From Antechinus flavipes (taxonomy: Eukaryota): a stretch of 64,000 bases of DNA. Both the position numbers and the translations under genes were made by a program. The notes beneath the pieces are model-generated. The model did no database searches. It saw only the letters and a program-made list of their open reading frames with translations, and had not been told where the DNA came from. Position 1 is the stretch's first letter; every line of letters starts with the position of its first letter. Location of the stretch: contig NC_067400.1 in NCBI RefSeq assembly GCF_016432865.1, positions 623,286,001 through 623,350,000 on the forward strand, written 5' to 3'. Of the stretch, positions 1-64,000 are shown piece by piece.

Positions 1-667
1 GATAATGTTATAGGTATAACACCTGATGAATTAGGAAGAGATTGAGAATAAAATAAATGAAGATTTCACTAGATAAAGTCCCCAATGCCTGACAAGATCA
101 GGAAATGGGGGGGGGGAAGCCTTTTAAGTAGGGACATACACTCCAGGGGACCACTAAAGGACTCTATGGTGTTTATCATTTCTTAGGGATGGACTAAGGA
201 CCACATCGTGTCTTTTCTTTCTCAGGTGGTAGACATTGCCATTGTCTTTTCAGAAATAACCAAAACTATTATATTATTGGTATTATAGTTAAGAATTTTA
301 TCTGCAAAGTAAGCAGTAGGTGGTGCTAGCAATCAAAGCAGTTTCGATTGTAATCATCCTTCAAGCTCCAGGATTCTGTGCTTGGTCCTGGGCTGTTTAA
401 TAGGTTGAAGCTGATCTGCTCTGTTATCCTGGGATAAAGGAAGAGAGTAAGCCATTATCCCTCCAGAAGACTTTTGCCTTTAAGTCACTATCTGGTCACA
501 TGCTAAGATTCAGGCCAGAAATTTATTTTCCATATCACAAGCTCTGCAAAGTTTCAAGGTCAATCTCCACTTCCTCTTCTGGGGAAAAAATTCAGGTCTT
601 GTCTCATTAATAAACAATTATTTCTCATGACCATCTCAACTACATGCAGAAATAATCATACTCTTTT

Positions 668-1050
668 TAGTATTTTATTTTTCCAAATACATGCAAAGAT
701 AATTTTCAACATTCACCTTTGCAAAATATTGTACTCCAAATTTTTTTCCCTTTCTCCCTCCCTTTACCCTAAGACAGCAAGCAATCCAATATAGGTTAAA
801 CCTGAATTCTTTTAAACACATTTCTGTATTTGTCATGCTGCAAAAGAAAAATCTGATCACAAGGGAAAAAATATAAGAAATAAAAAGCAAGCAAATAACA
901 ACAAAGAGGTGAAAATGCTGAGCTGTGAAGCACATTAGCCTCCATAATTTTCTCTTTGGATATGGTTGGACTTGCCATCACAAGTCTATTAGAATTGTCT
1001 TGGATCACCTTATTGTTGGCAAAAGCTAAGTGGTGGTCATACTCTTGACC
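668..1050 (-). mobile_element. LINE-1 3' end/3'UTR fragment (marsupial type)
   Basis: T-rich start then ...ttttcaacattcacctttgcaaaa...agacagcaagcaatccaatataggttaaac..., the same family as 34195-34615 and the reverse complement of the 3' part of 22755-23979. Boundaries approximate. Confidence 0.7.
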
Positions 1051-1269
1051 TTACCATCATCCACAAGTGTTTGACTTTCACATTTGTGAACCTAAACTTC
1101 CTTTATCTTATCATAATATTTCATCATTTTCTTTCCCTCTGTTTTATAAACTTTGACCCATTTCTTCATTCTCCCAACCCCTTGCCTTCATTAAGGCAAG
1201 ACAATTCTTTTTTCCTACTCACCAAAAGATTTCCAACCCTTTTTAACCTTTATTGTGACTTCTAAGGAT

Positions 1270-1870
1270 TCCCCTCCTCTTACCCTCTCAGCTGAGAGTC
1301 ATTTCCCATTTTACTAAAAAAAAAAAAAAAAAAAAAAAAAAAGATTGAGGGCCTTCCTAAGGAGCTCTCTCTTCTTTCTTCCTGGTTTCACTTCACTCCG
1401 ATACTTTCTGCCATCTCTTCCTTCATCCCTCTCTCTCGTAAAGAAATGGTCCTTCTCCTTGTCAAAACAAACTCTTTACATGCACAAGTGATCCCATTCC
1501 ATCTTATCTCTTTTAGTAGATTTCCCATCTACATCCCCACTCTCTCACTAATCTCTCTCCCTATCTACTGGGTATTTCCTTACTGCCTAAAATGCACCCA
1601 TTTGTCCTCCTTCCCTAAAAGTTTATTACTTGATCTAGCTATCAAGCTATTGTCATGCTATATCTCTTTTTTTTTTTCCTAGCAAAACTCCTTGAGAGCC
1701 ACCTAAAACAGTACCTTTCCTCTAAGTCCCTTCTTAAGTCTGTGCCACTTGACTTCTAACTTCATTTAACTCAAATTGTTATCAGTGGTCTCTTAATTGC
1801 CAAATCTAAACCAATTCTCCTCTTTCTTGATCTCTCTGGAGTCTATATCACTTGATCATCCTCTTGTTTT
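1270..1870 (+). mobile_element. Degenerate LINE-2 fragment
   Basis: Pyrimidine-rich L2-like ORF2 relic (gtgatcccattccatc..., cttgatctctctggagtc...) similar to 37500-39300. Recognised by eye. Confidence 0.5.
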
Positions 1871-1943
1871 TAGGTTTTAACCCAGGCTTCCTCTCTTGTA
1901 ACAGAAGTGATGGACCCAGGATGCAGAAGCAGACAGACTGTCA

Positions 1944-1945
<2 letters not shown>

Positions 1946-2008
<63 letters not shown>
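1946..2008. repeat. (CA)n microsatellite
   Basis: Uninterrupted CA run of about 31 units. Confidence 0.98.
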
Positions 2009-2009
<1 letters not shown>

Positions 2010-2229
2010 AATTTTTTTAGCCTGACTAAAGCAGGAATTTCTTTCCTTGACTGTGCATATTTGTTACAAAGATACAAAAATGTTTCCCATTTGGGATGGG
2101 GATGGAAAAAGAGGGAGAGAAAACAATTTTTTTATTTAAAAAAATTTAATTAAAAAGTACTCCACTGACTCTTCTCGGCTAATCTCTTGTTTGTACCCGA
2201 AGAACTTTGTTTTTTAAGGGAAGCTTATT

Positions 2230-3690
2230 TAAATTAATTTCTTAAGAAAAAAGCATCAGCATAGACGAATTTATAAGTGAATTCTACCCAACATTTCAAG
2301 ATCAACTAATTCCTATTTTTAAAAAAACAACTTGGAATAACAGGCAAAGAAGGAGTCCTACTCAAATCTTTTTGCGAAACAAAAATGAGCTGATACCTAA
2401 ATCAGGAAGAGCAAAAACAGAGAAAGAAAATTACAGACAAATTTCACCAATGTATATGGATGCAAAAATCCTAAATAAAATGCTAGCTAGGAGATTACAA
2501 TATATCACAAAGATCATATATGATGGCCAAGTGAGATTTTCACCAGGAATGCAGGGATGTTTTAACATAAGGAAAACTATTAATATAATTGATTCTAACA
2601 ATAATAAAAAGGTTTTTTTTAATAATATGAAGCTTGACAAACTACAACACTCACTCCTATTAAAAATACTTGAAAGCATAGCTATCTATGGATTTTCCCT
2701 TAAAATGATAAGAAGCACTTCCTAAAACCACAAGCTAGATGTTTTCCCAATAAGATCAGAAGTCAAACAAGGATGCCCATTATCATTAATATTATTCAAT
2801 AGTGTATTAGAAATGCTTGCAATAAGAATAGAAGTAAAATAAATTGATAGAATCAAAATGGACAATGAGATAATAAAACTATCTCATTTTACAGACAATA
2901 TGATGATATATTTGCAAATTCTAGAGATTCAACTAAAAAGTTAGTGAAAACAATGAATGATTTTAGCAAAGTAACAGGATAAAAAATAAACTCACATAAA
3001 TTATCAGCATTTCTATATATCACCAACAAAGAGATAATAAAACACACTCCATTTAAGATAACTATAAATAGTATAAACTATCTGAGAGTATATTTGCTAA
3101 GACAAATCCAGGAACTATACATATATATTTCTAAAACACTTTTTATACAAAGAAAGTCCAATTCAAATAATTGGAGAAATATTAATTGGTCACGGGTGAG
3201 TAGAGCCAATATAATAAAATATGACAATTCTACCTAAACTAATCAATTTATTCAATGCCTTTCCTAATAAATTAGCAAAAATTGTTTTATGAAATTAGAA
3301 AAGTTATAACAAAATTCATTTGGCAGAACAAAAATGTCAAGAATACCAAAGGAATTAATGGGAAAATGTAAGGGAATGAGAGTTGACAATTCCAGGTCTT
3401 GGACTATATTATAAGGCAATAATTATCAAAATTATCTGGAATTAGGTAAGAAATAGAAAGGTGAATCAGTGGAACAGAATACATAGTAGTAAATGATTAT
3501 AGTAAGCTTATGTTTGAGAAATGTAAAGATTTAAGCTTGTAGGATAATAATTTAGTATTTGGTAAAAATTGGTGGGGAAACTGGAAAATAATCTGGCTGA
3601 AACTGGGTATAGATCAATATCTTATAGCATTTACCAAGATAAGATCAAAGTGAATACATGACCTACATAATAAAATTGGTAAATAGGAGA
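2230..3690 (+). mobile_element. LINE-1 ORF2 reverse-transcriptase fragment (disrupted)
   Basis: ORF 2372-2725 QISPMYMDAKILNKMLARRLQ...GMQGCFNIRKTINII matches the L1 RT motif. Downstream caaggatgcccattatca (QGCPLS) and ctatctcattttacagacaatatgatg (degenerate LSLFADDM) carry stops and frameshifts. Confidence 0.92.
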
Positions 3691-4519
3691 ATGCATAGTA
3701 TGGTTTTGCATATGTATGTGTGCACATAGACACATATACATACATACAAATAAACATATATGTGTGTCTGTATCTGTGTCAAATAGTGGTCTTCTCTAGT
3801 ATAAGGTAGGGAGGTTTGGAACTTAAAATATAACAAAAATAATAAATTAAATAGTTTAAAAAGAGCATTTACTGAATATTAGTCATAAAGAGCATTTTTT
3901 TTTTTACAAACTAAAGAGGCTGAAATATAACCAAATCTAGTTTTTTTTTAAATTAATAATTAAAACTTACTTGAAAATATAAATATCAAAAAGCCTTTTA
4001 TTTTTACTTCCCACAAAATATAAAAAAAGTTTTCAGTCTTGGCTTGGCTAAAAAAGCACTTTTTCCATTTGGCCTCCTTTCATGGTAGGCAAGGCTAAGT
4101 AGTTTAGGAACTGGTGATCAAAGGCATAGCCTTTGAAGATTTAACATTTTAGCCTTTTTACTTTCCCTTATCACAACAGCTTCAGAGTCATGTGATATAA
4201 AAAGTCTTGGAAACAAAATGCCCAGATGGGCCAAATTGGGTGGGGAAAAGGGATATCTTCCCCAGACTGCTGTAGGTGGCTGAAATCCCTCCCAGCAGGG
4301 ACTGCCTGGAGGAAGGGAAGGGGGAAGACAGATAATACTCCGGACCTCAACAGGGACAATGAAGTCAGAAAAAGTATAGAATATCCCCAAAAGGATCACA
4401 CAGGGGCCTTAAAATGAGGGGGAGCTAGTTGCTAGACATGCCTTTTTCTTCCTTTCAATTAAAACTCCATGGGAATGACTGAAAAGAAAAAACTGAGAAG
4501 CGGAGGAAATCAGGAATCC

Positions 4520-5490
4520 CTAACAGCCTGGAAACCTGATGGATTCTCCCTCCCTTTTCCCCTCCTTCCCTTTCTGCTTCCTCCTCTTCTCCCTCTCTCT
4601 CCCTCTCAATCTTTCTCTCTATCCATCCACCTCTGTGTGTGTCTGTCTCTTTCACTTTCCTGTCTCTTTCTATCTCTGTCTTTGTGTCTGTCTCTATTTC
4701 CCTCTGTCTCTGTCTTTCTCTTTCAATCCCTCCCTCCCTCACTCTTTCTCAATCTCTCTTTATCCATCTACCTCTTTCTCTTTCCCCCTCTCTGTATCTG
4801 TCTCTTTTCTTCTTTCTCTTTGTGTGTGTCTGTCTCTCTCACTCTATTTCTCTCTTCCTATCTGTCTCCATCTCTCCCTCTTTCTCAATCTCTCTTTATC
4901 CATATGCCTCTTTCTCTCCCCCCCATCTCTCTCTTTTCTTTTCTTTTCCTCTCCCTGTGTCTTTCTCTCTATCTCTATGTCTGTCTTTGTCACATTATTT
5001 CTCTCTTTCCTATCTCTGTCTCTGTCTATCCCTTCCCCTCCCTTTCTCAACCTCTCTTTATCCATTCGCCTCTCTCTCTTCTTCACCTCTCTCTATCTGT
5101 CTCTTTTTCTGTCTTTGTATCTCTTTTCTTTTCCTCTCCCTCTAGCTTTCTGTCTCTCTCACTCTCTTTTTCCTCTCTTCCTATTTCTCTGTCTCTGTCT
5201 CTCTCTTTCCCAATCTCTCTTTACCCATTTATCTTCTTTCTCAGCCTCTCTTTATCCACTCACCTCTCTCTGTATCTGTCTCTTTTTCTGTCTTTGTATC
5301 TCTTTTCTTTGTATCTCTTTTCTTTTCCTCTCCCTCTGTCTCTTTCTCTGTCTCTCTTTTTCTCTCTCTCCCTATCTCTCTCTTTCCCAATCTCTCTTTA
5401 TCCATCCACCTCTCTCTGTCTCTTTTTCTCTGTCTCTGCTTCTCTCTTCTTTCCCTCTCCCTCTGTCTGTCTCTCTCCGTCTCTGTCTCT
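4520..5490. repeat. ~1 kb polypyrimidine (TC/TCTG) low-complexity tract
   Basis: Almost only C/T on the + strand, with a recurring motif caatctctctttatccat. It explains the spurious S/L/F-rich ORFs. Confidence 0.9.
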
Positions 5491-5499
5491 GTGAGCCCC

Positions 5500-7000
5500 G
5501 GAGCAGATCTTTGGAAGGTTACAGCCTCCGGCGACCAGAGCAGAGCAGCGGGACATCGCCCCCTCCCCTCCCCCTCATCCCCTCTCCGCCCCGTAGGCAG
5601 CAGGGAGTCAGTCAGAGAAGGGCGCCGGGAGCCGCGTCTAAGCCTTCCTGACCAGGCTCGGGCTTCCCGGGTCCGTCCCTGAAGCACCGATCTCTCCGGT
5701 CAGGAGGCTTTGGGCTTCGGCAGTTTGCGCTTAAGACTAGATGCAACGCAGTCGCGAAATGAGATCCACAAGCCCCGGCGCGCAGCAGCAGCAGCAGCAG
5801 CATCTCCCCGGCCCGCGGCGGCCGCCCGCGTCCTCGGCGCTTTAGCGCTGGGAGCTGTCCCGCCTCCCGGCGGGCCTCGGGACAGCTGCTGGCCACAAGG
5901 GCCCGCGGCCTCCCGGCAGCGCTCGGAGGCCCGCAGCCCACCCACCTCGCCCCGCCCCCGCGCTCTAGGAGGTCCAATCCGCGACCTTTCCAGTGTCCTG
6001 ACTGCCTCTGACCACTCCCCCCAAAGACCAGAGAGGTCTTCTCCTCCTGGGGGGGAGGGGCAAGCTCGTTCGGTCCCCGGAGGGAGCCCCTTCGGCAGAA
6101 CCGAGCAGGGAGGGGCAAGTGGCGAGGAAAGTGAAAAGGAGAATGTCCCAGGGACGGATACTTGCCGGGACAGTGCGGGTGGGGGTGGGGTGAACAAAGT
6201 GCTCATTCCTCCGGGATGGGAGGGCCTTCTTCCCTCTTCAGGTATCCCCAACAGGACGAGCCCCTTGGGGTACCCTCGTGGTGCCCCGGCTGCCCGTCGC
6301 GGTCCCGCGGCTGCCCGTCGAGATCCCACGGCTGCCCCATCGCTCTTGGCTCTAAGTCCTTGCAATGGCAGTTGTTCAAGTCTGGAAAGGACCTTGAACT
6401 TCTCTGATTTCCTCTCACCTACCAAGCCGTCAATGGCGGACCCACATTTAAGCAGGCCGGCTGCCCAGAGAGCGGGAAGGTCCAAATGCCCGGATGAGAC
6501 CCTCCCCCAGGAGCAGGAAGAGCCGGCGAGCCCGTGTTAAGTCTGGAAGATGGACACGAAGCAACGCGGAAGGAAACGCGGTGTCTCGCAGTGTTCCGGG
6601 GACCCAAGAGGGAACCGCGCCTCGGGCAAATACGCCGAGAGCGCCGAGAAGCGGAGCAGGGTGGCTTTTCGGCTGCAGCCGGCCCTTTACGTGCGGCTCT
6701 AAGAGACTGGAAGGACATGATGGCTCATACGTCAGGTCAACGCTCGAGGACTGATTGCCAGGGTCACGCCTGTCCCCAAAGTCACTGGTCTAGTTTCGTG
6801 GCGTGCTGCGGGGATAGCTCCCCGCTTAAGGGTCCGAGGCGCTGGGGCTGGAGAAGGAAGGAGACATGGGAGGTGAGCAGTTAAAGGGAGAAGCCGGGGA
6901 GCAGCCGAGGGGGCAGACCGCATGCAGACAGGGCAGGAGCTGCACCGAGCTGGAGGAAAAAGCACAGCTGTTTTACCCGGAACTGCAGGGCAAGGCACAC
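5500..7000. promoter_or_regulatory. CpG-island-like GC-rich region with (CAG)6; no gene assigned
   Basis: Dense CpG in an otherwise AT-rich, repeat-rich neighbourhood; gcagcagcagcagcagcagc at about 5783-5801. None of its ORFs resembles a protein I recognise. Confidence 0.5.
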
Positions 7001-7085
7001 TCTACTGGGAGCCGGATGATTGCAGAAAAGCAGGATCACCCTCTGATGTTGTCTGCAGCCTGAGAGAGGGGCAATCTTTCAGAGA

Positions 7086-7319
7086 NNNNNNNNNNNNNNN
7101 NNNNNNNNNNNNNNNNNNNNNNNNNNNNNNNNNNNNNNNNNNNNNNNNNNNNNNNNNNNNNNNNNNNNNNNNNNNNNNNNNNNNNNNNNNNNNNNNNNNN
7201 NNNNNNNNNNNNNNNNNNNNNNNNNNNNNNNNNNNNNNNNNNNNNNNNNNNNNNNNNNNNNNNNNNNNNNNNNNNNNNNNNNNNNNNNNNNNNNNNNNNN
7301 NNNNNNNNNNNNNNNNNNN
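7086..7319. other. Assembly gap (234 N) within a GA microsatellite
   Basis: N run flanked by agaga...acagagacag. Confidence 0.99.
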
Positions 7320-9304
7320 ACAGAGACAGAGAAGAGAGACTGACAGAAAAAAAACTAAGAGGGGCCAGGGTACATTGCAACAGTTTTGCCGAGGGATAAA
7401 AACAGACTCTTTTGCTGATGGAAGGATGGAAGAGCTGGCTAGGGAAGGTGCAGGACCCCATCTCAATTTACAAATTGGGTCCCTGAGCACATCTGAGCGA
7501 GTTTAGCAGATCCTGGGTTTAAGGGAACTGTTTGCTCTGAAAGAGCTTAACATCTTCTCAGAACGCTCTCCCGGGCGCCAGTGCGCTACTTCTCGTTGCT
7601 GTAGCAGCAAGAGGACAGTGTGAAGCAGCTTTCCCCAGTGAGAGAGCGCTGAAGACCAAAAGACAAGGAATTTTTTAAAAAGGAGTTTTGCCCACTAGGT
7701 GACGTAGGGATGCTCCCCAAAGAGCGAAACCCAGGCCGGGAGGGCAGAGTGACGAGTTGCCCCGGTGCAAAGGCTCCTGCCAGCTTTCTGAGTGTGAAGG
7801 CTGTTCTTGCCCAAACTTTCTGTGTATTGCCTGGAAAACGCGACAAAGCTTTCTCTAGACAAAGGTGAACCATCGTAGTTCGAATACTCCTCCCCTCACC
7901 TTATCGCGATACCATATTCCTTTGTGCCTTCCCTTCTTATATATATTTCTGTTAATACATGAACGCAGAGACCTATTTCCCGTTTAAGAGTCGGCAGTGT
8001 CATCTGGAGCTGCTTTTGTATGAATGGGAAGCCCACGAATGGGGGCTCGAAGAAGTAAAAGCGAACCCCCCACGGCAGCCCCCCCCCACGGGGCAGTTAC
8101 CCGGGAACACCCTTCCCAGAAACCCCCGCTCTCCCCCAGAGGGGGCGGGGAGCCACTAGTGGAAGGGAGTGATGCGGCTGCCACAGGAGACATGTCCGGA
8201 CTAGAATCGGACAGACTCGGGCTGGCCCGAAGCCAAGGGAGAGCCGGCTTGGAGGGGGAAGGGGGGACGGCAGCAGGAGAGCCCCGAGGATCCGACTGAG
8301 GCAAGTTGACACCTGCCTCGGGATCCAGCCCCGGGGGATTTGTGCAGCCGTTTGGCCTGGGCCCCTGAAAGGAGAACTGGGTGGGGACCAGTCCTGGAGC
8401 GGGGCTGCTAAGGGACGTGAGCTCTCCTTGAGCTGTCAAAGGAAGGGGGAGGAGGTAGAGCGGGGCTGGAGCCAGTGGTGATTAAAAATGGGGGGAGGGA
8501 GGAGCCAAGGCAGGTTTAGAGCCGAAAGCAGGTCACCCCTGCTGCGGGACCACCCAAGCCCGAGCCCAGCCCCTGCTAGCAAGCAGAGTTGTTTGTCTAA
8601 CGAGCAGAGCCTTCCCCAAGAGCTGGAAAGGGCAGGAGCGGAGCTGATGGAGCTGGGGGCCACAGCGGGGGCAGCGTCCCGGCAGGAGGAAAAATCACCA
8701 AGGGTTTGCTGTCACTCTATGAGGCCCCTTGCGCCCCCATCTCCCCCCCTCCGGAATCGGTTTCCTTACGTGTACAATGAGACGGTTCCCAAGCTACCTT
8801 GTCCTTCTGGAACCCACAACCCCATAAATGCCCCTGCCCTGCTGCCCAACACCCGCCCCTCCTAGTGCCAGGGACTGAACTAGCCACGAGCTCGGCCCCG
8901 GCCTGGAGGACGCCTGCTTCCCTGGCCCGGTCTCCATCGCCCCTTAAAGGCTCAAGAACTAAAAGAACATTTCTAAGCCCCCTCTCAGAAGGGACTTTCT
9001 CTGGCTAAATTTCCCTGCCGGGTGGACATGTGAGAAGAGAAGACAGAAGGGAGACAATAGGAGGGGAAAGGAGTGGAGGCAGGGGAGGAGAGGAGGAAGA
9101 AAGGAGTGAAGGGAGGAGAGAAGAAGGGGAGAAGAAGAAAGGAGTGAAGGGAGGGAGGGAGGAGAGGAAAGAAGTGCAAGGAGGGGGGAGGAGACCCTCC
9201 TAGAAGTTGGGGGGATGATCAGACTTCCAGATCCAAAAGAGACTTTAAAAAATAAGTGCTTCGGGGGAAACCCAGGCCAGGATCGAGGCCTTGGCAAGGC
9301 GAAG

Positions 9305-9500
9305 CAGCCAATCGGAATGGTTGCTCAGACTTCCTGCTGCCTAGCCTGGGTCGCCACCACCAAGGGTGCAGGGGGTCCGTCCCTGAGAAGGAAAGGCTGG
9401 AAGGCGCCATCCTTCTCGGAAGGGGCTGCCACATCCGAGGAGGAAGTCGGTGATCATCCCAGAAGGAAGCTGGGTAACACTGGGCCCAGGAGATAAATGC
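9305..9500 (+). promoter_or_regulatory. Candidate megakaryocytic promoter of the GP6-like gene (CCAAT, Ets, GATA)
   Basis: gCCAATc at about 9308, acttcctg (Ets, reverse) at about 9330, AGGAAGT at 9441-9447 and AGATAA at 9491-9496, all 130-320 bp upstream of the ATG. Human GP6 is GATA/Ets driven. Confidence 0.45.
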
Positions 9501-9626
9501 TCCCCCCTGAGGCAGCCCAGAGGCAGACTCTCTGCCTCAGAACCTCACTTTGGTAAGTCTCCTCAGGGTGTGAGGAGACAAGGATCCATCCGCCTCCTGA
9601 CCCCCCTGGAGGCCCCGATCAGGACC

Positions 9627-9660
9627 ATGGGCTCCTCCCTCCCTCCCCTACTTTTATTTG
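9627..9660 (+). CDS. GP6: GP6-like exon 1 (leader, [11 protein letters not shown])
   Basis: gaccATGG start; 34 nt, the canonical LRC leader-1 size; donor gtgagt. Confidence 0.85.
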
Positions 9661-12600
9661 GTGAGTCCCAAGAAAGTGTGAGAGGGTCTCGCTGGAGAAG
9701 GGGATCTCCTGGGAGACAGAGTGGAAAACGGGTGGGGGGGGGGGGGCGAGCCTGACTGGGGAGGGGGCTGGAAGACCTGAGGCGGGGCAGGAAAGTGAGG
9801 GCACAGATCTAGTCCTGGCTGCCCAGTCCCAGCTGTGCCCTCCTGAACAAGTCATTGCCCTGCCCGGAACATCAGTTTCCCCCTCTGTGAAATAGGGGGT
9901 CAGACTCCATGATCTTAAGGTTCCTTCCAGCAAATATCTGGTGACTCTTGGAGGCCCAGAGAAACCCAGGATTCAGTCCCGGGGACATTTCTGCACCCCC
10001 GGGAGGGAAATGTTTGCCTCTCACCGGCTCTTCTCCTCTAGGCCTGGGTCTGAGCCTGGGGATCAAAGCACAAAGAGGTGAGTCTCCCCCCAGCAGACAG
10101 GCGTCCCAGAGCGGGTGCTGGGGAGGGGGAGCCGGGGAGACGGGCAGACGGGCCTGGAGCTCAGGACTCTAAATCTCTTCCAGAATTTCTCTCCAAACCC
10201 ATTCTCTGGGCAAAGCCTAGCTCCATGGTGGCCCAGGAGACGGACGTGATCCTGTGGTGCCAGGGCCCCCCTGGAGTTGACATGTACCGCCTGGAGCGAC
10301 TGGGCTCCTCCAGGGACTATAAGGACCAGCCTGGCCTTCCGGAGCCCGGAGCTCAGGCTCGGTTCCCCTTGGGGAGCGCATCCTCCAACATTGCTGGCAA
10401 GTACAGATGCTCCTACAGTACCGGGAGCCGCTGGTCACAGCCCAGCACCCAGCTGGAGCTGGTGGTGACAGGTGAGGGGAGACCCCGAGGAGACCAGCTA
10501 GCGCTGAAGCCTGGGAGCCAAGAAGGGGGAGCTGGGCTGGGGGAGCCCTGGCTCAGGGAGCAGGATCAGAGGTGGGGGAAGAAAGAGGGAGACTGAACCT
10601 TGGGGTGAGCTCCCCCGGAGGGGGTTCCCGTACAAATGCGCACAGCTCCCCGGAAGGGAGGGCGTACAAATGCGCACAGCTCCCCGGAGGGGAGGGCGTA
10701 CAAATGCGCACAGCTCCCTGGAGGGGGCTCCCTGTACAAATGCGCACAGGTCCCCGGAGGGAGGGGGACGTACAAATGCGCACAGCTCACCCGGAGCGGG
10801 GTCCCGTACAAATGCGCACAGCTCCCCGGAGGGGGGGTCCCTGTACAAATGCGCACAGCTCCCCGGAGGGGGGGTCCCTGTACAAATGCGCACAGGTCCC
10901 CGGAGGTGGGGGGCTCCCTGTACAAATGCGCACAGGTCCCCGGAGGTGGGGGGCTCCCTGTACAAATGCGCACAGGTCCCCGGAGGTGGGGGGGCTCCCT
11001 GTACAAATACGCACAGCTCCCCTGGAGGGGAGTCCCGTACAAATGCGCACAGCTCCCCCAGAGGGGAGGGCGTACAAAAGCGCACAGCTCCCCGGAGGTG
11101 GGGGGTCCCTGTACAAATGCGCACAGCTCCCCCGGAGGGGGGGCTCTCCTGGAACAGGGGGCTCCCTATAACATCCCATCTCCTTTTCCTCAGACTTGTA
11201 TGACAAACCCTTCCTCTCCATCCTGCCCAGCGCCGAGGTATCTTCCGGGGAAAGTGTCACGTTCTCCTGCAGCTCCAAACATGGCTTTAACACGTTTGTG
11301 TTGGCCAAGGAGGGCAGAGCGGGCATCTGGAAGACCCAGGAAGGGAAGTCCCCCGTCCACTTCTCCGTCCCTGCGGTGACCGCCGGCCACGGAGGCACCT
11401 ACAAGTGCTATGCATTTAACAGTCGGTTACCCTACCTGTGGACGGCCCCCAGTGAGCTGCTGGAGCTCCGGGTCAAAGGTGCGGGATGCCCAGCCAGCAT
11501 CCCCAGCCCTCTCCCGCCAGGCCTAGGACCCCTAGCTGCTCTCCAGGGCCCCCTCCTCCTCAGAGGTCGGAGGGCAGAAGGCCCATGCTTCCCAAGGGAA
11601 CCCGAGGCAGGGGACAGAGGCAGGGGTCCGAGAGGGAGCCCGGGGAGGATGAGTATCTCCGCCCAAGCTATCCCGCTCCCCCGACTCAGTCTCAGTGGCT
11701 CCTTGAGTTGAACTGATTGAAATGAGACTGAGCTAAGATGAGGGCAGAGACTCGGTGCTGTCCAGAAGTGGAGGGGGAGGGGGGAAGAGGGAGGAAGCGC
11801 CCTGGCTTTGGAACCTGGATCTCAATTCGGATCCTGTCGCTGAAAGTGGGGGCTGGGCTAGCTTCCACCAGCCTGTGCTCTCTGAGGGAGAAGGAAAGGA
11901 GGGGACAGGAGACAATAACAATACTTCCTCTATTCCCAGGACTCCCTCGAGCCCCTTCCCCAACAGAGTCAGATGCTCAGACTGGTGAGTAAGGCCGTCG
12001 CCGGGCTCCTGGGCAAAGGGTGCCCATGGCAGGCATGCATACCCGCAAAGGCTCCCCATGGTGGGATCTGTACCCACAAAGACTCCCCATGGCGGGCATC
12101 CGTACCTGTAAAAGCTCCCCATGGCGGGCATCCATACCTGCAAAGGCTCCCCATGGCGGGCATCCGTACCTGCAAAAGCTCCCCATGGTGGGATCTGTAC
12201 CCACAAAAGCTCCCCATGGCGGGCATCCATACCTGCAAAAGCTCCCCATGGCGGGCATCCATACCTGCAAAGGCTCCCCATGGCGGGCATCCGTACCTGC
12301 AAAAGCTCCTCATGGCGGGCATCCGTACCCACAAAGGCTCCCCATGGCGGGCATCCGTACCTGTAAAAGCTCCCCACAGTGGGCAGCCGCACCCCCAGCT
12401 CTCACTGGGGGCCCCACATTTTCTCGGCTGTCCTCCCTGGGGGCAGGGGTGGGGTTCAAGTAGCAGTGTGGCGGTGGGGAAAGAGCCCTGGCTTTGGAAC
12501 CAGTGCTAGGTCGGAACTGGGGCTCTGCCTCTCGCCAGCTGAGGGTTTACTGGCACCTCACTTAATTCTCTGGTGCATCTGTAAGATGGGGGCTGGGCTA

Positions 12601-14380
12601 GCTTCCACCAGCCTGTGCTCTCTGAGGGAGAAGGAAAGGAGGGGACAGGAGACAATAACTGTTACTTCCTCTTCCCAGGACCCCCTCGAGCCCCTTCCCC
12701 AACAGAGTCAGATGCTCGGGCTGGTGAGTAAGGCCGTCTCCGGGCTCCTGGGCAAAGGCTCCCCATGGCAGGCATGCATACCCGCAAAGGCTCCCCATGG
12801 CAGGCATGCATACCCGCAAAGGCTCCCCATGGTGGGATCTGTACCCACAAAGGCTCCCCATGGCGGGCATCCGTACCTGCAAAGGCTCCCCATGGCGGGC
12901 ATCCGTACCTGCAAAGGCTCCCCATGGCGGGCATCCGTACCTGCAAAGGCTCCCCATGGTGGGATCTGTACCCACAAAAGCTCCCCATGGCGGGCATCCA
13001 TACCTGCAAAAGCTCCCCATGGCGGGCATCCGTACCTGCAAAGGCTCCCCATGGCGGGCATCCGTACCTGCAAAGGCTCCCCATGGCGGGCATCCGTACC
13101 CGCAAAGGCTCCCCATGGCGGGCATCCGTACCCGCAAAGGCTCCCCACGGCGGGCATCCGCACCCCCAGCTCTCACTGGGGGCCCCACATTTTCTCGGCT
13201 GTCCTCCCTGGGGGCAGGGGTGGGGTTCAAGTAGCAGTGTGGCGGTGGGGAAAGAGCCCTGGCTTTGGAACCAGTGCTAGGTCGGAACTGGGGCTCTGCC
13301 TCTCGCCAGCTGAGGGTTTACTGGCACCTCACTTAATTCTCTGGTGCATCTGTAAGATGGGGGCTGGGCTAGCTTCCACCAGCCTGTGGTCTCTGAGGGA
13401 GAAGGAAAGGAGGGGACATGGACAATAACTGTTACTTCCTCTATTCCCAGGACCCCCTCAAGCCCCTTCCCCAACAGAGTCAGATGCTCGGGCTGGTGAG
13501 TAAGGCCGTCTCCGGGCTCCTGGGCAAAGGCTCCCCATGGTGGGCATCCGCACCCCCAGCTCCCACTGGGGGCCCCACATTTTCTGGGCTGTTTCCCTGG
13601 GGCAGGGGCGGGGTTCAGGGCTGGGACATCCCCAGGGAGAAGGACTGGAGAAGGGGCTGGCGGTCCCTGAGAAGCCCCCTGAGGCACGGCTGTCACGACA
13701 GGGTGTCCAGCTTGGCAGCCTTCCTCTGTCCAGGCTAATAAATAAGGGGCTTGGAGTCCGTGACCTCTAAGAGCCCCCCAAACGGAACCCCTGGTTCCCT
13801 CTGCTAGAGACAAGAACGAAGGAGAGTGCCTGCGGGTAGAAGAGGGCTTGGGGCGGACACAGGGGTCGCCTTTCTCTCCATTCTCTTCTCCCCGTTTCCA
13901 GGCACTCTCACGTCCCCCCACGTTCCCACAGAGAAGGAGAACATCCCAGCAGGTGAGCCGCCAGACCTCCCAGCTCCGGGAGGGGGCAGGGAGGGACCGC
14001 CACATTTCCCTGGCCTTGCCTCCCTTCTGAGTCAGGGCCCCCCTATTCCCCCACCTCCCCACCCCCCATGCCCAGGGCCCTGGCAGGAGCAGTCTTAGGG
14101 GCTGAGGCTGGTTTCCAGGGCAGCCCCCCCTCCCCCCCAGAGATCCCACCTGAGGAGAGCCCCCAGTGGGGAGGCGGCCCGGGGCCCTCTGCCCCCAGCT
14201 CATAACGGCCTTATCTCGGCAGGTCGCAGCCCCCAGGATTACACGGCGTCCAACCTCGTGCGCTTGGGCCTGGCCGCGCTGGTGGTGACGGCACTGGGGG
14301 GGCTGCTGGCCTGGCGGGGGGGATCCCGCAGGCTTTCGGGCCGCTTTTCCAGGCCCCAGACCCAGCAGCCCCACAGGTGA
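9627..14380 (+). CDS. GP6: Platelet glycoprotein VI-like activating Ig receptor (leader, 2 Ig domains, mucin stalk, Arg-containing TM, short tail), 328 aa
   Basis: Exons 9627-9660, 10042-10077, 10184-10471, 11194-11478, 11940-11984, 12679-12723, 13451-13495, 13902-13952, 14223-14380. All are GT-AG and phase 1, totalling 987 nt with no internal stop. D1 [18 protein letters not shown] vs human [18 protein letters not shown]; D2 [26 protein letters not shown] vs [35 protein letters not shown] vs NLVRICL. Confidence 0.87.
10042..10077 (+). CDS. GP6: GP6-like exon 2 (leader mini-exon, [12 protein letters not shown])
   Basis: 36-nt exon, ctctag/gtgagt; typical LRC leader-2. Confidence 0.88.
10184..10471 (+). 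CDS. GP6: GP6-like exon 3 (Ig domain D1)
   Basis: 288 nt, [12 protein letters not shown]...C...YRC...QLELVVT, ttccag/gtgagg. Confidence 0.93.
10610..11145. repeat. GC-rich minisatellite (VNTR), 14 units of 34-41 bp, in GP6 intron 3
   Basis: Invariant core gtacaaatgcgcacag(c/g)tcccc followed by variable G-runs. 14 cores counted from 10631 to 11112. Confidence 0.95.
11194..11478 (+). CDS. GP6: GP6-like exon 4 (Ig domain D2)
   Basis: 285 nt, [12 protein letters not shown]...C...YKC...LLELRVK, cctcag/gtgcgg. Confidence 0.93.
11940..11984 (+). CDS. GP6: GP6-like stalk exon 5a ([15 protein letters not shown])
   Basis: 45 nt, phase 1-1, ttcccag/gtgagt. Confidence 0.8.
12015..12385. repeat. 31-32 bp minisatellite, about 12 units (duplication unit 1)
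   Basis: ggctccccatggcgggcatccgtacctgcaaa and the variant ccccatggtgggatctgtacccacaaa. Confidence 0.95.
12679..12723 (+). CDS. GP6: GP6-like stalk exon 5b ([15 protein letters not shown])
   Basis: 45 nt, phase 1-1, ttcccag/gtgagt. Confidence 0.8.
12755..13160. repeat. 31-32 bp minisatellite, about 13 units (duplication unit 2)
   Basis: Same unit as 12015-12385. Only one copy follows exon 5c (about 13530). Confidence 0.95.
13451..13495 (+). CDS. GP6: GP6-like stalk exon 5c ([15 protein letters not shown])
   Basis: 45 nt, phase 1-1, ttcccag/gtgagt; differs from 5b by one nucleotide. Confidence 0.8.
13902..13952 (+). CDS. GP6: GP6-like stalk exon 6 ([17 protein letters not shown])
   Basis: 51 nt, long pyrimidine tract plus ttccag, donor gtgagc, phase 1-1. 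Confidence 0.8.
14223..14380 (+). CDS. GP6: GP6-like TM/cytoplasmic exon
   Basis: [59 protein letters not shown] is the signature of FcR-gamma-coupled LRC receptors. Confidence 0.9.
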
Positions 14381-14487
14381 AGGGGCTGCCTCCAAGCCAT
14401 CCCAGATCCTGCAGCTGATCCGGAGACTGGTCTGGGGGGGGGGGGCAGGGCGCAAGCAGCCGGGGGTCTCAGCTGTAGTCTCAGCTT

Positions 14488-14493
14488 CATAAA
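14488..14493 (+). terminator. Possible variant poly(A) signal (CATAAA) for the GP6-like gene
   Basis: About 110 nt after the stop and followed by GU-rich gtctggcgtgtgttg. No AATAAA nearby. Confidence 0.3.
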
Positions 14494-15764
14494 GTCTGGC
14501 GTGTGTTGCTGAGCCCCTTCGTGCGTCCGTCCGTTGGCGTCTGGGTCGGAGGCCTCCTCAGAGACGGGCTGGGTCGGCTGTCACTCCAAACAGGAGCACA
14601 GAGCCGGTGCTCAGGGGGCCTCCACTTAACCCTCTGCTGCCGACACCAATGCGCGCCCGTTTTATAGGCGGGAGGAGATTACCCCGATAATGGGCACGTT
14701 GCAGGGCTGGGCTCCTGTCTGCTCCATCCCTGAGAATCCCCCCTGGCCCAGGCAGCCTCCCCCGCTCCAGCCTCTTCCTCCCAGGTCCACCCCCAGAAGC
14801 CAGCTCTGCCAAGGCCCCGCTGCCCCCTTTCACCGTCTGGTCTGGCAGCCCTGACCTTGCCCGGGATCCTGGGCCGGGAGCCCTTCCTGCTTCCCTTCCT
14901 CTGCCCTCCCCCAGCCAGCACCCCGAGGAGGAGAACGGGACTGATGAGCCACCCCATTAACTTTAAGGCTGCAATGGCAGCCATGCTGCCCAGGCAGGAG
15001 GGAGAGGCTCAAGTGCGACGAGAAGGCCGCCCGGGAGGTGACCTGGAGGACCCTGGGACCCCGCCCGGAGGACCCTGGGACCCCCAGCACCAAGCGGGGC
15101 TCGGGTCGTTCAGGTCCCTGGGCAGAATCCCGCTGCCAGCCAGGCCCTGGGCACCAGATGTGCCTCCGGGCACCGTGGGAGGCTGTCCCTGCTGCTCGGC
15201 TCCTTGACATGGGGTTGGGTAAGCCCCTCTCTCGGGGGCTCCAGGAAAGGGCAGCAGCCCGGCCCTCAGGTCCCAGGATCCTCCGGGGCTTGCTTCTTGG
15301 CCAGATAAAGGAGGACCTGAAGTTTCTTTGGCTAAACTCTGAGGCCAGTCTCTGACCGACTGTCCTGGGGTCCAACCCCGGGCCTGCCTCCCTCTGGTGT
15401 TCCTGGGGGGGGGGGGTCCGGGACCGGCGGCCTCCAGCCCAACGTTCCCTCTCATGCCCGTGAATGAGCGCCATCTCCCCCACGGCCCCCACGGCCCCAC
15501 AGCCCCCCAGCTCCCCAGACACAGAAAGGGAGAGCCAGGACCGAACAAAAGGAGGGAAGGCTCGACAGCGTTCTGAGCTGGGGAGGCCTCCCTTTGTGAA
15601 GGAGGACACTGAGCTTGGGAACAGGGGGAGTGAGCTGGCTGGGGATCCAGAGGCCGGGTGAGGGGCAGAGCTCGGAGCACCTCTCCAGCTGGGGAGGGCA
15701 GGCAGGGCTGGACCCTGGTGCCTCTCCTTCACTGGGGTTCCCGGGAGGGCAGGCAGGGCTGGAA

Positions 15765-16115
15765 CTCAGAGTAGCCCCTCGGGGCGGGGAGGGAGCCCCG
15801 GGGAGGAGGATGGTGATGGGAGCAGGAGCGATCTGGGGGCGCCCTGCGCCTCCCATTCTCTGGGGTTCTCAGGAGGGCAGATACTCAGAGTAGCCCCTCA
15901 GGGCGGGGAGGGACCCCCGGGGAGGAGGAGGGATGGGAGGGGGGGATCTGGGGGCGCCCTGCGCCTCCCATTCTCTGGGGTTCTCAGGAGGGCAGATACT
16001 CAGAGTAGCCCCTCAGGGCGGGGAGGGACCCCCGGGGAGGAGGAGGGTGAGGGGAGCGGAGGGATCTGGGGGCGCCCTGCGCCTCTCATTCTCTGGGGCT
16101 CCCGGGAGGGCGGGC
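15765..16115. repeat. Tandem repeat, 3 x 115-119 bp, G-rich
   Basis: ctcagagtagcccctc...gatctgggggcgccctgcgcctcccattctctgggg starting at 15765, 15884 and 15999. Confidence 0.9.
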
Positions 16116-16463
16116 GTCGGCCAGGCAGAGGCAGTGGGGAGGCCTGTGCTCCTGGCCTTGGAAGGACCCTCGATGTCCTCTTCCTCCCACTCCATCCTGT
16201 CTAGTAGCGCCCCATCCCCCACCAGCTGAATCTGGAAGCCATTACTCTTCCCAAGCCAGGCTCCAGGAAATTCCAGGCCAGGAAGCGGAGCGGTGGGGGC
16301 CCAGGGGGAGGGGCAGGTCAAGGGCTCCCAGGCGTCTCCTCCAGCAGCCCAAAGCCTCCTCCGGCTCCCGAGCCCCAGGAGAAATTCCAGCCTCCTCTCT
16401 CTGGCCCTTATCCCTAATCTGAGGTCGGTCCAGCACCCGGGGGGAATTCCCGGACAGCTGGCC

Positions 16464-16800
16464 CTTTAAATCCCAGAGCCAAACTTTTGGGGCTGACGGA
16501 GGGAGGGATGGGGGGGAGGGGCCAGGGACTTAACCCTCCCAACCCCGCGAGGGGCCAGATTGGGCGTCGGCTCCGGATCCTCGGGCTCCCGCTCCGCTCT
16601 CCTTTTCTGGCATGGCCCCCTCCAACTGGGGCTGACCGCCGGCCAGGTAGGACGGGACGGGAGTGTCTGGATCCCCGAGGGGGTGGCGGCTGGTAGGCTG
16701 GACGGCAGGATCCCCGATGGAGCGAGGGCTGGGGGCTCGGACGCCCGGGTCCCTGAGGCCCCTCCTGGCTCTCCCTTTGCCAGGTAAAAGGAGGGGGTGC
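16464..16800 (+). promoter_or_regulatory. CDC42EP5: Probable CDC42EP5 promoter and non-coding 5' exons
   Basis: TATA-like tttaaa at about 16464, donor CAG|GTAGGA at 16646/7, and a possible 17-nt exon 16784-16800 (ctttgccag/gtgagg). Human CDC42EP5 has non-coding 5' exons. Confidence 0.35.
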
Positions 16801-17374
16801 GTGAGGAGGAGTCGGACCCAAGGGGCCCAGCCCCAGCAGAGTGGAGCTGGCCAGGACTGAGGACCCTCCCGGGGCCCAAGGATCCCCCTAAAGGGTAAGG
16901 GGGACGGTGGGGTGGGTGGACCCAGCCCCCGGGCAAAGAAGCCACGTGGGCGGCCGGGGGGGGGGGTGGAGGTGGGGGGAGAGACGGGCCACCGCGGAGG
17001 GCCAGGCTCACACCGGGCTGGGCTCCCCACCCCCCAGCCCTCTCCTGGAACTGGAGAACCAGTCCAGCGGGATCCAGGTGGGTGTGATTTCCGCCTGGGA
17101 GGGCCCGTGATGTTTGTAGGGGGAGGGGTAACCCAGGGACACGTGGAGGTGAGCCAGCTGGAGGAAGTAGGGAAGCTGGCCGCGCTCGGAGGGGGGTGGG
17201 GAGGGGGGCAGAGCCGGGCTCTCCGGGGACCGCTCGCTTCTCCCCCGGGAGGGGAGCCCGGAGGACTCTGGGTAGCCTGGCCCGTTGAGGGGCCGGTCGG
17301 GAACAGCAGGGAAAGCCGCTTCTCCGCCCCATCCCGAGCTCCCCGGGCTAACCCGAGCCCTCCTCTCCTCGCAG

Positions 17375-17875
17375 ATGCCCATCCTGAAACAGCTGGGCCC
17401 GGCCGTGCCCAAAAAGCGCCTGGATCGAGATGCCATCTCGGCCCCCCTGGGGGACTTTCGGCACACCATGCATGTGGGGCGCGGGGGCGATGCCTTTGGG
17501 GACACGTCCTTCCTGAGTCGCCACGGCGGCGGAGGCGGGGGTCCCGGCCCCTCCCCGGCCCCGTCCCCGGGCCCGTCCCCGGCTCCCTCGGCCGCCCCAT
17601 CCCCCGCGCGCCCTGCCCTGCCACCCCCCACGGTTCCCCAGCCCCCGCGGCCTTCGGAGGGCCAGGCCGAGTCCCGGGCGGCCGCGGGAGACCCGTTTCT
17701 GTCCTTTCACCTGGATCTGGGGCCTTCCCTCCTAGAGGAGGTGCTGGGAGTGATGGATCGAGGGGGGGCCCTAGCGGATGCAGGCGCTGCCTCGAGTGCC
17801 CCCAACGGGGGGCTGCTGCCCTCCCAGCGGGGCTTCGGCTCCGAGGAGGACCTGGATGAAGTTATCGGGCTGTAG
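17375..17875 (+). CDS. CDC42EP5: CDC42 effector protein 5 (Borg3), 166 aa
   Basis: MPILKQLGPAVPKK...ISAPLGDFRHTMHVGRGGDAFGDTSFLSRHG (CRIB), FHLDLGPSLLEEVLGVMD (BH3), ending DEVIGL*. The acceptor cag abuts the ATG. Confidence 0.97.
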   Translation: MPILKQLGPAVPKKRLDRDAISAPLGDFRHTMHVGRGGDAFGDTSFLSRHGGGGGGPGPSPAPSPGPSPAPSAAPSPARPALPPPTVPQPPRPSEGQAESRAAAGDPFLSFHLDLGPSLLEEVLGVMDRGGALADAGAASSAPNGGLLPSQRGFGSEEDLDEVIGL

Positions 17876-18029
17876 CGGGGCCGCCAGGAGACGCTTCTCT
17901 TCCAGAACCCAAGCCTCGGCCCAGCCTTGCTCCAGAAGTTTTTATACGATGCCCCCTGTATAGCACCCTCTTCCCTCCCCCTTCCCCTCCATGCCCAGCC
18001 GCTGCTCCCCACCCCCCGAAATCTTTATA

Positions 18030-18035
18030 TATAAA
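18030..18035 (+). terminator. Possible variant poly(A) signal (TATAAA) of CDC42EP5
   Basis: Only AT-rich island after the stop, followed by GU-rich tcggctgctttggcgtcggtgttt. Confidence 0.4.
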
Positions 18036-18312
18036 TAGCATTTATTTCGGCTGCTTTGGCGTCGGTGTTTCTGCGGGCTCCTGGGGCGTTAGGGAGAGTG
18101 TCTGCGGGCTCCTGGGGCGGTAGGGTGGGAGTGTCTGCGGGCTCCTGGGACAAGGGTGCTCGTGCTGGAAGAGCAACTGGGATTCTTTGGGCCTCAGTTT
18201 CTCTTTCAGGTCCTTTCCAGGCCCGTGGCCACACTAACGGTCTCTGGTGCTCCCATGGGGAGGGCTTTGGGACACGCCCTTCTTGGAGCCACACCTCCGC
18301 CCTTTCGGGGGC

Positions 18313-19803
18313 ATGACCGATAACCCCACCCCCACCCCGGCGGAGAAGGGGAACCAGCCGGGCTGGGCCGCTCCGCTGCGCGGGCCCCTTAAGAGCCTCA
18401 CCCCTGGCACACGGACTCCGAAGGGGCGTGACCGGCGAGGCCGGAAGAGCCGGGGACACCTGGGTCCCGGGAGCCAGCCCTTGGCCCTGGGCGGCGGCGG
18501 CGGCGGCGGCGGCATGGAGGAAGGGGGAGGTCCGGAGCCCGTCTGCCGCTTCTACCTGGAGGGGCGCTGCCATTTCGGGGCCCGCTGCCGGCTCCCCCAC
18601 CCCGGCGCCGAAGGCCGGGCTCGGGCTGAGCCTCTGCCGGGGCCGGCCTCGAGCCCCGAGGGCAAGAAGCCCTCCATGAAGACGGCCCAGGCGGTGATCG
18701 ACCGCATCCGCTGGGACCCTCACCTGGAGCCCGCCGACTTCTCCGTGGGCTACCTGGACCGCTTCCGCGGCGTGCAGGAAGAGCCCTTCACCGCCTTCTG
18801 CTGGGACGAGGACCTGGCTGCGCTGGGCCCCGGGGTGCTGGCCGTGCCCCAGCACCGCATCCGCTACTTCCGACACCGCGGCCGCCTCGTGTGGGACCGC
18901 GCCTCCCGCACCGACCTCGTCTTCGGCTCGGCCGCGGGCCGCGGGACCACCATCCTGGACGGGCTCGCCACGGCCGGCGGGCCCGGAGCCGGAGAAGAGG
19001 GCGGGCCCGGGACGGAGCCCGAAGGCCGGGGAGAGGAGGGCGGGCCCGGAACGGAGGCCGGAGCTGGGGAAGAGGATGGCAAACCAGGGACTGAGGCCAA
19101 AGGCCGGAGCGAGGGCAGGCCCGGAGCCCCGGAAGAGGACCGCGGACCAGAGAGGGAGCCCAAAGGCCGGGGAGAGGAGGGCGGGCCCGGGACGAGCGGC
19201 CGCTCCGACAGCGGGAGAGGGGCCGCCGAGGGCCTCCGCCCCACACATTTCGTAGCCCTCCCGATAACGGACCCGCAGCTGCGGGCAGCAGTAGTCGGGG
19301 CCCAGGCCGGCCTGGCCGGGGCCGTGAGCCCCGGAGCCCTGCACCTGACCTTGGTCTTGCTGCGCCTCGCAGGCCCCGGGGAGGTGGCCGCGGCCGCGGG
19401 GGCCCTGAGACAACTGGTCCGGGGCCCCGGCTTCCACTGTCCCAGAGCACTCCATTTCCAGAACCTGGCGTGCCTGGACCACAGACTCATCTATTCCCTC
19501 CCAAGCCCGGGCCTCGAGGGCTTAGCCCAGGCCCTGGCCCGGGGCCTCGAGGCCGAGGGGCTTCAGGTCCTGGAAGCCGCAGGCCGGGAGCTCGGCCCCC
19601 ACCTCACTCTGGCCAAACTGCCTCGGGGGAGCCCCGGGCGCTTGTCGCTACCCGAGGCCCCGGGGGACGCCGAGCTGGGCAGCCAATCGGTGGAAGAGCT
19701 CCAGCTATGCTCCGTGGGAGGGGCGCAGGGACCCGAGGCGGGGTCCTCTGTATTAGCCCAGGTGCCCCTGGTGCCCTCCACCCTGCCAGGGGCTCTCCAC
19801 TAG
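18313..19803 (+). CDS. LENG9: LENG9: CCCH zinc finger, MJ1316/DUF504 domain, AKAP7-like 2H phosphoesterase (single exon)
   Basis: CRFYLEGRCHFGARCRLPH; VIDRIRWDPHLEPADFSVGYLDRF...VPQHRIRYF...VWDRASRTD; RPTHFVAL, LHLTL, PHLTL. In-frame ATGs at 18313 (496 aa) and 18514 (strong Kozak, 429 aa); the real start is uncertain. Confidence 0.95.
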   Translation: MTDNPTPTPAEKGNQPGWAAPLRGPLKSLTPGTRTPKGRDRRGRKSRGHLGPGSQPLALGGGGGGGGMEEGGGPEPVCRFYLEGRCHFGARCRLPHPGAEGRARAEPLPGPASSPEGKKPSMKTAQAVIDRIRWDPHLEPADFSVGYLDRFRGVQEEPFTAFCWDEDLAALGPGVLAVPQHRIRYFRHRGRLVWDRASRTDLVFGSAAGRGTTILDGLATAGGPGAGEEGGPGTEPEGRGEEGGPGTEAGAGEEDGKPGTEAKGRSEGRPGAPEEDRGPEREPKGRGEEGGPGTSGRSDSGRGAAEGLRPTHFVALPITDPQLRAAVVGAQAGLAGAVSPGALHLTLVLLRLAGPGEVAAAAGALRQLVRGPGFHCPRALHFQNLACLDHRLIYSLPSPGLEGLAQALARGLEAEGLQVLEAAGRELGPHLTLAKLPRGSPGRLSLPEAPGDAELGSQSVEELQLCSVGGAQGPEAGSSVLAQVPLVPSTLPGALH

Positions 19804-20005
19804 CCGCGGGAGGCTGCGCCCAAGGCACCCTCCTGCCTCCTCAGTGGCGGTGGGGGCGGAGCCCTCCAACACCAAGCTGCCCCCCTTGATAGAAGCACCC
19901 CAAGGCGGGAGTGGGGGTGGGGGGAAGGAAGAAACAGGCAAAACAAAAAACCAGCCACGTCCAGGACTTAGTTCATTCTCTCTCTTTCTCTCTTCTTTTT
20001 TTTTC

Positions 20006-20011
20006 TTTAAT
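20006..20011 (-). terminator. Candidate LENG8 poly(A) signal (ATTAAA on minus strand)
   Basis: TTTAAT on +; on the minus strand it is followed by U/GU-rich tggttttttgttttgcctgttt. Confidence 0.45.
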
Positions 20012-20272
20012 TAACTTTCTCTTATTTTTTTTTTTTCCCAAACCGTGCTCAGCACTCCTTGGTTGCAGGAAAGGAGGGAGGGAGGAAGGAAGGAGGGTGG
20101 GGAGGGGTGGTGGGAAGGGAAGGGGAGGGTCGAAGAAACAGGAACATCTGGAAAGGAGAGGCAGCCTGACAGTCCAGCTGTTTTCGATCTCATTGCACAT
20201 TATTGAGTTACATGGTAGAAAAGGGAGGGGGAGAAGGGGGGTGAAAAGAAAGGGGGAGAAAATAATTTAAAA

Positions 20273-20278
20273 AATAAA
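20273..20278 (+). terminator. Candidate LENG9 poly(A) signal (AATAAA)
   Basis: First canonical AATAAA on + after the LENG9 stop. Confidence 0.4.
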
Positions 20279-21220
20279 ATATCAAAGGAAGAAATGATGC
20301 GACCTGGTGACCCATGGAGGCAAGAAGGGGGGAGGAAAGGAGGGATGACCTTTTTACCTGTGCAGAACCAGAAGGGGGAGGGGGAAAGAGGGGAGGGGAA
20401 AGAAATCAAAACAGACACTGGGAAGGGAGGAAAAGAGGGGAGGGAGTAAGACATGGAGACAACTTAATACAACTTGAGATGCATCAGACTTGTGGTCCCG
20501 GCAGCTCCCACGGCGGCGGCGGTGACTTGGCATTCGGGGTGACGTCCTCTTGACTACAGCAGCATTTCAGGGCGGGGGGGTGCAGGTGTACAGTCCGAAG
20601 CAACTTCCCCCCCAGCCCCAGACAAGATGAAGCCCCCCCCCTTCGGGGGAAAGGGCGGCAAGAGTCTCTTCAAGGTGGGGGGTGAGAGCAGGGCGGATGG
20701 GGGGGAGGGTCGTTACCCCCCAGAGCTGGCTGAAGGTACCCCCTCTTCCTTCTTCCCCCCAGCCCCCTCCTGCGTGGGGGGGCATGGGGCACCGGCCGGG
20801 CGCCTGGGACGAGCTCAGGAGAGAAAGAGAGAAAACACTGAGAGAGTGTTAGTGGGGGGGCGAGATCAGGGCAGACAGACCTACAGATCCCCGGCCCGCC
20901 ACCCACTATCCAAACCCTCCCCGCTTCCCACCCGAGGCCCACTCAAGAAAATAAAAACGTAGAAAAATTCTCTGTACAAAATCCCTGGGGTTTCAAAGGC
21001 GGGGAGAGGGGAGGCAAAGGCTCCGGCCCCGCCTCTCCCATCTGTACATCCCAGTCTGTGGCTCAAAGAAACCAGTTTAAACCAGTAAACGCTGATTGAG
21101 GTGGGGGGCAGGGGTGGCGAGAGACCTCCACCAGCCCCGTCTTGTCCTTCCTAACCCCCCTGCTGGCCCTGGCAGGCGACCGGGCCCTGGCCCCAGCCCC
21201 AACCCGCCCCCTGCAGGCGC

Positions 21221-24200
21221 TCAGAAGGTGGGCAGCTGCGCCACGCTGAGCCGGCAGTCGATGCTGGTGTTGTCGGGCCCCATGTAGCCTAGGCCCAAGG
21301 GGGCCAGAAAGGCTCGGCAGGCGGCCTCGCCCTCGAAGGCCAGCTCCCCCTGCACGAAGGAGACGGGCAGCGCCGGGCGGAAGCTATGGAGACAAGAGGA
21401 GACATGGATGAAGGGTGGGGGGAAGAGACGGGGCCCAGGGACCCCCAGGAAATCGGTACTATCCCCAACCCCTCCCTCCTGGTCCCAGCTGAGGGACCCA
21501 ATGCGTCCAAGGCCAGGATTGTAGGCCCAGAGGAGGCCCCCCGGGGACGCCCTCCCCCCCGGAGCATTTCAGGCCGGGGAGAGGAGAAAAGCTCCATCGG
21601 CCGCCGGCTCCCACGACCCCCCGCCCCGCCCCACTTACCTGTGCAGGGAGGTAGGGGAAGGTGAGGGGGAAAGACAAGAACAGAGATGAGGAACCAGGAG
21701 TCCGAGGCTCCCGGCCCTCAGAGAGGGGAGCACAGCTCTGGCTGTGGAGCTGGGAGGAGGCAGGACACGGAGGGAGGGGGAGAGGCTCCCGACAGAGCAG
21801 CAGCAGGAGAGAGCAAAAGGAAGCCCCAGGCTCAGGAACGTGCGGGATACGGACACACACGCGCGCGCACACCGGCCACAAGCAGTCGCCCATCCAGGGG
21901 ACACAACGCACACACTCACGGGGAAGCGACACAGATCGAGGGGCTGGAGACCCCAAGTGCGGCTCCACCTGGGAAAGGCCTCGGCCCGCCCTCCGGGCTG
22001 CCAGGCCCCACAGCCCAGGGCTTAACAGTCAGAAAACCTGGGTTCAAATCTACGTTCAGCCCCGTCAGGGGCCCCTCCCGTCTCATCAGTAACAAGGATG
22101 TCGGGCCGGACGTTCCCGGGAGACCTACAATCCAAACCCGGGCCGTGCCGAGGGCTTCCGAAGGAAGCGACCTTGGCCAAGAGGCACGAGTTCATCTTCC
22201 GGCCCGATTGTGCCCCAGTGCCCCTTGGGCGCAAGCTGGCGTTGGAAAGAACTTTCCATGTACATCTACAGCCCGAGAACAGGAGCCCAGCCAGGGGCCT
22301 GCAGGAGGCACTGGCCCCAACGGAAGGGCTCTCTCTCTCCAGACCGAGAAGCTGGGAGCACAACTGTCCCAGAGCCCGAGACTCCCCAAGGAGACAGCAC
22401 AAGTCAGAGAAAGGAGCGGTTCCCAGAGCTAATGCCCACCCAAGTGGGGAAGCGTACACAGAAGACCGCCCAGCAGCCCCGACCCTCGCTAGCATGAGAA
22501 AGAACCACGACCAGAGAGGCTGCCCTCGTCCCCAGCAGACAGACCGGCTGACGGGGCAGCATCAGGTACGAGAAGAGAGACTGCTGGCGGAAAAATCAGG
22601 ATTCAGAGCCACACCCCACAGAGGAAGACACTTCCTGCCCCTGAGCCCCATGGGCCACTCGGGCTTCCCAACGCCTCCAACGAAGGCTCGCAAAAAGTCT
22701 AAAATGCTGCAGGGGGGACGGGCCGAGATGGTCTGAAGGGACACTTGGAGACTTGAGCCAGATCAGCCTATAACAAGATAAAGTCTAAACGTGTTCATGA
22801 TTTCGAGCTAAAAGGTGATACTAAAGGCAAATTAGGAGAGTAAGAGATAGTCTACCTGTCACATCTTTGGAGAAAGAAGCAATTTACGACCAAACAAATA
22901 GAAAGCATCATGACAACTTTGATGACAGTAAATCTAAAAGTTTTTTCACAAACAAAACCGATGCAGCCAAGACTAAGAGAAGCAAAAAACAATCAGTGTT
23001 TCTGATGACGTCCTTATTTCTAAGATATAGAAACGAGTCAAATTTGGAATACAAGTTCTTTTCCCACGATAAATGGTCAAAAGAAATGAAAACTTTCATG
23101 ACATTAAAGCCATGTGGTCATGTGAAAAAATGCTCTAAAATCATTAGACAAATGCAAATTAGAACAACTCTTGAGATATCATCTCATACCTCTCAGATTA
23201 GCCAAGATGACTGGAAATGATGATAAATGTTGGCAGAGAGGTGGGAAAACTAACACACTGGTAGAGTTGTGAACTGATCCAACCATTGTGGAAAACATTT
23301 TGCCCCAAAGAGCTGTAAAACTATACCTTTTGATCCAACAGTCTACCAGTTCCCAGAAATCACAGAAGATGGAAAAAGAAAAAAGTTTCTAACAGCCCTT
23401 TTTGTGGGGGCAAAGAATTGGAAGAAGAGTGGCTGCCCCCTCAGTCGGGGAACGGCCGAACAAGTCGTGGTATATAAATGTAATGAAATACTATTATTCT
23501 GTAAGAAATGATGAGCAGGCAGGTTTCAGAAAGGCCTGGGAAGATTCACATGAACTGATGCGCAACGAAACATGAAGAACCAGAAAAACATTGCACACAG
23601 CAACAAGATCATTCGATGGCCTGAGACAGATTTGGATCTTCTCAGCAATGCTCCAAGGCGAATGCAAGAGACTTGGGGGGAATGCTTTCCACCTCCAGAG
23701 AGAGAACTATGGAGACTGAATGTGGAGAAAGATCTAATATTTTCTTTTTTTTTTCCTTTCTCTTGGTTTTTCTCTTTAGTTCTGATTTTCCTCCCAACAC
23801 GACTCATATAGAAATGTTTAAAATGAGCGTACTGTGTAACGTCTATCAGCTTGTTTGCTGTCTTGGGGAGGGAGAAGGAAAGGAAGGAGAAAAAATGTGC
23901 AAATCAATCTTACAAAAATCAAAGTTGAAAATTATCTCGAGTAATTGGAAAAATAAAACACTATTGAATTAAAAAAAAGAAATCTGTACAGATGATCAGG
24001 GACTTCAACAGGCAAGATCCTCTTATGTCCATGTGTATTAAGGCCTCAAGCAAGTGAGGGTCTCACTGCTGTAGACACAGAGAGGCCTGAACTCCTAAGT
24101 CTCTGCTGTTTCCCCTAGGTATTTAGGGTCAAAGTGTACAGAGCAGCAGGCCAGGATCTCAAAAAGAACCGAGTTCCAATCCATCTTTAAACACTAGCTG

Positions 24201-27200
24201 CACAACCTTGAGCAAACCATCTCTGCCTCAGTGTCTCCATGTGTAGAATGAGGAAAACAATAGCCTCAAGATTAAGAGAATCAAATGAGATAAAACCGAA
24301 GTCTTTAGCATAGCGTCCGGCACGTAGTAGGCACTTAGTAAGTTTCCTTCCTGGGATTCTAAAATAAAACTAGGACTGAGAAGTAGAAACTCTGCCGAGG
24401 CCCAAGGGCTATAGTTGAGTAAGCCCTGGTTCTAACAAACTAAATGTAAAAGACCAAAGGCCACAGAAGACACAAGAGCAAGTGCCTTCAGACCAACAGG
24501 AAATCGCAGGCTAAGACACGAGCTCAGCATCTGCCGAGGGAGATGATGAGACAGACAAGACAAGCAATGGGGAGACCGCTCGGCAGCTGTCGTGGAGAAG
24601 AGGATCAAGAATGGATGGAAGGGATTGGGCTCATTAACATGAAAAGAGAGAGGGAGAATATGAGAGACAGAGACACACACAGAGACAGACAGAAGCATGG
24701 GAGGGGCTGAGCTTCTGGGCTCCGCCAAGGACAGAGAGCCACCTGCTTAAGAGGATGTTCTCAGCAGGAGAGGGATGCCCGAGTGTTCTCGAGACCAAGT
24801 CCCGTGACCCACAGGAACACTGCCCTTTTGGGGGCTGCTGAGCCAAGAGCTGGATGAGCCCAGGGTCGCGGTGAATGCGGGAGCACTGGCGGGCTGGAGA
24901 AGGTACAAGAGCCAGCAGCCCAAGCAGCTTCCCCCCAACAAGATCCGGTCTCACCGACTTTCCCTTTGCTCCTAAGCTGGTCCATCAGGGAAACTGCCTC
25001 TAGCTTACCTAGACTTTAACTGAGCATTTAACAGCCGACTGGGAAAAAAGGTGCAGGTTAGCCGAGTTGAGACCGTGAGGAGGCCCCCTGGCTGCCAAGT
25101 GGCTGGAGCTAAAGCTGAGGCGTGAGTGGGTGGCGGGCTCAAAGCACCCAGAGCTTCACCCCAAGGAGCTCCGACACCAGCTTGTCCAACCTTTGTGTGT
25201 TTGGGCTGTTTTTGACAGTTGAGGAAACTGAGGCCCAGGGAGCTTTAGTAAGTGGCCCAAGGTCACAGCCACAGGCAACTCTCTGAGGTGGAATTTGAAC
25301 CCAAGCCCTCTGAGGTGTGCCCCAGGCCGCCCACCTCTAGCAAAGTCCCGGGGACTCGGTGCTGCTCAATAATCCCACCAATGGTTTTGAAAAGAGACAG
25401 CGGAGGCCCCAAGGACAAGGTCCAGCACGCAAGGGGATCTGGGGTGCCGGTCACCTCCCTGGGGGGTTCTGCACCCCATAAGCAGCCTGGGGCACAACAC
25501 CCAGCCACAAGGAGCACATGGGAGCACTCCTGGAAGCCACACTAGAGGGAAGGGGCTGGGAGGACGCTGCTCTGAAATGAAAGCGTCTGGGTGGGGGTGG
25601 GAGTGCAGCAGAGCAGGCTGCGAGGCCTCCTGGGCCTCCCAGGAACGAGGGCTTAGAGGGGGGCCCGGGAGCGACGGGCTGCCTGAGGCCGAAGGGCAGG
25701 CTGCGGCAGTGAACGGAGCAGCATTGCCGGCTTTGGGGGATAGCGGAAAAGGGTTCCTTCTCGGGTCTGGGCTGAACTAGAGGAGGACCTGAAGTTCTGA
25801 GGCTCCTGGGGCGCCTCGGGCTGGGGGATCTCCTCACACAACTCAGCCTGGGGGCTCAAGGGCACTTCTAAAGTGACTCGGCAACGGTGCAGGGCAGAAA
25901 CAAATGAAGGGAGGCTTTGGGAGGAACGAGAGGAAAGAGTCGGGGGGCTGGGAGGAAGAGGGGAGACAAAAGGACAAAAATGGGAGATGCCCAGGGAGCC
26001 GGGGAGGAGACAAGAGAGAGCGCAGTGACAGGGAGAGCAGCGGGGGCCCGCCCCTGAGGAGCGGGCACACGAAGAGCAGGCCGAGGGGAGGGGCAGGCAC
26101 AGGAATGAGCACGTGGGGGGACTGGGCGGCCCTCACATACGTTTTGATCATGGCCTTGAGAGCAGCCTTCCGTTCCCTATCAGCAAACTTGTCCACAAGG
26201 TAGCCTGACATGCAGGGCGCGTTTCGGTAGAGCTGGAAGAAACGGTGGTAGTTGCCCAGAGCCCAGGCCGCCCGCAGCGCCAGGGCGTGTGCGACACAGG
26301 GGTCCGCCTTCAGCTCTCGGGTCAGGTAAGCCAGCTCTGTGGTGATGTCTGGGGAAGAGCAGAGGCAGTGAGCGGCGCCCCCCAAGCAGCCGCCCCGCCC
26401 GCCGGCACCTCCCCCGGCTCACCCCCCGAGTTCTTGGTGAAGATGTAGTAGAGGATGCGGTACGCGGTGAACTCCCCGACGTTGCCCGGCAGGTTTTCCG
26501 CATACAGAGACTTGAGCTGCGTCTGGCACTGGTTAAACTCCTCGTGGTCGCCCTGAGGGGGACAAGGACAGATGAGGCTGCGACAGTCCCGAGGGTCCAA
26601 GAGTGCTTCCAGGGAAGGAAGAAGGGAGGGGGCTAGTGGGAGGGAGAGTGGGAAGGAGGGAGGGGACGGGCAGAGGGGGCAGCTGGGGAGGGAGGGAAGG
26701 AGGGGGTGGGCAGAGGGCACGGCTGGGGAGGGAGGGAGGGAAGGAGGGCGCGGGCAGAGGGAGGGAGGGGGCCCGGCCTGCTCACCTTCTCCAGGGCAAT
26801 GCGCGCGTGGGTTTCATACACCTCCACTGTGAACTCAGTTCGGACACCTTGGACCTGAAGGAGGGAGGGAAGCTTAGAGGCTCGACCCCAGGCCCGCCCC
26901 CCCCACCTCCCACTGCCCGGGCCTGGGTCCCAGACTCACTGTCAGGTCCTGGCGGATGGACTTCATCTGCTCACAGGCGAAGGCGTAATCCTGCTTCTCC
27001 TTCCAGTGAGACTTCACCATGGACAGCGACTTCTTCAGGATCTGAAAGGCCGGAGAGGCTGCTGAGCCCAAGCCTGGGAGAAGGCTGCAGGGAGGACCCC
27101 GCCCCCAGGGGCCGCCCCAGGGCACTCACAGGCACGGGCCTCACGGTGGAGGGGTCTGGCGCACAGGTCAGCCGCAGGTAGTGTTTGGTGATGTCCGGGC

Positions 27201-30200
27201 AGGTGCCCACGATCTTGAGTTCGTTCCAGTCAGGGTCAGCGCTGCCGCCATCCAGGCTGCCCATCTGCAGCACCAAAGGCTCCAGGCGCAGGCGCCGGGA
27301 ATGCCCGTGCTGGAACCGCGCCGCCCGTTTCTGTTTCTTCAACTCCCGCTCGGGGTCCTCGCACTCCATGGCGGCCGCCGGCTTCTTGCGGCTGCGCTTG
27401 GCGGGGATGAGGTCGTGCCTGTACGAGAGGACGACCGTTAGCTGCGTCCCAGCCGGTCGCTGGACAAAGGTGCTGGGGATGGAGAGGAAGCTCCCGGGGA
27501 AGCTGGAGGGGGACGCCCCCCCTTCCCGTCCTTGCCTCTTCCTCCCCCTCGGTGAGACCTCACCTCTTCCCCCGCTGCACTCGCCCTCGCCCCCGGTCCA
27601 TGTGAGCGCCCCGGCCGCCCCGGCCTTTCGGTGGTGGGTTTCTTCGCCCCCCTGGGTGACACTCGCTGCCCGAGTAGGAACTATCTGAGTCTGAATGCGA
27701 GTCACTAAGGGAAACGCAGGGGAGGGAGAGAGAAAACAAGAGGGCTCAGCCCAAGCCCGGGGCTTCTCGTCAGCTGGCCCCCTTCCCGGCGGCCCATGGG
27801 CCCAGGGCTCCCTTCCGATGCCCTTCCCGTTACCTGCGGCGGAAATGACGGGAAGGAGAGCGGGAGGAGGACCGAGAGCGTGAGTCTGTGCTTGAGGAGG
27901 AGCTGTTATCCTTCATGAACACGTTCCGATTCCCAAATTTGGTGGCAAAGCTGCTGCCGCGCCCCCGGCCGGCGCTCCCGGTGCCGCCTGCCCCCCGCTG
28001 GGGCTGCGTCCCCCCGCCCCGAGGTGTCCCCCCGGCTCCTCGGGCGGGGTGAAGGATGGACGAGGCTTCCCACCGCTTCTTCTTGGGGCTCTCTGTCACA
28101 GCGTCCCGGCTCAGCCTGAAGGGAAAGGACGACAGTCCCCCCCTTAGCTCTGGATCGCGGCGCTCCAAGGCGAGTCGGCCAACAACCAGGAGCGCCGCCC
28201 CCCGGGGACCGGCCCGGGCCCAGTCCCGTGGGAGCCCCGGCCTCTCCCCCGCCTCACCCCGGCAGCGGCTCTCGGCTCCAGTCGATGGTGTAGGCCGAGC
28301 CGTCCTGGAGCCGGGCCTGAAGGACCTCCTTGAGAAGCTTCTCCGTCCGGTCCTTGTCCTCCTCAGACTCGCAGGCGGTGAAGCAGCGCTGGACGTACTC
28401 CTTCATGTCTTGGGGCCAGTCCTCGGGCTTCCCCGATAAGTTCCGGTTCGGGGGCATGCCGCTGCAGGGAAGGCGGGGACAGAGACACGTCACGGAGATT
28501 CGCGGGCCCTGACCCTCGCCCACTCCCAGGAGGGGCCGGGCCCAGGCGTGGGGGGGAGGGGGGAGTCACCTGTGGCCCTGGGACTTCTCCGCATTGGCCT
28601 GGGCCCCGAAGCCGCCGTGTTGTCCCTCGGAGCCAGAGTTAAAGTTCTGGCTGGTGACCACAAAGGGCCGTTTCTGGATGTTGAACTTGACACTGGCTGC
28701 TCCTGGGGCTTCTGGGAAAGGTAGAAAACAGAACCCTGAGGGCCGGGGTCGTCTGCTCCAAAGGGGAGGAGGGAGGAGAGTGGAGAGGCTGCCCCGTTAG
28801 GCTGGTTTATACAGGAAGGAGGCAACCCCAAGGGGGACCCAAGGGCGGCTTCAGGGCCTCCGCCCCGAGGCTCCCACAACCACCACGCTACCACCCGCTC
28901 GGGCCTTCTGAGCCCAGACTGGCCGAGGAGCCGACACTCACGTTTCATGCGGTTCCACAGCTGCTGTCCTTTCTTGGGCTTGGGGGGTTCCGAGTAACCG
29001 TGCTGCCCGTAGGCCTGATTGGTGACCGGGCTGGCTTGCCCGTGCTGGGCCGAGGAGGCCCCGGGCTGAGCCCCACTCCCCAGCGTGTGGCCTGCGTGTT
29101 GAGGGGGTGGGGGTGGCTGAGGGGGCTGGGCTGCTGGTAACTGCTGAGGAGGGGTCGGATAAGACATCGATTCTTCCATGCCGGGAACTGGAGGCTAGCA
29201 AGGTAAGAAACATGGTTACCGCGGGGAGGCCCCGATCGAAACCAGACATCAAACTTGGCCCACAACTCGTGGCCTGGAGCTTGTGAAAAAGCGACCGGGA
29301 AACCTTTGAGGAGACACACGGGAGAAAGCCAAAAGCTTGGTTCCTAGGTTAACATGTGACCCACAGATCTGCCTCCCTTCGATGCCACTGTTGCAATGTT
29401 TGGCTTGAGTGAGGGCTGGGGCAGAGCAAGGAGTACTTATGGACCCTGCTGGCAGCCAGCTGAAGACCAGGGACTCCTCTCAGAAGGCTGCTGGGCTGGG
29501 TTTCTTAAAGTCCTTGACAAACAAAAATGCTACATTTGCACAGGAAAAACTTAAAAACCTACGCCCTTTTTTTGCCCATCCAGTTCAGAATCGCCAAAAC
29601 TTACTCCATAGATAAGAACCCCTGCTATTGACAGCGGGAGAAAAGTGGGGGGAAGAGCCAAAGGGAGACAACAGCCGGTTCCATAGCTCATAGCAGGAAG
29701 GGGCCTTAGAGGCCACCGATTTCCCCCCTCCCACTGGACAGAGCCAGCAAAGACAGAGACACACAGAGCCAGGGGTCGTTATCTACGACACCAATCAATG
29801 GAGCGACCTCAGATTTGCAGTAGTTTTGCTGGGTTGGTGCAGAGAATTCTGCTCTCATCAATAATGAAATCCAAGCACGTAGTGGCTTGCTCGGTCCCAC
29901 AGCAAGAACGTTAGAGGCCGTCCAGCCCAAGAGGGGGAATCGGAGAAAAAGGCCCCAAACAGTCTCCCCACAGGCCCTGCGAGCACCTGAGCTCTCTGAC
30001 TATTGGGATCCCCTCCACCAAGAAAGATGAGCCGCAGGGGTGGCCAATCAGAGAGAACGGGACTTTACGTGGTTAACCCTTGGGAGAGTCTCCCTGCCTC
30101 CAGGGATCTCAGGCTCCTCATCTGGACTAAGCGGACAGACCCCGGTCCGGCGGCCTGGGCCCCGGCGAAGCAGAGACAACCGAGCGCCCCCTGGTTCTTA

Positions 30201-31102
30201 CCTGGGTGAGGCCCCCCTGGTGCTGCCCAGGGGTCGCCGCCTGCTGCGGGGCTGCCGAGGCGTAGGTGGTGGTCAGGCTGTACTGGCCGGGGGAGCCGTA
30301 GCTTTGGTACATGTTCTAGGAGACAGGTCAGGGGTCAGTGGGGGGGTCAGGCGGCCGCCCCGGCCCCCCCTCTGGCCCCGGCACTCACCATGGGGTAATA
30401 GTAATTGTAGGGGTAGGCGTAGTTGTATTGCTGGTACCACTGGTAATACTGCTGCTGCTGGAGCGCCGCCGCGTCGGCCTGAGCCACGTACTGAAGGGAC
30501 ACGGGGGGGGGCACAGAGTGAGGGACACGGACACCCACCCTCCTCCCGGGAGCTCCGAAATACACTTGGGGAAAAGAGGGGAAGGGCCAAGGATGACTCC
30601 GCTCCAGCCTCCCGGCCTCCCGGCCTCACTTCCCAGACACGCTGGGGGCCCCCTCCCCCAGTGCACAGAGAAGCGGGCGCAGCCGGCAGGGGGAGCCTCA
30701 CCTGGGCAGTGGCCACCTGGCCATTGCTGCTGGTCTTGGCCGAGCTGCCCGTGGCGCTGGCTTTGCTAATGCTGGCCAGGGCCTGGCGAGCCTTCTCCCA
30801 CTCGGGATTCTCGTGCATCGGCGCGTCCATGCTGCTCTCCCGGGCTGGCCCGCTGCCCAGGCTGTACTGGGCTGCCCTGCGGACACAGGACATGACCTCA
30901 TAGACTCATGGAACTCCGGGGTGGGGGAACCCCGGCGCCGGGGCGAGGGGGCGGCAAGCCGGGCTAGGGCGGGGCCCAGTGACCCCTCCCTCTTCCGGGC
31001 CCCGCCCATGCGTGGCCCCTTCCCCGGACCCAAGGGAGGTCGGGCCGCCCCCCGGCCCACTCACCACTCGGCACCGCGCTGGTCCCCCACATTGGCGGCC
31101 AT
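21221..31102 (-). CDS. LENG8: LENG8 (SAC3/GANP-family PCI protein), 803 aa
   Basis: Coding exons (minus): 31102-31065, 30876-30702, 30490-30389, 30315-30202, 29194-28942, 28711-28570, 28461-28258, 28115-27834, 27704-27564, 27418-27130, 27041-26940, 26854-26786, 26552-26423, 26348-26141, 21383-21221. All are GT-AG, totalling 2412 nt in one frame. MAANVGDQR...[13 protein letters not shown]...[13 protein letters not shown]...[14 protein letters not shown]. Confidence 0.97.
22755..23979 (+). mobile_element. 5'-truncated LINE-1 (ORF2 C-terminus + 3'UTR + A tail), antisense within the LENG8 terminal intron
   Basis: aaatgcaaattagaacaactcttgagatatc (MQIRTTLRY-like), tgttggcagagag (C-terminal region), marsupial L1 3'UTR, ending aataaaacactattgaattaaaaaaaa. 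Confidence 0.85.
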
Positions 31103-31279
31103 CCGGACCTCGGGCTGGGCGCGGGGGTCCCAGGACCGCGGCCCCCTGCTCACTGCGGGGAGAGGGCGGAGGTGAGGAGAGGGCGCGGAGGGTGGGACGG
31201 CGGGGGCGCCCCCGGCCCGCCCACACTAAGGCCGGGAGGCAGGGCTGTGGTTCTGGAGGCGAAGGGCCGGCGGGCCGCC

Positions 31280-31900
31280 ACCCCGCCTCTGCGCCTGCGC
31301 ACCGGGGCCAGGCTTGCTTTTTCCCCCCTCCCCCCCGCACCGTCCCCGCCACGGGCGCGCGCCTCCAGACCTCGGGGTCTAAACTGCCCGGAGAGGGCGG
31401 AGGCCGCGCATGCGCAACGTCCCCACCGAGACCCAAACGCCCAAGTGGTGGGAATCGCGCATGCGCGGTGGCGCCGCCACCCCGCCGTTGAGGTTCGCGT
31501 CTGGGCCGTTGGCCCGGGGCCGCGAGGGCGGACGGGGTCTCGAGCCCTGGCGGAACCCTGTAGACGCACGGAAGCACCGCCGCAGGACCCCCACTCTCGC
31601 ACCCTGCGCCCGCCGCCCGGCCCGGCCAGGCCCAAGATGGCGGCACCAAAGGCTTCCTCACCTGACGGCGGCTTCTTCCTCCGGCGATGAATCCAACGCG
31701 CGAGAGACGGCAGCAGAGGAGGAAGGGACGTGGCGAGGGAGCGCACGCGCACAACGTCAGCACGCCGTCGCGCGCCCCGCCCCGTAGCCATCGCAAAGGC
31801 CAATGGGACATTCCAAACCCGGCCTGCTCCTAAAGGCTCCCCTCCCCCGTCCGAAGCTTTAAAGGACTCGGAATGACGACGAGAAGGACCAATGAGAAGA
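31280..31900 (-). promoter_or_regulatory. LENG8: LENG8 CpG-island promoter and non-coding exon 1 (donor at 31662/31661)
   Basis: CAG|GTGAGG donor on minus; YY1 consensus CAAGATGGCGGC at about 31633-31644; NRF1-type GCGCATGCGC at 31406 and 31457 and TGCGCCTGCGCA at 31290; CCAAT at about 31800 and 31889. Confidence 0.75.
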
Positions 31901-56700: not shown

Positions 56701-58248
56701 CTCCTTTCAAATCCTGCCTCTGAAATCACAGAGTGACTATCATCCTTAAATCCTCAGTGCCTCGGGTTACTCTATGGGACTATGAGTTGTAGAGCAGGTG
56801 CTGATGGCACTGGTGGAAGCAATTTGGGGGAACACCTGGGAGTTTCTTACACCAATAAAATCACAGATGTGCTCCTTATACCCATTGATACAATTAGGGA
56901 ATTTTAAAAAATGATTAATAGGGTTGATAATGTTTATAATGTTCCCAGTATTGAAACAAGCCTGCATTTCTGGCCCAAGTCCAACCTGGTCCAAGTATAT
57001 GATTTAGGAACATTACTATACCTTCTTTGCTCAAGTTGTTTTCAATATTGGCAGTGATATGGACTATCTATTTCTCTTTCTATTTTATCTCTTCATGGTT
57101 TAGGCGTCGGGACTGAATTTATCTTCCAGGAAGGTGTTACTAGAATTCCTTCCATGTAGGAGTAGCATAAGATAGACCAGTTTTGTTTTTGAAAGATATC
57201 GGAGCCATTCTCCGATAGATGGATGGGCAAGGGACATAAACAAGAAGTTTTCAAAAGAAGCTATCTGAGCTATTTATAGATATGGAAAAATGCTCTCAAT
57301 CATGGATAATTACAGAAATAATAATAATAATAAAAAAAAGAAACCTTGAAGGTTCACCTCCAAAGACCAGCAAAGTTGGTAAAAGAGGAAAATTACAAAG
57401 TTAGAGGGGCTAATACATTATTGGTGGAGCTGTACCTAGCCGAGCCAGTGTAGAAACTCATATGTACAAAAAGATCTTTTCATGGTAGCTAAATATCAGA
57501 AACTAAAGAGGTGCAATTAGATGTACCGCAGGACACAGAGTGCTGTACTTTGAATCAGGAAGAGTCGAATTCAGATCTAATCTCAAAAACTTATTAGCTG
57601 AGAGACTCTGGGGCAAGTCCCTTAACCTCAGGTTTCCTCAGTTCCTCATCTGTAAAATGGGGGTAGTAATAGCACCAACCTCAGGTAGGTCAGGGCCAAA
57701 TGAGATAACAATCAGTGACTCCCCTTCCTTCCTTCTCTTTTCAGTTGGGCTTCTGACATCATCATTCAACTGAAAATTGTTTTCTCTAAGTCACCACTGA
57801 GTTGACAAATCTAATTTTTCCCTCATTCTTCATCCTTCTTGACCTCTCTGTGGTCTGTGATTGTTGATCACCTTTTTCTCCCTCTATGTTTTTTCCCCTG
57901 GTGTAGATTCGGTGATCATGTCTATGTGGGTGACTCTCAGATCTGTTTGGCCAAACCTAACCTTTCTCTTGTCTTCTGGTCTCATACCTGCCTCACCATT
58001 ACTCAAATTTGAAAGCCGGTGCTTGGCTGTTTGCTCTCTTTCTCTCCCTGCACTAGCCTGTTGCCTGGTCTTTTATTATGTCTCTGAAGGACACTCCCTT
58101 CTCTCCTTTGCCATTCTCCCCCCTCTAGTGCAGGCTGCATCTCCCCAGCTTGGAGATGGCTGAAGATCTGCCTACCAACTCCCCACGTCGGGAAGCCTCC
58201 ATTCAGCTGCCAAGGGGAGCCATCTAGATCCCAGAATGCAACATGTTC

Positions 58249-58281
<33 letters not shown>

Positions 58282-59024
58282 TTGCAGCCACTTCCTATTC
58301 CCTTCAAGATCACAGATCAAGTCACTCTTTGGCTTTTAGAATTCTCTATAACTTGGTCCCTTGCTACCTATCCAGTCTTGTTCCCTGTACTAGTCTCAGC
58401 AGCCATGTGCCCTTTGGTTCTAGGCTCACCAGCTTCTTTGTTACCCTTGCCCTTTCCTCGGCTTCCTCCTGTCCATCTGCCCCTCTGGATTCCTGGAGTC
58501 TTCCATTGCTTCCCTGCTGCTCGTTAGTCCCTGCTTGAGCTCTCTGGACCTTGTCCATATTGGACACGTGTGGGCTCCCCATTAGACTGTAAGCTTCTTG
58601 AGGGCAAGGCCCATCCGTTGCCTCTCTTTGTATCCCCGAGGTTTAGCACAGTGTCTGGCACATAGTAGGTGCTTCCCAAATGCCTGTGGTTCTCGACTTG
58701 AGCTTTTGCCAAAGCCTCCCTTTGCCGCTCCCTCCTGCTTGTTTCTGCTCATTCATACCCTGTCACCATCGAGGTCCATCTTTGCCTCCTTGAATCTTCC
58801 CTCTTCTTCCTCCTTCCACTTTTTACAAAGAAGAAGAAAGTGAAAAGACTTTGGGGATACCAATGGATGATGGAAGTGATCTGCTCCCCCAACTCTGCCC
58901 TGTTCTTGAACCCCAATCATGGATTCCTGCACCTCCTTTCCCTCTTTTAATCAGCCCTTTATGATCTGCCCCCCCCAAGTTAAGTTTGTTTTGCTTCTTA
59001 CTATTTCTTCTCCAAAGATGATAG

Positions 59025-59250
59025 GGGGCACCATAGTGAATAGAGGGCCAGGCCTGAAGTTAGGGAAACCCATCTGAATTCAAATCCAGCCTCAATTTAC
59101 CAATGTGTGACCCCAGGCAAATCACTAAACTCTGCCTCAGTTTCCTCATCTGTAAAATGAGAGGGAGGAGGAAATAGCGAACTGCAGTAGAAACCCTGCC
59201 AAGAAAATCTCAAATGGAGTCATAAAGCATCAGATGTGACTGAAATAACT
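59025..59250 (+). mobile_element. MAR1-type CORE-SINE
   Basis: ggggcaccatagtgaatagagggccaggcctg...gaattcaaatcc...cctcagtttcctcatctgtaaaatg...gccaagaaaatctcaaatggagtcat. Confidence 0.65.
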
Positions 59251-59541
59251 AAAAGCTCCTTCCCCAACTCTAGACTCTTCCCTTAAACTTCCCTCTCCTG
59301 TTCCCCCTCTTCCCCACTCACTCCCTGGTTGAGTTGAACCCCAAAGTCTGTCCTGCATGCCCCCCTTCTTCTTGCACTTGACTGTCCCCTCCCTGAACTA
59401 GAAACCACAAGGAACAAGAAGAAGCTGTTAGTTCCCTTTCTTAAAAGACTAGGGAGTGGGAAACTCATTGCTGGGCTGACCTCAGCAGGATTTTCTGCCT
59501 CTGTCTCTCTGCCTGCCCTCTCTCCAGAGCCTGGAGCCAGC

Positions 59542-60257
59542 ACGGTTCCCATGGTCATCGTCATGCTGGGCTTTGGTGAGTCCTGGGGAAGGAGATCCGT
59601 GAACACTCCAGGGACAGGGGCCCTTGTAGCTCTGACAGTGGTCTCGCAGATTCTGTGGCCCTTTCCCGACCTTGTGTGCCTTTTACAAAGGGAGAATCTG
59701 AAGCTCGCAGGGGGGACTGACTTTTTGGAGGTTCCGGCCAGTAGAGGTCAGGATCCAGGTCTTCTAGAACCACCCTCAATGCCCTCCCCCCACTCCCTCC
59801 ATTCTCTAAGTCCAGGTCTGGCTTACTTTTTCTTTCATCTGTAGGGCTGGGTAAGAAGGAAGACACGTCTAAAGGGAATCTTCCCCCTCAGGACTGTGCA
59901 TGGGCCAAGGGAGCAAGACACAGGCAGGTGAATCCTTCTCCCACCCCACGCTTTCTGCTCCTGCTCCTCAGGCTCGGCAGCTTGGCAAGGTTAAATGGGG
60001 GTGTCTACAGGAGGAGGGCCGGGGGGGAGGAGGAAGGACTCTCTGAATCTGGGCTCTGATTCTTTTTCAGGGATGCTCCTCAGATTTACTCTGGAGGATG
60101 ACGCAGGTCCTCTGATCCCCTGGGAACACCTGTCACCCTCAGCCCCTGGGGCTCATCTCCTCTATGACAGAGGACACTGCGGGGAGTTACTGCTGCCTCT
60201 ACAAGAGCCTGTCTGGCTTGTCCAGGGCCACTGAGGCCCTGGAACCGGTGATGGCAG
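59542..60257 (+). pseudogene. LILR/LRC-type Ig receptor pseudogene remnant (leader 1, leader 2, internally deleted Ig exon)
   Basis: Leader-1 59542(ACG)/59551(ATG)-59575 with donor gtgagtcc; 36-nt leader-2 59892-59927 (GLCMGQGSKTQA). Ig exon 60071-60257 is only 187 nt: it starts GMLLRFTL..GPLIPW, shifts frame, lacks the first Cys, and ends ISSMTEDTAGSYCCLY...ALEPVMAG. In-frame stop at 60232-60234. Confidence 0.8.
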
Positions 60258-61239
60258 GTGAGGCAAGATCCCCCAGCACCTGGCTCTATCTGCCCCTCTT
60301 TCAGGCCTGAGCCTGTGTCCCCAGAAGGTTCCTTTCCCCCTCTCCCAATCTCTGCTCCTTGTATGGTGGCAAAGCCCTCTCTATCAAGTTGTCCACATTG
60401 TGTGTGTGTGTGTGTGTGTGTGTGATTATGGGAGTGGGGTGGGGATGTTGGGGGGAATGGGATATACTGCTGCAGAGGAGATTTAGGGGGAACACTCCAA
60501 CCCAAAAGGGGATCGATTATCAACAGTTATGGGGATGAGGAAGTCTAAGGAGAAGATCCCTGGGGCCAAGTTGGGAAGAGGATGCTGGGGATCCCAGAAG
60601 CCTGTTGGGGAGGAAACTGCTGCTGCAGCCCGTATCTTGGGTTGTTATGGCTGTACTCTGCCCTCTATTTCCTTGTTACCCCCAGGCCCACCCCAGCCCT
60701 CTGCCCCATTCTCCTTCTCATGAGGATACAGTGAATCTTGAGGCCAGACGAAAGATAGGACCCTCACCTTAGGGAGTCAGAACAGAGTCCTGTTCCTTCT
60801 GTCGCAGGTCTTAGCCTGAGCTTCCTAGGGAAGAGTAAATGGGCTGTCTCCCAGGATACAACAGAGCCTTTAGGCCTGGAGAGTCCTCTGTCATTCACTT
60901 TTGGAATACACGGGAGAGCTGCTGATATACATGGGAGCCACCTGACAGTGGCTGCTGGAGATCCAATCCTTTTGTGAGAGGATGATACAAGGAGGCTGAG
61001 ACAGTTGCTGTTCTCTGGCCTCTCTGACTGAGAGGCTGTTGCATTGTCTCACCTCCCTCCTCTTCCCTCTGCCTCCATCTTATCTCATTCCCAGTCCCTA
61101 ACATCTGTATCAGCAAAGGTTGCCCTGCAGCTCCTTCAGATGCTGTGATCCACAGCTGGGGAGGCTCTCGGAGAACTGACCTGAACAACTCATAGATGAG
61201 ACCAGGAACAGTGGCTGCTCTACCATTCTAGGTTCTCCT

Positions 61240-62400
61240 GTCAGTCAAAAAGCATTTATTAAGCATCTACTGTATGCTAATCTTTGGGAATTCAAAAGAC
61301 CTTTCTCTCAAGAACAAGCAGACATTCTCAACGGGATAAATAATCAACAGAGGGAAAGTGCTAGAGATCAGAGAGCTTGGGAAAGGCTTTCTACAGTTGG
61401 GATTTTAACTGGGGCTGGCCAAAGAGGCTAAGAGAAGGAGATAACTCTGGGCTTACACACGTAAGAAAACTAGAAAGAGAGAAGAAACCTGGGTCATGAA
61501 GGACTTTGAATACCAAGCCAAAGAGTTTCTATTTGATCCTAGAGATAATAGGAAGTTGCTGGAGTTTACTGAGGAGTGGGGAAACACAATCAAACCTTTG
61601 CTTTAGGGAAATCTTATGAGTGGCTGAATGGGGGATAGACTGGCATGGGGAGGGACTTGAGGCAGGCAGACCCTGGTAGCTCTTGTACGGGTTTAGGTAT
61701 GAGTCGATGAGGGTCTGCACCAGGGTGGGGGCAGTGTCAGAGATGGAAAAGTGCTCTTTAGGGAAAAGCAACAAGAGTTGGTATCACATTGAATATGGGG
61801 GATGAGAAGAGGAGTTAGGGAGGAAGCCTGGATGATGTGCTAAATGGTGGTCCCCTTGACAGTGATATGGATGTTAAGAAGAAGGGAGAGTTTGGGGAAA
61901 CGATAATGTGTTCAGTCCGGGATGCGCCGCATTTAAAATGTCTACAGGATGTCCAGTTCCACATGTTCATTGAACAGTTGGAGATTGGATGGTAGGAGAG
62001 TTCAGGGCTCTTCAAATAAATCTGATATCCCCTTGTCTGGACACACTAGCTAAAATCACAGGTGGAAGATCATAGAGGGAGAGCAGGCCCCAGAATCAAG
62101 CCCAAGATTAAGGTGTGTAACTTAAATGAAGATACAGAAAAAAAAATGAGGGCTCGTCAGACCTGTAGGGTAGAACCAGAAAAGGCAGGGGATTAGCATA
62201 ATTTGTGGGATTAAATGAGAAGAAGGGGACTCCTGCAGTCTCTTATCAAGAAGAGCTGTTCAAGGAGAAGGAGTGAGGAGGTGAAGCGAGGGATTGAAAT
62301 ATGAAGAAAGAACCAGGAAGGGGATCCCTGAAGAGCATCGCTATGAGGCAAAGAACCAGTAGGAGACACGGAAGGACGAAGGGGTGAGGTGGGGGTGCAA
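61240..62400 (-). mobile_element. LINE-2 relic
   Basis: tcagtcaaaaagcatttattaagcatctactgt (reversed L2 3' end) followed by purine-rich reversed ORF2. Confidence 0.6.
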
Positions 62401-63010
62401 TCTACTAAAGCAGATGTTATGACTCAATTGAATTGCAATAAGGGATAAGAGAATGCTTTGATGTTATGGAAAACCAAACACGGCTAATCACATGAAAAAA
62501 ACCAACCAACCAGGTTATTTCCAAAGGGGAAGAAATGACAAAATGGAACACTTGTGTACGGAACAATCCTTTAAAAAAAGAAAAGAAATGGGCATGGGAG
62601 GTGGGGAGACACTTTTTTTTGCACAGAATTAAAAACAAAGCTCAGAAGGAAGATCTTGCATTATCTTCCCACAGAGACAGCAGGCTTTTCCCCATTATCA
62701 TTGTGAATAAATCAAAAATATCCCCTCCCCATGATTATTTGACATATTTCAGAAATATCAGCTGTAGTAAGGAGATGGTGTTAGCAGAAGAAGTCATTTG
62801 CAGATGATGTAAACTACCCAGAAAGACAATTTATTGTCAGTTGCTCCTCATTCCGTTTGAGATTTCTTTGCAAAGATATTAGAACAGTTTGTTATTTTCT
62901 TTTCCAGCTCATTTTACAGATGAGGAACCTGAGGAAACAGGATTAAATGACTTGCCTAGGATCAGAGAGCTAATAAGTGTTTGAACTCTGGATAATGGGC
63001 TTTCCTATTT

Positions 63011-63375
63011 CCAGGTTTGACACTCTATCCACTATGGCGCCCCCAACTGCCCACCTGAAAGATGAATGTTCCTGACTCCAGGTTTGACACTCTATCCACT
63101 ATGGCGCCCCCAACTGCCCACCTGAAAGATGAATGTTCCTGACTCCAGGTTTGACACTCTATCCACTATGGCGCCACCTAGCTGCCCCCTGAAAGATGAA
63201 TGTTCCTGACTCCAGGTTTGGCACTCTATCCACTATGGCGCCACTTAGCTGCCCACCTGAAAGATGAATGTTCCTGACTCCAGGTTTGGTACTCTATCCA
63301 CTATGGCGCCACCTATCTGCCCACCTGGAAGATGAGTGTCCAAACTCCTTTAGCTCTATGCGCTATGGTGCCCTC
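63011..63375. repeat. Tandem repeat, 5 x 67-68 bp, derived from a SINE 5' head
   Basis: ccaggtttgacactctatccactatggcgcc...ctgcccacctgaaagatgaatgttcctgact starting at 63011, 63078, 63145, 63212 and 63280. Confidence 0.92.
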
Positions 63376-64000
63376 TAGCTGCCCAGGTTTAGGAAAGGAA
63401 TGCCAAAGCAAAGTGTCATCATTTTGCAATTTCATATGAGGCAAGAAGAGAAGCAGTGTCTGAGATGCATCTGAAGCAAGCCTTGCACCACTCCTCCAAA
63501 GTGGCAGCTTCCAGGAATCATATGGAACTCTGTAGGGTCTTACAACATTTAAAGCCAGGTCCAGCCCCCACACTGCCTCACACAAGAAAAGCTTTCTGTG
63601 TCTGGTTTTCTTTTGTTTTGTTTTCAAAGGCTTCACCATCAGAAGTAGATTTCCAGGTTTTGCAAGTTTGGGAATTTGCTGCTCCCAAATAAGCTCCCAG
63701 ACTCCACTCATCAACATGTTGGTGACAAGATCCACTTTTGGAATATTTCTATTTGCAGCGTTGTCAAAGCACTCTATTAAAAATGATAATAACAGTAACT
63801 CACATTTACACAGCGCTTACTCTGCACCTGGCACTGAGCTAAGTACTTTTCAACTATTATCTCAGCTGATCCTTACAACATTGAGAGGTAGGGGCTATTA
63901 TTAACCTTTTTTTTTTTAACATTTGAGGAAATAGAAGGAGAAAAAAGATCCATGGCTTGCCCAGGGTCACACAGCTGGAAAGTGTCTGGTCTTCTGATAG

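What the first reader, a model, noticed from the sequence alone, without database searches (positions are those of the whole stretch)
11800..13600. Stalk length set by exon copy number: a 45-nt mucin exon triplicated in ~750-bp units
Seen: three near-identical symmetric (phase 1-1) 45-nt exons (11940, 12679, 13451) with intact ttcccag/gtgagt sites encode G(L/P)P(R/Q)APSPTESDA(Q/R)(T/A). Copies 2 and 3 differ by one base and their flanking introns are almost identical, so the duplication is recent. Any subset can be spliced in frame. Established: stalk-length polymorphism of a platelet receptor is known for GP1BA (39-bp intra-exonic VNTR), but I know of no such system for GP6. Inference: this may be a modular system where unequal crossover, aided by the embedded minisatellites, and exon skipping tune how far the collagen-binding domains project from the membrane.
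Basis: partly seen in the sequence, partly recalled or inferred. Interest (0 to 1): 0.8.

Follow-up and report, generated by a model that had tools for sequence, protein, structure and literature searches.

The report
Triplicated stalk exon in GPVI-like gene
A marsupial (yellow-footed antechinus) receptor gene related to the platelet collagen receptor GPVI carries three tandem copies of a 45-base exon, each adding 15 residues to the stalk between the binding domains and the membrane; this is real, shared with other dasyurids and already in RefSeq gene models, but nobody has shown that it tunes function.

Summary
The window is Antechinus flavipes. The gene 'platelet glycoprotein VI-like' (+ strand, 9627-14380) has three 45-nt phase 1-1 exons at 11940, 12679 and 13451. 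All three have intact cccag/gtgagt splice sites. They sit in 739/772-bp tandem units with 32-bp intronic minisatellites.

It is not new to the databases. RefSeq already models all seven in-frame combinations (X1-X7). The Tasmanian devil also has three copies, in two assemblies. Sminthopsis has two and koala has one. I found no paper that describes it.

Copies group by species rather than by position. Antechinus units are 96-99% alike, against about 90% between Antechinus and devil. The youngest Antechinus duplication begins and ends in the 32-mer, and the second array has exactly one extra 32-mer. That fits unequal crossover.

Still not shown:
- copy-number polymorphism within the species;
- real use of each isoform (I saw only two low-depth spliced contigs, from a devil-like species);
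- platelet expression;
- 1:1 orthology with GP6 (the tree is unresolved, and the neighbours are CDC42EP5/LENG9, not those of human GP6);
- any functional tuning.

The closest analogue is the human IgG3 hinge, a 17-aa exon plus three repeated 15-aa exons.

Verdict: a real, modestly interesting new member of a known kind. The scan has not reported this on other DNA.

The parts
9627..9660 (+). exon 1 (start codon, first part of the signal peptide)
   Evidence: The ATG is followed by gtgagt. The product matches RefSeq isoform X1.
10042..10077 (+). exon 2 (36 nt, end of the signal peptide)
10184..10471 (+). exon 3, Ig domain D1
   Evidence: PDB hits to GPVI, LILR and NCR1 D1.
10608..11151 (.). 36-38 bp minisatellite in intron 3 (14.7 copies)
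   Evidence: It sits at the same place in devil and Sminthopsis.
11194..11478 (+). exon 4, Ig domain D2
11795..12470 (+). tandem unit 1: shortened upstream flank, exon A, array 1, post-array segment
11940..11984 (+). stalk exon copy A (45 nt, phase 1-1; [15 protein letters not shown])
   Evidence: An exact short-read contig of the same species covers 11949-12080.
12013..12388 (.). 32-bp minisatellite array 1 (about 11 units)
12471..13252 (+). tandem unit 2: full upstream flank with a MIR-like stretch, exon B, array 2, post-array segment
12679..12723 (+). stalk exon copy B ([15 protein letters not shown])
   Evidence: An exact contig covers 12588-12717.
12752..13165 (.). 32-bp minisatellite array 2 (13 units; array 1 plus one extra unit at its 5' end)
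13253..13617 (+). tandem unit 3 (partial): upstream flank, exon C, one 32-mer, diverged post segment
13451..13495 (+). stalk exon copy C ([15 protein letters not shown])
   Evidence: An exact contig covers 13359-13490.
13902..13952 (+). 51-nt stalk exon ([17 protein letters not shown]), single copy
14223..14380 (+). last exon: juxtamembrane stretch, transmembrane helix with Arg ([12 protein letters not shown]), short basic tail, stop codon

Best explanation
This is a tandem array of a 45-nt, phase 1-1 cassette exon. The gene encodes a two-Ig receptor of dasyurid marsupials. The receptor is probably FcR-gamma-coupled, because it has a transmembrane Arg. Its closest eutherian relatives are GPVI.

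Each copy encodes a 15-residue Pro/Ser/Thr-rich module of the membrane-proximal stalk. Each included copy therefore lengthens the stalk by 15 residues without touching the Ig domains or the anchor.

The exon is single in koala. It was duplicated with about 0.3-0.4 kb of flanking intron in the dasyurid lineage. The array has since been reshaped by unequal crossover and gene conversion. That explains three things:
- copy number differs (Sminthopsis 2, devil 3, Antechinus 3);
- copies resemble each other within a species more than across species;
- the third Antechinus copy is about 99% identical to the second.

The last Antechinus step is best explained by crossover between the lone 32-mer after the second exon and the expanded 32-mer array after the first.

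Shown: the anatomy, the species comparison, the duplication edges and the existence of RefSeq models for all seven combinations. Inferred: that all copies are used in vivo, that the stalk is O-glycosylated and extended, and that length matters for function.
For: Anatomy and frame.

Species and annotation: searches identify Antechinus flavipes XP_051845639-45. These are X1 ABC, X2 AB, X3 AC, X4 BC, X5 A, X6 B and X7 C.

Other species:
- Devil has three copies at L001/L002 7896, 8214 and 8637, in two assemblies. Sminthopsis has two at L003 8601 and 8987. Koala has one at L004 5289, with no repeats.
- Protein models of possum, wallaby, bilby and opossum show one copy.
- All 8 dasyurid copies keep the 45-nt length, the open frame and both splice sites.

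Concerted pattern:
- Every Antechinus copy has ..PTESDA.. and every devil and Sminthopsis copy has ..PTKSD...
- In the tree the Sminthopsis pair groups at 97/98, devil B+C at 73/86, and the Antechinus copies group together.
- The Antechinus inter-exon segments are 98.3% identical, against 90% to devil.

Crossover edges: [exon A..exon B] aligns colinearly with [exon B..exon C]. There are 4 mismatches in the first 61 nt. Then array 2 equals array 1 plus one extra 32-mer at its 5' end. Then 229 identical nt follow. Homology ends at the single 32-mer after exon C.

Not an obvious artefact:
- The assembly was made from about 100x PacBio reads with contig N50 51.8 Mb (PMC9290055).
- Copy-specific sequence of A, B and C occurs as exact short-read contigs in run X6 of the same species.

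Splicing in a relative: GT..AG joints D2->45-nt exon and 45-nt exon->51-nt exon in run X5, a devil-like species.

Stalk composition: 44% Ser/Thr/Pro over 72 residues.
Against: - I could not see A. flavipes RNA. The RefSeq isoforms are computed models. Because B and C are identical over their last 35 nt and first 9 nt, short reads can create false A->C or B->51-nt junctions.
- The two spliced joints I saw have depth 2, come from another species, and cannot be assigned to a copy.
- Run X6 may be the very individual that was assembled, and no short-read contig spans two units. The tandem order therefore rests on the PacBio assembly alone.
- Exon and flanking intron diverge equally fast (12% against 10%), and 11 of 14 variable exon sites are at codon positions 1 or 2. 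Outside the invariant core SPT(E/K)SD there is little sign of purifying selection on the peptide.
- Positional orthology against independent gains cannot be resolved with about 200 nt per copy.
Confidence: 0.7

Rival explanations
1. Neutral by-product. The exon array is real, but extra copies are merely tolerated because the stalk is disordered. The many isoforms would then be splicing noise on short (45-nt) exons, or the annotation pipeline's enumeration of a splice graph. There would be no tuning of receptor reach.
For: - Exon divergence is no lower than that of flanking intron, and changes are mostly non-synonymous.
- Models in single-copy species also skip the exon: wallaby X5 and sugar glider X2.
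- No functional data were found in the papers searched.
Against: - All 8 dasyurid copies keep exact length, frame and both splice sites, while their introns gained and lost tens to hundreds of bases.
- The core SPT(E/K)SD is invariant in all copies.
- The array has been kept in three genera that split more than 11 Ma ago. The dating rests on the Antechinus-Murexia split of 11 Ma (PMC9290055).
Confidence: 0.4
2. Only some copies are genuine exons. One or two of the three would be silent pseudo-exons. In that case the seven RefSeq isoforms arise from ambiguous mapping of short reads to near-identical copies.
For: - B and C share their last 35 nt, their first 9 nt and identical donor regions, so junction reads with short overhangs cannot be placed.
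- I have no independent A. flavipes transcript evidence.
Against: - Acceptors and donors are equally good in all three copies.
- Three pipelines model devil products with 2 and 3 copies: RefSeq, a GenBank submitter annotation and Ensembl/UniProt.
- Junctions D2->B/C and A->51-nt exon can be told apart at the 4th and 7th base. The single-copy isoforms X5-X7 need such reads. This rests on my inference about how the pipeline builds variants.
Confidence: 0.15
3. Assembly artefact. B and C would be two haplotypes of one exon unit wrongly placed in tandem, so the true array has two units.
For: - B and C differ by only about 1%, and the species is reported as highly heterozygous (PMC9290055).
- Short-read contigs cannot show the order of the units.
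Against: - The contig was built from about 100x PacBio reads, which are far longer than the 2.3-kb array.
- There is no gap nearby; the nearest N run is 7086-7319.
- B is followed by 13 32-mers and then a post segment of the unit-1 type. C is followed by one 32-mer and the diverged terminal segment. The two units therefore have different right-hand contexts.
- Devil independently has three copies in two assemblies.
Confidence: 0.05
4. Wrong gene identity. The gene would be a marsupial-specific LRC activating receptor of leukocytes rather than the platelet collagen receptor. The stalk array would then have nothing to do with platelets or collagen.
For: - The tree leaves eutherian GPVI, this marsupial clade and other marsupial 'GPVI-like' genes unresolved.
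- Devil has a second gene named platelet glycoprotein VI (P0197).
- The neighbours are CDC42EP5 and LENG9.
- The tail has no Pro-rich motif.
Against: - Among non-marsupial cluster representatives, the ones most identical to this protein (49-53%) are all named platelet glycoprotein VI.
- Among two-domain PDB chains, D1 scores best against GPVI.
- A published phylogeny calls a devil LRC gene the GPVI orthologue and states that GPVI is the only group A member shared by marsupials and eutherians (PMC6557307).
Confidence: 0.3

Closest known systems
Human IGHG3 (IgG3) hinge exons
   Same: A flexible linker is encoded by one 17-residue exon plus three tandemly repeated 15-residue (45-nt) exons. Natural alleles have 1, 2 or 3 core repeats, and linker length changes function (PMC7058349). 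Here there are three repeated 15-residue exons plus one 17-residue exon, and copy number differs between species.
   Different: - The IgG3 hinge is Cys/Pro-rich and disulfide-bonded, not mucin-like.
- Its exons are constitutively included, and variation is allelic.
- Here allelic variation is not shown, and alternative inclusion is modelled.
- The gene family and cell context are different.
PTPRC (CD45) alternative exons 4-6 (A, B, C)
   Same: Three consecutive cassette exons encode Ser/Thr-rich, O-glycosylated segments of an extracellular region. They are used in combinations: RA, RB, RBC, RABC, RO (PMC8380896). This is the same logic as the seven modelled combinations here.
   Different: - CD45 exons are larger and are not near-identical recent duplicates.
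- Their choice is known to be regulated by cell type.
- No regulation is known here, and no zero-copy form is modelled.
GP1BA macroglycopeptide VNTR
   Same: It is a platelet receptor whose mucin-like stalk varies by 1-4 repeats of a 13-residue unit (Lopez 1992, cited in PMC6322330).
   Different: The GP1BA repeats lie inside one exon and vary only as alleles. Here each unit is its own exon with introns of 694 and 727 nt, so splicing can also vary the number.
Tandem exon duplications with mutually exclusive splicing
   Same: Both originate by tandem duplication of an exon with its flanks (PMC9013439).
   Different: Those clusters include exactly one copy. Here the phase is 1-1, the introns are long, and models with 1, 2 and 3 copies exist. 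The copies are additive rather than substitutive.
Eutherian GPVI (GP6)
   Same: It has two Ig domains, an O-glycosylated mucin-like stalk and an FcR-gamma-type transmembrane Arg (PMC6557307). It is also the closest eutherian relative by identity.
   Different: - No repeated stalk exon is described for eutherian GP6.
- Eutherian D1 is 9 residues shorter.
- The Antechinus tail is short and lacks a Pro-rich motif.
- The genomic neighbours differ.

Membership tests
GPVI (GP6) orthologue | Two C2-type Ig domains of the LRC A1/A2 types | tested here: met
   Pfam Ig_2/ig/Ig_3. PDB hits to GPVI, LILR and NCR1 with both exons.
GPVI (GP6) orthologue | Ser/Thr/Pro-rich stalk between D2 and the membrane | tested here: met
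   72 residues, 44% S+T+P. Glycosylation itself cannot be tested here.
GPVI (GP6) orthologue | Transmembrane Arg of the FcR-gamma-associating subtype | tested here: met
   [12 protein letters not shown] in the last exon. The motif type is described in PMC6557307. Association itself was not tested.
GPVI (GP6) orthologue | Cytoplasmic basic (calmodulin) region plus Pro-rich SH3-binding motif (feature recalled from established knowledge of human GPVI) | tested here: not met
   The tail is [22 protein letters not shown]. It is basic but has no PxxP.
GPVI (GP6) orthologue | Groups with eutherian GPVI to the exclusion of paralogues | tested here: inconclusive
   A clade of eutherian GPVI plus all marsupial GPVI-like genes has 94/94 support, but its inner order is open. 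The highest non-marsupial identities (49-53%) are to GPVI.
GPVI (GP6) orthologue | Conserved gene neighbourhood | tested here: not met
   The downstream neighbours are a BORG_CEP/PBD protein (CDC42EP5-like) and an MJ1316/AKAP7/CCCH protein (LENG9-like). Devil and Sminthopsis have the same neighbours. From memory, human GP6 lies beside RDH13 and NLRP2.
GPVI (GP6) orthologue | Platelet/megakaryocyte expression and collagen binding | not testable with these tools
   No usable A. flavipes RNA run was offered.
Length-setting tandem cassette exons (IgG3-hinge type) | Two or more adjacent homologous exons, each with its own splice sites | tested here: met
Length-setting tandem cassette exons (IgG3-hinge type) | Symmetric phase, so that any number of copies stays in frame | tested here: met
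   45 nt, phase 1-1. All seven combinations give open products.
Length-setting tandem cassette exons (IgG3-hinge type) | Copy number varies between alleles or species | tested here: inconclusive
   Between species it is met: 1, 2, 3 and 3 copies. Between individuals nothing could be told, because short-read contigs do not span units.
Length-setting tandem cassette exons (IgG3-hinge type) | Products with different copy numbers exist | tested here: inconclusive
   Only computed models are available: 7 in Antechinus and 4 in devil. Two low-depth spliced contigs come from a relative.
Intra-exonic coding VNTR (GP1BA type) | Repeat units contiguous within one exon | tested here: not met
   The units are separated by introns of 694 and 727 nt.
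Mutually exclusive exon cluster | Exactly one copy per transcript, enforced by frame, intron size or RNA structure | tested here: not met
   Phase 1-1 and long introns. Models with 2 and 3 copies exist.

The most novel reading that the evidence does not exclude
The array would be a living length dial. Copy number would be polymorphic in dasyurid populations through recurrent minisatellite-mediated unequal crossover. Regulated skipping would give a 15-residue ladder of stalk lengths. Together these would change how far a collagen-type activating receptor projects, or how easily it is shed. Independent gains of the third copy in the devil and Antechinus lineages would then indicate selection for a longer stalk.
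Probability: 0.12. Interest if true: 0.65.

Novelty: new member of a known kind. Interest (0 to 1): 0.38.

Why it matters
If the copies are really used in different numbers, this would be a natural, genetically simple series of one receptor with 1x, 2x and 3x stalk modules. That is the kind of series built by hand to ask how the height of a receptor above the membrane affects ligand capture, clustering and shedding.

It is also a clean small example of two things. One is concerted evolution of coding exons. The other is an intronic minisatellite acting as the substrate for exon gain. The medical or general impact is limited. The gene is a marsupial 'GPVI-like' gene of unproven orthology, and the principle is already known from the IgG3 hinge, CD45 and GPIb-alpha.

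Tried and rejected
1. Transcript evidence. The RNA runs laid (X1, X5) proved to be a devil-like species: 90-95% alike, Lys codon at 13477, and upstream sequence identical to the devil units. Their odd 'joints' (11906->13420, and going back by 1162 and 391) are devil units split across Antechinus units. They are not deletion alleles.

2. Copy number in another Antechinus species (X10, 3.8% diverged). Its contigs stop at 12012 and resume at 13524, so no count is possible.

3. DNA for bilby, possum, opossum and Gracilinanus loci was not retrievable. Single copy in those species rests on protein models only.

4. Positional orthology of copies. The tree of 207 columns has only one strongly supported node.

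5. A fuzzy-regex search timed out and was replaced by blastn.

6. Other readings of the region were checked and dropped:
- The long ORFs on both strands across the arrays have no Pfam hit.
- There is no Rfam family in 9000-16000.
- The ORFs are a by-product of G+C-rich repeats.

7. PDB totals first seemed to favour LILR/PirB. That is because multi-domain chains sum several stretches, so I compared two-domain chains only.

8. N runs were left untouched.

Full report
**What is there.** Reading 11500-14000 shows three 45-nt segments, at 11940-11984 (A), 12679-12723 (B) and 13451-13495 (C). Each is preceded by a pyrimidine tract ending (t)tcccag and followed by gtgagtaagg. A 56-nt pattern of acceptor, exon and donor matches three times with at most 3 mismatches; none is expected in 100 shuffles. 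The repeat finder gives start-to-start spacings of 739 and 772 bp. Tandem Repeats Finder gives 32-bp minisatellites of 11.1 and 13 copies in the introns after A and B. C is followed by a single 32-mer. B and C differ by one base. A differs from B by three.

**The gene.** I joined nine exons with canonical splice sites:
- 9627-9660
- 10042-10077
- 10184-10471
- 11194-11478
- the three 45-nt exons
- 13902-13952
- 14223-14380

This gives a 328-residue protein with a signal peptide, two Ig domains (Pfam; PDB hits) and a 72-residue stalk that is 44% Ser/Thr/Pro. It also has a transmembrane helix carrying Arg ([12 protein letters not shown]) and a 22-residue basic tail. The three exons are phase 1-1 and encode G(L/P)P(R/Q)APSPTESDA(Q/R)(T/A).

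**It is already annotated.** A protein search and cluster look-up identify the window as Antechinus flavipes. My 328-aa product is XP_051845639.1, 'platelet glycoprotein VI-like isoform X1'. RefSeq holds exactly the seven non-empty subsets of the three exons:

| Isoform | Copies |
|---|---|
| X1 | ABC |
| X2 | AB |
| X3 | AC |
| X4 | BC |
| X5 | A |
| X6 | B |
| X7 | C |

These are computed models and I could not inspect their support. B and C share their first 9 and last 35 bases, so some junctions (A->C, B->51-nt exon) could be mapping ambiguities. D2->B/C and A->51-nt exon are distinguishable within a few bases.

**Other species.** The Tasmanian devil has three copies (L001/L002 at 7896, 8214 and 8637, spacing 318 and 423 bp) in two independent assemblies. 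Sminthopsis crassicaudata has two (L003 at 8601 and 8987). Koala has one (L004 at 5289), with no repeats in that intron. Protein models of possum, wallaby, bilby and opossum show one copy. Wallaby X5 and sugar glider X2 skip it. Devil products with A'B'C', A'B', A'C' and B'C' come from RefSeq, a GenBank submitter annotation and Ensembl/UniProt. All eight dasyurid copies keep 45 nt, an open frame and both splice sites. So the array is a dasyurid feature and not an Antechinus novelty.

**History.** Copies resemble each other within species:
- All Antechinus copies read PTESDA. All devil and Sminthopsis copies read PTKSD.
- A tree of exon plus flanks groups the Sminthopsis pair (97/98), devil B'+C' (73/86) and the Antechinus copies. 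It does not group copies by position.
- The Antechinus inter-exon segments are 98.3% identical to each other, but only 90% to the devil counterpart.
- Devil A' is as far from devil B' (19 differences in 175 nt) as from any Antechinus copy. At least two copies therefore predate the devil/Antechinus split, which is older than the 11 Ma Antechinus-Murexia split (PMC9290055).
- The flank variant with a 77-nt deletion of a MIR-like stretch occurs before A only in Antechinus, but before A' and B' in devil. This suggests the third copies arose separately, or that the array was rebuilt.

**The last step in Antechinus.** The last step can be read directly. [Exon A..exon B] aligns colinearly with [exon B..exon C]:
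- There are 4 mismatches in the first 61 nt.
- From the first 32-mer onwards, array 2 equals array 1 plus one extra 32-mer at its 5' end.
- 229 identical bases follow, then about 99% identity through exon B/C and its donor region.
- Homology ends at the lone 32-mer after exon C. Beyond that, the sequence is only 89.7% like the other units.

This is the expected product of unequal crossover between a lone 32-mer behind the second exon and the array behind the first. In devil the 32-mer is present only once or twice per unit, so the expansion of the arrays is specific to the Antechinus line.

**Artefact?** Several points argue against one:
- The assembly came from about 100x PacBio reads, with contig N50 51.8 Mb (PMC9290055).
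- There is no gap near the array.
- B and C have different right-hand contexts.
- In run X6 (same species, 99% or more alike), exact contigs carry A-specific (11949-12080), B-specific (12588-12717) and C-specific (13359-13490) sequence.

X6 may be the assembled animal, and no contig spans two units, so this is not independent proof of order. I put the artefact at about 5%.

**Transcripts.** No A. flavipes RNA run was offered. Runs X1 and X5 are a devil-like species. Their differences rebuild the devil's unit sequences, and their non-splice 'joints' are devil units split across Antechinus units. X5 has two GT..AG joints, 11478|12679 and 13495|13902, at depth 2 each. The gene is therefore spliced through a 45-nt exon in a relative, but the copy cannot be named.

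**Is it GP6?**

For:
- The non-marsupial representatives most identical to the protein (49-53%) are all named platelet glycoprotein VI.
- D1 scores best against GPVI among two-domain PDB chains.
- A published LRC phylogeny calls a devil gene the GPVI orthologue (PMC6557307).

Against or open:
- My tree supports a clade of eutherian GPVI plus several marsupial 'GPVI-like' lineages (94/94), but not its inner order.
- Devil has a second gene named GPVI (P0197).
- The tail lacks a Pro-rich motif.
- The neighbours are CDC42EP5-like and LENG9-like genes.

'GPVI-like' is the defensible name.

**Selection.** Exon and flanks diverge equally (12% against 10%), and most variable exon sites are at codon positions 1 or 2. 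Only the core SPT(E/K)SD and the length are conserved. This fits a spacer whose length and composition matter more than its sequence. It equally fits a tolerated duplication.

**Comparison with known systems.** The nearest analogue is the human IgG3 hinge. It has one 17-residue exon plus three repeated 15-residue exons, natural alleles with 1-3 repeats, and length-dependent function (PMC7058349). CD45 exons A, B and C give combinatorial O-glycosylated segments (PMC8380896). GPIb-alpha varies by an intra-exonic 13-residue VNTR. Most described tandem exon duplications are mutually exclusive (PMC9013439), whereas these are additive. I found no paper on a repeated stalk exon in GPVI or on GPVI stalk length.

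**Verdict.** This is a real feature, correctly described, and already present in gene models of two species. It is undescribed in the literature I could search. It is a new member of a known kind, and its functional reading is untested.

Noticed in passing
window 10608-11151; L001 7011-7121; L003 7005-7840: A 36-39 bp G+C-rich minisatellite sits in the intron between the two Ig exons in all three dasyurids, with 14.7, 2.9 and 22 copies. It shares the motif CCGTAC..GCTCCCC..GG.GGG with the 32-mer of the stalk introns, so the two may be related.
   Followed up: partly
window 12013-12388 vs 12784-13159: In the colinear alignment of the two 32-mer arrays, all 14 transitions have A/T in array 1 and G/C in array 2. 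This could be CpG decay of array 1, or homogenisation or GC-biased conversion of array 2.
   Followed up: no
window 14290-14310: The Antechinus last exon lacks 15 nt (residues EAWLA) that are present at the membrane/cytoplasm boundary in devil and Sminthopsis, and in similar form in other marsupials.
   Followed up: partly
window 12520-12590 and 13300-13360: The upstream flank of exons B and C contains a MIR-like stretch (..cacttaattctctggtgcatctgtaagatggggg..). About 77 nt of it are deleted before exon A, and also before devil A' and B'.
   Followed up: partly
proteins P0197, P0166, P0159, P0167, P0127, P0165: Marsupials carry several further genes named 'platelet glycoprotein VI(-like)', including a second one in devil. 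They are about 40-45% identical to this one, and the automatic naming hides an unresolved gene family.
   Followed up: partly
window 11943 and 11951 (run X10): In a related Antechinus species (about 3.8% diverged), the first copy reads C and A at these places. That gives GPPRT.., closer to the devil and Sminthopsis first copies, so the first copy differs between Antechinus species.
   Followed up: no
window 15764-16000: A 115-bp tandem repeat (2 copies, 93% match) lies downstream of the gene, between it and the CDC42EP5-like gene.
   Followed up: no
window 17285-17875 and 18247-19803: The downstream neighbours are a Cdc42 effector (BORG_CEP + PBD) and an MJ1316/AKAP7/CCCH protein (LENG9-like). 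The order is the same in devil and Sminthopsis.
   Followed up: yes

What the first reader, a model, noticed from the sequence alone, without database searches (positions are those of the whole stretch)
10184..10471. GP6-like D1 keeps the collagen-contact residues but lacks the eutherian D1 deletion (LAIR1-like, probably ancestral form)
Seen: D1 is 96 aa against 86 aa in human GP6. Between DQ and AGxYRC it reads [21 protein letters not shown] where human has AVLFIPAMKRSL, which resembles LAIR1 (ESEARFRIDSVS). Established: the human GPVI structure (Horii 2006) described an ~11-residue D1 deletion relative to other LRC receptors and proposed the resulting groove as the collagen site. The later GPVI-collagen-peptide structure (Feitsma 2022) placed binding at W76/R38/E40. 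Here the V34, R38, E40, R67 and W76 equivalents are all present, while K59/R60 are not. Inference: this is a pre-deletion GP6 linking the GP6 and LAIR1 collagen receptors, and a natural test of which surface binds collagen.
Basis: partly seen in the sequence, partly recalled or inferred. Interest (0 to 1): 0.75.

Follow-up and report, generated by a model that had tools for sequence, protein, structure and literature searches.

The report
Marsupial GPVI keeps undeleted D1 domain
The yellow-footed antechinus version of the platelet collagen receptor GPVI keeps a ten-residue strand-and-loop in its first domain that every placental GPVI examined has lost, while keeping the residues that hold collagen, so the textbook "GPVI deletion" is a placental novelty rather than a feature of the receptor as such.

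Summary
Window 10184-10471 (+) is the D1 exon of the RefSeq gene "platelet glycoprotein VI-like" of Antechinus flavipes. My eight-exon model reproduces the 313-aa protein exactly.

- **Length:** D1 is 10 residues longer than human GPVI D1.
- **Contact residues:** it keeps the V34, R38, E40, R67 and W76 equivalents. The K59 and R60 positions are Ser-Ser.
- **Generality:** 9 of 9 marsupial orthologues are long and 46 of 46 placental GP6 from all four superorders are short. More than 100 LILR, NCR1, Lrcx-like and marsupial LILR-like D1 domains are long. The long form is therefore ancestral, and the deletion arose on the placental stem.
- **Structure:** AlphaFold gives the long form a true C' strand and a longer E strand.
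- **Expression:** a spliced RNA contig from a related species carries the whole D1 exon.

Two points are weaker. Orthology with GP6 is favoured and already published for devil and koala, but my maximum-likelihood trees do not resolve it strongly against marsupial LILR-like paralogues. The extra segment is generically LRC-like, not specifically LAIR1-like. Collagen binding is inferred, not shown. This is a modest new variant of a known receptor.

The parts
9627..9660 (+). Exon 1: start codon and first part of the signal peptide
   Evidence: The exon model translates exactly to P0004. GT donor.
10042..10077 (+). Exon 2: 36-nt second signal-peptide exon, typical of LRC genes
   Evidence: AG/GT sites. 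The related species' spliced contig has 33 letters here (table 5c).
10184..10471 (+). Exon 3: Ig domain D1 (96 residues), the long, undeleted form
   Evidence: Carried uninterrupted in a spliced contig of run X8 (record 12).
10288..10296 (+). Codons R59-L60-E61, the equivalents of human GPVI R38 and E40 on strand C
   Evidence: Invariant in 9/9 marsupial and 46/46 placental GP6. Their role in collagen contact is taken from PMC8151509 and PMC10119634.
10315..10350 (+). Stretch holding the 10 residues absent from placental GPVI (D68 plus D71-G79). It forms the C' strand and the start of the C'-E loop. Gap placement can slide by a few codons.
   Evidence: HMMER and MAFFT alignments. The AlphaFold model has a C' strand at fragment residues 46-50, against a 2-residue bridge in camel GP6.
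10381..10386 (+). Ser-Ser at the positions of human K59/R60
   Evidence: These positions also vary among placentals (K in 6/11, R or K in 6/11).
10432..10434 (+). W107, the equivalent of human W76
11194..11478 (+). Exon 4: Ig domain D2
   Evidence: Human GPVI D2 scores 103 bits in one stretch; the best LILR domain scores 61 bits. Exon model.
11940..11984 (+). Stalk exon, copy 1 (45 nt, 15 residues rich in P, S and T)
12679..12723 (+). Stalk exon, copy 2. It is skipped in isoform X3 and used in other isoforms.
   Evidence: Pattern match with a flanking AG. Isoforms X5-X7.
13451..13495 (+). Stalk exon, copy 3
13902..13952 (+). Membrane-proximal stalk exon (51 nt)
14223..14380 (+). Last exon: transmembrane helix with the N-L-V-R motif (codons 14252-14263; the Arg pairs with FcR-gamma in this transmembrane subtype), a short basic tail and the stop codon
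   Evidence: The meaning of the NxxR motif is from PMC6557307.

Best explanation
This is the D1 exon of the marsupial orthologue of the platelet collagen receptor GPVI, or at the least a co-orthologue of it. The protein has a signal peptide, two Ig domains, a mucin-like stalk with a variable number of 15-residue exons, a transmembrane helix whose Arg sits in an NxxR motif for FcR-gamma, and a short tail.

D1 has the full LRC-type topology: a real C' strand and C'-E loop lie beside strand C. The collagen groove formed by strands C and F keeps the essential R/E/W triad together with V34 and R67.

The ancestor of therian GPVI had this long D1. A deletion of about 30 nt on the placental stem, before the crown placentals diverged, removed the C' strand and shortened strand E. 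That gave the short D1 seen in every placental.

Shown here: the sequence, the exon structure, splicing in a related species, the distribution of the indel across 55 GP6 sequences and more than 100 outgroups, and the predicted fold.

Inferred: the marsupial protein binds GPO collagen through the same triad, as LAIR-1 does with an undeleted domain, and signals through FcR-gamma in platelets.
For: - **Gene model:** it equals RefSeq P0004.
- **Closest solved relative:** human GPVI for both domains by sequence and for the AlphaFold model, which has pLDDT 93.6 and matches 7r58_A with TM 0.87/0.92.
- **Length of the C-to-F segment:** 34 residues in marsupials (32 in the bilby), 24 in 46/46 placental GP6, and 30-35 in all other LRC D1 domains, including NCR1, the afrotherian Lrcx-like units and the marsupial LILR-like paralogues.
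- **Signature:** V/A/M-R-E-R-W is found only in the two GP6 groups.
- **Constraint:** the extra segment is as conserved among marsupials as the rest of D1 (0.80 against 0.86).
- **Trees:** marsupial and placental GP6 are sisters in the D1 tree (SH-aLRT 87) and in the best D1D2 trees, inside a 90/90-94/95 clade.
- **Expression:** a spliced contig joins exon 1, exon 2, the full D1 exon and D2 in a related species.
- **Literature:** devil and koala genes were already called GPVI orthologues (PMC6557307, PMC4608214). Opossum platelets aggregate to collagen and to the GPVI agonist convulxin (PMC12448354). R38/E40 are central to collagen contact and homologous to LAIR-1 R59/E61 (PMC8151509).
Against: - The sister relation of marsupial and placental GP6 has weak support for D1D2 (UFboot 45, SH-aLRT 16), and D2 alone does not resolve it.
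- A clade of marsupial GP6-like with marsupial LILR-like genes is only 7.8 lnL worse and is not rejected (p = 0.22).
- One marsupial LILR-like unit (P0027) scores as high against the query as placental GP6 does.
- Immediate synteny differs. The gene lies 2.9 kb upstream of CDC42EP5 and LENG9. By my own knowledge, which I did not check here, the placental gene lies beside NLRP2 and RDH13.
- The tail lacks the proline-rich motif of placental GPVI.
- There is no direct evidence of platelet expression or of collagen binding for this protein. The tissue of the RNA contig is unknown.
Confidence: 0.7

Rival explanations
1. The gene is not a 1:1 GP6 orthologue. It would be one conserved member of the marsupial group-A (M1M2) expansion, so that placental GP6 is co-orthologous to it and to the marsupial LILR-like genes together. 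Its ligand could then differ from collagen. The long D1 would still be the ancestral state.
For: - The three groups form an unresolved polytomy inside one 94/95 clade.
- The D2 tree puts the gene with marsupial LILR-like units, with no support.
- The AU test does not reject this topology (p = 0.22).
- Three of seven marsupial LILR-like units also carry R-E-W.
- The gene sits with other LRC genes beside CDC42EP5 and LENG9.
- NCBI gives the name 'GPVI-like' to clear paralogues as well, for example wombat P0146.
Against: - The constrained tree with marsupial and placental GP6 together is the best found.
- The D1 tree supports that pairing at SH-aLRT 87.
- The five-residue signature is exclusive to the two GP6 groups.
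- D2 scores 103 bits with human GPVI against at most 61 bits for LILR domains.
- One GP6-like sequence was recovered from each of 11 marsupial species here, from opossums to dasyurids and diprotodonts.
- Two independent published trees agree on orthology (PMC4608214 with 91% bootstrap; PMC6557307).
Confidence: 0.2
2. The therian ancestor already had the short D1. Marsupials regained the segment secondarily, for example by gene conversion from a neighbouring LILR-like D1 exon.
For: The marsupial LRC is rich in paralogous D1 exons that could act as donors. The segment resembles LILR D1 and D3 motifs.
Against: - It needs two events, where one deletion is enough.
- D1 as a whole groups with placental GP6, not with marsupial LILR-like genes.
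- None of the seven sampled marsupial paralogues has a similar segment sequence.
- The segment is shared, with conserved sequence, from Monodelphis to Antechinus.
Confidence: 0.04
3. The extra residues are an annotation artefact: a cryptic intron or alternative splice site inside the exon removes them from the mature mRNA.
For: None was found. It was considered only because the difference, 30 nt, is a multiple of three.
Against: A spliced contig (run X8, record 12) covers 10182-10468 with no gap and joins it to exons 1, 2 and D2. The AlphaFold model folds the segment with pLDDT 79-86 as a strand plus loop. The segment is conserved in 9 species.
Confidence: 0.01

Closest known systems
Human and other placental platelet glycoprotein VI (GP6; PDB 2GI7, 5OU8, 7R58)
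   Same: Two Ig domains, a mucin-like stalk and an NxxR transmembrane Arg. About 50% identity over D1D2 and the best fold match (TM 0.87/0.92). The V34, R38, E40, R67 and W76 equivalents are all present.
   Different: D1 is 10 residues longer and is predicted to have a real C' strand and a longer E strand. K59/R60 are Ser-Ser. The antechinus protein lacks the N72 sequon. The tail has no proline-rich motif. The gene lies beside CDC42EP5 and LENG9.
LAIR-1 (PDB 3KGR, 3RP1)
   Same: An undeleted LRC A1-type domain that binds collagen through the homologous R59/E61/W109 triad (PMC8151509). It is therefore a precedent that a long D1 with this triad can bind collagen.
   Different: LAIR-1 has a single Ig domain and an inhibitory ITIM tail. 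It is only a distant match (52 bits for D1, 15.5 bits for the segment), weaker than the LILR and NKp46 D1 matches.
LILRA6/LILRB3, LILRB4 and LILRA5 D1 domains
   Same: The same D1 length with essentially ungapped alignment. The ...P-x-E-P-G-x-x-A-R/K-F... pattern of the C'-E region is shared.
   Different: They lack E40 and the full signature: none of more than 100 has R-E-W together with V34 and R67. They have four domains and different ligands.
Marsupial LILR-like (M1M2) paralogues, e.g. Trichosurus P0027 and P0069, Monodelphis P0074
   Same: They share the 90-95% supported clade with GP6, have a long D1, and three of seven carry R-E-W.
   Different: They have more Ig domains, lack V34 and R67, and form their own 100/95 clade.

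Membership tests
GPVI (GP6) orthologue group | Ectodomain of two LRC Ig domains (A1-type D1, A2-type D2) most similar to GPVI | tested here: met
   Best single-domain PDB scores are human GPVI D1 at 77 bits and D2 at 103 bits. The Foldseek top hit is 7r58_A. Pfam finds Ig_2, ig and Ig_3.
GPVI (GP6) orthologue group | Groups with placental GP6 in trees, to the exclusion of other LRC genes | tested here: inconclusive
   It lies in one 90/90-94/95 clade with placental GP6 and marsupial LILR-like genes. The sister relation to GP6 has SH-aLRT 87 for D1 but only 45/16 for D1D2. The AU test gives p = 0.50 for that grouping and p = 0.22 for the rival.
GPVI (GP6) orthologue group | Collagen-contact residues R38, E40 and W76 (plus V34 and R67) | tested here: met
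   Present as R59, E61, W107, V55 and R98. The signature is exclusive to GP6 groups among more than 150 D1 domains.
GPVI (GP6) orthologue group | Ten- to eleven-residue deletion in D1. This is a trait of the characterised placental proteins, not a criterion of orthology. | tested here: not met
   The C-to-F segment is 34 residues against 24 in 46/46 placental GP6. This is the finding itself.
GPVI (GP6) orthologue group | Mucin-like stalk and a transmembrane Arg in an NxxR motif for FcR-gamma | tested here: met
   P/S/T-rich 15-residue stalk exons and N-L-V-R in the last exon. Motif meaning from PMC6557307.
GPVI (GP6) orthologue group | Cytoplasmic proline-rich SH3-binding motif | tested here: not met
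   Marsupial tails lack the RPLPPLP-type run seen in sloth and hare GP6. The juxtamembrane basic residues are present.
GPVI (GP6) orthologue group | Binds collagen, CRP and convulxin; expressed on platelets and megakaryocytes | not testable with these tools
   Only indirect evidence: opossum platelets respond to collagen and convulxin (PMC12448354), and a spliced transcript exists in a related species from an unknown tissue.
GPVI (GP6) orthologue group | Placental gene neighbourhood (NLRP2 - GP6 - RDH13) | tested here: not met
   The downstream neighbours are a CDC42EP5-like gene (BORG_CEP and PBD domains) and a LENG9-like gene (MJ1316, AKAP7_NLS and CCCH domains). The gene is still inside the LRC. 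The placental neighbourhood is from my own knowledge.
LAIR-1/LAIR-2 | A single Ig domain, with an ITIM-bearing tail (LAIR-1) or secreted (LAIR-2) | tested here: not met
   The protein has two Ig domains, an activating-type transmembrane Arg, and no ITIM in the 38-residue tail.

The most novel reading that the evidence does not exclude
The marsupial gene sits beside CDC42EP5, which is where LAIR2 lies in human (my own knowledge, not checked here). It may preserve both the form and the position of a single ancestral therian collagen receptor of LRC group A. Placental GP6 would descend from it by relocation plus the D1 deletion. LAIR1/2 would descend from it by loss of D2 and a new tail. The R-E-W-bearing marsupial LILR-like genes would also descend from it. 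Collagen recognition would then be the founding function of the whole group.
Probability: 0.15. Interest if true: 0.6.

Novelty: new variant of a known kind. Interest (0 to 1): 0.35.

Why it matters
The D1 deletion has been treated as a structural hallmark of GPVI and was once proposed to create its collagen site.

This work shows that it is a placental synapomorphy. All 46 placental GP6 examined have it, and none of the 9 marsupial orthologues does. That dates the event to the placental stem.

It also provides natural "undeleted" GPVI proteins in which the validated R/E/W site coexists with a full C' strand, as in LAIR-1. Affinity, motif specificity, dimerisation and convulxin sensitivity can therefore be compared between the two architectures by simple swaps.

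The result is of interest mainly to platelet-receptor structural biologists and to those who study LRC evolution. It does not overturn current understanding.

Tried and rejected
- **First word search.** Placental GP6 came only from the representative search and from a profile query.
- **LAIR-1 sequences.** I could not fetch them as usable ids, so there is no tree with LAIR. As a proxy I searched PDB with a GP6-D1 profile and an LILR-D1 profile. LAIR-1 scored 77.7 bits with the first and fell below the listed range (under 111 bits) with the second. The two profiles are not comparable, so I drew no conclusion.
- **Horii 2006 and Feitsma 2022.** Neither is held in the library. Their claims are cited only through papers that quote them and through my own alignments.
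- **RNA runs.** No run of the species itself was found. The four runs laid are contigs of a related species about 93% identical. Three of them are mostly unspliced, so only X8 is informative.
- **Monotreme or other non-therian GP6 orthologues.** None was identified among the proteins whose names I looked up. The searches were not designed to prove absence.
- **Human GP6.** A human GP6 protein (P0269) appeared. I left it out of all further comparisons and used macaque sequences and the PDB alignments instead.
- **Model coordinates.** These are not readable in scripts, so the distance from the extra loop to the triad was not measured.
Full report
**What is at the coordinates.** Window 10184-10471 (+) is a 288-nt exon with an AG acceptor and a GT donor, in phase 1. 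Read from 10186 it gives an open 96-codon Ig domain. A word search returned RefSeq proteins called "platelet glycoprotein VI-like" of Antechinus flavipes that are 100% identical to this exon.

I mapped isoform X3 (P0004, 313 aa) back to the window. Eight exons, all with GT-AG introns, translate exactly to P0004:
- 9627-9660
- 10042-10077
- 10184-10471 (D1)
- 11194-11478 (D2)
- 11940-11984
- 13451-13495
- 13902-13952
- 14223-14380

A third copy of the 45-nt stalk exon lies at 12679-12723. The last exon carries N-L-V-R in the membrane helix and a short basic tail.

**The observation.** Against all PDB chains, the best single-domain match of D1 is human GPVI D1 at 77 bits. Query residues 2-95 align with chain residues 6-89, with gaps of one and nine residues. 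LILRA6 D1 scores 66 bits and aligns over the same length. D2 matches human GPVI D2 at 103 bits in one stretch, against at most 61 bits for any LILR domain.

The equivalents of V34, R38, E40, R67 and W76 are present, and K59/R60 are Ser-Ser.

One refinement concerns where the gap sits. The aligners place human DQAVLFIPAM on marsupial [10 protein letters not shown]. By that alignment the missing stretch is one Asp plus D-Q-P-G-L-P-E-P-G, at 10315-17 and 10324-50. The placement can slide by a few residues.

**How general it is.** Nine marsupial sequences have the long D1. They come from three dasyurids, koala, brushtail possum, tammar wallaby, sugar glider, bilby and Monodelphis. The bilby D1 is two residues shorter than the others.

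A search of 1.84 billion representative proteins and a profile search supplied placental GP6 from Xenarthra, Afrotheria, Laurasiatheria and Euarchontoglires. I measured the residues between the conserved Leu of strand C and the Gly before strand F:

| Group | C-to-F segment length (residues) |
|---|---|
| Marsupial GP6 (9) | 34 (32 in bilby) |
| Placental GP6 (46 of 46) | 24 |
| Marsupial LILR-like units (7) | 30-33 |
| Afrotherian upstream two-Ig ("Lrcx"-like) units (5) | 32-33 |
| Other LILR/NCR1-like D1 domains | 30-35 |

Only placental GP6 is short. By outgroup comparison the long form is ancestral, and one deletion on the placental stem explains the data.

The pattern V/A/M-R-E-R-W occurs in all 55 GP6 sequences and in no other D1 examined. 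The R-E-W triad alone occurs in three of seven marsupial LILR-like units and in none of the 98 others. Among marsupials the extra segment is about as conserved as the rest of D1 (0.80 against 0.86).

**Is it really GP6?** The evidence points that way but does not close the question.
- In a careful ML tree of 66 D1D2 units, rooted on IGSF1-type units, placental GP6 (100/99), marsupial GP6-like (100/100) and marsupial LILR-like paralogues form one clade (94/95). The order inside it is unresolved.
- Forcing marsupial and placental GP6 together gives the best likelihood found (AU p = 0.50). Forcing marsupial GP6-like with marsupial LILR-like costs 7.8 lnL but is not rejected (p = 0.22).
- D1 alone pairs the two GP6 groups (SH-aLRT 87). 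D2 alone does not resolve them.
- With 80 rows, including the Lrcx-like units, the two GP6 groups are again sisters, but weakly (45/16). The Lrcx-like units fall elsewhere.
- Two published studies had already called the devil and koala genes GPVI orthologues (PMC6557307; PMC4608214, 91% bootstrap).

Taking the exclusive signature and the recovery of one GP6-like sequence from each of 11 marsupial species into account as well, I put orthology or co-orthology with GP6 at about 0.75-0.8.

**Structure.** AlphaFold2 with a 125-sequence alignment models the antechinus D1D2 at mean pLDDT 93.6. In fragment numbering, which is P0004 numbering minus 23, the D1 strands are C 34-40, C' 46-50, E 58-65 and F 72-80. 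The loop at 51-57 has pLDDT of about 79-86.

The same procedure on camel GP6 (pLDDT 94.4) gives C 33-38, only a two-residue bridge at 44-45, E 49-52 and F 61-69. The long form therefore restores a real C' strand next to strand C and doubles strand E. Foldseek ranks human GPVI first (7r58_A, TM 0.87/0.92, 51% identity).

In the co-crystals the collagen-peptide groove is formed mainly by strands C and F, with R38 and E40 central (PMC10119634, PMC8151509). These residues are homologous to LAIR-1 R59 and E61, and LAIR-1 has an undeleted domain. A long D1 with this triad is thus a plausible collagen binder, and the extra C' hairpin would flank the groove rather than fill it. This last step is inference, because model coordinates could not be measured here.

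**Expression and function.** Public runs of a related species, about 93% identical, were laid on 9600-11500. One contig (run X8, record 12, 805 nt) joins exon 1, exon 2, the whole D1 exon (10182-10468, no gaps) and D2. The joint from 10468 to 11191 reads GT..AG. The extra residues are therefore in spliced RNA.

In Monodelphis, whose orthologue P0015 has the long D1, platelets adhere to collagen under flow as human platelets do. They also aggregate in response to collagen and to convulxin, a GPVI-binding agonist (PMC12448354). This fits a working GPVI but does not identify the receptor.

**The LAIR1 idea.** The 42-residue stretch from strand C to strand F matches LILRA6, LILRB4 and LILRA5 D1, and also an LILR D3 motif, at least as well as LAIR-1 (15.5 bits, E about 0.2). 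Whole D1 scores 52 bits with LAIR-1 against 66-81 bits for LILR and NKp46 D1. The segment is generic LRC, not specifically LAIR-like.

A deeper link between GP6 and LAIR is not excluded. The shared triad is one hint, and the position beside CDC42EP5 is another.

**Novelty.** The gene, its annotation and its orthology are known. I found no paper in the searchable library that mentions the D1 length difference. The scan had noted the same gene for its stalk exons and its neighbours, but not for this feature. I rate the finding a new variant of a known kind, of modest interest. The binding-site question it was meant to test has already been answered by crystal structures.

Noticed in passing
window 10608-11151: A 36-nt minisatellite of about 15 copies lies in the intron between the D1 and D2 exons. 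Contigs of the related species skip or replace parts of it (joints 10532>10770 and 10827>11164), so copy number differs between the species.
   Followed up: partly
window 10417-10425 (P0004 residues 102-104): The conserved N-G-S sequon of D1 (human N72) reads T-G-S in antechinus and I-G-S in Sminthopsis. It is kept in Sarcophilus, in the other marsupials and in nearly all the placental GP6 aligned. This D1 therefore probably lacks that N-glycan.
   Followed up: no
window 10327-10350: The extra loop carries a conserved collagen-like run, P-G-(L/P)-P-G-P, which reads G-P-P-G-P in Sminthopsis and Trichosurus. It sits next to the receptor's own collagen groove. It may be only the LRC 'EPG' motif. 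A pseudo-ligand role is a long shot.
   Followed up: no
window 14264-14380: The cytoplasmic tails of marsupial GPVI-like proteins lack the proline-rich SH3-binding run seen in placental GP6, while keeping basic juxtamembrane residues.
   Followed up: partly
window 17285-17875 and 18247-19803: The gene ends 2.9 kb upstream of a CDC42EP5-like ORF (BORG_CEP and PBD domains), which is followed by a LENG9-like ORF (MJ1316, AKAP7_NLS and CCCH domains). This is not the placental GP6 neighbourhood.
   Followed up: partly
proteins P0069, P0095, P0074 (Trichosurus, Macrotis and Monodelphis LILR-like): Three of seven marsupial LILR-like paralogues in the GP6 clade also carry the R-E-W collagen triad. They are candidate additional collagen receptors, or relics of an ancestral one.
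   Followed up: no
proteins P0184, P0187, P0050, P0108: RefSeq 'platelet glycoprotein VI' models of manatee, elephant, golden mole and elephant shrew (495-650 aa) look like fusions of an upstream two-Ig gene with GP6. The upstream gene is probably the Lrcx gene of Guselnikov and Taranin.
   Followed up: partly
window 12013-12376 and 12752-13165: Arrays with a 32-nt unit (also scored with a 127-nt period) fill the introns between the triplicated 45-nt stalk exons. They are part of the roughly 750-bp duplicated unit noted earlier by the scan.
   Followed up: no
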